Shown one piece after another: positions 1 to 38,065 of a stretch of 38,065 bases of DNA (positions are counted from its first letter, which is position 1; each line of letters opens with the position of its first letter). The position numbers and the translations under genes are program-made. Origin of the DNA: an uncultured Ruminococcus sp. (GTDB lineage Bacteria > Bacillota > Clostridia > Oscillospirales > Ruminococcaceae); NCBI GenBank assembly GCA_946540705.1, contig CAMNJD010000565.1:1-38065 (forward strand). Reading direction: 5' to 3'. The notes beneath the pieces were generated by a model. That model saw only the letters and a program-made list of their open reading frames with translations, was not told the origin of the DNA and made no database searches.

Positions 1-18
1 ATTTTTTCGACGGGGGTA

Positions 19-360
19 TTACCATTTTTCATCGTTTGTGTAGCCGGTGTGCCGCGCATATAGCCCGCGCTCGTGTACTCGCTCGTGGCAATCGTGACAG
101 AGCGGCATGAGTTGCATTTGCTCCTCTCCGTTGTCGTCGGTGTACGTCCTGCTGTATGCCAGCTCCGGATAATCCTTGAGGTGGCGGACATGATGCACGA
201 GCGTCGCAGCCGTCAGCCTGTGTTCCACCTTGCACATCAGGCATTCACCGTGATTCTCTTTGATGATCTCTTTCGACAGTCTGCGCCAGTATCGGTCGTT
301 ATAAAATTCTTCGACGCATCCGGCGGTGATGAGCTGCTGGATCTGCTCCGGTGTGTACAT
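19..360 (-). CDS. HNH endonuclease (packaging-associated, cos-phage type)
   Basis: Track ORF 19..474. Start moved to the ATG at 360 (MYTPEQIQ, GGAG 9 nt upstream) because the upstream 38 codons run through the intergenic palindrome. Cys/His HNH signature GECLMCK...LVHHVRHL...NGEEQMQLMPLCHDCHERVH. Adjacent to terS/terL if the window ends are joined. Confidence 0.85.
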   Translation of the reverse strand: MYTPEQIQQLITAGCVEEFYNDRYWRRLSKEIIKENHGECLMCKVEHRLTAATLVHHVRHLKDYPELAYSRTYTDDNGEEQMQLMPLCHDCHERVHERGLYARHTGYTNDEKW

Positions 361-442
361 CGCTATACGCTCCAAACAAAAGCACCCAAGCCGTAACTTG
401 AGTGCTTTCGCAATATTCAAAATCTGACAGAGCAGGAAAAGA

Positions 443-456
443 GCAGGTGCACCTGC
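443..456. promoter_or_regulatory. perfect 14-bp palindrome GCAGGTGCACCTGC between the late activator gene and the HNH gene
   Basis: Read directly. On the coding (minus) strand it is followed by TCTTTTCC. Either a weak terminator or a protein-binding site at the head of the late operon. Confidence 0.3.
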
Positions 457-509
457 CGGAAAAGCTGCTTTCACTCTGTCGCTTTTCTACAAGTACAGTA
501 TAGCACAGA

Positions 510-902
510 TCAAGTGGGAACTTCAATGCACTCTTTTACGGCCTGCAATGCTTTGCCGTGCATTTTTGTAACGCCGCGGTAGCTGTAATGCATATCGACA
601 GCGATCTGCTCCCATGTCTTACCGTTAATGTATCGCTCATAAAGCAGCGTCCGGTACGGCTCAGGCATCCGGCCAATCGTGCAGGCGATCTCAGTCTCCA
701 GACGGCACAGCTTTGCGACTTCGGCGGAGACTTTCCGCTCTGTATCCATAAGATTTGCAACGGCTGCATCCAGCTCGACACGGTGACCGTCCTCTGTGCG
801 CAGGTTCTCTGCAATCGCCCGAAGCTCCGCAAGGTGATCGCTGATCGCGTGTGTCCTCTTGATTGCATGACCGTACTGCTGCAAGTATTCCTTCGCTGTC
901 AT
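510..902 (-). CDS. late-gene transcriptional activator, sigma-70 region-4-like HTH (DUF1492 / RinA-ArpU class)
   Basis: 130 aa. The C-terminal PEPYRTLLYERYINGKTWEQIAVDMHYSYRGVTKMHGKALQAV resembles the region-4 HTH of small phage activators found just upstream of HNH/terminase genes. Family assignment from memory. Confidence 0.6.
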   Translation of the reverse strand: MTAKEYLQQYGHAIKRTHAISDHLAELRAIAENLRTEDGHRVELDAAVANLMDTERKVSAEVAKLCRLETEIACTIGRMPEPYRTLLYERYINGKTWEQIAVDMHYSYRGVTKMHGKALQAVKECIEVPT

Positions 903-1024
903 TCGTCATCGTCCTCTCTTTCTCTGACCATCAGCCACACGATCAGCAGCAGCGCTGTCTCGATTGCCAGCGTGCCGATTGCACCGACGGCAATGCCAAT
1001 CAGTAACGCAATATTATCCATCAT
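899..1024 (-). CDS. small single-pass membrane protein (41 aa)
   Basis: Below the track cutoff, translated by hand: MMDNIALLIGIAVGAIGTLAIETALLLIVWLMVREREDDDE. GGAGGGAG lies 6-7 nt upstream. The stop TGA overlaps the ATG of 510..902 (ATGA). Confidence 0.45.
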   Translation of the reverse strand: MMDNIALLIGIAVGAIGTLAIETALLLIVWLMVREREDDDE

Positions 1025-1047
1025 GTATGTCTCCCTCCATCATAAAC

Positions 1048-1857
1048 TTAACTGCCGCATCCAGACGGACACGCTCGCCGCTCTGCCGTTTCAGGCTGCC
1101 ACACTCTGTTCGCAGCTCCTCGCAGTTCCGCCATCATGATTTTGTCGAGCCGGTTTACAAGCCGCCGCACTTCCCAGATTGGTGAGAACCAGACCGGTGT
1201 ATACCAGATATCTTCGCCGTTATCGCTGTCGAGCATCGGATGCAGCAGAGAATCTCCGATTTTAATTTTTGCTGCAAAACCAAGCAACGACAATTGCACA
1301 TAACACATCATTGCAGACACCTGCGATAAATCCTGCGCAAAAAGGCAGATGTAATCCTGACCGTTCGCCCCTGAATTTATCGTCTTTCTCAAAAACTCAT
1401 TCCCCGCGGCAATCAGAAGCGCGCCGCCGCCGCAAGCACAATCGCACACAGTAACTGGCTTGATTTCTTCCAGTGTGATTTTGTCCGGGAACTGCATTTG
1501 CGCCATTGCTGCGCACACATTGTAAGGCGTAAAAAACTGCCCATGCCAGTGAGAGCCGAGATCCAGGCTCATGTAAAGATCACCGAGAAAATCCTGTTCT
1601 CGGTCAGCCTCCAACTGCATGGCGATCTCCCCGAAGATCTGCGGGAACACCTGCATTTCATCCTTCGTGTACTTGTGTACGATGCCAATATAGGCGGCTT
1701 CCCGCTTCTCACGGAAGCGGCTGTCCACCGTGTTGGAAATCGACAGTGCAAACATCGTCATGCTGTCCTGCCACAGCTCCCATAGTTGGTGCGAACCGAT
1801 CAGGGAGTTGTACATCTTGACAATCCCGGCATACTGCTGTTTAGTTACCTTTGCCAT
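1048..1857 (-). CDS. HsdM-like N6-adenine methyltransferase fragment lacking catalytic motif IV
   Basis: 269 aa from the ATG at 1857 (TAATG overlap with the recombinase stop). Has DFLGDLY...GQFFTP, motif I VCDCACGGGALL, acidic AQDLS and IKIGDSL. Where (N/D)PP(F/Y/W) is expected it reads YTPVWF, and the protein ends 44 aa later. Confidence 0.7.
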   Translation of the reverse strand: MAKVTKQQYAGIVKMYNSLIGSHQLWELWQDSMTMFALSISNTVDSRFREKREAAYIGIVHKYTKDEMQVFPQIFGEIAMQLEADREQDFLGDLYMSLDLGSHWHGQFFTPYNVCAAMAQMQFPDKITLEEIKPVTVCDCACGGGALLIAAGNEFLRKTINSGANGQDYICLFAQDLSQVSAMMCYVQLSLLGFAAKIKIGDSLLHPMLDSDNGEDIWYTPVWFSPIWEVRRLVNRLDKIMMAELRGAANRVWQPETAERRACPSGCGS

Positions 1858-2660
1858 TACCAATTCACCGCCTTGTCCACTGCATCTTTTTGTTGTTCCT
1901 GTGATTGCCGCAGATATATCTGGGTAACATTTACACTACCGTGGCCTAAAATATCTGCCAGTAATGCAATGTCGTTTTTTCTCTTCAAAAACTCGATAGC
2001 GAAGAAATGCCGAAAGGAATGTGCGTGCATCACTTCACGGGGAATGTGATATTTTTCTGCGAAGATTTTCAGCCTATTATTTACGGCTTCTTTCGACACA
2101 CCTTTACTGCGGATCGTGCGCAGGACAAGTTCATCATCGGCGAGTGCAGAGAGATATTCCTGCATTTCATCGACAAGCGATTTCGGAAAATAGATTGTTC
2201 GCATATGTGCCTTGGTCGGCATTGTAACGCTGCCTTTCTGAATATCTTTCTTTGTGATTCTCCTCGCTTCTGAGATGCGCATACCCGTCTTTGAAAGCAG
2301 CAGGATGTTGAAATACCACACAATATTGCCATCAGCTTTCAGGCCTTCTAGAAGACGCTCGACCTGCTCAGAGGTGATGACATTGTCGATGTATGTTTTC
2401 CTCTGTTCCTTAATTTGCTTGACACGCATCGGTATTTCTTTGAATTTGCAGTATTGCAGGATCGCTGTGATCCTGTTGTTGACCGTCTTTGGCTTTAGCC
2501 CTTTTTCGATCAGGCTCTGCTTGAATGCAATCAGATTCGGCTTTGTGATCTCGTCATACTGTTCCGAATACTGCTGTAATCCCGTCAAATAGACTTTAAT
2601 CGTGTTCTTGGATAATTCCTCTTCATAAAGATAGTTTCGGAATCCATCAAAGTCAATCAC
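1857..2660 (-). CDS. small XerC/D-like tyrosine recombinase (267 aa)
   Basis: Track ORF 1857..2951. Start set at GTG 2660 (AAGGAGG 9 nt upstream), just after the stop of 2665..3066. Catalytic residues are visible: MRISEA (R), HSFRH (HxxR), LGHGS (H), TQIYL (Y). AT-rich relative to neighbours. Confidence 0.85.
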   Translation of the reverse strand: MIDFDGFRNYLYEEELSKNTIKVYLTGLQQYSEQYDEITKPNLIAFKQSLIEKGLKPKTVNNRITAILQYCKFKEIPMRVKQIKEQRKTYIDNVITSEQVERLLEGLKADGNIVWYFNILLLSKTGMRISEARRITKKDIQKGSVTMPTKAHMRTIYFPKSLVDEMQEYLSALADDELVLRTIRSKGVSKEAVNNRLKIFAEKYHIPREVMHAHSFRHFFAIEFLKRKNDIALLADILGHGSVNVTQIYLRQSQEQQKDAVDKAVNW

Positions 2661-2664
2661 TTCA

Positions 2665-3066
2665 TCATTCCTCCTTACGCCACATATTCCCAGATCTTTT
2701 CTTTCTGCGGTCTCTGTCCATATTCGGAAGCGCGTTCCTGATATGATGCACCGGTGGCCTGCGATCTGTCCGGCTGTCGGCAGCGCGGATGTAACGAACC
2801 GGCTTCCAGCGCCTGCGCGGCGGTGTCTCGTATTGCTCTTGCGTAGCATCGGCAAGTGCATTACAGATATTAGGTAAGGTATCGTTAAGGAATTGACCAA
2901 TGCATTCAACGATTTTCCGAAAAGCATCCGCGATAGCCTCAACTGCTTCACGGACGGACTCTATAACCCGATCAATATGCAGCGGATACCAATAGCGCCC
3001 GATGTGAAAAAACAGATCGTCTAACATGATCCATTCGGAGCAGCTCCATTCTGTTACTTCATTCAT
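2665..3066 (-). CDS. hypothetical protein (133 aa, basic C-terminus)
   Basis: Track ORF 2665..3093. Start set at ATG 3066 (GTGAGGTG 6 nt upstream). No recognisable motif. Confidence 0.6.
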   Translation of the reverse strand: MNEVTEWSCSEWIMLDDLFFHIGRYWYPLHIDRVIESVREAVEAIADAFRKIVECIGQFLNDTLPNICNALADATQEQYETPPRRRWKPVRYIRAADSRTDRRPPVHHIRNALPNMDRDRRKKRSGNMWRKEE

Positions 3067-3199
3067 TCCGCACCTCACTTCTGAGCCATTCAATCATACC
3101 GTCTGCTCGACCTCTTATCCCTGCACACTTCATCTCGGTGAATGCAGTAATCACATTCGATTGCCTTCGCCATCGGTCGCGTTTTCTTGAAACTGCCAT
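3059..3199 (-). CDS. small basic protein (46 aa)
   Basis: Hand translation MAVSRKRDRWRRQSNVITAFTEMKCAGIRGRADGMIEWLRSEVRNE. AGGAG lies 10 nt upstream. Fills an otherwise empty gap and overlaps the next start by 8 nt. Confidence 0.3.
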   Translation of the reverse strand: MAVSRKRDRWRRQSNVITAFTEMKCAGIRGRADGMIEWLRSEVRNE

Positions 3200-3205
3200 T
3201 TATTT

Positions 3206-3556
3206 CTATCTCCTTTCGTTTCCTGCCTGATCATCACATAACGATTCTTTGAATTCAATACCATAGGCATCTTTCAGATGATTCAGCGCATCGCGTGTTG
3301 TGACTTCCCGCCCCATGATGCCTGTCGCCATCATCCTGCACACTTCTTCCACCTGACCGTGAAATTTCCGCAGCCGTTTCCGTTTCCAGCCCATCCATTC
3401 CAGTGCGATGAAGCAAACAGCCATAGCCTGCTTAAACACATCCCACTCCACTTTTTCGTAGATCTCGTCCTTGTACTGTGTCAAAGCACTTTCCACATCC
3501 GCCTGAATTTTATTATCAAGTTTCGATTTGCTGTATGTTTGCCAGTATGCCCGCAT
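3206..3556 (-). CDS. hypothetical protein (116 aa)
   Basis: Track ORF 3206..3565. Start moved to ATG 3556 (GGAGG 9 nt upstream). No recognisable motif. Confidence 0.6.
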   Translation of the reverse strand: MRAYWQTYSKSKLDNKIQADVESALTQYKDEIYEKVEWDVFKQAMAVCFIALEWMGWKRKRLRKFHGQVEEVCRMMATGIMGREVTTRDALNHLKDAYGIEFKESLCDDQAGNERR

Positions 3557-3558
3557 AG

Positions 3559-3687
3559 TCACCATCCTCCCTCGTACAGCATTATCGCAGACAGCACTGC
3601 CATATCAGCAGCAACAGCACAGCCGGCAGTTATCGCATCAACGAACGCCAAAAAAATCACTGAATAATAATCAATCGCTGTCTTCAT
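3559..3687 (-). CDS. small hydrophobic membrane protein (42 aa)
   Basis: Hand translation MKTAIDYYSVIFLAFVDAITAGCAVAADMAVLSAIMLYEGGW. GGGAG lies 5 nt upstream. Its 3-prime end supplies the RBS of the next gene. Confidence 0.45.
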   Translation of the reverse strand: MKTAIDYYSVIFLAFVDAITAGCAVAADMAVLSAIMLYEGGW

Positions 3688-4090
3688 GTGAACTCCCTTT
3701 CTTTGCCGCAAGTCTCGCAGCAGCATATCTGTAAATTTCACGCAGATGATACAGCGCGCCGGAATACAGCCGCGGAAGCTCGTCCGGATTGTCGGTGATA
3801 AACAGGCGGTTCCGGCATCCGTCCAGCATATCGCTCTCGATGTTTGCGTGCTGCCGACTCGGCGGCTTATCGTCCGGCGGAACCGGCTCGACAGGAAAGA
3901 CATCGTTCATTCCGGTGATGACAACACTGCGCGTTTTCGGATCCGACAGCTCACACTCGTAAAAGATCCCGAACTTGTCGCCCTTCCGGATGATGCAGCC
4001 GGTCAGGATATACTCTCCGTCGAGGAGCAGCCGTTCATTAAGCACCCGCACCCGCCGTCCGAGGTTCTGCTTGACCTCTGAAATATCCAT
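3671..4090 (-). CDS. hypothetical protein (139 aa)
   Basis: Track ORF 3671..4159. Start at ATG 4090 (GAGGTG 6 nt upstream, MDISEVKQNLG). Confidence 0.6.
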   Translation of the reverse strand: MDISEVKQNLGRRVRVLNERLLLDGEYILTGCIIRKGDKFGIFYECELSDPKTRSVVITGMNDVFPVEPVPPDDKPPSRQHANIESDMLDGCRNRLFITDNPDELPRLYSGALYHLREIYRYAAARLAAKKGSSHEDSD

Positions 4091-4188
4091 GCTGCTCACC
4101 TCATTCCGAGAACTGGATTTTCTGTGGATGCTTCCTTTCCCACTCCGCCGCACGGACACGGTTTCAGTTCAGCCACTGTCAGCACCTC

Positions 4189-4578
4189 CTATACGCTTTG
4201 ATATTCAAGTGATTCCATGACCGCTATATTTTCTTCTGTTGGTTCGATTCCAAGTCTGTCACATAGCTTTATGCGCAGTCTGTGTTTGACTATCACGAAA
4301 ATAAAGTTCGCAATTGCAGTGCAGCATGAATTTATCACAAGTACAGCGGCAATCTTGACAGTATCATTCATTTTGATGTTATCCACAAGCATTGTCGCAA
4401 GGATCATAAACGCGCCGAGCAGTATGTTGTATGGCGCACTTTCGACAAGGTTGATTTTTGCTGATCGTATCTCACACCATACTGGTGTCTTTCCACGCTC
4501 TATGTTCTGTTTCACACGGTCAAATTCTTTCTTGTATCGCACTAAATCCTGCTCTTTTTTGGCAAAAAGATAATACAT
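4189..4578 (-). CDS. two-pass membrane protein (129 aa), AT-rich insert
   Basis: GGAGG lies 7 nt upstream. Two hydrophobic spans (APYNILLGAFMILATMLV, VKIAAVLVINSCCTAIANFIFVIV). A sampled 60-nt line is about 37 percent GC. Confidence 0.7.
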   Translation of the reverse strand: MYYLFAKKEQDLVRYKKEFDRVKQNIERGKTPVWCEIRSAKINLVESAPYNILLGAFMILATMLVDNIKMNDTVKIAAVLVINSCCTAIANFIFVIVKHRLRIKLCDRLGIEPTEENIAVMESLEYQSV

Positions 4579-4581
4579 TCA

Positions 4582-4875
4582 TTAACCTCCGTCCATACGA
4601 GCGCCGCAATGTGGGCAGTAATCTGTTTCAAGGCATTCTCCGTCAGATCCTTCTGCATCCGTTCCGCAAGCTGTGCAGTAGCACCAGTCATCCTCATGTC
4701 TGTAATTCCACCGCCCGTGCCGCACTTCCGTCTTGATTGTGGGCATCTCTTTCACAAATTCTTCAATTAGACCTATCACTTGCACAGCAGCTTCGCCGAA
4801 TGCCGACACATATTCATCAGGCTTGATTCTTGCAAGATATGCAAGCAGGTATTTTCTGTCAATCGGTTCCAGCAT
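4582..4875 (-). CDS. zinc-ribbon-like protein (97 aa)
   Basis: AGGAGGTG lies 7 nt upstream. C-terminal CYCTAC...CPHC. Confidence 0.65.
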   Translation of the reverse strand: MLEPIDRKYLLAYLARIKPDEYVSAFGEAAVQVIGLIEEFVKEMPTIKTEVRHGRWNYRHEDDWCYCTACGTDAEGSDGECLETDYCPHCGARMDGG

Positions 4876-5143
4876 CTTCGCTCACCTCCTGTTTGAGCCA
4901 TTCAAGGTTTCCGGCAATGCATCCGTCGCCATATCCGCTATCGCATTTGCCGTTGTTGTATGCACACCGATAGCATGCTGTTCCGATTGCGCTCAACAGT
5001 TCTTCCTCGTCCGTCATCTGACGGATGCGGTCGGCGTTCGTCATAGGCTTACAATCTTCGCACAGTTCTCCGTTCACGATCAAGGCGCCGCATTTATTGC
5101 AATGCTTATACGGCTTGATCATCGACTTTCTGCTCATTGTCAT
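4859..5143 (-). CDS. zinc-ribbon-like protein (about 94 aa)
   Basis: Track ORF 4859..5275. Start at ATG 5143 or 5137, just after the rusA stop and following GAAGGAG. Contains CNKC...CEDC and further Cys pairs. Confidence 0.6.
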   Translation of the reverse strand: MTMSRKSMIKPYKHCNKCGALIVNGELCEDCKPMTNADRIRQMTDEEELLSAIGTACYRCAYNNGKCDSGYGDGCIAGNLEWLKQEVSEDAGTD

Positions 5144-5144
5144 A

Positions 5145-5657
5145 TCACTCCTTCCCAGCTCGGCATTCGCAGCCGGTACGCGGATCGCAGATAAAAAATC
5201 CGTCCAGCTTGCAAGTGCATCCTTCTGCGTCCCAGTCTGCATACACACATTCATGGCAGCCCTGCTTCTTGACATTCGGTTTCAGTTCCTCGATCCGGAC
5301 ATAGATGCCCGGCGTCGCAGACCAGAACTTTTCCGTGATGCCGGACGCGATGATGCAATCGTCTTTCCAGTAGCCGAGTTTCGTCATGATATCATTCATC
5401 GCTTTCGGCAAGTTGTCGTAATCCGGCTTGTTTGTGTACCACTCTCCGTCATAGTGCTTGCCTTTGATCGGGAACATCCACTTGACGATCAGGCGGATCG
5501 CTCCGGTGTACGGCTTCGGCGGGATGTGCCGAGCCAAGTGTGAAGTCAACTTCCCCTCTGTGTCAGCATTCGCACGGTCGTATGAGATCACCTTGCCGCC
5601 TTTCGTCTTCCCCCACCCGCGGGCTTGCTTCGTCGCAGTCGGCGGGATCATCGGCAT
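5145..5657 (-). CDS. rusA: RusA-family Holliday junction resolvase with Cys-rich C-terminal tail
   Basis: PPTATKQ N-terminus and the hallmark DYDNLPKAMNDIMTKLGYWKDD (DxDNLxKxxxD). Start at ATG 5657 or 5651 is uncertain because the RBS is weak. The tail reads CHEC...CTC...CDPRTGCEC. Confidence 0.75.
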   Translation of the reverse strand: MPMIPPTATKQARGWGKTKGGKVISYDRANADTEGKLTSHLARHIPPKPYTGAIRLIVKWMFPIKGKHYDGEWYTNKPDYDNLPKAMNDIMTKLGYWKDDCIIASGITEKFWSATPGIYVRIEELKPNVKKQGCHECVYADWDAEGCTCKLDGFFICDPRTGCECRAGKE

Positions 5658-5748
5658 GAAGAACTCTGTCACTGATTTTGCTCCCTTCTGCGCGCCGGTC
5701 TGGCAGCGCGGATATTTATGCAATATTTTTTTGGGCGCTCTCAAGCCC

Positions 5749-5942
5749 AAAAAATATATATAAATATATATACGGTTTGAGCTCAAACCTCAAATATCGG
5801 TAAAACGCCTTTTTTTGAGCTTATAGCTCAAATATCGGTAAATCGCCCTTTTTTGAGCTGAGCGCAAATATCGGTAAAATGCCGATTTTTGAGCTCACAC
5901 CTCAGAGCTCAAATCACCGATTTTTGAGCTTGCTTTGAGCCC
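5749..5942. repeat. origin-like region: AT tract, 16-bp palindrome and 3.5 tandem units of about 35 bp (iterons)
   Basis: AAAAAATATATATAAATATATATA (5749-5773). GGTTTGAGCTCAAACC (5774-5789). Units at 5789-5821, 5825-5859 and 5861-5895 share (A)GCTCAAATATCGGTAAAAnGCC...TTTTTGAGCT. A degenerate unit sits at 5906-5930 and a half-site at 5934-5940. TTTGAGCT recurs at 5776, 5814, 5852, 5888, 5923 and 5934. Confidence 0.6.
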
Positions 5943-8114
5943 ACATTTTCCGTCCCCGAACCAGAAACCGCCGTGCTCTTTCAGACGACTTCGGACGGTA
6001 TTTTCGGACACTCCGAGATATGTCATGATGTCTTTTATGTCGGCTTCGCCGTTCTGATCCACGGCACTGGAGAATGCTGTCATGATGCCGTCTTTGCGTT
6101 CCTGTTTCCGCTCCTCGTTGGTCTTCCGTTTCGGAAAATTCTTCTGCCATGTGTCGTCCGGATTGACGTCCTTCAGCGCGCCTGTCTGGTCGATGATATG
6201 GCGCGGCCACTCGAACCACACGTTCACAGACTGGAAACGCGGGAACTCTCGGAGCGTGCCCTCGATGCGCCATGCAGACTGGATATTTGTCGCCGCAACA
6301 GCTCGCTGGATGTCCTGCTGCATCAGGCTCAAACTGTTAGCTTTGAGATGATCGCGGCAGTGATCCATCATGCGGGAGCGGCTCTGCTCGTCGTCGAGAG
6401 AGACCGTGTCGCCGTAGCGATCGCCGAGAAACCGTTGCAGCCACTCCTTGCATACCGCACAGACGGCTTTGTCCTCGCGCGTCTTGCGGAGCTGTTCCGA
6501 GACCGGCAGCTCGATCATGTCCAGCAGCGCGTCAGGATCACGGGCAAAGACGCCGGAACCGGATGCTCTGTCCATAGACTTTTTACCGCCCTGCATGCCC
6601 TTGCTGTGGTGGTGGCAGTAGATCATTGCGCAGTTTGCGTCACGGCAGATCCGGTCAAACACATTGCAAAAGTGTGACATCTGTTCGGCACTGTTTTCGT
6701 CGCCGGTGATCACCTTATAGATCGGATCCAGGATGATTGCGGCGTATCCGGCTTTCTTTGCTCTGCGGATCATCGACGGTGCTAACTTGTCCATCGGCAT
6801 CGACCGTCCGCGCAGGTTCCAGACCGTCAGATTCTTTGCGTTTTTCGCCTCGACACCGTTTGCCTTGTAGACTTCCGCGATTCGGTTCCAGCAGCTTGCC
6901 TCGTCGAGCTCCAGATTGATATACAGCACTTTGCCTTGCCTGCACCGGAAGCCGAGCCATTCGCCGCCCTCCGCAATCGCAATCGCAAGTGAAATCAGCG
7001 AGAACGACTTGCCTGCTTTTGACGGTCCGGCGAGCAGCATCTTATGACCGCAGCGGAGCACGCCCTCGATCAGAGCCGGACGCAGCGGCGGAAGATGATC
7101 CTTCATTTCGTCGTAGCTGATCTCGTCCGGCAGATCGTCGGTGATCTCCTCGATGTAGTCTTTCCACTCCTCAAACGACGCCTTGCCGATGTTGGTGTCT
7201 ACGAGGTACTGCCAGTTTTCGCCGCGCTGAAAGCCAGGAAGTCTGGTCAGTCGTGACGGATTCTTGCACGCCTTGTCAATTTTCAGACCGTTTTTCTCGC
7301 AGACATCAAACATATACGCGACGCGCTGACGATACAGTTCACGGTTGTTTCCTGCGTCGATGTGACAGATTGCGTGGAGCGACTTGCCGCCGGTGTGTGT
7401 CAGCGTGACGATCGGCAATGCCAGCTCGCGCATGAGCACGTTTTGCTGCTCAATTGTCAGGCTGTCCGACTCGATCAGGACATACCGATAGTCCGTGACG
7501 TTTTCGTCTTTGATTCCCTTGCCGTCGAGCGGGTTGACACGGATCCATGCGCCGGCTCTTGTGTCAGCATCGCCGAGCACGCTGCCGATGTCGCCTTTGC
7601 ACTTTTCCAGCAGGTCGATGATCTGCCCGGCGGTACGTCCCCAGCTGCCGCGTGTCGGTGCAAGCTTTCCGTCCGTCTCGTAAACGCTGGTGACATATCC
7701 AATGTAATCGTCCGGCTCAAAACGCGCCCGCAGATACTTGATGATCTCGCTGACGTGATCGCGTGAGACCGGTCTTTGTTTGACCGGCTCCGCCTCTCCC
7801 TCGTATGAGATGATACCCTCATAGTCGATCTGTGTATAATCGTCGTTGTAGCTGTTTCCGCTGTGCGGCGGCGTCCAGCCGTGATCCTTTGCGATCTGTA
7901 CGATCGTGCCGGCTGTCACAGGCTCGGCGTTGCCCTTAAACGACTCCCACTTTTTTGCGCAATTGCCGGCTTTGTACCGGCTGTCTGCCATGCTCCATGT
8001 GTCCCAGTCTGATACTGTATATCCTTCATGCTTCAGCGCCATGCCAACCTGCACCCATTCTTCATAGGTGCATTCAGATGACGGAAGCTGTTCCAAAATC
8101 TCCAAAAGGCTCAT
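5895..8114 (-). CDS. bifunctional primase-polymerase / RepA(DnaB)-like helicase replication protein
   Basis: 739 aa. GGAGGT lies 8 nt upstream. N-terminal PriCT-2-like segment (YEEWVQVGMALKHEG...WDTWS...KKWESF). Prim-pol core (AWIRVNPL..., HTGGKSLHA). Walker A LLAGPSKAGKSF with an AAA_25-like core. C-terminal HTH. Confidence 0.85.
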   Translation of the reverse strand: MSLLEILEQLPSSECTYEEWVQVGMALKHEGYTVSDWDTWSMADSRYKAGNCAKKWESFKGNAEPVTAGTIVQIAKDHGWTPPHSGNSYNDDYTQIDYEGIISYEGEAEPVKQRPVSRDHVSEIIKYLRARFEPDDYIGYVTSVYETDGKLAPTRGSWGRTAGQIIDLLEKCKGDIGSVLGDADTRAGAWIRVNPLDGKGIKDENVTDYRYVLIESDSLTIEQQNVLMRELALPIVTLTHTGGKSLHAICHIDAGNNRELYRQRVAYMFDVCEKNGLKIDKACKNPSRLTRLPGFQRGENWQYLVDTNIGKASFEEWKDYIEEITDDLPDEISYDEMKDHLPPLRPALIEGVLRCGHKMLLAGPSKAGKSFSLISLAIAIAEGGEWLGFRCRQGKVLYINLELDEASCWNRIAEVYKANGVEAKNAKNLTVWNLRGRSMPMDKLAPSMIRRAKKAGYAAIILDPIYKVITGDENSAEQMSHFCNVFDRICRDANCAMIYCHHHSKGMQGGKKSMDRASGSGVFARDPDALLDMIELPVSEQLRKTREDKAVCAVCKEWLQRFLGDRYGDTVSLDDEQSRSRMMDHCRDHLKANSLSLMQQDIQRAVAATNIQSAWRIEGTLREFPRFQSVNVWFEWPRHIIDQTGALKDVNPDDTWQKNFPKRKTNEERKQERKDGIMTAFSSAVDQNGEADIKDIMTYLGVSENTVRSRLKEHGGFWFGDGKCGLKASSKIGDLSSEV

Positions 8115-9711
8115 AAGTTGTTACCTCCACAGGCGGGATATATTCGCTCGGAACGACGCCGTGCGGAATCTGCCAGTTGTTTGCGCTGATGCGGGAAATC
8201 ATGTTCGACGCAGCTTCAAACTGCCAAGTTCCGACATGCTGAAAACCGCGGGATTCGAGGAATCGGATCTGCTTCGGTGTCGTGAGCCCTGCCCTCTGGC
8301 GCTTTTCCAGACGCTCGATGAGCAACTTCGCCTTGCCGGCGCTCTCGATCTCGTCCGGAAAGATGCCGCGCTTTTCGAGCATTGCTTTCTGCTTGTCGGA
8401 CGGCGGTGCGCACTCCCATCCGAACGCAGGAACGTATCCGCTCAGATCCTCCGCGCAGATCGACATTTCGTATTGCAGCGGATCCACGAGCTTGCGCTTG
8501 CGCTTCTTGCACTCCGCAAGTTTCTTTGCGAGCGCTTCCTCGCGCTGCTGCTGGACTTCATCTGCTGCCGCCGCAGCCGCTTCCTCGATGTCAATTTCGC
8601 AGCCTGCATTTTCGGAGAGATCCTCTGTCATTTTTGCCGCAACCTCTTGGCTGTCGCAGATCAGGTGCGCCGGACGGCACAGCTCGTGACGCTCCGTGTG
8701 CCATAAAAAGTCAAGCAGCAGCAGATGGTCCTTGCCCTCGCAGAGCCGTGTCCCGCGCCCGACCATCTGACAGTACAGTGAGCGCACCTTTGTCGGGCGG
8801 AGAACAATCACGCAGTCAACAGACGGACAGTCCCAGCCCTCGGTCAAAAGCATCGAGTTGCAAAGCACGTTGTATTTGCCGCTGTCAAAGTCTGCGAGGA
8901 TCTCCGCACGGTCGTCAGATGTACCGTTGACCTCCGCAGCCCGGAAGCCGAAACCGTTGAGGATATCACGGAACTTTTGCGAGGTCTTGATCAGCGGCAG
9001 AAAAACAACCGTCTTGCGATCCTTGCAGTATGTCTGCATCTCCTCGGCAATCTGCATCAGGTACGGATCCAGTGCGCTGTCAAGGTCTCCAGGCTTAAAA
9101 TCGCCGCTCTGGATACCGACGCCGGAAAGATCTAGCGTCAGCGGGATCGTCACCGCCTTGATCGGTGAGAGGTATCCCTCTTTTATCGCCTGCGGCAGCG
9201 TGTACTCATAAGCAAGGCTGTCAAACACATTGCCCAGCTCGCGCATGTCTCCGCGGTCAGGTGTTGCCGTGACGCCGAGTACCTTTGCGTCGTGGAAGTG
9301 TTCGAGCACCCGCTGATAGCTGTCTGATACGGCGTGATGCGCCTCGTCGATGATGATTGTGTCAAAGTAGTCCTCCGGAAACTTTTGCAGGCGCGTCTCA
9401 CGCATAAGCGATTGCACCGAGCCGACCGTGATCCGGAACCACGAGCCGAGACAGGATTGCTCAGCCTTTTCGGTCGCGCATTGTAAGCCGGTTGATTTTT
9501 TGATTTTGTCAGCAGCCTGGTCAAGCAGCTCTCCGCGGTGTGCGAGGATCAGCACACGGTCGCCAAGTCTCACGCAGTCCTCCGTGATCTTGGCAAAGAC
9601 GATCGTCTTACCGCAACCCGTAGGCAGGACGAGCAGCGTGCGTGTGTTGCCTTGCTGCCACTCGTCCTGCACTGCCACTCGTGCAGCCTGCTGGTATGGT
9701 CTCAGCTCCAT
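8074..9711 (-). CDS. SF2 DEAD/DEAH-box helicase (ResIII + Helicase_C type)
   Basis: 545 aa. LRPYQ, PTGCGKT (motif I), IIDEAH (motif II), VTATP (motif III), QMVGRGTR (motif VI). About 170 aa of C-terminal extension. Confidence 0.85.
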   Translation of the reverse strand: MELRPYQQAARVAVQDEWQQGNTRTLLVLPTGCGKTIVFAKITEDCVRLGDRVLILAHRGELLDQAADKIKKSTGLQCATEKAEQSCLGSWFRITVGSVQSLMRETRLQKFPEDYFDTIIIDEAHHAVSDSYQRVLEHFHDAKVLGVTATPDRGDMRELGNVFDSLAYEYTLPQAIKEGYLSPIKAVTIPLTLDLSGVGIQSGDFKPGDLDSALDPYLMQIAEEMQTYCKDRKTVVFLPLIKTSQKFRDILNGFGFRAAEVNGTSDDRAEILADFDSGKYNVLCNSMLLTEGWDCPSVDCVIVLRPTKVRSLYCQMVGRGTRLCEGKDHLLLLDFLWHTERHELCRPAHLICDSQEVAAKMTEDLSENAGCEIDIEEAAAAAADEVQQQREEALAKKLAECKKRKRKLVDPLQYEMSICAEDLSGYVPAFGWECAPPSDKQKAMLEKRGIFPDEIESAGKAKLLIERLEKRQRAGLTTPKQIRFLESRGFQHVGTWQFEAASNMISRISANNWQIPHGVVPSEYIPPVEVTTYEPFGDFGTASVI

Positions 9712-9714
9712 TGT

Positions 9715-10305
9715 TTACCACTGTCCAGGCTTCCAGCCGCCGGACTGCTGCGGCTGCTGCCATGTCTGCTGCGGTGCCGACTGTTGTGTCGGCTGCTGGT
9801 ATCCCTGCACAGGCTGCTGATACTGTGCAGGTGGTGTCTGATACTGCTGTACCGGTGCAGAGACAGTCTGCACATCGTCTTCGGGAGCGTAAAACTTTTT
9901 GATCTCGTTGTTCTGCCCCTCGCCGTTTCCGTCGCGCCTTTGGAATTTGTTGACGATCACACGGCATTTACCGCGATATCCCTCGATGTTCCAGCGCATG
10001 TTCAGCGGCTCGCCGTGCTTTTTGAGCCCGATCGAACGGAAGAACTGCGACAGTTTCCACTCAAACTTACGGATGAGGTAAAAACGTGTTGTAATAATGG
10101 TCTTGTCGGATGCGCCCCAGATCGTCAGTTCGACATCGACCTCATTGCATTCCGGCAGATTAGCTGACGCCTCGTGACGGGTGCGAACGACCTTGTTCAC
10201 GGTAAACTCATAGTCTCCCTCCGGCAGCAGTACGAAGTCACTGCCTTCCTCCTCGATCGTGCCCTCGAAACCGATCTCGTCATACTCGTTGTAGTTTTGC
10301 TGCAT
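9715..10305 (-). CDS. DUF669-like ssDNA-binding protein with Q/P-rich tail
   Basis: 196 aa. FVLLPEGDYEFTV...VDVELTIWG resembles DUF669, the usual partner of Sak4. The last roughly 50 aa are Gln/Pro-rich and end in GQW. Confidence 0.6.
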   Translation of the reverse strand: MQQNYNEYDEIGFEGTIEEEGSDFVLLPEGDYEFTVNKVVRTRHEASANLPECNEVDVELTIWGASDKTIITTRFYLIRKFEWKLSQFFRSIGLKKHGEPLNMRWNIEGYRGKCRVIVNKFQRRDGNGEGQNNEIKKFYAPEDDVQTVSAPVQQYQTPPAQYQQPVQGYQQPTQQSAPQQTWQQPQQSGGWKPGQW

Positions 10306-10322
10306 GATGTACCTCCTTTATT

Positions 10323-11435
10323 TTACGAAAACGGCAATTCCCGATTTTCCTGAATCATTCCGAACACCTGTGCCCACGCGCCGATCAGGACGCCTTGCAC
10401 AAAATCAGGCGGGTATGCGGTGATCGGCATATCGTCCGGAAAGTATCCGCGCATGCTGACTGCAAGCCGGATCTCATCCTCTGACACGTTGTTCTGCCGC
10501 ATCAGATCTGCAAGCGCCGGATTGATACCGTCCGGAATCCCAACACTTTCAATCGGCTGAAACTCGTCCAGACTGCCGATATCCTTTGCAGCATCCGCAG
10601 CCGGTGCAGGCTTCGGCGGAGATGTCGGAGCTGCGGGCGTTACAGCCTTCTGAATCATTTCTGAATTTGCACTTGCTGTCGGCTGCTGCATATTGGATGA
10701 AGGCACAGTCTGTCCGAAGATGTGCGCGATCTGTGCAAAGTCAAACGGCAGCTCCGGAGCGAGCCCGAACCGGTTCTTTGCGTCCCAGCACGGATCATGC
10801 GTTGTGTACATGACGCGCTGTCCGCCGCGCGCCTTGTTCTTTTTGCCCTCTTTGTCAACGGAGATGACGGTCGTCTTGTAGTTTGCAAACAGCACCAGAT
10901 CCGCCCACTCCTTGATCATCGCGCAGACGTTGCATTTCGGCGAGTTGATCATTTTCATCTCCCACCGGTCGTAGCTGCCCATTTCGTCGGGCTGCTCAAA
11001 CTTCCGGATTGCTGCGTGTGCCGTGAGCACGACATTCACGCCGCGGTCTGCGATGTCATTCAGCAGATTCAGAATGCCGCCGAACTCTTCGTAAACATAT
11101 GTGTACCCTCTACCGTATCCAAACTCCTCGATTCCAGTCTTTTTGTACTTGTCGAGCACCGTCTTGAAGCACAGGCGCTCCGCCCAGTCAGCGGTGTCGA
11201 TGACGACCGTCTTGCATCCAGGATTGTGATCACGGATCTCTGTTAGGATGCCGAGCAGCATTGCAAGGCTGGTCGGTGTGTCCGTTCTGGCGACGTCCAT
11301 GCGCGTTGTTGAGCCCTCGATATCCACAAACAGCGGATCCGGAAACTGTGATGCAAAAGTTGTCTTGCCAACACCCTCCGGTCCGTAAACGACAGCCTTG
11401 ATCGGCTTGTTCTGGATTCCTCTCGTGATATTCAT
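10323..11435 (-). CDS. Sak4-like AAA_24 ATPase (recombination)
   Basis: 370 aa. VVYGPEGVGKTTFAS Walker A and VVIDTADW Walker B, in the layout typical of phage Sak4 / nucleotide-binding proteins. Confidence 0.75.
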   Translation of the reverse strand: MNITRGIQNKPIKAVVYGPEGVGKTTFASQFPDPLFVDIEGSTTRMDVARTDTPTSLAMLLGILTEIRDHNPGCKTVVIDTADWAERLCFKTVLDKYKKTGIEEFGYGRGYTYVYEEFGGILNLLNDIADRGVNVVLTAHAAIRKFEQPDEMGSYDRWEMKMINSPKCNVCAMIKEWADLVLFANYKTTVISVDKEGKKNKARGGQRVMYTTHDPCWDAKNRFGLAPELPFDFAQIAHIFGQTVPSSNMQQPTASANSEMIQKAVTPAAPTSPPKPAPAADAAKDIGSLDEFQPIESVGIPDGINPALADLMRQNNVSEDEIRLAVSMRGYFPDDMPITAYPPDFVQGVLIGAWAQVFGMIQENRELPFS

Positions 11436-12736
11436 TAAAATTCACCCGCTTTCCATGTTTTCGGCTCTGCCGGCATGATTGCCGGAGCCGTATCGTTGCC
11501 GTGTGAGTAGCCGTCCTCGATGATGACGGCGCATTCCTCGCCGGTGCTGACGCGCGTTGCGAGCACCTGCAAGCCCTCTGCTTCGAGCCACGCGCCAAAC
11601 TCGCGCAGCGTGTCGAGATCCATTTGTTCCAGCTTGTCCATGAGCACAAAGCCGCATTTCGGATTCAGTTTCCGGACGATCGCGGCAGCGCATTTGAGTT
11701 GCTCTGCGCCCGACATGTTGTCCCACGCCTGCCCGTGATATGTCAGCACGCCGTCCTCGACGCTCAGACCGTCGAGCGGCATCTCTGCACCGTCAAGCAG
11801 CTTCATGCGTTCGATGCGGATGCTTTCGATCTCGGCCGTCAGCTCGTCGTACTGCTTCCGGTACGCTTCCGCATCGAGATCCGCCTTTTCACGGTCCATG
11901 TTCGCGCGCACTTTCGCATTGATTTCCTCGACGCTCCGGAGCTGTTTTTCGAGCTCTGCGGTCGATTCCATTTCCAGCTCTGACGGCGATTTTGCTGCTT
12001 CCGCTGCCTTTGCCTGCTCAGCTGCGAGAGTCGCTTCGAGGTGTTCGAGCTCCCGCTTTGTGCGCTCGATGTCTGCGGTGAGCTTCTGGATCACAAACGC
12101 GATCTGCTGCGCCTCTGCCTGCCACTGCTGACGCTGCCCGTTGCGTGCAAGGATCTCCTGATGCTGCTCGATCAGATCGGCTGCGCTGACCGGCTCTTTC
12201 GGCGCGTCCGGATATACCGGCATCTCTTTCGCAAACTTTTCTTTCTGGTCGGCGATTCTGCCGATTTCAAGCCGCCTGTTGTAGAGCGTGCTGCATTTGG
12301 TGTCGAGCTCGTACAGCTGATCACCGACGCCGATGATCTGGAGCAGCACCTTTGCTTTTTCCTTGTCGTTCATCGACATAAACGCCGGCAGGTTCAGCGC
12401 CAGTTTCTCGATAAACTCGTCGAGGATCTTCTGTCCGGACTTTTTGCCGGACGGATCCTTGATTTTGAGCGTGCCGTTTTTTCCGCTGCGCTCCACGACA
12501 AAGCCGTTGGAGAGCGTCACACGGATCACCGGATCCGTGACGGACTCTGCACGCTTTGGCTTGCTCGGCGCAAATTTCTCGCCGCCGAGAGCCCATGAGA
12601 TCGCGTCGAGCACGCTGGTCTTGCCCTGCCCGTTCTTCCCGCCGATCAGGTTAAGACCGTCCTGCGTCGGCGTCAGCTCGACGGCTTTCAGACGCTTGAC
12701 ATTCTGCGCCTCCAGAGATACGATTTTTACTGACAT
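11435..12736 (-). CDS. SMC/SbcC-like AAA ATPase with coiled-coil insert
   Basis: 433 aa. LIGGKNGQGKTS Walker A, central coiled coil, MSGAEQ signature, FVLMDKLEQMD Walker B. Confidence 0.75.
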   Translation of the reverse strand: MSVKIVSLEAQNVKRLKAVELTPTQDGLNLIGGKNGQGKTSVLDAISWALGGEKFAPSKPKRAESVTDPVIRVTLSNGFVVERSGKNGTLKIKDPSGKKSGQKILDEFIEKLALNLPAFMSMNDKEKAKVLLQIIGVGDQLYELDTKCSTLYNRRLEIGRIADQKEKFAKEMPVYPDAPKEPVSAADLIEQHQEILARNGQRQQWQAEAQQIAFVIQKLTADIERTKRELEHLEATLAAEQAKAAEAAKSPSELEMESTAELEKQLRSVEEINAKVRANMDREKADLDAEAYRKQYDELTAEIESIRIERMKLLDGAEMPLDGLSVEDGVLTYHGQAWDNMSGAEQLKCAAAIVRKLNPKCGFVLMDKLEQMDLDTLREFGAWLEAEGLQVLATRVSTGEECAVIIEDGYSHGNDTAPAIMPAEPKTWKAGEF

Positions 12737-12748
12737 TAGATATCCTCC

Positions 12749-14515
12749 TTATAACAGCTGCCCAATGCACAGCCCGATTTCCTTGACATATTTCAGCAGA
12801 GTGTCTTTCTCTTTGCCGGATCTCACGCCGTTGAGACGCATGCAAAGCGTGTTGACCTGGCTTCTGACCAGCCGGCACATCGCAAGCAGTTCCGTGTAGT
12901 TTGAGTCTGCTTTCAGCTCTGTGAGCTTCTTTTCGTACTCCGCGCGGAGTTTTTCCAGTTCGGCGGTGTTATCTTCCTGCACGGCAACCTCGACAGGTCT
13001 GCTCTCCAGCTCTGTGATGCGAGCTTGCAGCTGTTCGATACTGGAATCCTTATCAGTTCGCTCGCGTGTGAGCTTAGCAATGAAGCTCTGATTGTTGTAG
13101 ATCTCAGCATTCAGCTTAGCGATTTCCTGCTGATCTTTCACGAAGCGGCCGTTCTGCTCTTCGATCTTCTGGCGCTTCTCTTCGGAATCATCGCACCATC
13201 TATGCGCGCGGTCTTCTGCGTCCTGCAATGCTGCCTCCGTCTGATCGTTCTGGTGCTTCAGCGCGTCGATCTGCGCCCGCAGCTCGCGGACGGTAACACT
13301 CTCGACATCCACGCTATCGGTGATCTGCTCGCGCTGCTTTTCGTCGATCTTTGCCAGCAGATACAGCTTTTCGACGCCGATGCGCTCAAAATCGGAAGTT
13401 GACTTCCCGTCGAGCGACGCGATTGCTGCATACTTTTGCCCCTGCCGTCTGGTGATACCGATCTCCTGCTCGCAGTAGTCCTCAAATGTCCCGTATCCGA
13501 TCTCTTTGTACAGCTTGGCATCCCGCATCTCTGCGAGCCCTTTGCACATCTCCCAGAGCGACTGCTGCGCTGCCTGTCCGTTTGCGATGATTGAGCGTGT
13601 CAGAGCGATCGCACGGCTGTACTCGTCGGACACGACAACCTGTGCAGCCGGCTGCGTGACGATCTCAGCATGTACATCCTGATCGCTTCGCTGTGTGGTA
13701 CCGTTAAACAGCCAGACGCGAGTATAAACGTGGTCTCTCTGCGGTACCATGCTCTGCGGCTTGATCTTGATCTGATCGAGCACATCGTCGGCATCGACGC
13801 GGGAAACCGTAAATGTACATCCCTCGAACTGCTTGTCTGTCTCGTACAGCTCTGCGTCGATATCGTCATCGTCGTCCATCTCTTCGGCAACTTCATACAC
13901 AAGGACTTTTGTTCCTTCCGGAAGCGCCGTCAACTCGTCGTATGTCAACTCCTTGCCGAAGTATGCCCTGTCAGTCTCGCCGTTGTACTCTCTGTCAAAG
14001 TCTGTTCCGAAGTCCGTTTTGACGTCGGGCCGCTGCACGCCGGCTTTCAGCGTGAAGAACTGTCCGGAATACTTCAACGTCGGGGAGATCGGGTTTTTGT
14101 TTTCTAAGATATACATTTTCCGCGTTCCGCAAAAGCTGACACCGCCGTCCAGATAGGAGAGATAAGTGTCGCCGCTGTCGTCGATCCGGTAAATCCAGAC
14201 TGCTTTGAGATACCGCCTTGATTCCGTGCTGCTGTCGTGGACGATCAGCTTGCCGACATAGTCATGCAGCTCGTCCCATGTCAGCGGTTCCGGATCAATG
14301 TCATCCGCGCTGACTTCGTCGCCGCGCATGTACTTGATAATGCCGGCTTCTTTCAGTGCCTTTTCGGCGCGTTTCATATCCGGTGTGCTGATCAGTCGTT
14401 CGCTTCCAGGCTGATACATCGCAAGGAGCAGCTGGTCAGTGGTCTTGACTTTGACTTTGCCAAGCCGCGCCAGTGTCTTCTCGTCAAGGTTCAGGTCTTT
14501 GACATCCATTGACAA
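12749..14515 (-). CDS. large early protein: HhH-like N-terminus, DUF3102/ParB-type HTH segment, long coiled coil
   Basis: 588 aa. SLWEMCKGLAEMRDAKLYKEIGYGTFEDYCEQEIGITRRQGQKYAAIA resembles DUF3102. The C-terminal roughly 200 aa are heptad-rich. Confidence 0.55.
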   Translation of the reverse strand: MSMDVKDLNLDEKTLARLGKVKVKTTDQLLLAMYQPGSERLISTPDMKRAEKALKEAGIIKYMRGDEVSADDIDPEPLTWDELHDYVGKLIVHDSSTESRRYLKAVWIYRIDDSGDTYLSYLDGGVSFCGTRKMYILENKNPISPTLKYSGQFFTLKAGVQRPDVKTDFGTDFDREYNGETDRAYFGKELTYDELTALPEGTKVLVYEVAEEMDDDDDIDAELYETDKQFEGCTFTVSRVDADDVLDQIKIKPQSMVPQRDHVYTRVWLFNGTTQRSDQDVHAEIVTQPAAQVVVSDEYSRAIALTRSIIANGQAAQQSLWEMCKGLAEMRDAKLYKEIGYGTFEDYCEQEIGITRRQGQKYAAIASLDGKSTSDFERIGVEKLYLLAKIDEKQREQITDSVDVESVTVRELRAQIDALKHQNDQTEAALQDAEDRAHRWCDDSEEKRQKIEEQNGRFVKDQQEIAKLNAEIYNNQSFIAKLTRERTDKDSSIEQLQARITELESRPVEVAVQEDNTAELEKLRAEYEKKLTELKADSNYTELLAMCRLVRSQVNTLCMRLNGVRSGKEKDTLLKYVKEIGLCIGQLL

Positions 14516-14597
14516 ATCATCCTTTCCGTGCTATACTAGCACTGTAAGTGCTTTGCTTGCAGCCGTGTCCACCGTGCCAGCGGGGATGCGGCTTTTC

Positions 14598-14888
14598 TTA
14601 TACCATGTACGCATCAATATACTGCTGCGGCACATCGTCAAACTCTTCACCGTCAGCGCCGACGATCAGCGCGGTTCCGTAGATGTGGTGGCCGCTGATG
14701 ATAGATGCAAGATCGTTGCGCGGATACTGTTTCAGCAGTCCTTCCTCGTCCACGATCATGATGCCGCCATCTTTCAGACCGACTGTCTCAATGTGACCGC
14801 CGACAGCCTGCTGCAATGCACGCAGCTCATTCGGCACGTCAATGACGTCGATGCTGTTCAGCGCGATCCGCAGTGCTCTTATCGCCAT
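14598..14888 (-). CDS. DUF3846-like protein
   Basis: Track ORF 14598..14906. Start at ATG 14888 (GGAAGGAG 7 nt upstream). LRALQQAVGGHIETV...IVDEEGLLK...N...IYGTALIVG..GEEF matches the DUF3846 pattern as I remember it. Confidence 0.55.
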   Translation of the reverse strand: MAIRALRIALNSIDVIDVPNELRALQQAVGGHIETVGLKDGGIMIVDEEGLLKQYPRNDLASIISGHHIYGTALIVGADGEEFDDVPQQYIDAYMV

Positions 14889-15529
14889 TTCTGCCGCTCC
14901 TTCCATTCTTCCAGTCTGCTCGCATCCTTCCGGTATTCCTCGATCTCGATTTCGATCTCGCTGATCCGGTATTGCAGCGCCTCAATGCGATCAGCAATAA
15001 ATGTAAGGTGACCGTCTACCGCTCTCCGAACTACAGGCGGCAGCGGCTCTGACTCGTCCTGTGCTTCGGTCTCAGGCTCTGCATTCGCAGCATTTTCCTC
15101 TGCATCCGCAGCCTTGCTCTCTGCGATCATCTCATCTACAGCGGCATCGAACTCCGGATTGATGATACCGGGCTTTGGCTTGTCCTCCGCTGCTGGCTGC
15201 ATGATTTCCTGCTCAGCTTTTGCCAGTTTGGCGCAGAGCTGGCTGATTGCCTGGACACTCACGCCGTACTGCTGCGCAAGATCCTTCTGTGGGACGCCGT
15301 CTTTGCTTGCTGCATAGATTGCCGCTCGCTGCTGATCGGTAAGCTTTCCCATGATAATACTCTCCTTCTTTCTGATTTCATAGATAACATCCACAACGGC
15401 CTCGAACTGCCGCCGCAGTGTTCTTGCTATATGGTGCTCATTCAAGCCTGTGTTGAGCAGCCGGAGCACCTGCTGTTCTTCGTAGGTGTATATCGGTGTG
15501 TCAGGTTCACCGATCCGGACAGGCTTCAT
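14879..15529 (-). CDS. DNA-binding protein with two HTH-like segments and an acidic/coiled C-terminus
   Basis: 216 aa. EQQVLRLLNTGLNEHHIARTL and KDLAQQYGVSVQAISQL. An in-frame ATG at 15352 has its own AAGGAGAG. Confidence 0.55.
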   Translation of the reverse strand: MKPVRIGEPDTPIYTYEEQQVLRLLNTGLNEHHIARTLRRQFEAVVDVIYEIRKKESIIMGKLTDQQRAAIYAASKDGVPQKDLAQQYGVSVQAISQLCAKLAKAEQEIMQPAAEDKPKPGIINPEFDAAVDEMIAESKAADAEENAANAEPETEAQDESEPLPPVVRRAVDGHLTFIADRIEALQYRISEIEIEIEEYRKDASRLEEWKERQKWR

Positions 15530-15810
15530 TTGCGCTCACCCCAGTCGATATCCGATTCATTGATTAGTGTCACGGGGATATCGACTTTTAATCTGCACAA
15601 ATAGTCGCGCAACATGTCGCGTGCAAGCAGCCGGGCATAGCGATGTGCCCATGCATTCAGGCGCTTGCGGTCATCGCGCAGAATATCTCGATCAACTTTT
15701 CGCCAGTGCCAAATGAACCCCACTGCAAGTGCAATCTGGAAAAGCACTGTGATCGCCATTCCACCCCAAAACTGTCCGTCTGTCAGTCTCATATCACACC
15801 TCTCAGCCAT
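15526..15810 (-). CDS. membrane-anchored small protein
   Basis: 94 aa (or 88 aa from ATG 15792, which has AGAGGTG 5 nt upstream). One transmembrane span, WGGMAITVLFQIALAVGFIW. Confidence 0.55.
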   Translation of the reverse strand: MAERCDMRLTDGQFWGGMAITVLFQIALAVGFIWHWRKVDRDILRDDRKRLNAWAHRYARLLARDMLRDYLCRLKVDIPVTLINESDIDWGERK

Positions 15811-16412
15811 CAGTCAAAGTATGGGAACAGTTCATCGTTTACGATTTCCCACTGCATCCCCGCGCAATCAAAGCGGATGTAGTTCCAGTCGGACGATGCC
15901 CATACCGGCTGCCGTTCAAACTCAGCGCTGACACGGCATTTGTTGTATTTGTTCTTATCGAAAGTCTGTACTTTTGTGACGATGCTGATTTTCGCCATAT
16001 CGAAGCCGCACTCCTGCGCAATGCGACGGATCGCATCCAGCTCCGACATCGGTGCGGTATCGTCTGCAAGAAACTGGTAGTCGTGCTCGCTCATGTTCGT
16101 GCCGATGTCCTTTGCGGGCTGCCAGTCCAGTTCTCGGTCGAGCTGCGCTTTGGCTTCTGCCAAACGATCGTGGAGCAGCTTGATTTCCGTAAAACTGGCT
16201 TTCAGTTCGTCGGCGTGCTTATTATCACGCTCCAAAGCACATTTGTCTGCAAGGCGTGCAAGGCGTTCCGCGATGCCGTCCTTATCGGCTTTGTACGCCT
16301 CGCAATACTCGTGCTTGTCGAGCTGGCTGCTGTTGTAATCCTGCTCGATCACTTCATAGAGGGCAGCAGACGGGTGGAATCCCGTTAAAACCTCAAATTC
16401 ACGGATTGTCAT
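15810..16412 (-). CDS. hypothetical early protein (200 aa)
   Basis: Long ORF in the early operon. Its stop overlaps the next start (ATGA). No motif recognised. Confidence 0.65.
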   Translation of the reverse strand: MTIREFEVLTGFHPSAALYEVIEQDYNSSQLDKHEYCEAYKADKDGIAERLARLADKCALERDNKHADELKASFTEIKLLHDRLAEAKAQLDRELDWQPAKDIGTNMSEHDYQFLADDTAPMSELDAIRRIAQECGFDMAKISIVTKVQTFDKNKYNKCRVSAEFERQPVWASSDWNYIRFDCAGMQWEIVNDELFPYFD

Positions 16413-16424
16413 AATTACTTCCTT

Positions 16425-16688
16425 TCATTCAATCATGCGCTCCGCGATGCTGTGTGCCATCGGGCGGAGCATAATGTCCGGGTCGATGCCGAGCGCTGCG
16501 AAGTACAGCCCCATCCGTGCAAGCGTGATTTTTTCGGGTGTCTTCGCATCCGCACAGACGGTGACAGCACTGACACCGACGAGCTTTGCGATCTGCGCCT
16601 GCTGCATGTCCTGCGCGGACATCTCCGCAGCGATCAGCTTCCAGATCGTGCGTGCAAAGGTTTTTGCCGGCTTTGCTTTCGTTGCCAT
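16425..16688 (-). CDS. small HTH protein (XRE-like)
   Basis: Track ORF 16425..16724. Start at ATG 16688 (GGGAG 8 nt upstream). QAQIAKLVGVSAVTV is an HTH-like segment. Confidence 0.55.
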   Translation of the reverse strand: MATKAKPAKTFARTIWKLIAAEMSAQDMQQAQIAKLVGVSAVTVCADAKTPEKITLARMGLYFAALGIDPDIMLRPMAHSIAERMIE

Positions 16689-16692
16689 AAGA

Positions 16693-17277
16693 TCAGCTCC
16701 CTTCCATAGGCAATGCTGTAACATAAGGCATCAGTTCTGGATGCAGCATAACGAAGTCCGCAACTGCTCTGCGCTGAATCGCTGCTTCTGCTTTCTGTAC
16801 GGCGAGCTGTGCTTCTGCTGTGGCAAGTGCTGCCTGTTTGTGCCGCAGCTCGCTAAGCAGTGTCGCTGTCAGCTTCTGTTTGCACTGCTCTGCTGTAAGC
16901 GGTTCCTTCGGCGGAGCGGTCGGCAGCTTCGGCGGCAATGCACTCTTGCGGAAGTAATACTCCACAAGGAAGTCATATACCGCCCATGCCTTGTCTGTGT
17001 TCAGGCTCTTTGCATGGAGCAGCACGCCGCGCTCTGTCCACAGGTAAAGTTGCGGCACTTGACTCAGTTCCTTACAATTTGTAAGGGACTTTTTGAAAGC
17101 TCTCAAATCTTCTCCCACAAGGAAAAAGAAATGTTTACCTTCCACATAGCGTTTTTTGTTCCGGCTAAAATTGGTATTGATTGTTGACTTTGAGGTTTCA
17201 TACGCTTCGGCAAGCTGTGCGGTTGTGAGAACGCGCTCTCCTGCGCGTTCGATGATTTTCGGGATGTTCATTTGCAT
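16693..17277 (-). CDS. ORF6N-domain protein (antirepressor-like)
   Basis: 194 aa. RVLTTAQLAEAYETS...INTNFSRNKKRYVEGKHFFFL...LYLWTERGVLLHAKSLNTDKAWAVYDFLVEYYF fits the ORF6N/KilA-N-type pattern. Confidence 0.7.
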   Translation of the reverse strand: MQMNIPKIIERAGERVLTTAQLAEAYETSKSTINTNFSRNKKRYVEGKHFFFLVGEDLRAFKKSLTNCKELSQVPQLYLWTERGVLLHAKSLNTDKAWAVYDFLVEYYFRKSALPPKLPTAPPKEPLTAEQCKQKLTATLLSELRHKQAALATAEAQLAVQKAEAAIQRRAVADFVMLHPELMPYVTALPMEGS

Positions 17278-17480
17278 TCTCCTTTCTCGGCAGCGATCGG
17301 CTCAAGCAGGTCGTCGGCAGTACATCCAAAGATGCCTGCAAGTTTTTTGAGCATGACGATGTCAGGCTTTCTCGCGCCGATTTCCCACATCGAGACGGTG
17401 GACTTTGCAACTCCACACTTTTCAGCAAGTTCCGCCTGCATCATGCCGGATTTTTCGCGGTATTCGCGAATTGCGATCAT
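17268..17480 (-). CDS. Cro-like XRE-family HTH regulator
   Basis: 70 aa. MMQAELAEKCGVAKSTVSMWEIGARKPD. AAGGAGGTG RBS. First gene downstream of the minus-strand consensus promoter. Confidence 0.8.
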   Translation of the reverse strand: MIAIREYREKSGMMQAELAEKCGVAKSTVSMWEIGARKPDIVMLKKLAGIFGCTADDLLEPIAAEKGECK

Positions 17481-17513
17481 GTTATCACCTCCTTATGTCC
17501 GCGATCTGTGTTC

Positions 17514-17542
17514 ATTATATCCACATTTTGTGGATATGTCAA
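17514..17542 (-). promoter_or_regulatory. early (cro-side) promoter TTGACA-17-TATAAT
   Basis: On the minus strand the -35 TTGACA is at 17537-17542 and the -10 TATAAT at 17514-19, with a 17-nt spacer that contains operator 1. Confidence 0.75.
17517..17537. promoter_or_regulatory. operator 1: ATATCCACA-TTT-TGTGGATAT (perfect 9-bp arms)
   Basis: Read directly. Lies inside the spacer of the cro-side promoter. Confidence 0.7.
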
Positions 17543-17549
17543 GATGCAT

Positions 17550-17566
17550 GTCCACATTTTGTAGAC
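17550..17566. promoter_or_regulatory. operator 2: GTCCACA-TTT-TGTAGAC (one arm mismatch)
   Basis: Read directly. Lies between the two divergent promoters. Confidence 0.55.
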
Positions 17567-17590
17567 TTGCTAAGTTTCAACACAGAATCG

Positions 17591-17619
17591 TTGACAATAT
17601 CCACAAAATGTGATATACT
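17591..17619 (+). promoter_or_regulatory. repressor-side promoter TTGACA-17-TGaTATACT
   Basis: -35 at 17591-17596 and -10 TATACT at 17614-17619, preceded by TGA (extended -10). AGGAGGTG RBS before ATG 17640. Confidence 0.7.
17597..17616. promoter_or_regulatory. operator 3: ATATCCACA-AAA-TGTGATAT (imperfect)
   Basis: Read directly. Lies inside the spacer of the repressor-side promoter. Confidence 0.55.
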
Positions 17620-17639
17620 GTACACAGGAGGTGATCTAT

Positions 17640-18107
17640 ATGTTAGGCGAAAGAATCAAATCTCTCCGTGAGGCAAAGCACATCACGCAACAGCAACTCG
17701 CGGACTATATCACTGTCGGAAAAAGCACAGTCGGAATGTGGGAAAACGAAAAGCGAGAGCCGGACATCGAAACGCTTGCGAAAATAGCAGAGTATTTTTG
17801 CGTCAGTATCGACTACCTTGCTGGCAGGACAAATCGAATGATTGACGCAAAAACGTGGGACAAGTATGCCGCGAAATTTGAGAGCTCTTATAATGCGCGG
17901 CTCGAAAATGACATCGTCCTGGTGGAGCAGTTATTCCATGATCTTCCGCAGCAGGATCAGCAGATCGTTTGCGAGTATATCGTTCCGGCGATAAGAACGA
18001 TTGAACACGACGCGATCATGAAACTGAAAGAATACGCCGACGACCTTGCGCGATTGCAAACGTATAGAATCGAAAAAGCGATTGAGAATGAAAAAAGCGC
18101 CGACTGA
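17640..18107 (+). CDS. CI-like XRE-family repressor (no S24 peptidase domain)
   Basis: Track ORF 17610..18107. Start at ATG 17640. ITQQQLADYITVGKSTVGMWENEKREPD HTH. The C-terminal roughly 90 aa are helical with no Ser/Lys autocleavage motif. Confidence 0.8.
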   Translation: MLGERIKSLREAKHITQQQLADYITVGKSTVGMWENEKREPDIETLAKIAEYFCVSIDYLAGRTNRMIDAKTWDKYAAKFESSYNARLENDIVLVEQLFHDLPQQDQQIVCEYIVPAIRTIEHDAIMKLKEYADDLARLQTYRIEKAIENEKSAD

Positions 18108-18219
18108 CCGAAGTCAACCGACGCGAACGAGTGTTCTATTTCTATTGTACAACAAAACACATGTTTTGTCAAGCGGCTGGTGTGCAAATTTTTACATATA
18201 CTTTTGAAAGGTGGTTAAA

Positions 18220-19032
18220 ATGGGCATTTTTGATAAGCTGAAAAATGCTATGAGTCAAGCAAAGCAAGCGACGGCAGCTCCAGCAAAAGCGCCAGAACCC
18301 AAAAAGCTAAGTTACAGCGAACGAGAAGCGATATATCGCCAGAACAAAATCAATGAATTCCGCGAGATCCTGTCCGGTCTCCGGAAGGTCAAAATTGAAT
18401 TAAGCGAGGAAAAGCGCAATCGAAACAATGCGATTGAGATGCCGGAGATATCTCCAAAAAACATTACGAAATCAACAAATCTATCAAAGCTGCGCGATTT
18501 TATCGCAATCGACACCGAGACGACCGGTCTGAAGCCTGGCGGAAATGATGTAATCGAAGTGTCCGCCGTCCTCTTTCACGACTTCGAGCCTGTTGAAGCG
18601 TTCTCGACGCTGATTAAGCCGAGAAAACCGATCCCGCCGGATGCCACTGCTGTAAACGGCATCACAGACGATATGGTGCAGGATGCTCCAAGATTCTACG
18701 AGATCGCGCCTGCGCTCGAAGCGTATCTCAAAAAGTTGCCGCTTGTCGGGCATAACATTGCTTTTGATTTGCGGCATCTGTTTGTAAACGGTCTCGGCTC
18801 TGTTGATCAACATGTAATCTACGATACACTTGCACTCAGCAAAAAATTTTGTGATGATGATATACTTGATTACAAACTCGCAACCGTATGCAAAGAGTAT
18901 CTGATATACATGGACGATGCCCACAGAGCGACCGCTGACGCGCTGGCTTGCGGACTGCTTTTTGTCAGTTTTATTTTGCAGTCGCGCGACGATTGCTATG
19001 ATATCGGAGATCTGATAAGCAAATGCGGCTAA
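18220..19032 (+). CDS. DEDDh (DnaQ/epsilon-like) 3-5 exonuclease with about 95-aa unknown N-terminal extension
   Basis: Start at ATG 18220 (AAAGGTGG 5 nt upstream). ExoI FIAIDTETTGL, ExoII LVGHNIAFDLRHL, ExoIII HRATADALA. Confidence 0.8.
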   Translation: MGIFDKLKNAMSQAKQATAAPAKAPEPKKLSYSEREAIYRQNKINEFREILSGLRKVKIELSEEKRNRNNAIEMPEISPKNITKSTNLSKLRDFIAIDTETTGLKPGGNDVIEVSAVLFHDFEPVEAFSTLIKPRKPIPPDATAVNGITDDMVQDAPRFYEIAPALEAYLKKLPLVGHNIAFDLRHLFVNGLGSVDQHVIYDTLALSKKFCDDDILDYKLATVCKEYLIYMDDAHRATADALACGLLFVSFILQSRDDCYDIGDLISKCG

Positions 19033-19055
19033 GTGCCAAGCAAAGGGGTGATCCT

Positions 19056-20108
19056 ATGGCAAAAGCAAAGAAACTGCCGTCAGGGAGCTGGAGTGTGAAC
19101 CAGTTCATAGGCATGGATCAGAACGGCAAGCGCATATACAAGCGCTTCACCGCGCCCACAAAGCGCGAGGCGGAGTATCTTGCAGCGGAGTATGTTGCAA
19201 AGAAAAAGCGCCCAGTCGAACGGATGACCGTCGGCGAGGCGATAGACAGGTATATTGAAAGCAAGGACGGCGTACTCTCGCCGACCACAGTAAACGGATA
19301 CCGGAATCTCCGGAACAATCATTTTGCAGGGCTTATGGACATCCGGATCGACCGGATCACGCGGGAAGATGTGCAACGTGAAGTGAACAGTGAGTCAAAG
19401 CGGTTCAGTGCGAAAACAGTCATCAATGCGCACGGCCTGCTCGCTGCAGCGCTTGCTATGCATAATCCTGATTTCGTTCTGCGGACTACCCTGCCCCGCA
19501 AAGTCAAGCAGCTCAAGCGTGACCTGCCGACCTCTGAGGACGTCATCAGAGCCATTCGTGGCAATCCTGTGGAGCTTCCTGTACTGTTGGCTATGTGTCT
19601 GTGTCTGCGTCTCTCAGAGGTCAGAGGCGTGCGCAGAAGCGCTGTAGAAGGCGATCGGCTTCGCATTGACCGTGTGATTGTGACAGTCAAAGGCGCTCAC
19701 ATCGAGAAGGAGCTGCCGAAGACGGATGCGTCCCGGCGATATGTTGACATTCCGCCGTTTCTGCGTGACATGATTCTGGCATCAGAGACGGAGTATATCA
19801 CAACACTGACAGGCCGTGCGATCTACGGGCGTTTCGTCAACGCCATGAAGAAAGCAGGCTTTGAAGGTGTACGCTTCCATGACCTGCGACATATCTCCGC
19901 AAGCGATATGCACGCGCTTGGGATCTCTGACCGTGTTGCAGCAGAGCGCGGCGGATGGGCAGGCACTCAGACTATGCAGCAGGTCTACCAGCACAGCTTT
20001 TCCGTTGACCGCCGGAAGGCAGACAAGAAGATGTGCGAATACTACGAAAAGCTGATAAATGCAACACGAAATGCAACACGCGACATCGAAACCAACGAAT
20101 CTACGTAG
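19056..20108 (+). CDS. int: phage tyrosine integrase
   Basis: Start at ATG 19056 (350 aa). N-terminal SAM-like core-binding region. LRLSEVRG (R), HDLRH (HxxR), GGWAG, QQVYQH (Y). Ends 9 nt before the tRNA-like att core. Confidence 0.9.
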   Translation: MAKAKKLPSGSWSVNQFIGMDQNGKRIYKRFTAPTKREAEYLAAEYVAKKKRPVERMTVGEAIDRYIESKDGVLSPTTVNGYRNLRNNHFAGLMDIRIDRITREDVQREVNSESKRFSAKTVINAHGLLAAALAMHNPDFVLRTTLPRKVKQLKRDLPTSEDVIRAIRGNPVELPVLLAMCLCLRLSEVRGVRRSAVEGDRLRIDRVIVTVKGAHIEKELPKTDASRRYVDIPPFLRDMILASETEYITTLTGRAIYGRFVNAMKKAGFEGVRFHDLRHISASDMHALGISDRVAAERGGWAGTQTMQQVYQHSFSVDRRKADKKMCEYYEKLINATRNATRDIETNEST

Positions 20109-20116
20109 CGTTTCGC

Positions 20117-20140
20117 GGGGTTCGATTCCCCTCACCTGCT
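20117..20140 (+). other. tRNA 3-prime-end-like fragment (T-arm plus acceptor strand), probable att core
   Basis: GGGG-TTCGATT-CCCC T CACCTGC T is a canonical T-stem/T-loop followed by 7 nt plus a discriminator. No matching 5-prime half upstream. Confidence 0.6.
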
Positions 20141-20145
20141 TATTT

Positions 20146-20193
20146 AAAAACCGCTGTATTTGCGTGATTTCAGCGCAGGTACGGCGGTTTTTA
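20146..20193 (+). terminator. rho-independent terminator after int / att core
   Basis: AAAAACCGCTGTA...TACGGCGGTTTTT. 9-bp outer stem with one G-U pair, inner TGCG/CGCA pairing, T-run at 20188-20192. Confidence 0.6.
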
Positions 20194-20283
20194 TGTTGCA
20201 TATATGTTGCAGAATATAAGCATTTTTGAATCAAAAACAAGCATTTTTAAGAGGAATGCAACACGAAATGCAACACGAAAAAC

Positions 20284-20322
20284 AACCGACAGCGGATGAG
20301 CTCCCCTGCCGGTTTTTCTTTT
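20284..20322 (+). terminator. rho-independent terminator upstream of the accessory cassette
   Basis: AACCGACAG-13 nt-CTGCCGGTT with one A.C mismatch, followed by TTTTTCTTTT. Confidence 0.55.
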
Positions 20323-20381
20323 CAATAACAAAATCTCACAATTTGCAGCCTGCGCTTTTGTGCAAGTATACAAAAGTTGAG

Positions 20382-20426
20382 TTTGTGGCAACTTTTTGCT
20401 GATTTCCTATTGACTTTGTGGCAACT
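20382..20426 (+). repeat. direct repeat TTTGTGGCAACT x2 (operator-like)
   Basis: Exact 12-mers at 20382-20393 and 20415-20426, 33 bp apart. The second copy lies in the promoter spacer. Confidence 0.5.
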
Positions 20427-20438
20427 CTATGATATAAT
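20410..20438 (+). promoter_or_regulatory. accessory-cassette promoter TTGACT-17-TGaTATAAT
   Basis: -35 at 20410-20415, 17-nt spacer, extended -10 TGATATAAT ending at 20438. A 63-nt purine-rich leader runs to ATG 20502. Confidence 0.7.
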
Positions 20439-20501
20439 ATAATCAAGGAAAGGGAAGGAAAACCCAAAGGAAAACCAAGAGAACAAACGGAGGAAAAGAA
20501 A

Positions 20502-20744
20502 ATGAAAAAATATAAGTGGGTTAAGCATTTTGAAAACTGGAATAACCGCGGATATTCGCTGCACGACAACACAACCGGAAAAAATATTGCATGGATTGAG
20601 GAAAATAATTACTGTGATTATACAGTACATGCAAGCGACTACATATTAGCTGCATATAGATACCCGCATACACTCGCCGAAACTATGGCGGCATGTGCAA
20701 AAAGCGCCGGAATCAATCCGGAAGAAATTGAAGAGTACAACTAA
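20502..20744 (+). CDS. hypothetical protein (80 aa), accessory gene A
   Basis: GGAGGAAAAGAAAATG RBS. AT-rich. No motif recognised. Followed by the hairpin GCCGCCGG-GTTGAT-CCGGCGGC (20753-20774). Confidence 0.65.
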   Translation: MKKYKWVKHFENWNNRGYSLHDNTTGKNIAWIEENNYCDYTVHASDYILAAYRYPHTLAETMAACAKSAGINPEEIEEYN

Positions 20745-20799
20745 TAACAACAGCCGCCGGGTTGATCCGGCGGCACAACATGAACAGGAGGTAAGGAAA

Positions 20800-21147
20800 A
20801 TGAAAGACTTCATCGAGAAATGCAAGAAGTTTCTTGCCACGCCGAATATCACAACGCCGAAATTCTGTATATATACAGAATCCGGAAAAGTTGCAAACAG
20901 CGATACTCACAAAGATGGCGAAACGCTCTATGCTATTATCAAAATGGACGACGGGAAGATTGTTGCTTTTTGGGGAAATGCGTTTTATACGCTTCACGGC
21001 GAAAAGGTATATATCCTGTCTGAACATGATGAATATATCAGTTGCAGCGGTCAGATTCGGCTCCATGTAACAATTCCGCAAGAAGGAATGGTTTTTAAGA
21101 CATATTCAGCACAGATCGTTAACTATCAGGATAAATTTGTTTTGTAA
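20800..21147 (+). CDS. hypothetical protein (115 aa), accessory gene B
   Basis: Track ORF 20695..21147. Start at ATG 20800 after ACAGGAGGTAAGG. AT-rich. Confidence 0.65.
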   Translation: MKDFIEKCKKFLATPNITTPKFCIYTESGKVANSDTHKDGETLYAIIKMDDGKIVAFWGNAFYTLHGEKVYILSEHDEYISCSGQIRLHVTIPQEGMVFKTYSAQIVNYQDKFVL

Positions 21148-21160
21148 GGAGGTATGGAAA

Positions 21161-21379
21161 ATGAAAATTGATAACATCATTAAAAAAATAAATAATACAT
21201 GCAAGCCGTTTGATATTGACGATTTGCGAGCAATCTTTACAGCAGCTAACAACGCCGAAGGGCTAAAGATGCTCGAAAGTATCGACGATACCGACGATAT
21301 ACCGATTGATATTATAGACAGCGCGATGTATGATCTCGGATACTATGCAGATACAGCAGGGACATACAGAAAATTGTAA
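21161..21379 (+). CDS. small acidic protein (72 aa), accessory gene C
   Basis: Start at ATG 21161 after TAAGGAGGT. 12 Asp and 2 Glu against 8 Lys/Arg. One sampled 60-nt line is about 23 percent GC. Confidence 0.6.
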   Translation: MKIDNIIKKINNTCKPFDIDDLRAIFTAANNAEGLKMLESIDDTDDIPIDIIDSAMYDLGYYADTAGTYRKL

Positions 21380-21403
21380 TCAAACAGGCAGGAGGTAAAG
21401 GAA

Positions 21404-22402
21404 ATGGGTAAGAAGATTGACGAGCCGTTGCCGTTTATGCTCTTGAAGCAGATCCCCACGAAAGCGTGGGAACTCTGCGACAAGTGCATGGAGCTAAAAC
21501 AGGAAATGCAATGGAGTGACCGGTGCATCCTTCCGATTGCTGCCGGAATGTCTGTTGCTGGTGAGATCGGTAAGGATATGGCTGCGGACGGCTATAAGAT
21601 CTCCGCGCTTTACGCATGGAGAAAGTACAAGGAAATCTACTCTTTCGACGATGACCTTGCAGAAATTCTCATTGGTCAGGCTGACTCTGGCATGGACATC
21701 CCGATGCCGATCCTGTATCAGCTCCCATACCCCTGCATTTTCATCCAGTACAAGAGCGCTGGCTTCTTTGTCCATTTTGAGCATGATGTAAACAATCAGC
21801 AGTTTGAGCTGCGGATGTGGTACATCAATGAAGCAGAAAAAGAAAGTGTCCCGCTGATCCTGCACATCGAGGACGACTGCACCATCGACGAAGCAATGCA
21901 AAAGACAGTCGAAGAAGCGAAGCGGCACACAAAGCACCCGGACGTGGATTTCCTCATCGAACAAGGCGGCGTTCCAATGGCACAGAAAGCCGCTGAGCTG
22001 CTGCAATTCATCTTGTACATCTGTGCGGACAATTCCGAAAAAGAGGAAGATCCGGAGCAGAAGAAGGTCACACGCCGGACCGATGAATCCGAGAAAAAGC
22101 CGAAGGACGTCTTCCGGGAAATCCGGAAGTGGGACGTCGGCTATCGGATCGGGAGCCAGATCAGACGCATGAAGGCGAACGACCACGATCAAAGCGAGAA
22201 CGCAGATCAGAGCGAGGCCACCGTCAGGGCATACCAGAAAGGCAGCAAAAAGGCACCGCATGCACGCCGCGGCCACTGGCATCACTACTGGATCGGCAAA
22301 CGGGAAACCGACGAGCGCAAGCTGATCCTGAAATGGGTCGCCCCCATTTTTATCAACGGCGATGAAGGCGACAACATCGCCACAATCCATCCCGTGAAAT
22401 GA
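21404..22402 (+). CDS. hypothetical protein (332 aa), accessory gene D, with basic His/Trp-rich C-terminal motif
   Basis: AGGAGG RBS. Acidic/Lys-rich linker, then HARRGHWHHYWIGKR...LILKWVAPIFING. No family recognised. Confidence 0.7.
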   Translation: MGKKIDEPLPFMLLKQIPTKAWELCDKCMELKQEMQWSDRCILPIAAGMSVAGEIGKDMAADGYKISALYAWRKYKEIYSFDDDLAEILIGQADSGMDIPMPILYQLPYPCIFIQYKSAGFFVHFEHDVNNQQFELRMWYINEAEKESVPLILHIEDDCTIDEAMQKTVEEAKRHTKHPDVDFLIEQGGVPMAQKAAELLQFILYICADNSEKEEDPEQKKVTRRTDESEKKPKDVFREIRKWDVGYRIGSQIRRMKANDHDQSENADQSEATVRAYQKGSKKAPHARRGHWHHYWIGKRETDERKLILKWVAPIFINGDEGDNIATIHPVK

Positions 22403-22415
22403 AAGGAAGATCATC

Positions 22416-22847
22416 ATGAAAAAAATCAAAAACGGCAAGGTATACGATACTACAACCGCCAGAAAGCTCGGCGAATATGCGCCGAATCCGAACCAGTCCG
22501 ATTTCAGCTATTACTGCGAGACGCTTTACCAAAAGAAGACCGGAGAGTACTTCCTTCACGGGGCAGGCAATGCGTCCAGCCCGTACAGCAAGAGCTGCGG
22601 GATCAACGAGATGTGCAGCGGTGAAGAAATCAAGCCGCTTTCTTACGAAGCAGCACAGAAGTGGGCGGAGGATCATCTCGACGGAGACGAGTACTGCGAG
22701 ATCTTCGGCGAGCCGGACGAGGATGCGGAAGACGAAAAGATGACAGTCCGCCTTTCCGCTGCTGCCGCTGCCAAGCTCGCGCGTGAATCTGCAAAAAACG
22801 GCATCACCAAGCAGGCGCAGCTTGAGCGATGGATCTTGGATGCGTAA
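22416..22847 (+). CDS. hypothetical protein (143 aa), accessory gene E, with C-terminal ribbon-helix-helix-like segment
   Basis: AAGGAAG RBS. N-terminal KVYDTTTARKLGEY...DFSYYCETLYQKKTGEYFLHGAG. Acidic linker. C-terminal KMTVRLSAAAAAKLARESAKNGITKQAQLERWILDA looks CopG/RHH-like. Confidence 0.65.
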   Translation: MKKIKNGKVYDTTTARKLGEYAPNPNQSDFSYYCETLYQKKTGEYFLHGAGNASSPYSKSCGINEMCSGEEIKPLSYEAAQKWAEDHLDGDEYCEIFGEPDEDAEDEKMTVRLSAAAAAKLARESAKNGITKQAQLERWILDA

Positions 22848-22896
22848 AAAAAAGGAACCGGCAGAGAGCGAAGAAAAGCCCCCTGCCGGTTTTTTG
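22846..22896. terminator. bidirectional rho-independent terminator between the accessory cassette and the endolysin gene
   Basis: AAAAAAAAGG-AACCGGCAG-18 nt-CTGCCGGTT-TTTTTG. Perfect 9-bp stem with an A-run upstream and a T-run downstream. Confidence 0.75.
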
Positions 22897-23604
22897 TTAC
22901 AGTGTCAGTTTTGCTTTCGTAAGCGGGCCGCAGACGCCGTCAACTGCGAGGCCGTTTTCGAGCTGGAATGCGCAGACGGCTCCGAGCGTGATCCTGCCGA
23001 AGTCGCCGTCGATCTCAGTCTTGCGCATATAGCCCAGCGCGTGCAGCCGTGCCTGCATCAGCTCCACTTCCGCGCCGGTGTCGCCTTTGCGGATGACCCT
23101 GATCGGCGCAGCGGCAGCAGGCTGGAGCACAAAGCCGAGGAACCGGTAGGCGCTGCTCTGCCCCCAGTTCCCGCTTTCACGGTACCGGTGCTGTGTCCAG
23201 AACGGGTTCTTGCTGTTGTACCCGCTCTCGCTGGTGATGATGCTGCCGTCCGACTTGATCTCCTCGACCACAGCAACATGCCCCGCGCCGTCAGTGCCGT
23301 TATGCGTTTTGCCTTTTGCCCAGCATGCGACCGCACCGAGCTGCGGTTTCTGGCTGATCGGCAGCCCCGCTGCAATCCCGGTATCATAAAAGTCTTCAGC
23401 ATTGGGCGGATGCTGGAAGTACACAAATTTACCTGCACCGATAATCTCGTTGAAGCGACCTGCCGCATAGCCGACGCAGTTGTGCAGCACATCGCATCCC
23501 GGATCCGTCGGGTGCCCTTTGATCGCACCGGAATACCCGCCGCTTGCAATCCGGTTGTAGTAGGGGTTCCCCGCTTCGGGTTTCACGAGTCTTGGCTTGA
23601 ACAT
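22897..23604 (-). CDS. endolysin: CHAP peptidase/amidase + PG_binding_1
   Basis: Track ORF 22897..23763. Start at ATG 23604 (AAGGAGG upstream). HNCVGYAAGRF (Cys), AGHVAVVEEIKSDGSIITSESGYN (His). C-terminal GDTGAEVELMQARLHALGY...DGDFG...AFQLENGLAVDG. Confidence 0.85.
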   Translation of the reverse strand: MFKPRLVKPEAGNPYYNRIASGGYSGAIKGHPTDPGCDVLHNCVGYAAGRFNEIIGAGKFVYFQHPPNAEDFYDTGIAAGLPISQKPQLGAVACWAKGKTHNGTDGAGHVAVVEEIKSDGSIITSESGYNSKNPFWTQHRYRESGNWGQSSAYRFLGFVLQPAAAAPIRVIRKGDTGAEVELMQARLHALGYMRKTEIDGDFGRITLGAVCAFQLENGLAVDGVCGPLTKAKLTL

Positions 23605-23605
23605 C

Positions 23606-23986
23606 TCAATTTTCCTCCTTATCGTTAAAATTCCGCAGTTTCTTGATGATTTTCGCCACCCATGTTGCATCGGGCGATATCTCGCCGTAGTTTTCGAGGA
23701 TGCTGACCAGCTCCATGAGCACGATATACATAAACACAGCACCCGCTGTGACTGTTCCGGCAATTCCTGCGAGCTCCGGTGTCTGGTAGTACTGTCCGAG
23801 CATACCGATTCCGATCTCCAGACCGCAGGCGACAGCCATCACGAGAATTTCGCAGACCTTATTCAGGCCGCCGGTGCGCATCTTCTGCGAGCTGAGGTCA
23901 TGCGCGATGTATGCCTTGATGATGCCGGTCAAAAAGTCCGCCGCAGCAAGCCCGATCACAATTGTAATCATGATGATGTATTTCAT
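23606..23986 (-). CDS. holin (Phage_holin_4_1 / TcdE-like)
   Basis: 126 aa with three hydrophobic spans. ADFLTGIIKAY...GGLNKV motif. Immediately upstream of the endolysin gene. Confidence 0.8.
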   Translation of the reverse strand: MKYIIMITIVIGLAAADFLTGIIKAYIAHDLSSQKMRTGGLNKVCEILVMAVACGLEIGIGMLGQYYQTPELAGIAGTVTAGAVFMYIVLMELVSILENYGEISPDATWVAKIIKKLRNFNDKEEN

Positions 23987-23990
23987 GGTG

Positions 23991-24569
23991 TCATCTCTCC
24001 GTTTCTTCTTCCGTGTTTATATTATCAGGTGAGTCTATACTGGTAAGCTGTGCTCGATCCGGAACGTTGATCGGCTGCACGACCGTTCCGGCGAACCGGT
24101 ACCAGTCGCCCCAGTTCCCACTGGCAGCACCGAGCCGGCGCCGCATGAAGAATTCACCGTCTGAATTGTTTGGGTAGAGCCGCTGGATCTGGTATCCGGA
24201 TGATGCAGAAGCAATCGTTGAGCAAACTTCGAGCCGGAAGCCGGAAGCGGTTGGGCAATTGTACAAAGTCGCTGCAATACTTCCGGAAGCTGCGCGGTAA
24301 GTACCCGGCGTGAAATAGTCGTTCAAATCATCACCGTTGTTGATCGTGCTTGGCGTTGTACCATAGACCCAATTCATAACGCCACCAGAGCGTACAGGAT
24401 TGTCGCTGCCGGATGTCGGTATCGGGTCGATTGTGAGCGCATCCTGTTTCCCGTCAACAACTGTTTCAAGTGCATCCAGATCGCTCTGACTTGCTTTGCT
24501 TGGTACAGCATCTACGGCCGCGTCAATTTGCTCTAAGGTATGTGCAAAAGTGCCGGTTTCAATCGCCAA
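23991..24569 (-). CDS. receptor-binding tail fibre tip with pyocin-knob-like domain
   Basis: 192 aa. TTG start with GGAGGTG 7 nt upstream. DLNDYFTPGTYRA...YNCPTASGFRLEV...GYQIQRLYP...RRR...GNWGDWYRF fits the knob-domain pattern. Confidence 0.65.
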   Translation of the reverse strand: MAIETGTFAHTLEQIDAAVDAVPSKASQSDLDALETVVDGKQDALTIDPIPTSGSDNPVRSGGVMNWVYGTTPSTINNGDDLNDYFTPGTYRAASGSIAATLYNCPTASGFRLEVCSTIASASSGYQIQRLYPNNSDGEFFMRRRLGAASGNWGDWYRFAGTVVQPINVPDRAQLTSIDSPDNINTEEETER

Positions 24570-25983
24570 TTTCGGTCACCTCCATCATAATTTTTCGTCC
24601 TGCTGCATCATATAAATATCGCCCTGTGCTGTCTTTTACCCATAATTCTCCGCCTTGAAATTCCGGCGTGAACGGGAAAACAGCAGGGGCAGAAGGATGA
24701 TACACGAAAGAATGCTTGTCGCCTACTGTAAATCTCTTGCATTTCCCTGTAATCCGATCATAGACTGTCTCTGTCACTTCAAGCAGTATTTCTCCGCCTA
24801 ACCGTTCGTCATACACACGTCCGGAATCGCCACATCTGATAGACTCGTCAGCAGTCATTTCAAAATCTTGGTTCAGCCTTGTGTCTTCGAGATCAATTTC
24901 GTATCCGATTAACGGTCGGCAGTACCTGTTGAATACCATCTCTCCGTCTTGGCAAAGGTGGATAAAACGTCCGAGAGTGCCTTCCGGATAGCTTGTGAAC
25001 TGCGCCCTTATCGTATGATGCGGTATAAGATTCCGCATAACAGGCACAGTTCCATCCCATGCCCATGAGCACCCTGCGCCTGTTTCTCTGTCAATCAGCG
25101 AAAAATAAGTGCACATAGTTGTTGCGTCTATGTTCCGCCTGATTCCGGTCAGATTTTTGCCTACACGGATATCAAAAGCATTATCACGAGCAGTTTCTTT
25201 ACGCGGGTTTACAGAAAAATAAAAATTGTCTCTATGTAACTCGCCGCCTTTCGCTGCAATAATTCCGCTTTCGCCGAGTATAAGATCAATTGGCGTGCAT
25301 CCTTCTTCGATCACTGCATAATATGTTGTATCGTAATACATACCGGAGTTTCCGGTGAAATTGTAAACCTGTCCGCCGCGCATAGCTTCTTGCCGCGTGT
25401 GAGATATAATGCTATTGATCGCAGCTTGCGCTGATTTCTCGTATATCTGAGTCGGCTCAAACGGATCGCTGTAAATCCAACCGTCACCCCATTGATACCA
25501 GACGTGTTCAGCATAAACAGAAACGCTTCCGGTGCTGCCGTTATACTGTTCGTCTGTCTGCTTGATCGTGAACAATTGCCCGTTTACACGGATTATATTC
25601 CCGATCAGAAGCATCTTGTATCTTCCTTCCGGGTCAATCGGGTGTTCCAGCTTGACAGACCACATCCCGCACAGTTCTTCTGTTTCCTCGCAAGATGTTG
25701 GTGTGAGGATTGCCATGCCGTTATTTCTCGGCATTTGGAGCTGCGCTTGCGGAGTTGTAACGCTAAATACAACAATATACGGCATCTGCTTTACGGGAGT
25801 AATCTCTAATCTTACCCAATCCGGAAACAGCGGGCATGATACTTCTCCTTCGTCTACCAAAGGATCGCACTGCCAGACGGACAGCGGGAACGGCTGCATC
25901 AATGGCTTTTCCGGCAAATTCACAAATTCCGGGTTTGTCAGTTCGCCGCCTGATACGACCCAGTTTGTCCATGTTTCCGGCAT
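24559..25983 (-). CDS. tail-associated (Tal-like) baseplate hub / minor structural protein
   Basis: 474 aa. From about residue 90 it resembles the N-terminal region of siphovirus Tal/prophage-tail proteins (LCGMWSVKLEHPIDPEGRYKMLLIGNIIRVNGQLFTIKQTDE). Confidence 0.6.
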   Translation of the reverse strand: MPETWTNWVVSGGELTNPEFVNLPEKPLMQPFPLSVWQCDPLVDEGEVSCPLFPDWVRLEITPVKQMPYIVVFSVTTPQAQLQMPRNNGMAILTPTSCEETEELCGMWSVKLEHPIDPEGRYKMLLIGNIIRVNGQLFTIKQTDEQYNGSTGSVSVYAEHVWYQWGDGWIYSDPFEPTQIYEKSAQAAINSIISHTRQEAMRGGQVYNFTGNSGMYYDTTYYAVIEEGCTPIDLILGESGIIAAKGGELHRDNFYFSVNPRKETARDNAFDIRVGKNLTGIRRNIDATTMCTYFSLIDRETGAGCSWAWDGTVPVMRNLIPHHTIRAQFTSYPEGTLGRFIHLCQDGEMVFNRYCRPLIGYEIDLEDTRLNQDFEMTADESIRCGDSGRVYDERLGGEILLEVTETVYDRITGKCKRFTVGDKHSFVYHPSAPAVFPFTPEFQGGELWVKDSTGRYLYDAAGRKIMMEVTEIGD

Positions 25984-25989
25984 AGTCTC

Positions 25990-26781
25990 TCACACTCCTA
26001 TCGGGAATCCTATTGACGCCAGATATGCTGCGTCACGCATCTGATCGCGTGTAACGCCGCGCATGTACTGCCCGTCAACGGCATCTGGGAGCGCATCCGT
26101 CAGGTAGATGGACGGGAATTCCCGCGCCTGTGATGCAGAATTATAGTAAAACGTTGCATCACCATAGCCGCCGAGCAGCTTGCACGCTGATAAATCCGAT
26201 GCATTAAATTTTCCGGCTGCGAGCTGTGGCATGTATATGTCCAGCTCACAGAATTTGCATGCCCCGAACCGCACAAAAGTGTCTGTGATAATGGCATTCG
26301 GTATGCTTTGCTTGATCCTGCTGTACTTTGCTTCATTCACTGGGAAAATCCCGAAGGCGTTCCCGGATGTCGTGAAGTTGATGTTCATACTTACCCGATC
26401 AAGATTCAGGTATCCGTACGAAAAGTTGGATACAGACGAACCGCACAGCCCGGAAAAAATGCAATTGTGCAGGTTGAGCTGCGAAAATCCTATGAAAACA
26501 GACAAATTGGTGCCGCCCGGCTCAACGACAAAATTCGTCATTTCCAGATCATTGATCGTGATGTTGGAATTTTTCACAAAATAACCGAAAAGGTGCAGAT
26601 TTTTGATCTTCGTGTCGTTGCCGTTAATTTGACTGCACCTCATACTGATGATCCCGGTATACCCTTCCGGATACAGTTCGTTCATGTCCCACTCCCCTTT
26701 GCTTGGGAGAACAACTGTATCCCCGGAAATGCCGACAGCCTGCACAAACTCGGTCCAGCTCGTCACATTTACCGTTGCCAT
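25990..26781 (-). CDS. beta-helix-like tail tip protein
   Basis: 263 aa. Repetitive rung-like segments (NLHLFGYFVKNSNITINDLEMTNFVV, LNLHNCIFSGL, LNLDRVSMNINF). Inserted between Dit and Tal. Confidence 0.5.
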   Translation of the reverse strand: MATVNVTSWTEFVQAVGISGDTVVLPSKGEWDMNELYPEGYTGIISMRCSQINGNDTKIKNLHLFGYFVKNSNITINDLEMTNFVVEPGGTNLSVFIGFSQLNLHNCIFSGLCGSSVSNFSYGYLNLDRVSMNINFTTSGNAFGIFPVNEAKYSRIKQSIPNAIITDTFVRFGACKFCELDIYMPQLAAGKFNASDLSACKLLGGYGDATFYYNSASQAREFPSIYLTDALPDAVDGQYMRGVTRDQMRDAAYLASIGFPIGV

Positions 26782-26782
26782 A

Positions 26783-27526
26783 TCAGTAATCCCTCCAGTT
26801 CCCTTTGACGGTCAGCGCCGCCGCGGATGCAATGCCGCTGCTGTGCACAACGCTTAGCAGGTTCATCCCCGGCGCTAAAAACGGGTAAAGGCCGGATGTG
26901 TGCTGTGTCTGATTCACGCCGCTGTCGTTATAAGCAATCATACGCTCTGAGTCAATGAAAATCGGGCTTGATGCCCGATAGTTGATCGTGCATGTTTGCC
27001 CATTTACAGACAGGATTGTGTCGCCGCCGACATCGTGCGTGATCTTGTACAGCGGGCGGCTGTACCGTGTGCCGGGGTTTACCAGCTTGTTTTCGGTGAT
27101 GGCGATTTCCGGATTACTGCTGTGGTACGCAAATGGTGCAAGCGCAAACGTCACTGTGTATGTAAGGTCGTTGCCATGCGCCGATGCTGTCGGGGTAATG
27201 CCGATCAGCCGTTTTATTTTGTAATATCTTCCGGGGTGCCGGCTGATGACCAGCGTCTTTGCGGTCGCACACGCCGCGTAAAAATCCGGATTTCGGAAGT
27301 CGTCCGGAGATCGGAAGCGCCGCACCGTCAGCGGATACTCAACGTCCTCAAAGCTGTCATCCGGCTCTGACATGTCGCTGTCGCCGCTTGACCACACTGT
27401 GTACCGAGGCTTTGCGATCGGCACAGGCTGCGGCATCTCCGCAGCGAGCCCGAAAGCTGACAGCGGAATCCCATCCAAAAATACATTATCTCTCGTTTTT
27501 ACGATGTATCCCATGCTCATCACCAT
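26783..27526 (-). CDS. distal tail protein (Dit, Sipho_tail-like)
   Basis: 247 aa directly after the tape measure gene. Assignment rests on position and size. Start is ambiguous (27526, 27520 or 27514). Confidence 0.65.
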   Translation of the reverse strand: MVMSMGYIVKTRDNVFLDGIPLSAFGLAAEMPQPVPIAKPRYTVWSSGDSDMSEPDDSFEDVEYPLTVRRFRSPDDFRNPDFYAACATAKTLVISRHPGRYYKIKRLIGITPTASAHGNDLTYTVTFALAPFAYHSSNPEIAITENKLVNPGTRYSRPLYKITHDVGGDTILSVNGQTCTINYRASSPIFIDSERMIAYNDSGVNQTQHTSGLYPFLAPGMNLLSVVHSSGIASAAALTVKGNWRDY

Positions 27527-29838
27527 CCTGTTCCGCCGACCCCGCGCTGCTGCTGGATCTGATACTGCCTGAGCGCTGTGTCGATCTGCTCCACGACGGC
27601 TCTGCCTGTTTGTTCTGTTCCGGTGACATTCACAGTGATCGCATCTATACGGATGCCGCCGGTTGCGCCGCCTGCATTGATGCGTGCCGCAAGCTGATCC
27701 ATCCAGCCGGTGTTGCGTTCAAGCGGCAGTACAATCTCCGCGCCGTTCTCGCCGATCAGCGCTCTGGTCGGATGCCGGACAATTCCGCCTGTCGCCATTG
27801 CCGGCACCTGCGGATACCAGACTGATGATTCGTTAATCATACTGTCACCTGAAAAATCAGGGTGCAGCCAGTCGTAGATGCGTTCGCCGATATCTTCCCA
27901 CCAGCTCGTCCATTCATCCCACTTTGCTTTGACCCCGTTCATAAAGTCGTCAATGACTTTTTGACCAGCTTCCCAGTACTCACCGATACCGAGCTTGTCA
28001 GCGATTTCATGTGCAATTTCCATGACTTTCTTCGTTACCTTCCACAGTGCATCCCCTAGTCCCTTTACAATCTTGGTGATGATCTCCATGCCGGCTGTGA
28101 CGATTTTGTCCGCATTCTCCGGGTTGAAAAGATAGCCTGCAAACTGCTCCACGACCTGCACAGCAGCATCCAGCAGCTTGTCCAGATTGTCGATGATGCC
28201 GTTTACCAGCTGATCGACCAGCTCCGGCAGCCGCTCGATCAGCTTCGGGAGACTGTCGATGATGCCATTTGTCAGGGCGATCACGATTGCGATGGATGCG
28301 TCGATCAATGTGCTGAGCGTGTCCGGATCTGTCAGGATATCCACGATTTCAAGGGCAATGTCGATGATTGTTGGGACAAGGGTCGGTAGAGCATCTGCGA
28401 TGCCTTTTGCAAGCTCTGCGATCACGCCCAGACCGACACGGATCAGGCGCGGCAGTTCTCCGAGCAGCGCAGATGCAAGATTCATGATGATAGTCTGTGC
28501 GGTACGCAGCAGCATTGGCAGATTACGCAGGATTGCTGATCCGAGAGATTTTACGATTTCAAGCCCGTCATTAAGCAGTGACGGCAGCATCTTGCTGATT
28601 GCGCCCACGATAATCGGCAGGATCCTCTGTGCTGTCCGCGTCAGCTTCTGCGCTGTTTTTCCGATCGTGTCGACAAATCCACCGACACCAAGCTCGACGC
28701 CTTTGATTGCGTTCAGATTTCCCATTGCGATCTGTGATACGCTGTTCATGATCTGGATCATGGACGGCATAAAATCCGCGCCGATGCTGCGTGTCACGCC
28801 GCTGATTGCAGTTTTCACATTCTGGAGACTATCCTGGTATGCAGCAGCAGTCTTGACGGCTTCTTCATCCATCACGCCGCCCAGCTCATGCACCTGCTGC
28901 CGCATAGCTTCCGTCTCTTCCGCGCTGGTGTTCAGCAGTGCACCGAGATCCATCGCGGATTTGCCGAGCAAATCAGTCGCCAGCGCTGTGCGTTCTGTGC
29001 CTGATTCCATACTTTGCAAGGCTGTGATTGTCGCCGAAAACAGATCTTCCTGCGACATATTTTTCGCCTGCTCGATACTGATGCCGAGTTTTTCAAAAGC
29101 TGCGGTGCTCTTTTCGGTTGGCTCCTGCACTTCTTCCGCCAGCTTTTTCATGCTCGTGGTCATCTTGTCGATGTCGCTGCCGGAGTGCTGCATGATAAAG
29201 TCCCATTCCTGATAGGCATCGGAACTCATGCCGAGCTTCTGCGACATCTTATCAATGTTGTCGCCGTATTCTGCCGCAGCGCCTGCCGCATTCACAATTT
29301 CTTTGACTGTGGCAGATGCAGCCGATGCCATAGCCTTGACAGCAGCAGCAGCCACCTCTGCACCTTTTTTCACGCCTTCTTTGAGTGCTTCGCCGAGCTT
29401 ACCGGAGTGCTTTTCAGCTTTTTCCATCTCTGTCCCGGCATTTTCGGTACTTTCTGCAAGTTCTTCTGTTTCTGTACCGGTATCGTCTTCCTGCTTTTCC
29501 AGATCTTTTAGCCGCTTTTCGGTTGTCACCAGTTCACGCTGGAAAGCAATATATTCATCTGTGCCGATGTCTCCGCGTGCGACTGCTGCCTGCACATCCT
29601 GCTGTGCAGCTTTCAGTGCTTCCAGTCTCCTTTTCGATGCATCAACAGCTTTTGCAAGCAGTTCCTGCTTTGTTGCTGCAAGCTCTACATTTCCGGGGTT
29701 GATCTGGAGCAAACTGTCAACTGTTTTTAGCTGCTTAGAGAGCGAAATGGATTCAGTTGTCAGATCTTTAAGCCCAGCGGTTACGCCGTTTGTGTCGGCG
29801 TTGATTGCGATTGTAATGCCGTTGATTTTCTTTGCCAT
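27520..29838 (-). CDS. tail tape measure protein
   Basis: 772 aa, Ala/Leu/Ile-rich and helical, located after the G/GT chaperones. Confidence 0.85.
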   Translation of the reverse strand: MAKKINGITIAINADTNGVTAGLKDLTTESISLSKQLKTVDSLLQINPGNVELAATKQELLAKAVDASKRRLEALKAAQQDVQAAVARGDIGTDEYIAFQRELVTTEKRLKDLEKQEDDTGTETEELAESTENAGTEMEKAEKHSGKLGEALKEGVKKGAEVAAAAVKAMASAASATVKEIVNAAGAAAEYGDNIDKMSQKLGMSSDAYQEWDFIMQHSGSDIDKMTTSMKKLAEEVQEPTEKSTAAFEKLGISIEQAKNMSQEDLFSATITALQSMESGTERTALATDLLGKSAMDLGALLNTSAEETEAMRQQVHELGGVMDEEAVKTAAAYQDSLQNVKTAISGVTRSIGADFMPSMIQIMNSVSQIAMGNLNAIKGVELGVGGFVDTIGKTAQKLTRTAQRILPIIVGAISKMLPSLLNDGLEIVKSLGSAILRNLPMLLRTAQTIIMNLASALLGELPRLIRVGLGVIAELAKGIADALPTLVPTIIDIALEIVDILTDPDTLSTLIDASIAIVIALTNGIIDSLPKLIERLPELVDQLVNGIIDNLDKLLDAAVQVVEQFAGYLFNPENADKIVTAGMEIITKIVKGLGDALWKVTKKVMEIAHEIADKLGIGEYWEAGQKVIDDFMNGVKAKWDEWTSWWEDIGERIYDWLHPDFSGDSMINESSVWYPQVPAMATGGIVRHPTRALIGENGAEIVLPLERNTGWMDQLAARINAGGATGGIRIDAITVNVTGTEQTGRAVVEQIDTALRQYQIQQQRGVGGTGW

Positions 29839-29842
29839 TTGC

Positions 29843-30178
29843 TCACTCCCTTAGCTGTTTTTCACAGTTTTCAAGTGTTTGCCTGTACGATTTGTACTTA
29901 TACTCTTTGATTTGTCCGGCTGCATACATGCGCTCGATCTCCGGTTCCATCGCCTTCAAACGCTGGTACTGCTCATATGGATCCGGCACATCCTCACCGC
30001 GTGCGATCATGATATTCCTATCATGCGCCTTTGCCCAGTCGATCAAGTCGCCGGTGTTCCAATTGTCGATCTCCGACAGCGGAAACCCCCTCGACATCAG
30101 CAGATCATAAAATTCCGCTGCCGTCAAAGGGGCATCATCTTTCTGACTTTCGCTCCCGCTGCCGGTCAGGCGTTTTTT
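29843..30178 (-). CDS. T-part of the tail assembly chaperone, reached by a -1 frameshift (G-T fusion)
   Basis: The -1 frame is open from the slippery site through track ORF 29843..30127. No independent RBS or ATG. Confidence 0.7.
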   Translation of the reverse strand, partial: KKRLTGSGSESQKDDAPLTAAEFYDLLMSRGFPLSEIDNWNTGDLIDWAKAHDRNIMIARGEDVPDPYEQYQRLKAMEPEIERMYAAGQIKEYKYKSYRQTLENCEKQLRE

Positions 30179-30552
30179 GGTGCAATTTTCAGCTCGTTCT
30201 GGATCAACGGAAGGAGCTGAACAAAAACTGCAAGGATATTCAGATTTTCAAAGCGGTCAAGCCACTCCAGCTCGTCCCGGATAGACGGATCAGCCTGCTG
30301 CGCCATAATGAAAGCGATATCGTACATATACTCTGTTTCGATACCGAGCACGATTTTCGCAGCAGCAATCTTCTGATCGTCCGTCAGTTTCTCGCTGTTG
30401 TCGTAGTAGTCGGCAAGCAGCGGCATTACGTCGTAAATTTTTGCGAGATCCGGCGACAACTCGCGCCCGAACTGCCGCTTATAGCGCATCATGGTTCCGG
30501 CGGTTTTGCGGAAAACGACCGGCTGACTGTCGATTATGATCGTTTTATCCAT
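30166..30552 (-). CDS. tail assembly chaperone (gpG-like)
   Basis: 128 aa between the major tail and tape measure genes. Ends at the slippery site. Confidence 0.75.
   Translation of the reverse strand: MDKTIIIDSQPVVFRKTAGTMMRYKRQFGRELSPDLAKIYDVMPLLADYYDNSEKLTDDQKIAAAKIVLGIETEYMYDIAFIMAQQADPSIRDELEWLDRFENLNILAVFVQLLPLIQNELKIAPKNA
30172..30178 (-). promoter_or_regulatory. -1 programmed frameshift slippery heptamer A AAA AAC
   Basis: Minus strand reads GCA CCA AAA AAC GCC TGA. This is the X XXY YYZ pattern, ending 3 nt (one sense codon) before the chaperone stop codon. Confidence 0.7.
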
Positions 30553-30564
30553 GATTGCCCCCTA

Positions 30565-31395
30565 TCAGCTCGATGTCACCGTGACATTGCAGGTGTCCGT
30601 ATAGGTCGTGCCGCCGACGGTGATCGTCGCCGTTATGACGGACGTGCCGGCTGCGACACCAGTCACGACGCCGTCAGCACTGACCGTCGCCTTTGAGGTT
30701 GTGCCGGATGTCCATGTGATCGTTGCGCCGGCAGGATACACGCTGTCAACCGTCAGTGCGACAGTGCTGCCGACTGCGACGGATGCAGTCGCCTCGGCAA
30801 TGCTGACATGCGGAGTCGCCCTGGTCGGCTCCGGAATCGTCGTGATCTTGGTCTTGGACGGGATCTCGCGCTTGACACACATGCAGTCCAGACGCGGACG
30901 GTGCGCGATGCTGTGCTGCGGGAACTGCGGATTGAGACCGTTGCCCTCGCTCGTCGCACCAGACTGTGCGGATCTCTGCATGATGTGGCTGTAGTAAAAG
31001 ATCGTCGTCTTTCCGACGCCGTCAGTCGTGTCCTCGATGATCACAAGCGCGAACTGCGGATACTCTGCACCGTCTGCATACTCCTCGACGCTGCCGTCCT
31101 CGTTGACAGTGTGGCCGTACCAGTCCTCCTCGACGTCGTCGGTGACGCCGACCGTTGTGACGGTGTCGTTGTATCCCTGATTATCCTCATAGGCGTAGAC
31201 CTCACGACCGTCCGCCCAGATACCGCCGGAAGAGCCAGCCGGCTGCGCGTCATAGGATCTGCCGCCTGCTCTGTGATGCGGCAGCCACTTGATCGGACCG
31301 TATGTCGGCTTGCCGTCCTCGTCGATTGCGGTGATCGGTGCATAGCCGAGATCGGTGATAGTGCGCACAATGCGTGCTTTTTCGGACATAATCAT
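30565..31395 (-). CDS. major tail protein (phi13-like) with C-terminal Big_2 Ig-like domain
   Basis: 276 aa. The N-terminal GGRSYDAQPAGSSGGIWADGREVY resembles phi13-family major tail proteins. The C-terminus VAVGSTVALTV...TWTSGTTSKATVSADGVVTGVAAGTSVITATI is a Big_2 pattern. Confidence 0.75.
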   Translation of the reverse strand: MIMSEKARIVRTITDLGYAPITAIDEDGKPTYGPIKWLPHHRAGGRSYDAQPAGSSGGIWADGREVYAYEDNQGYNDTVTTVGVTDDVEEDWYGHTVNEDGSVEEYADGAEYPQFALVIIEDTTDGVGKTTIFYYSHIMQRSAQSGATSEGNGLNPQFPQHSIAHRPRLDCMCVKREIPSKTKITTIPEPTRATPHVSIAEATASVAVGSTVALTVDSVYPAGATITWTSGTTSKATVSADGVVTGVAAGTSVITATITVGGTTYTDTCNVTVTSS

Positions 31396-31715
31396 TCCTC
31401 CTCGATTTGGAAAATGTATGTTGCGACGTGGATGCCTTGCTCCTCGTCAAAGTCGTACTCCGGATCGTCAAACGCGATCTGATTTTCTGTCAGCAGACGC
31501 ATGATCGCCTGCTCTGCGATTACATCACGATGCTTTGACACCAGATCCAGCGTGATCCACGGCTCCGAGTAGATCACTCTGCCGTTTGCGTGGATCACGT
31601 TCCGGAGTGTTTCGCGGTAAACGATGTACTTTGGCGGCTGCTCTCCGTCAAAGTAGCCGTATGCGCACGGGATGTTCAGCGTCTTGATCGCCGCTTTCAG
31701 CTCTGCGAGTGTCAT
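31392..31715 (-). CDS. tail completion / terminator-like protein
   Basis: 107 aa, positioned between the HK97-gp10-like protein and the major tail protein. ATGA overlaps on both sides. Call based on position. Confidence 0.5.
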   Translation of the reverse strand: MTLAELKAAIKTLNIPCAYGYFDGEQPPKYIVYRETLRNVIHANGRVIYSEPWITLDLVSKHRDVIAEQAIMRLLTENQIAFDDPEYDFDEEQGIHVATYIFQIEEE

Positions 31716-32083
31716 CCTTTCACCGCCTTTTCGATCGCTTTCTCTGCTTCCTTCTCCGCCCAGTTTTCAACGGCGCGGATGTGCGGCTGCGCCTTTACCC
31801 AGCCTTTCTTATTCCGCGTCCGGTGTCCGTCTTCAAGCAGGTGTGTCAGGCTTGCGTTTGCTTTGCTCTGGTGGATCGTAATTTCCAGCCGCCCCCCGGC
31901 ATCATTGGTGTCCAGCTTCCAGCCACGGCGGTATTTTCCTGTGCGGATCGGTGATGCCGCCTTGACCTTTTTCAGCGCTGTTTCGCCGACCGTTTGCAGC
32001 CCTGCGCGGATCTCAGCGTGTACAGCATCGCTGTACTGCTCCATTGCTTGGACGATCTGGATGCTCAACTCCTGATCAGGCAT
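31712..32083 (-). CDS. HK97 gp10-family neck protein
   Basis: Track ORF 31712..32257. Start at ATG 32083 (8-nt overlap ATGCCTGA). TGKYRRGWK...LTHLLEDGH resembles the gp10 family. Confidence 0.6.
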   Translation of the reverse strand: MPDQELSIQIVQAMEQYSDAVHAEIRAGLQTVGETALKKVKAASPIRTGKYRRGWKLDTNDAGGRLEITIHQSKANASLTHLLEDGHRTRNKKGWVKAQPHIRAVENWAEKEAEKAIEKAVKG

Positions 32084-32735
32084 TGAGATCACCGATCCTC
32101 TCGCCGAGGTACAGATCGACGCAGTCCCCGACATACCGCACAGAGCCGATCCGGTACGTTTTCCCGTCGTACTCTGCGCGGCGTTCGCCGTTGTACTCGT
32201 CGCGGAATATCCGAAGCCGGTGTGCGAGCATAAGGTCGATCTGGTATGCGTCCGCACGCTCGTCCTGCGTTGTCTCGTACTCGATGCACGGCAGGTCGAG
32301 CGTCGTTTCCGTCTTGATCTGCTGCCCGATCTCGTCCTCCGTGGTCGATTCCGAGATCAGAGCGATCGTTCCGGTGCGAATTCTGCTTGCAATCAGCTTG
32401 ATGATCGTGCGGCGCTCGTTGTAGTCATCGTAGTCCGTCAGCTCATATGGCTCGCCGCCGTAGATGATCCGGTAGTGCTGGATTTCACTGCGAACACCGT
32501 CAAGTGCAGCATGATACCGGACGCGGAACGTGCAGCGACTGCTGTGTGCGTTGTCAGATGGATTCTGACCGCCCATGCTGATTGCTTTGTTGATGTTGCC
32601 GTGAAGATGCTCAAACGATGTCCAAATGTGCTGCGTCAGGTCGTAGTGTTGCAGCTCAAACGGTTTATCAAAGACGAGACGGTCTTCGGCCTGTTCAGCC
32701 GGTGTTTTCGCCTTTGACGCTTTTACTGGTTTCAT
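32076..32735 (-). CDS. head-closure / head-tail adaptor, double-length
   Basis: 219 aa. GGAGGTG lies 7 nt upstream. Residues 60-115 (CTFRVRYHAALDG...YRIIYGGEPYELTDYDD) fit the head-closure pattern. The second half has a similar YRIGSV...VDLYLGE ending. Confidence 0.55.
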   Translation of the reverse strand: MKPVKASKAKTPAEQAEDRLVFDKPFELQHYDLTQHIWTSFEHLHGNINKAISMGGQNPSDNAHSSRCTFRVRYHAALDGVRSEIQHYRIIYGGEPYELTDYDDYNERRTIIKLIASRIRTGTIALISESTTEDEIGQQIKTETTLDLPCIEYETTQDERADAYQIDLMLAHRLRIFRDEYNGERRAEYDGKTYRIGSVRYVGDCVDLYLGERIGDLNA

Positions 32736-33009
32736 CGCTGTTCACCTCCACCGCGTGATTTGCCCGCAGCATGACGAGCTCGTGCTTATAGTTGCCCTCA
32801 AAATCTTCGCTCGCGTTATTGTAGATGTAGCGGCACAGATCGAGGAGCAGCTGCTTTTCGGACGATTCCGTGTTAAAGTCAAGCGTTGCACCGGCATAGC
32901 CGCAGAGCTTAGTCTGTGCTCTTGCGAGGATGCCGGTAACATTGCTTTCAGTGTGCGGATCGCTCCATGTGATGCCGATATAGGTCTTAACGTCGTCGAT
33001 CAGTGCCAC
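32695..33009 (-). CDS. gp6-like head-tail connector (Phage_connect_1)
   Basis: 104 aa. MALIDDVKTYIGITWSDPHTESNVTGILARAQTKL is typical of this family. Confidence 0.7.
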   Translation of the reverse strand: MALIDDVKTYIGITWSDPHTESNVTGILARAQTKLCGYAGATLDFNTESSEKQLLLDLCRYIYNNASEDFEGNYKHELVMLRANHAVEVNSDETSKSVKGENTG

Positions 33010-33025
33010 TGCTACTCACCTCACA

Positions 33026-34222
33026 TCATGTCGTCTGCGGCGTGTTCTCGATGCTGCCGTTGATCGTCACGACCGGAGACGCTGCGACCAGACCGGAAAT
33101 ATCGAGGTACATAAATGCGTTGATGTCATACGGGCGACCGGTGCCGTAGAACTTGATCTTGTAGGTGCGGAGATCCTCGACGAACTTGTACTCATCGCTG
33201 TACTCCAGCTTGCCGCCGCGACCGGTACCGACTCCCATAAAATACTTCTTTGCAATGCCGAGGACAGCCTTGCCGGAAGGAACGCCGACGGACTGCACGA
33301 TGTCAGTCGGGAACGGCAGCACATTGCCGACATAAGTGCCCATCGGAGTCAGCGCAGTCGTTGCCGGCATCACCTTGGTGAAGTAGTCAGCCGGATTTAC
33401 GATCAGGACGACGCGGGAGATTGCGCGCGGCTTGCTGGTAATGCCGTCAGTCGCAAGCGTTGCAAGCAGTGTACCGTATGTGCTCGGATCCAGCTTTGTA
33501 ACGGTGGTCGCGGTCTTGCGGGCGTATCCGGTGGACTGATTAAAGTTACCGGTAAAGTTTCTGGTCATACCGATCGGCTGCTTGAGACCGTTGCCGTCAA
33601 CGATGCCGGTTTCCAGACCTGCTGCGAGCGCATCCGCCAGGATCGCACGGACATAGCGGTCAACCCACTGCGGTCCGAGCGCGAGCATGTCCTGCGTCGC
33701 AAACATGTACGCGGAGAGCTTGCACTGCGTCAGGTCGATGACCTGGATTGCACCGGCAAGATCCTTGGTGATCGGAGTGTTGAGCTCGTCCCACGTTGCA
33801 GCCTGTGCACCCTGTGCGTTGAGCACCCACTTGATCGCAGCGCCGGTATTCGTAAAGTCGATCATATCGAGCAGCGGATAAGCTGCGCGCATATCGTCCA
33901 TCACGCTGTCGATGACGGTCTGCGGGAGTGCACTGGTGATGTTGGTGATAACGGTCTGTGCGTCGCCGCGAGCAGCGGAAATGAAATCATTGTAGAACTT
34001 GGTCTCCTCAGCGGTCAGCTGGCGGATGCCGCGAGCTGCGAGGATGCTGCGGTCAGTCGCATCGACCAGGCCGTTCGCCTCGTCCATGACGGTCTCAGAC
34101 ACAAACTGCATCCAGCTATCCATTGCTGCGCCGAGCGCTTCCTCGTCATTCGCACGGATCGCATCGGCAAGCGCATTACGCAGCTTGTCTTTTTCCTGCT
34201 TGATCTTATCGAGATTTTTCAT
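33026..34222 (-). CDS. major capsid protein, HK97 family
   Basis: 398 aa after the protease gene. N-terminal delta-like helical region followed by the capsid core. Confidence 0.85.
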   Translation of the reverse strand: MKNLDKIKQEKDKLRNALADAIRANDEEALGAAMDSWMQFVSETVMDEANGLVDATDRSILAARGIRQLTAEETKFYNDFISAARGDAQTVITNITSALPQTVIDSVMDDMRAAYPLLDMIDFTNTGAAIKWVLNAQGAQAATWDELNTPITKDLAGAIQVIDLTQCKLSAYMFATQDMLALGPQWVDRYVRAILADALAAGLETGIVDGNGLKQPIGMTRNFTGNFNQSTGYARKTATTVTKLDPSTYGTLLATLATDGITSKPRAISRVVLIVNPADYFTKVMPATTALTPMGTYVGNVLPFPTDIVQSVGVPSGKAVLGIAKKYFMGVGTGRGGKLEYSDEYKFVEDLRTYKIKFYGTGRPYDINAFMYLDISGLVAASPVVTINGSIENTPQTT

Positions 34223-34235
34223 GTGTTATCCTCCT

Positions 34236-34931
34236 TCAGATAAACTGGTTGATGACCGCCATGCACTTTGCGTGCCGGCGCTCCATTTCTTCGGCGGCTG
34301 CCTGCTTTGCCAGCTTTTCGGCAGCCTGATTCTTTGCGGCGCTGTCCGGTTCCGGATCGTCGCCGGCATCGTCATCGCTGTGCTTGTCAGCAAATCCGTA
34401 CTCAATGCACTGTTCTGCGGTGAGGTAGGTTTCCGCATCGAGCATTTCCGTCAGTTTCTCATGCGTCAGCTTATCGCCGGCGCGGTCAAGATACGCCTGG
34501 ATCGCGGCGGAGTTGATGACGTCGAGATCATCAGCAGCTTTGCGCAGCTCCTTCGCGTTACCCATTGCAACAATCCATGCATTATGGATCATCATACAGG
34601 TATTTTTAGGCATGATGACGGTATCGCCTGCCATTGCGATGACGGACGCGATCGAGCACGCAAAGCCGTCAATGTAAACGGTCTTGTGCGCCTTGTGACG
34701 TTTAAGCTGATTGTAGATTGCGATGCCTTCCAGCACCGAGCCGCCGAGACTGTTGATGTAGATTTTGATCTCTTTCGCATTTTCATACTCTTTGAGCATG
34801 TCGTAAAAATGCTTTGCAGAGGTCTCGGACTCTTTCCACCAGCTGTCACTCTCAACGGTGTTGTAGATCCGGAGCTCAAGCGTGTCCGTTTCCGGCTCAT
34901 ACTCCATTTTCCAGCTTGTCGGTGTCTGCAT
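34236..34931 (-). CDS. ClpP-like head maturation protease
   Basis: Track ORF 34236..35009. Start at ATG 34931 (AGGAGGTG 6 nt upstream). IYINSLGGSV, GFACSIASVIAMAGD (Ser) and MIHNAW (His) motifs. Confidence 0.85.
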   Translation of the reverse strand: MQTPTSWKMEYEPETDTLELRIYNTVESDSWWKESETSAKHFYDMLKEYENAKEIKIYINSLGGSVLEGIAIYNQLKRHKAHKTVYIDGFACSIASVIAMAGDTVIMPKNTCMMIHNAWIVAMGNAKELRKAADDLDVINSAAIQAYLDRAGDKLTHEKLTEMLDAETYLTAEQCIEYGFADKHSDDDAGDDPEPDSAAKNQAAEKLAKQAAAEEMERRHAKCMAVINQFI

Positions 34932-36102
34932 TTCCCTCACCTCCTTCCAATGCTTCGGCAATGGTGCCGTAATTTTTCGTGATAAATCGTGTGCTGCAAC
35001 CCGGCTCATCCGACTCAGGGATTCCGAACGCGCGGAACAGTTCGTTCAGCGTCCACCCAGAACCAATCAGCTTGTCGATGCCGGCAGAATCGGCGAGAAG
35101 ATCGTGGTGCAGAATGCTTCCGGTGTCAACGACGATCCGTCCACCCTGCATGATGTCGTGTGTGGTGTACAGCTTGCCGGTCAGCTCCTGCGAGATCATT
35201 TCCGCAAGCGGCTTGATGCAGTTCGTCATCATCGCAGCCTGCGAGTCCTTGATCCCGGCAGCATCTCCGCGCATGTAGCTCGGCGGTACGCCAAAGACCT
35301 GTGCCGCTCTGCTGATCGCCTCGTCCGCCAGCGTCTTGACGGATGTCAGATCGTTGGTGTAGGTGCCGGAACCGCCGCCACTGCTCTGTGGTGTGTAGTC
35401 GTAGCCGTCGAACAGCGGAAGCACGGCATTCGCACTCTCGAAGTAGTTGCGGAAATACTCATTCTGCATCTTCTTGAACTGTTCTTCGAAATCTGTTTTT
35501 CCCTGTGCGACTGCCGAGACTTTGAGGATGCCTTTTTCGCCGCCAGCTTTCTTGAATCTCTTTGCAGCAGAAGTCATCAGCCGCTCGTACTGTACCATGA
35601 TCTGCTGGATCCATGCGGCGCGGGCGTTGACGGAAGACTGCAAAAAGATCACATCCATGCTGCGAAACTGCCGTGATACCGTCATGTCTGCACGCTGGAT
35701 ATCGCTAAAAATGTCGCCGCGCAGTGCGTCATCAATTCGGTTGAAACTTTCTGCGAGAATTCGCTGCCCGTCCGGCAGTTCCACGCACAAAGATTCACCG
35801 GTAAGGAGCAGCCGCGCGACCATCTCGCGTTTCCATGCTGCGGCGTTTTGATTTTTGTTCGGCTTTACGTTCAGAGCCGACCATTCAGCGCCATGCATCT
35901 CTTTGCCGTCACGGTAGACGCGAAACTCACAGCCGGACAGGAGCCCGGAGATCAAATGTACCACCGAGAAAAGTGCAAACGCATCGAGCGCCGCTTTTTC
36001 TTCGATCGTTCCGTCACGATAGTTTGTCACGTCATACAGCCCGGCTTTCGGCGGTTTGAACATCCGGCCGAGCCAGTCAACAATTTTTCCCGTCGGGATC
36101 AC
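34897..36102 (-). CDS. portal protein, HK97 family
   Basis: 401 aa directly after terL. Size and position fit the HK97-type portal. Confidence 0.85.
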   Translation of the reverse strand: MIPTGKIVDWLGRMFKPPKAGLYDVTNYRDGTIEEKAALDAFALFSVVHLISGLLSGCEFRVYRDGKEMHGAEWSALNVKPNKNQNAAAWKREMVARLLLTGESLCVELPDGQRILAESFNRIDDALRGDIFSDIQRADMTVSRQFRSMDVIFLQSSVNARAAWIQQIMVQYERLMTSAAKRFKKAGGEKGILKVSAVAQGKTDFEEQFKKMQNEYFRNYFESANAVLPLFDGYDYTPQSSGGGSGTYTNDLTSVKTLADEAISRAAQVFGVPPSYMRGDAAGIKDSQAAMMTNCIKPLAEMISQELTGKLYTTHDIMQGGRIVVDTGSILHHDLLADSAGIDKLIGSGWTLNELFRAFGIPESDEPGCSTRFITKNYGTIAEALEGGEGNADTDKLENGV

Positions 36103-36109
36103 TCCTTTC

Positions 36110-37771
36110 TCAGTATGTCCATACGCCGGAAACTACCGGTTCAGCAGTTTTCGCATTTGCGTATGCGTCCAGCACATCTGAAATGCACTCCGCGGCGACG
36201 AACGCCTTGAACGTGTCTGTCTTCCGGCTTTTCGGCTCAATCTTGCCGTATGTGATATTGCCGGACGGTGATGTTATTGTCTTACTGTTGTTCGTCATCC
36301 ACCGCATCACCGGCGAATCTCCCCAGACGAAACGATGCCCAACAAAGCCACTTGTGATCAGCGGGATCCTGCGCATTTCATCTCTTGGACGGATGAGCAG
36401 CACGTTCCGGCGATCCTTATCAGCGTAAAAGTTGATTTCTTCCAGCGCGTTCTTCATCAGTGCAAACCGGTAATCGTCTATGCCGGCAAGCAGCATCGGC
36501 GCATTTCGCTTTGCTGCTTCGTTTGCCAGCCAGACGCACGGCAGCTCCGGCGGGATCTCGACGGCATCGACAAATGTCACAAGCCCGCGGGCTTCCCATT
36601 CCCGCAGCGGCGCCTTGATCCGTTTCAAATCCGCACACTGGTTGCAGATCCATGTGTGCGAAATCCAGATATCCCGATTGCCGACGCGCCAGAGCAGACC
36701 GGCGCCGAGGAAGTCGGTAGTTTTCATGTAGTCGATGCCGATCACGCACGGTCTGCCGATCAGATCCGCCTCCTGGATTTCCTGATTCGTGGCGAGAATA
36801 TCCTCCCACGAGGCGACACCGTTCTCGCGGATCTTCGGCGGGCGGTTCATGCGCTTCGTGATAAATGCGGTATTGCTTGCCGGATTGCGCTTGTACTCCG
36901 CAAACTCGGTGCGCATCTGTTCGAGCAGCGTCGGCAGATACCGCAGCGACGGATTTGCTTTGTGCCACATACGCTCGTCATAGGCTTCCTCGTCCGCATC
37001 GAGCCGGCAGATAAACACCAGCATGCCGTTGTCAGGCTCATCACCGTCGAGGATTGCTTCCCCTTGCTCGATCTTGTCATCGAGCGGACCGCCGCGGACA
37101 TCGCCGTCTGTTGTCGTCCATGTCTGGCGCGGAAATCGCTTTTTGCCGAGACCGGTTGTGGCAACCGTAATCAGCTTGTAGTTTTCGTATGCGTGGATCT
37201 CGTCAAGATCGATCTTGCCGGGACGTGCACCGTCTTTCGTCTTGCTGTTCGACGTTCGAAACTGGAACTTTGATCCGGTGTCTGTGCATGTGATCAGCTC
37301 TTTCGTCCAGCGGAAGTGCTTCCGCATCTTCTGCTTGTTGGCTTCGAGCACGTTCCAGACGTCCGTGAACGACTGCTTTGCCTGGTCTTCTGATGTCGCA
37401 AAAATGTCGATGTCGTATTCCGGCACGCCGTTGGTCGCGGTCAGCAGACAAAAGTCCTCAAATCCGAGATACCCGTTCTTGCCGGCTCCGCGACCTACAT
37501 ACACAAACGCGATCGGGAACCGTAACTGACCGTCTGCACGGTATGTGCAATTGTGCAGCGCAAAAATGAATTTTTCCCACGGGAAGAGCTCGAACGGGAA
37601 GTATTTTTCATAGCTCAGATACTCTGCAAGCTGGTCGGTGTTGATCGTCAGTGTTTCTGTTGCGAAGACCCGTTCCACAAAATCGCAGAGTTTCAGCTGC
37701 TCCTTGCAGACCGCGTATTCGCCGCCGCGCACGATGCGAATATAGTCATCAATTTCTTTACAGCCGGTCAT
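36110..37771 (-). CDS. terL: terminase large subunit (Terminase_1)
   Basis: 553 aa. Walker A-like VGRGAGKNG. The C-terminal half resembles an RNaseH-like nuclease. Overlaps terS by 14 nt. Confidence 0.9.
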   Translation of the reverse strand: MTGCKEIDDYIRIVRGGEYAVCKEQLKLCDFVERVFATETLTINTDQLAEYLSYEKYFPFELFPWEKFIFALHNCTYRADGQLRFPIAFVYVGRGAGKNGYLGFEDFCLLTATNGVPEYDIDIFATSEDQAKQSFTDVWNVLEANKQKMRKHFRWTKELITCTDTGSKFQFRTSNSKTKDGARPGKIDLDEIHAYENYKLITVATTGLGKKRFPRQTWTTTDGDVRGGPLDDKIEQGEAILDGDEPDNGMLVFICRLDADEEAYDERMWHKANPSLRYLPTLLEQMRTEFAEYKRNPASNTAFITKRMNRPPKIRENGVASWEDILATNQEIQEADLIGRPCVIGIDYMKTTDFLGAGLLWRVGNRDIWISHTWICNQCADLKRIKAPLREWEARGLVTFVDAVEIPPELPCVWLANEAAKRNAPMLLAGIDDYRFALMKNALEEINFYADKDRRNVLLIRPRDEMRRIPLITSGFVGHRFVWGDSPVMRWMTNNSKTITSPSGNITYGKIEPKSRKTDTFKAFVAAECISDVLDAYANAKTAEPVVSGVWTY

Positions 37772-38063
37772 CGTCCACCGCCGCTACGGTGTCAATGCTT
37801 AGGTTCAGCTGTTTCAGGATTGCGAGCATCGACTTGTTTGTGTCGCGCAGTTCCTTGATCGAGCTGTTTGGCTGCTTGACCAGGATGCCGCGCGCGTTGG
37901 GCACTTCGACAATCGTGCCGCGTTTCCGGATGTCGGTTTTCAGCTTCTCGCATACGCGGAACATCATGAGATAATCTGCAATCAGGGCACGAAAAACTTC
38001 AATGTCCGCGCCATTCGCTTTCAGCTGCTCCATCAGCGATGTTTCAAGTGCTTTTTGCGTCAT
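37758..38063 (-). CDS. terS: terminase small subunit, P27 family
   Basis: 101 aa. LMEQL...DIEVFRALIADY...KQPNSSIKELRDTNKSMLAILKQL is typical of P27-family TerS. The ATG is 2 nt from the right window edge. Confidence 0.8.
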   Translation of the reverse strand: MTQKALETSLMEQLKANGADIEVFRALIADYLMMFRVCEKLKTDIRKRGTIVEVPNARGILVKQPNSSIKELRDTNKSMLAILKQLNLSIDTVAAVDDDRL

Positions 38064-38065
38064 TT

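Follow-up and report, generated by a model that had tools for sequence, protein, structure and literature searches.

The analyses presented below suggest, with a probability that we put at roughly 0.45, that the HsdM-like protein encoded near one end of the window (the whole stretch of 38,065 nucleotides that was analysed) is a SAM-binding, non-methylating establishment or anti-restriction factor, and that the short tyrosine recombinase encoded next to it is a separable accessory recombinase. We call the two H and B. The locus, which comprises two separable accessory genes, appears to close the early (replication) operon in a temperate phage of Oscillospiraceae/Ruminococcus. H belongs to a very large family that is confined to mobile elements and derives from the HsdM-type (gamma-class) adenine methylases; we infer that it is a SAM-binding protein without adenine-methylating activity, that it may help incoming or replicating mobile-element DNA to establish itself, and that it most probably interferes with restriction that depends on SAM (type I/III, BREX-like). 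A C-terminal beta-clamp-binding peptide would, in many relatives, hold the protein at the replication fork. B, apparently co-transcribed and probably co-translated with H, presumably carries out site-specific inversion or resolution on phage DNA.

The HsdM-like half-protein and its family

H is encoded on the minus strand (1857–1048, 269 aa) and carries the SAM-binding motifs X, I, II and III in canonical order: GQFFTP (1542–1525), VCDCACGGGALL (1449–1414, containing DCACGGGALL), AQDLS (1338–1324) and IKIGDSL (GDSL; 1266–1246), with YTPVWF (1203–1186) at the position of NPPF, all on the minus strand and all as quoted by the first-pass annotation. The cofactor contacts of class I methylases are the basis for reading these motifs as SAM-binding, and it is from the invariant residues of motifs X, I, II and III that SAM binding by H is predicted. 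The match to Pfam N6_Mtase (PF02384; 1.5e-09, 38.1 bits, cut-off 20.4) covers only profile positions 24–144 of 311 and, like that to the PDB profile of EcoR124II HsdM (2.7e-07), ends before motif IV; the NCBIfam hsdM equivalog TIGR00497 scores 15.7 bits against a cut-off of 242.75. PHROG 5696, a phage family of unassigned function, is matched with E = 5.6e-75 (residues 7–241 on profile positions 18–244 of 250). The AF2 model of H (pLDDT 86) contains strands 1–4 only (135–140, 170–177, 195–200 and 217–219), followed by one long terminal helix, and the best PDB matches in a fold search with this model are HsdM subunits, all weak. The comparison of profile and structure that the first-pass annotation had proposed upholds its view of H as an HsdM derivative consisting of the SAM-binding half without NPPF. 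The fold search also led us to reject a SAM lyase or other non-methylase fold for H. Two possible sources of the missing catalytic half were likewise rejected, namely an alternative frame (none restores the motif, as had been stated before) and a downstream gene (those present encode a 41-aa membrane peptide, a sigma-70 region 4-like regulator and an HNH nuclease).

The copy of H in the window has an altered end. Its native part, residues 1–242 (1132–1857, minus strand), comprises the N-terminal helical domain, motifs X, I, II and III, the WYTPVWF segment and a C-terminal helix, and is followed by a non-native tail of 27 aa and the stop (1048–1131, minus strand). Alignment with the 99%-identical relative L104, and the L104 gene map (recombinase, 267 aa; H, 249 aa; 45 aa; 41 aa; sigma-like, 130 aa), reveal a 31-bp deletion with its junction near 1131/1132, which removes the native stop together with the start of the 45-aa ORF and swaps the native end (...KIMMRANA) for 27 out-of-frame residues that run into the remnant of the 45-aa gene. 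The native length, as judged from relatives, is about 245–250 aa. The earlier count of 44 aa after the motif is partly an artefact of this copy, 27 of these residues being due to the deletion, and the copy may be impaired by its junk tail. The idea that the gene is itself low in GC is not borne out; at 51.9% it is normal for the window (52.7%), and only B is compositionally odd.

H is not a dead gene and, judged by its conservation, is a stable half-enzyme that keeps only the predicted cofactor pocket. We found 974 relatives, the best 120 of which are all 211–261 aa long; at E<=1e-30 there are 748 clusters (50% identity), with lengths centred on 243–305 aa. The check for purifying selection on the truncated form, suggested at the outset, showed it to be conserved, with a dN/dS of 0.04–0.15 across relatives. 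Sixty columns are invariant among 36 sequences (including GQFFTPY, D.ACGGGA, QD.S, D/G-S-L and WYTP..W..RR), and the invariant polar and aromatic residues listed in the N-domain are W26, E27, W29, D31, D45, R47, R52, Y63, Q88, D89, H103 and W104; this conserved N-domain has no HsdM_N Pfam match. [NDS]PP[FYW] was absent anywhere in the 334 relatives checked (0/185 and 0/149). Its position is occupied by an invariant Pro, with an aromatic residue in most members (W[YF]TP[MFV]W), and the residue replacing N/D varies: most members have T, Taranis has M, and plasmid forms have S or no residue there. Strands 5–7 and motifs V–VIII are missing in every member, and motif IV and the target-base half (strands 5–7) are permanently lost in the family, the phage and plasmid members of which can be aligned with each other. 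H is accordingly expected, on sequence grounds, to lack methylase activity. Two features of the family sit uneasily with our preferred explanation: the conservation of H, with its many invariant polar N-domain residues, is more enzyme-like than decoy-like, and the loss of NPPF would be compatible with methyl transfer to another acceptor or with another SAM-consuming reaction.

The extreme C-terminus bears GQL[STA][LF]F (in short, GQLxLF) in 32 of 148 relatives (22%, where shuffled sequences give an expectation of 0.05) and in 17 of 149 cluster representatives (11%). This terminal motif matches the beta-clamp-binding consensus Q-L-x-L-F (PMC4549789), and the peptide is a putative clamp ligand. 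Such a peptide is absent from the H of the window and from that of its nearest relative, L104, which again speaks against the explanation that we favour. In some relatives the protein is joined to a PcfK or a ParB_N domain. The strongly conserved SAM pocket and, in many relatives, the predicted clamp-binding tail point to action at replicating DNA more than to simple HsdR/HsdS mimicry.

At least 559 viral contigs carry a member of the family where their replication module ends; members are also present in prophages from 427 bacterial species and in 1,956 plasmids, 1,381 of these conjugative. In the one IncF plasmid inspected for location, Klebsiella pneumoniae pGR-3913, the homologue has its place in the leading region, between psiA and traM, and an anti-restriction or decoy role becomes more plausible because plasmid relatives sit in such a region. 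Lar restriction-alleviation genes are found near H in two relatives, a radical-SAM-like CxxxCxxC protein is its neighbour in L094, and other methylases occur near some relatives; no conserved partner gene was seen across the family. Many phage and plasmid records annotate H as ‘N-6 DNA methylase’ or ‘type I R-M methylase subunit’, and surveys of leading regions list families under methylase labels. PADLOC and the NCBIfam defence/anti-defence models gave weak partial methylase matches only, and a literature search on PHROG 5696, the plasmid protein accession and the function of PcfK returned nothing useful. New here are the occurrence of H relatives in plasmids, the beta-clamp-binding motif in 11–22% of relatives and the PcfK/ParB_N fusions.

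Recombinase B and its linkage to H

B (1857–2660, minus strand) is a short tyrosine recombinase of 267 aa with a GTG start, 9 nt upstream of which an AGGAGG ribosome-binding site can be read directly from the sequence (2668–2673, minus strand). It matches Pfam Phage_integrase (PF00589; 1.3e-21, 77.6 bits) and has two SAM-like domains at its N-terminus (SAM_1, which passes, and SAM_4, with 26.3 against 27; Pfam), so that both the R-K-H-x-x-R-H/W-Y set of tyrosine recombinases and a core-binding N-domain are present. Alignment with PsrA-type invertases identifies the invariant residues as R128 (2279–2277), K150 (2213–2211), H214/R217 (2021–2010), H240 (1943–1941) and Y249 (1916–1914), all on the minus strand and all six intact, and B is active-looking as far as its sequence goes; its dN/dS is about 0.11. 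Its GC content is 43.2% (window, 52.7%), a value to which only 3% of 800-nt windows fall. The first-pass annotation thus described it aptly as an intact, low-GC recombinase of CreX/PsrA size, and was equally right that the stop of the recombinase overlaps the start of H as TAATG (1855–1859, minus strand), the TAA (1859–1857) sharing its last A with the ATG. Tight or overlapping junctions between B and H recur in relatives irrespective of gene order. The best NCBIfam match of B is XerA (124.4 bits, cut-off 220), and it also stays below the cut-offs for XerC (91.7, 335) and XerD (87.6, 330).

The link to phase-variable type I loci, raised when the locus was first annotated, proved a good lead. 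The nearest cellular relatives of B are PsrA-type hsdS invertases (35–40% identity, colinear end to end), every cellular match at >=35% identity lies between inverted hsdS genes, and the top match comes from Ruminococcus albus, of the same bacterial family as the predicted hosts. True hsdS invertases share 57–72% identity across phyla, and in a neighbour-joining tree B forms a sister branch; it neither clusters inside the PsrA/CreX clade 1 nor has an hsdS inverton context. A tblastn search with four HsdS proteins found no HsdS in the window or in the phage loci fetched to that point, and the window has no hsdR, the 545-aa ResIII/SNF2 protein at 8074–9711 being a replication-module helicase; the reported lack of hsdS and hsdR at the locus is therefore correct. 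The search for recombinase targets that had been recommended gave no candidate: a scan of the whole window and local scans in five relatives yielded inverted repeats at chance level only, and no inverted or direct repeat in the window fits as a target. One 18-nt inverted repeat (1586–1603/4106–4123, 17/18 matching) was considered and set aside as chance, because inversion between its arms would break H and because only the near-identical L104 shares it (it is absent in L095). Promoter and terminator scans gave nothing above shuffled background.

A recombinase is adjacent to H, in either order, in 26 of 31 close H loci, with one or two recombinases present; in many relatives the locus also has a second, Xer-like recombinase, which we call A. 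The orders B-H, H-B, B-H-A, H-B-A, A-B-H, B-A-H, H-A and A-H all occur, with tight junctions, and the trio recurs where H identity has fallen to 44–46% and that of the recombinases to about 40% (L119, L123, L127 and L147). The pairing is nevertheless not obligatory, each gene being common without the other: among the 151 more distant H loci, 143 lack an adjacent recombinase (L066 and L069 have an A-B pair about 3 kb downstream), none adjoins H in the plasmid homologues inspected, and in 18 of the 30 close B loci H does not occur within 3 kb. Nor is one inserted block of B and H supported; the two have different histories, since relative to L095 the recombinase is 93% identical and the HsdM-like protein 72%. 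Given the many close B loci without H, the co-location of the two genes may reflect a shared hot spot for accessory genes before the late regulator.

Alternative explanations and significance

It is conceivable, if on balance unlikely, that H has remained an enzyme. It might be a SAM-dependent transferase whose non-canonical site is built from the N-domain and whose target is not adenine N6 (but, for instance, a protein, a small molecule or some other atom of DNA). It might cleave SAM and so deprive restriction systems of their cofactor, or it might be one half of a methylase that is completed in trans, either through homodimer formation or by a partner from the host or the phage. The 60 invariant columns, many of them polar or aromatic positions in the N-domain, are what one would expect of an enzyme, and the low dN/dS, the retention of every SAM-contacting motif, the invariant Pro and its mostly aromatic neighbour at the NPPF position, the putative clamp tethering (typical for DNA-acting enzymes) and the SAM-using neighbours, such as the radical-SAM-like protein in L094 and other methylases, all agree with this. 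However, the parts missing throughout the family, strands 5–7 and motifs V–VIII, form the target pocket of all class I amino-methylases, the residue in place of N/D is not conserved, no fold match to known SAM lyases or hydrolases was obtained, and the family has no conserved partner gene. That B and H are what is left of a captured type I R-M locus in decay, with H a pseudogene-like fragment, we find barely credible. This option, already raised in the first-pass annotation, could draw on the lack of hsdS, hsdR and a catalytic motif and on the deletion that alters the C-terminus of this copy, but is refuted for the family by its constant architecture (an end-to-end match to PHROG 5696 and about 750 clusters), by purifying selection and by thousands of intact phage and plasmid relatives.

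H and the recombinases could instead constitute one functional or mobile unit, a small integrative or invertible cassette passing from one phage genome to another, with H as cargo or as accessory/directionality factor in recombination, which we regard as improbable. Besides the variety of gene orders with tight junctions and the recurrence of the trio even in diverged loci, this is suggested by L095, in which a direct repeat of 141 nt, derived from the 5′ end of a RusA-like gene, stands exactly on either side of B-H-A and has an attL/attR-like core of 88 nt that is nearly identical, by L096, with the same layout (a RusA-like fragment upstream and the full gene downstream), by L098, which is syntenic with the window but lacks B, and by the deviant GC content of B. 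Yet the repeat in L095 can equally be read as a mosaic joint between two phages, flanking repeats are absent in the window, L104, L092 and L094, and a search of IMG/VR with a degenerate core pattern found no empty site; moreover, the frequent occurrence of each gene without the other and the plasmid homologues argue against such a unit, and the discordant divergence of B and H means that they recombine apart. It is a good deal harder to believe that the pair targets phase-variable type I R-M systems of the host, with B acting on hsdS invertons and a dead HsdM mimic poisoning or titrating HsdS/HsdR. The descent of H from HsdM, the exclusive kinship of B with hsdS invertases among its nearest cellular relatives (the top one from Ruminococcus albus) and the fact that in Bacteroides phages a B-like recombinase also adjoins an adenine methylase would fit. 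In type I enzymes the C-terminal helices of HsdM bind HsdS; these are missing from the AF2 model of H, B belongs to a sister clade, H is mostly found without B, and a switch of the hsdS allele would leave the pre-existing enzyme in place within one infection cycle. In its boldest form, a long shot in our estimation, the recombinase–H pair would be a counter-defence in which hsdS invertons are rearranged while a SAM-loaded dead HsdM mimic (clamp-tethered in relatives) titrates or mis-assembles Hsd complexes on replicating phage DNA and, more broadly, the proteins labelled ‘N-6 DNA methylase’ in the early regions of phages and the leading regions of plasmids would represent a new class of non-enzymatic, cofactor-binding anti-restriction protein.

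A gene that numerous phage and plasmid records label as a methylase cannot encode a conventional one. Its family is very large, with members in phages and in the part of conjugative plasmids that enters the recipient first. Should H be an anti-restriction/establishment factor, as we favour, this factor would be common to gut phages and to clinically important conjugative plasmids (Klebsiella, Enterobacter, Acinetobacter and Pseudomonas) and would offer a new handle on how mobile DNA passes SAM-dependent defences, with the putative clamp-binding tail providing a directly testable hypothesis on the site of action. The PsrA-like and Xer-like recombinases are a recurrent but non-obligatory escort of H.

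Comparison with known systems

H resembles HsdM proteins (3LKD, 7BST, 3KHK and PacII M) in the N-terminal half of the catalytic domain, with motif X (GQFFTP), motif I (D.ACGGG), the acid of motif II and motif III (GDSL), and in the helical domain that precedes it. It differs from them in lacking motif IV, strands 5–7, motifs V–VIII and the C-terminal HsdS-binding helices, in having no hsdS/hsdR partner, and in its size (about 250 aa versus about 500 aa). With the orphan methylases of phages and plasmid leading regions H shares location (ends of phage early operons and conjugative leading regions; PMC7736820; PMC11541004), a presumed purpose in getting past restriction, a link to replication and the label ‘N-6 DNA methylase’. 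M.EcoGIX, a single-strand-specific orphan DNA methylase (PMC7736820; PMC11541004), and M.BceJIII both belong to the beta class, are complete and have DPPY as their catalytic motif, whereas H is a gamma-class half without the motif and is probably not a methylase at all; we therefore rejected the M.EcoGIX-type single-strand methylases as members of the family. Bacteroides phage BS-TP3 gp49 was likewise rejected by profile comparison, being a complete methylase with NPPF.

B is like the PsrA/CreX/IvrR clade-1 hsdS invertases in its length of about 267 aa, its colinearity, its R-K-H-R-H-Y residues and its C-terminal ...VNW (PMC7672463). Unlike them, it is not flanked by inverted hsdS genes or by a detectable inverted repeat, and it is a gene of phage early operons, where a second, Xer-like recombinase often accompanies it. 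Finally, many relatives encode A and B next to each other, and such a couple of distinct small tyrosine recombinases recalls the XerC/XerD pairs and the Cre-like phage resolvases. The window differs from those systems in having B only, with Xer scores below the cut-offs and no dif- or lox-like site found; where A and B do stand side by side, the arrangement would fit a heteromeric resolvase, or a function in resolving or cyclizing the genome.

The recombinase–HsdM-like gene pair and its phage

The window looks like a complete temperate siphovirus genome, with an HNH nuclease (19–474), a primase/helicase (5895–8114), an SNF2-type helicase (8074–9711), a second integrase of 361 aa (19023–20108) inside a low-GC lysogeny block, and a large terminase (36110–37771). 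At the end of the early operon, on the minus strand, lie a short tyrosine recombinase, B (2660–1857, 267 aa, GTG start 9 nt after AGGAGG), and an HsdM-like half-methylase, H (1857–1048, a 269-aa ORF with an ATG start), the TAA stop of B and the ATG of H overlapping by one base; a 41-aa membrane peptide, a sigma-70 region 4-like regulator and the HNH gene follow 3′ of H. The first-pass annotation, which had described an intact recombinase overlapping an HsdM-like ORF with neither hsdS nor hsdR in the window, is confirmed on both points. Its claim of low GC content for B holds (43.2 %, within the lowest 3 % of 800-nt windows); H, at 51.9 %, is normal for the window.

Three to four tandem 36–38-nt repeats (CAAATATCGGTAAAA.GCC.TTTTTGAGCT) directly upstream of the primase/helicase gene (5791–5931) look like replication-origin iterons. 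AATGCAACACG repeats at and beyond the 3′ end of the 361-aa integrase (20058–20289) may be arm-type sites near attP, and two neighbouring ATATCCACAnnnnTGTGGATAT-like palindromes in the divergent lysogeny-switch region (17517–17578) may serve as operators.

In a 99 % identical relative (locus L104) the genes run recombinase, H (249 aa), 45-aa ORF, 41-aa ORF and sigma-like gene. Aligned with it, the window carries a 31-bp deletion near 1131/1132 that takes out the H stop together with the beginning of the 45-aa gene, destroying the latter, so that H runs on out of frame for 27 extra residues. The length of 269 aa read initially is that of the window ORF; the native C terminus of the family lies about 25 residues past the WYTP segment. 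The deletion may be a genuine mutation or an assembly error.

H as a conserved half-enzyme predicted to bind a cofactor

That H might be a decayed remnant, as was initially considered, is rejected by its end-to-end match to PHROG 5696 (function unassigned; 5.6e-75), by its invariant columns and by pairwise dN/dS of 0.04–0.15 against eight relatives (synonymous sites near saturation), which indicates that the truncated form is conserved under purifying selection. A word-indexed search returned 974 relatives, the best 120 all of 211–261 aa, and an exhaustive search with a profile against 1.84 billion cluster representatives gave 748 with E≤1e-30 and 2,837 with E≤1e-10, with the middle half of the 150 best matches spanning 243–305 aa. 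Across 36 family sequences (down to 55 % identity) 60 columns are invariant, including HW.GQFFTPY, D.ACGGGA, QD.S and WYTP..F...W..RR, and motif III residues G201, D202 and S203 are nearly so. All the motifs noted at first pass are contained in H, with YTPVWF in the place expected for the catalytic NPPF (motif IV); in the family this position reads W[YF]TP[MFGVI], and not one of the 185 family ORFs in the fetched loci or of the 149 cluster representatives has [NDS]PP[FYW]. Judged from these sequences, H is a conserved family and no remnant.

HsdM subunits are the best matches of H in both profile and structure comparisons, and the target-binding half is missing. The Pfam N6_Mtase match (1.5e-09) is restricted to profile positions 24–144 of 311; the top solved structure by sequence profile is EcoR124II HsdM (2.7e-07), and the top fold matches, although weak, are also HsdM subunits (3LKD, PacII, 3KHK). 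The AlphaFold model (pLDDT 86, pTM 0.83) comprises a helical domain (residues 7–97), the motif X loop and strands 135–140, 170–177, 195–200 and 217–219, and closes with a single long terminal helix after the fourth strand; as modelled, the fold keeps the half of a class I methylase that binds the cofactor and lacks the half that binds the target. In class I amino-methylases (motif scheme of Malone, Blumenthal and Cheng) motifs X and I–III plus strand 4 supply all SAM contacts, while motifs IV–VIII build the target-base pocket, and since this is so, H is predicted to bind SAM and not to methylate adenine. Structure and evolution support the earlier proposal of a repurposed SAM-binding module.

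Recombinase B and its linkage to H

B matches Phage_integrase (1.3e-21), with catalytic residues R128, K150, H214, R217, H240 and Y249; its best NCBIfam match, XerA, falls under the cut-off. The plasmid matches at ≥35 % identity include one from Mycoplasmopsis bovirhinis; those inspected (Ruminococcus albus pRUMAL02, Mycoplasmopsis arginini, Enterococcus faecalis, Segatella hominis and Streptococcus dysgalactiae PsrA) all sit between inverted hsdS genes in phase-variable type I loci. Matches at ≤32 % identity lie outside such loci. B is colinear with the hsdS invertases from first to last residue. The comparison with CreX made at first pass is apt; it does not extend to membership of the invertase clade, as the invertases are 57–72 % identical to each other and only 35–40 % to B, which forms a sister branch. 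B may act in inversion or resolution, as suggested at first pass; the repeat search found no recombination site in the window. An 18-nt inverted repeat (1586–1603/4106–4123, 17/18 matching) has one arm within the H gene (codons REQDFL) and the other in intergenic DNA upstream of a gene starting near 4090; being common to the window and L104 but missing in the related locus L095, it is probably due to chance.

Two recombinase families accompany H, namely B and A, the latter of 350 aa and XerA-like. Of 31 loci in which H shares at least 55 % identity with the window copy, 26 carry a recombinase no more than 150 bp away, in the orders B-H, H-B, B-H-A, H-B-A, A-B-H, B-A-H, H-A and A-H; among more distant H loci just 8 of 151 do, including A-B-H trios whose three proteins all show identities of only some 40–46 % to the references (the window's H and B, and the A of locus L092). 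Conversely, H lies within 3 kb of B in 12 of 30 viral contigs (B ≥57 % identity), and L098, syntenic with the window, has H but lacks B. Given this mixed co-occurrence, the linkage is genuine and recurrent, yet non-obligatory. The two genes differ in history: relative to L095, B is 93 % identical (dS 0.36) and H 72 % (dS saturated).

B-H-A in L095 is bracketed exactly by a 141-nt direct repeat (3948–4088 and 6796–6936; 87 % identical overall, the central 88 nt nearly identical) that corresponds to the 5′ end of a RusA-like gene. The genes of L096 are laid out in the same way, a RusA-like fragment lying upstream and the complete gene downstream; the repeat may be an att-like scar or else a mosaic joint. 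In Bacteroides phages (L238-L271; L105, BS-TP3, 3656–5711) a B-like 368-aa recombinase (38 % identical to B) precedes a complete 330-aa adenine methylase with NPPF intact (KIIANPPFS), flanked by PcfK/PcfJ upstream and by a ParB-like gene and methylase downstream.

Mobile elements and a possible role

At least 559 IMG/VR contigs contain an H relative, as do prophages of 427 species, mostly Clostridia; the close clade (65–75 % identity) belongs to MAGs of Oscillospiraceae and Ruminococcus. Relatives are also found in cultured phages of Faecalibacterium and Vibrio. Their neighbours are replication/recombination genes (SSB, primase-polymerase, SNF2 helicase, RusA, FtsK-gamma-like, ParB-like). Many members end, behind a Pro/Glu-rich linker, in GQL[STA][LF]F (32 of 148 non-redundant ORFs, where shuffled tails would give 0.05, and 17 of 149 cluster representatives; for example L094:4986–5759, L028:5024–5929, L001:3947–4840 and P0016), a putative clamp-binding tail that by its sequence fits the Q-L-x-L-F beta-clamp consensus (PMC4549789). 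It is absent from the window's lineage and present in 73–74 % identical L094 and L099. Longer members are fusions to PcfK-like (P0210, P0142, P0144, P0150) or ParB_N (P0184) domains. Both kinds of domain are typical of conjugative-element/phage establishment genes. In L094, H is followed by a gene (5645–6703) for a 352-aa protein that carries a CxxxCxxC radical-SAM-like motif (SRGCPRGCSFCHV) and has no Pfam match. Taken together, tails, fusions and genomic niche suggest that H would act on replicating or newly entered mobile-element DNA; from context, an anti-restriction role is plausible.

Finally, tblastn placed the family, unexpectedly, in 1,956 PLSDB plasmids (1,381 conjugative), dominated by Klebsiella, Enterobacter, Acinetobacter and Pseudomonas; examples are L273 (NC_023906.1, 7815–8648), L272 and L274. 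The K. pneumoniae IncFII/FIB plasmid pGR-3913 carries H in its leading region, between psiA and traM (order ssb, ParB, psiB, psiA, several small genes, H, DUF932, SLT, traM). Plasmid members share the truncated architecture without NPPF, yet are annotated 'N-6 DNA methylase'. What counts most is that a very widespread gene of mobile elements, labelled a methylase, is predicted to be a cofactor-binding half-enzyme, often with a putative clamp-binding tail, which makes concrete experiments possible. Plasmid leading regions are enriched in anti-defence genes and 'orphan methylases' (PMC11541004); M.EcoGIX, the characterised leading-region methylase, has DPPY and is a complete enzyme of the beta class (PMC7736820), and hence belongs to a family separate from H, a half-enzyme without NPPF.

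Follow-up and report, generated by a model that had tools for sequence, protein, structure and literature searches.

A predicted autoregulated operon with variable cargo in the integrase-to-lysis slot of a temperate gut phage

Introduction

Between the integrase/attP region and the lysis genes of a temperate gut phage, five plus-strand genes (A to E) run in the direction opposite to that of the endolysin gene and a holin-like ORF, and this arrangement raises the question of whether they form one system and what such a unit would do. A preliminary description of this DNA had proposed a self-contained, co-conserved and undescribed five-gene system, with defense and anti-defense among the functions that it listed. 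Here, we follow the locus and its relatives, giving positions in the window, i.e., the whole stretch of DNA that was analyzed (38,065 nucleotides). We propose, with a probability of roughly 0.6, that these genes make up an accessory operon of the acr-aca (anti-defense) type, which controls its own expression and carries variable cargo. The logic of acr-aca operons is known, and the predicted regulator, the product of gene E, would belong to a new RHH-type family.

Results

The cassette has the layout of a self-contained transcription unit

The coordinates and sizes of the five ORFs given in the preliminary description were confirmed (Table 1). GGAGG or AGGAGG ribosome-binding sites lie 7-9 nt 5' of the ATG of genes A to D; the strong Shine-Dalgarno sites claimed for every gene are thus present in these four, while gene E has a weaker one (AAGGAAG). 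As had also been described, the promoter is near consensus, with TTGACT-17-TATAAT matching at 11 of 12 positions and a TG extension, and promoter-like sites are not enriched across the region (5 found versus 3.6 expected). The 38-kb window contains exactly two copies of the 12-bp direct repeat, TTTGTGGCAACT. They are 33 bp apart, and the proximal one sits inside the promoter spacer. No further exact copy was found in the window, where matches with two mismatches were at chance level, and the repeat containing this core extends to 22 nt at 86% identity. The purine-rich leader that follows carries reiterated AGGAAAACC units, is unstructured when its folding is compared with that of shuffles (z = -0.07), and matched no Rfam family; a CsrA reading of its GGA motifs has no support. 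The leader is near-identical among sibling cassettes, although their first genes differ.

Terminators bracket the cassette on both sides, as claimed, with a strong bidirectional one downstream and a weaker hairpin upstream. The downstream hairpin is flanked by an A-tract and a U-tract on both sides and is common to the cassette on the plus strand and the convergent endolysin gene on the minus strand, whereas the upstream hairpin is a putative insulator of the cassette from integrase transcription. Next to it, integrase arm-type repeats surround a tRNA-3'-end-like core; a complete tRNA gene was sought at the attP region and not found, and sibling loci carry other tRNA-like cores and other arm repeats at the equivalent place. 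Many related phages have relatives of E in the same position. Together, these findings agree with the preliminary description in that an accessory unit with transcription signals of its own fills the slot between integrase/att and the lysis genes, and the layout predicts that A-B-C-D-E would be read as a single polycistronic mRNA from the extended -10 promoter.

Table 1. Features of the locus and their positions in the window
Feature	Position	Strand	Details
Integrase gene	19023-20108		Pfam match; then tRNA-3'-end-like core
attP region	20058-20289	.	Arm-type repeats around core
Direct arm-type repeats	20058-20080 and 20255-20289		AATGCAACACG
tRNA-3'-end-like core	within about 20109-20140		GGGGTTCGATTCCCC at about 20118-20132
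Inverted arm-type repeat	20192-20211		TATGTTGCA, two copies
Upstream terminator-like hairpin and U-tract	20284-20320	+	Hairpin 20284-20314, -14.3 kcal/mol, z -2.6, then GGUUUUUCUUUUC
Distal operator copy, predicted	20377-20398	+	Core TTTGTGGCAACT at 20382-20393
Promoter	20410-20438	+	-35 TTGACT 20410-20415, 17-nt spacer, extended -10 TGaTATAAT (-10 at 20433-20438)
Proximal repeat copy	20415-20426		TTTGTGGCAACT
5' leader	20439-20501	+	63 nt, 84% purine, ends in GGAGG of gene A
Gene A	20502-20744	+	80 aa, pI 5.7, GC3 41%; orphan cargo
GC-rich stem-loop between A and B	20753-20774	+	8 G-C pairs; -19.1 kcal/mol, z -3.8
Gene B	20800-21147	+	115 aa; orphan cargo
Gene C	21161-21379	+	72 aa, acidic, pI 4.25; orphan cargo
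Gene D	21404-22402	+	332 aa; AcrVA2/FinQ family; motif PH286aR288RGH291WHHYW
Gene E	22416-22847	+	143 aa; proposed autorepressor
Predicted RHH tail of E	22734-22844		Residues about 107-143
Downstream bidirectional intrinsic terminator	22854-22896	.	-23.5 (+) / -28.8 (-) kcal/mol, z -5.2 / -7.6
Endolysin gene	22897-23763	-	Opposite to cassette; CHAP and PG_binding_1

Genes A to C are orphans confined to near-identical relatives

The AT-richness ascribed to the cassette applies to only part of it. Genes A to C with the promoter region form the lowest-GC 880-nt stretch of the 38-kb window (37-40% GC; GC3 of 41-43% for the three genes), while D and E (53-54% GC, GC3 67-68%) resemble the rest of the phage (52.7%). 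The view that the products belong to no recognized family stood for A to C, none of which matched a family in Pfam, PHROG, PADLOC or NCBIfam, and failed for D. Neither A nor C had a match among GenBank phages; the 90% cluster of A holds 8 members and that of C is a singleton, and B matched only 3 clusters among 5.8 billion proteins. When all five proteins were scanned with the PADLOC-DB v2 models, none matched at E <= 1, which gives no backing to membership in a defense system.

Genes A, B and C are confined to near-identical relatives, and in sibling phages they are lost, replaced or added to: one sibling (L001) lacks B, and another carries an unrelated 142-aa gene in place of A to C. In L001, the same hairpin that stands between A and B here lies, with a ribosome-binding site, immediately 5' of gene C. 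The stem-loop has no U-tract on the plus strand and marks a cassette junction. We infer that A, B and C, all AT-rich orphans, were acquired recently and are not obligatory for the unit, and that they are probably further inhibitors.

Gene E is a candidate autorepressor whose site and DNA-reading strand change together

E has a conserved, uncharacterized N-terminal domain (residues 1 to about 100) followed by a predicted C-terminal ribbon-helix-helix (RHH) tail. That tail, suspected earlier, is suggested by matches below curated cut-offs that fell on RHH families only: Antitox_RHH (1.6e-4), HicB (4e-4), RHH_5 (0.0017), NikA (0.005), RHH_1 (0.011), RHH_3 (0.033), MatP_C (0.038) and BrnA. In the AF2 monomer (pLDDT 86), helices at residues 115-128 and 132-142 follow an extended segment, with no strand. 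Among solved structures, the fold matched neither HicB nor any antitoxin, and the N-terminal domain showed no sequence or fold similarity to solved Acr structures. The family comprises about 4,000 clusters at 50% identity and has no Pfam model and no solved fold; some relatives consist of the N-terminal domain only, and one carries a Ros/MucR fusion. The term "undescribed" fits the candidate regulator E; D belongs to a known family.

In 37 loci of the E family, a TTGACT-17-TATAAT promoter carries a 12-nt site directly after the -35 element, with a second copy upstream at a spacing of usually 28-33 bp (range 19-75). The -35, the -10 and the leader are kept across loci while the core of the site changes, and each form of the strand predicted to read DNA has its own site. 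KMTVRLS, the strand of E itself, pairs with TTTGTGGCAACT in at least three different cargo contexts, and among its relatives TLCIRVS pairs with TTTATAGCAACT, TLGLNVS with TTTCTAGAAACT, ALNLIIS with TTTCTACAAACT and AQIHINLS with TTTGGCTAAACT. The two site copies co-change, differing by 0.32 mismatches within a locus versus 2.87 when shuffled (reached in 0 of 20000 shuffles), and beta-strand distance correlates with operator distance (reached in 0 of 5000 permutations), both statistics being ones that ignore shared ancestry. The joint change of the site core and the DNA-reading beta-strand across the 37 loci suggests that E is likely the autorepressor of its own operon, and it supports the earlier proposal that the TTTGTGGCAACT pair would serve as the operator.

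A constant regulatory unit carries variable cargo

Across loci, the constant unit is the promoter, operator, leader and E, whereas the cargo between the promoter and E comprises 38 families in 40 loci, almost none of them in Pfam. These families include AcrVA2-like proteins (in the window, L003, L216 and L230), small GNATs, Gp111 and orphans of 41-142 aa. Besides D, no cargo family matched a known anti-defense protein in a comparison outside of which lay the AntiDefenseFinder and dbAPIS models, and the small GNATs had no detectable sequence match among solved structures, AcrVA5 included. Among the relatives that were studied closely, E is the last gene of short cassettes on a single strand in the recombinase-to-lysis slot, with the exception of L003, where one gene follows E; L216 has two E-type promoters. 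Cargo that varies this much beneath a conserved regulator of switching specificity points to selection in an arms race.

These relatives did not bear out a co-conserved five-gene system. Genes A to C occur only in near-identical relatives and the linkage of D with E is facultative, so that co-conservation, whose absence the preliminary description had named as evidence against its proposal, was absent for the five-gene set.

Such heterogeneous cargo could also be a mixture of morons, selfish or serving lysogenic conversion, that are unrelated to one another and take no part in defense or counter-defense; E would then be a local transcription factor. For A, B and C, no relative with a known function was detected, and their GC content shows separate acquisition. 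However, all members of the D family characterized so far take part in conflicts, either of mobile elements with hosts or among elements, and the combination of variable cargo with a regulator that switches specificity argues for an arms race, which makes the mixture improbable.

Gene D belongs to the AcrVA2/FinQ family

D is clearly an AcrVA2/FinQ-family protein. PF26125 ('AcrVA2-like') is annotated on a protein identical to D and on 120 of 120 homologues among the matches listed, one homologue is named AcrVA2 family by NCBI, and phrog_6160 matched D at 6e-48. D matched AcrVA2 in PDB entry 7ci1 by phmmer (E 1.1e-8), and a 32-sequence profile did so at E 5.3e-19, collinearly over positions 73-321 of 334. 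A Foldseek search of the PDB with the AF2 model of D (pLDDT 79.5) returned only AcrVA2 (7ci2_A and 7ci1_B; E 5e-11 and 9e-10, probability 1.0, TM 0.55-0.61), the next match having an E of 0.27. Residues W72, D82, H286, R288 and H291 of D align to W79, D89, H286, R288 and H291 of AcrVA2, mutation of which impairs function (mRNA down-regulation). W72, H286, R288 and H291 are invariant in 32 homologues, and D82 is absent from the list of conserved columns. Anti-defense, one of the functions that the preliminary description listed, is a candidate role for D.

The same family raises a different possibility, namely that the prophage expresses the cassette as a weapon for superinfection exclusion or fertility inhibition, aimed at rival mobile elements and not at host immunity. 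D would then be a FinQ-like silencer of genes that an incoming phage or plasmid brings, and E would keep expression low and constitutive in the lysogen. Marino et al. reported that most AcrVA2 homologues occur where the genome lacks Cas12a, and that FinQ, a homologue, inhibits F-plasmid transfer, not immunity, and lowers tra mRNA. In a genome-collection scan, relatives of D were found in Oscillospiraceae, Clostridia and other MAGs, and relatives also occur on 697 plasmids, 565 of which are conjugative. The prophage-end slot by att, with its own promoter and terminators, is the classical moron position, and steady low expression from an autorepressed promoter would suit a lysogen. On the other hand, a regulator with variable cargo, a near-consensus promoter and small acidic orphans is the acr-aca signature, with RHH precedents in Aca14 and AcrIE10, and the small GNATs and tiny orphans of sibling loci are typical of inhibitors, though compatible with exclusion. 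Sequence alone does not separate a weapon of this kind from anti-defense, and we consider the weapon somewhat unlikely.

We also weighed whether D and E are a type II toxin-antitoxin or abortive-infection pair, in which D would be an mRNA-decay toxin and E an RHH antitoxin that neutralizes it through the N-terminal domain and autoregulates the locus. The two genes are 13 nt apart here, and several other lineages also have D and E side by side, in either order, with cases of 4-nt overlaps and of E versions that consist of the N-domain only and lie directly upstream of D. Among the weak matches of E are the antitoxins HicB and BrnA, in their RHH regions, and toxin-antitoxin loci typically show conditional autoregulation by way of repeats in the promoter. 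However, pairing is far from obligate: D and E occur together in 18 of 213 loci, and the partner is present at only about 8% of D-anchored and 7% of E-anchored loci. In the close clade, E follows many unrelated genes (GNAT, Gp111 and the short orphans), its fold is unlike that of any solved antitoxin, and PADLOC gave no match. Moreover, AcrVA2 is specific for cas12a in transcriptomics and is not a general toxin. Such a pair is therefore very improbable.

Discussion

Our preferred reading remains an autoregulated accessory operon of the acr-aca type. The operon encodes a predicted DNA-binding regulator, its cognate repeats overlap the promoter (binding being predicted from sequence), and the regulator is conserved while the cargo is variable and includes a homologue of a validated Acr. 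In this model, E would dimerize through its C-terminal RHH tail and bind both repeat copies, the one within the -35/-10 spacer and its counterpart three helical turns (33 bp) farther upstream, and RNA polymerase would be occluded. Expression would burst from naive DNA and then stay low, as with Aca proteins. By analogy with AcrVA2, D would recognize a single specific target protein by its nascent N-terminal peptide and cause loss of the mRNA for that protein, which could be an immune effector of the host, whether Cas12a or another, or could be encoded by a rival mobile element. As for E, its N-terminal domain might link the dimers bound at the two operator copies, or it might serve as an effector or sensor, as AcrIE10 suggests.

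A wider proposal, which we offer tentatively, is that E founds a large unrecognized family of anti-defense regulators whose fast-changing RHH specificity and conserved N-terminal domain would mark hypervariable counter-defense cassettes in gut Clostridia phages and beyond. The N-terminal domain may then be an effector, or a sensor that ties repression to target state as in AcrIE10, A to C and about 35 other cargo families might be new anti-defense proteins, and D could extend translation-coupled mRNA decay to an immune target other than Cas12a.

Compared with known systems, D is closest in kind to AcrVA2, with which it shares a length class (332 versus 322 aa), a collinear sequence match (profile E 5e-19), the three-domain fold, the conserved W, D and C-terminal PHxRRGHWH, and carriage by a mobile element. 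However, the two are only about 15-16% identical in structural alignment, and the N-terminal 70 residues do not align by sequence. AcrVA2 is a type V-A anti-CRISPR of Moraxella bovoculi, whereas D is encoded by an uncultured phage whose gut hosts are Clostridia-like, and its partner is a predicted RHH regulator in place of acrVA1, acrVA3 or an HTH aca. Phage morons resemble the cassette in being autonomous units with their own promoter and terminator that adjoin att at the prophage end, and in the deviant base composition seen in A to C. Nevertheless, 'moron' describes a layout and not a mechanism, and D and E are phage-typical in composition and conserved across a phage lineage.

Among acr-aca operons, the nearest comparison is Aca14 (WP_005725436.1), an RHH Aca (Feussner et al., NAR 2026, PMC13551039), which we compared with E by description and not by sequence. 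The DNA-binding domain of Aca14, like that predicted for E, is RHH and not HTH; in both cases, a strong promoter has repeats overlapping its core elements, and a conserved DNA-binding regulator is encoded in an operon whose cargo is variable and often unannotated. One regulator may also control a second promoter, as the two E-type promoters of L216 would allow. Unlike Aca14, E has a further conserved N-terminal domain of 100 aa, and its predicted RHH is C-terminal. While Aca14 has one AT-rich inverted repeat over the -10 (PMC13551039), the predicted sites of E consist of a 12-nt pseudo-palindrome in two direct copies, one of which lies in the -35/-10 spacer, at a spacing of usually 28-33 bp.

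The bifunctional Acr-Aca proteins AcrIE10 and AcrIF25 also have two domains, one of them an RHH that autorepresses the locus, as we propose for E, and their relatives may lose or exchange the DNA-binding domain, which recalls the N-domain-only and Ros/MucR relatives of E. AcrIE10 is a bifunctional RHH and Acr protein whose non-RHH domain inhibits Cas7 and bridges RHH dimers (PMC13530269). Its RHH is N-terminal, and the one predicted for E is C-terminal. The bridging in AcrIE10 offers a plausible model, by analogy, for the N-terminal domain of E and the 33-bp spacing of its sites.

Layout and flanks of the cassette

We found that the cassette forms an insulated operon of five plus-strand genes (A-E) whose promoter is near consensus and whose leader is unstructured, and that the positions and lengths of the five reading frames are exactly those of the preliminary description. 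The promoter (TTGACT-17-TGaTATAAT) matches 11 of 12 consensus positions, and the 38 kb contains exactly two copies of the 12-mer TTTGTGGCAACT, 33 bp apart, one of them inside the promoter spacer. Purines make up 84% of the 63-nt leader, and its folding is no stronger than that of shuffled sequence; since folding shows it to be unstructured, a CsrA-type or Aca2-type RNA motif was dropped as a candidate. A permissive Rfam scan of 19900-23100 gave chance-level matches only. The terminators proposed on either side are present, a strong bidirectional one at the end and a weaker hairpin with a U-tract before the cassette, and no internal plus-strand terminator was found within it. Strong Shine-Dalgarno sites had been assigned to all five genes; four have them and that of E is weaker. 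AT-richness holds for A-C and the promoter region (37-40% GC, GC3 41-43%), where GC content is lower than anywhere else in the window, and not for D and E, whose GC3 (67-68%) resembles that of the rest of the phage.

Coordinates of the cassette and neighboring features in the window
Feature	Position	Strand	Remark
DEDDh exonuclease gene	18211-19032		upstream of cassette
Tyrosine integrase gene	19023-20108		upstream of cassette
Arm-type repeats AATGCAACACG	20058-20289		direct and inverted
Weaker terminator	20284-20314		hairpin and U-tract
Promoter	20410-20438		
Gene A	20502-20744	+	80 aa
Hairpin ahead of B	20753-20774		GC-rich
Ribosome-binding-site junction	20785-20802		
Gene B	20800-21147	+	115 aa
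Ribosome-binding-site junction	21146-21163		
Gene C	21161-21379	+	72 aa
Ribosome-binding-site junction	21386-21406		
Gene D	21404-22402	+	332 aa
Gene E	22416-22847	+	143 aa
N-terminal domain of E	22416-22715		residues 1-100
Strong terminator	22854-22896		bidirectional

An attP-like region with a tRNA-3'-end-like core and the arm-type repeats separates the integrase gene from the cassette. The tRNA 3' end expected on the attB side is GGGGTTCGATTCCCCTCACCTGC, and no complete tRNA gene was found in the attP-like region. Downstream, a CHAP and PG_binding_1 endolysin and a holin-like ORF lie on the opposite strand. The RNase_T-family exonuclease gene and the start of the integrase gene share 10 nt, and an exonuclease-recombinase pair is also seen in the related locus L213. 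Arm-type repeats differ between the window, the sibling phage L003 (ACATGACACGAAA, 240-470) and the related locus L226 (ATGACACGG-like, 4190-4390), as do the tRNA-3'-end-like att cores, so the integrase/att module switches specificity in parallel to but independently of the cassette. No GenBank phage matched the DNA of the cassette (distant mode) or of the structural half (near mode), and thus the search gave no cultured relative and no host.

Gene D and the AcrVA2/FinQ family

Apart from a ribbon-helix-helix-like tail on E, no family had previously been recognized for any of the five products, which no longer holds for D. Pfam PF26125 is on all 120 homologues of D listed and is named AcrVA2-like on the identical protein in other assemblies, and one homologue carries the NCBI name "AcrVA2 family anti-CRISPR protein". 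PF26125 was not in the Pfam set used to scan A-E, whence the empty Pfam result for D; the sole strong match among the five proteins in the PADLOC, NCBIfam, Pfam and PHROG scans was that of D to PHROG 6160, of unknown function. When compared with AcrVA2 (PDB 7ci1), D matched as a single sequence (E-value 1.1e-8) and as a 32-homologue profile (5.3e-19, collinear, positions 73-321). Its AlphaFold model (pLDDT 79.5, pTM 0.79) had two significant PDB matches, both AcrVA2 (E-values 5e-11 and 9e-10, TM 0.55-0.61), with the next at 0.27. W72, D82, H286, R288 and H291 of D align with AcrVA2 residues required for function, and all but D82 are invariant across the family alignment. Relatives of D are also carried by 697 plasmids, of which 565 are conjugative. 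Together, the PF26125 assignment, AcrVA2 matches and conserved residues make D almost certainly a new member of the known AcrVA2/FinQ family.

According to Marino et al. (bioRxiv 10.1101/2022.11.29.518452), AcrVA2 binds Cas12a at its nascent N-terminus, upon which cas12a mRNA is lost, and W79, D89, H286, R288 and H291 of AcrVA2 are required for this; homologues of AcrVA2, one of which is the plasmid fertility inhibitor FinQ, are common on mobile elements, and most occur in genomes that lack Cas12a. We consider Cas12a an unlikely target for D. Destruction of mRNA through the nascent peptide is poorly understood and the targets of most AcrVA2 homologues are unknown, and D, with its defined operon, could test how general this activity is.

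Gene E encodes a two-domain protein with an RHH-like tail

E has 274 close homologues of ~143 aa, without a Pfam domain, and a profile search reached 4,084 representative clusters at E <= 1e-3. The alignment comprises a strongly conserved N-terminal domain, an acidic linker and a C-terminal tail, the first segment of which falls into discrete classes (KMTVRLS, TLGLNVS, ALNLIIS, TLGIAVS, TLCIRVS, QIHINLS and others). The ribbon-helix-helix (RHH)-like tail of the preliminary description is probable: profile matches of the tail in E and its relatives, all weak and below curated cut-offs, are to RHH families only, and the AF2 model (pLDDT 86) has an extended segment followed by two helices, as in an undimerized RHH monomer.

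The N-terminal domain folds into six strands and two helices, for which a PDB search gave no significant match. Likewise, neither a single-sequence nor a profile search with E gave a PDB match, Foldseek gave no PDB hit with an E-value below 0.85, and BFVD matches were to uncharacterized viral proteins only. HicB-like and Pur-alpha-like folds were unsupported by the Foldseek and PDB searches. Within the domain, C61, C67 and H87 are nearly invariant and may form a metal or disulfide site, and a KKTGE-F motif is invariant. One relative has the domain fused to a Ros/MucR zinc finger in place of the RHH. ORFs of ~320 aa beside relatives that consist of the N-terminal domain only were checked as cryptic AcrVA2-like proteins, which they are not.

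The E strand covaries with a duplicated, probable operator

In L003, D and E are 90% and 71% identical to those of the window, and the integrase, attP, promoter and leader are laid out in the same way. Its repeat is TTTCTACAAACT, in two copies 32 bp apart, and the strand of its E (the predicted DNA-reading segment of the RHH-like tail) is ALNLIIS. A systematic scan yielded 37 loci with an E-family gene downstream of a TTGACT-17-TATAAT promoter, each with a 12-nt site directly after the -35 and a second copy upstream (usually 28-33 bp away, range 19-75 bp). Throughout these loci, each strand class was always paired with its own single site type, and the two strands whose fifth residue is Arg have the GCAACT half of the site in common.

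Strand classes of E and their paired sites
Strand	Site	Loci
KMTVRLS	TTTGTGGCAACT	window, L213, L216, L230 (cargo differs)
TLCIRVS	TTTATAGCAACT	L226
TLGLNVS	TTTCTAGAAACT	L183, L219
TLGIQVS	TTTCTAGAAA(A/G)T	L222
TLGIAVS	(T/A)(T/A)TCTAGAAA(C/G)T	L224
ALNL(I/M)IS	TTCTACAAACT	L003, L126

An alignment of 11 promoter modules showed conservation of the -35 and -10 elements and of most of the leader; the two site cores changed jointly. Mean core mismatch was 0.32 nt within a locus versus 2.87 nt when shuffled between loci (matched by 0 of 20000 shuffles, with shared ancestry uncorrected), and strand distance correlated with site distance (0 of 5000 permutations, again uncorrected for shared ancestry). 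The duplicated 12-mer had been suggested to be an operator, and this covariation supports it strongly on comparative grounds: E very probably binds the two-copy sites. With one of the sites inside the spacer, binding would make E a repressor of its own operon, and we put the probability that E is the autoregulator of the cassette at roughly 0.8. Elsewhere in the phage, matches to the E site did not exceed chance. The related locus L216 carries two tandem E-type promoter-operator modules in one cassette (1942-1990 and 3031-3080), and therefore E would control two transcription units there.

Cargo varies between E-closed cassettes

The cassette is real as an accessory element, as had been claimed, and in many phages a short cassette in the recombinase-to-lysis slot is closed by E. 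Co-conservation of the five genes was not seen: A-C are not conserved partners of D and E, and siblings lose, replace or add genes. In a tblastn search of 125 D-bearing loci, A and C were present in two near-identical contigs only and B in none. One sibling (L001) has an identical D and lacks B, L003 has an unrelated 142-aa gene in place of A-C and a Zn-ribbon gene added after E, and L230 combines the L003-type 142-aa gene with A-B-C-D-E. B had homologues in 3 clusters only among 5.8 billion proteins, A and C had no relatives among GenBank phages, and PADLOC, NCBIfam and Pfam scans of A-C and E gave nothing significant.

Other E-closed cassettes carry AcrVA2-like proteins (L216), GNATs of 112-118 aa (L224, L226), Phage_Gp111 (L219) or orphans of 41-223 aa. 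When the genes lying between an E-type promoter and E were grouped by crude clustering, 40 loci yielded 38 families, hardly any of them with a Pfam domain; a Pfam scan of twenty cargo proteins picked up Gp111, a Zn ribbon and a CapR-like domain and nothing else. Several lineages have D and E side by side, in either order, and some N-domain-only relatives of E lie directly upstream of D. A toxin-antitoxin pair, which would make D and E obligate partners, is unlikely, with both present in only 18 of 213 loci. Altogether, the cassette is an AcrVA2-family gene with swappable orphan cargo under an uncharacterized, probable RHH regulator.

The tiny GNAT acetyltransferase (Pfam Acetyltransf_1) stands immediately before E (L224:4606-4944, L226:4584-4940). 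AcrVA5, which acts against Cas12a, is a minimal GNAT as well; phmmer comparison of the small GNAT cargo with solved structures, AcrVA5 included, gave no match at E <= 0.01. In the window, a GC-rich hairpin and then a near-identical AGGAGGTAAGGAAAATG ribosome-binding-site junction precede B, with similar junctions ahead of C and D. In L001, the hairpin and junction of B stand before C and follow what is left of the 3' end of another gene. These junctions look like recombination joints for cargo exchange. The only distant relatives of B (58-62% identity) close another small-gene array in a 51-kb phage (L227:5001-5336), where an Acb2/Tad1-hairpin (anti-CBASS/anti-Thoeris sponge-like) protein is encoded ~3.5 kb away on the other strand (8870-9241). 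Two proteins in the 90% cluster of A (P0243, P0248) are annotated as 165 aa, with an unrelated 85-aa N-terminal part read through a ribosome-binding-site region into A; these are probably over-extended gene calls, with A not the first gene there.

Proposed mechanism and comparison with known systems

Based on the comparison across loci, E dimers would bind the two sites and switch the promoter off, giving an expression burst followed by repression as with Aca proteins. From its family membership, D would recognize a specific nascent polypeptide and cause loss of its mRNA. More speculatively, A-C could be additional inhibitors, and the N-terminal domain of E might bridge operator-bound dimers or act as an effector or sensor as in AcrIE10. 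For the cassette as a whole, we hold counter-defence, as opposed to exclusion of rival elements, to be an even call.

To our knowledge, few anti-CRISPRs are known from gut Firmicutes phages. If Aca-like, the E family could serve as guilt-by-association bait for anti-defence genes in these phages, since it is large and its promoter-operator module (TTGACT, 12-mer, TATAAT and a second 12-mer ~33 bp upstream) is easily recognized. The strand/operator pairs would represent a natural specificity code on an RHH scaffold and a possible source of orthogonal repressors. We see the main value in using the E family to flag anti-defence cargo not yet discovered, together with this natural specificity series.

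Among known systems, no PADLOC defence model matches any cassette protein, and the regulatory logic of the cassette matches that of acr-aca operons. RHH regulators of such operons have been described only recently, namely Aca14 (PMC13551039), as has the bifunctional RHH-type regulator AcrIE10 (PMC13530269). Compared with both, E has an extra conserved N-terminal domain and carries its predicted RHH at the C-terminus. Its proposed sites also differ, being two pseudo-palindromes in direct repeat rather than a single inverted repeat.
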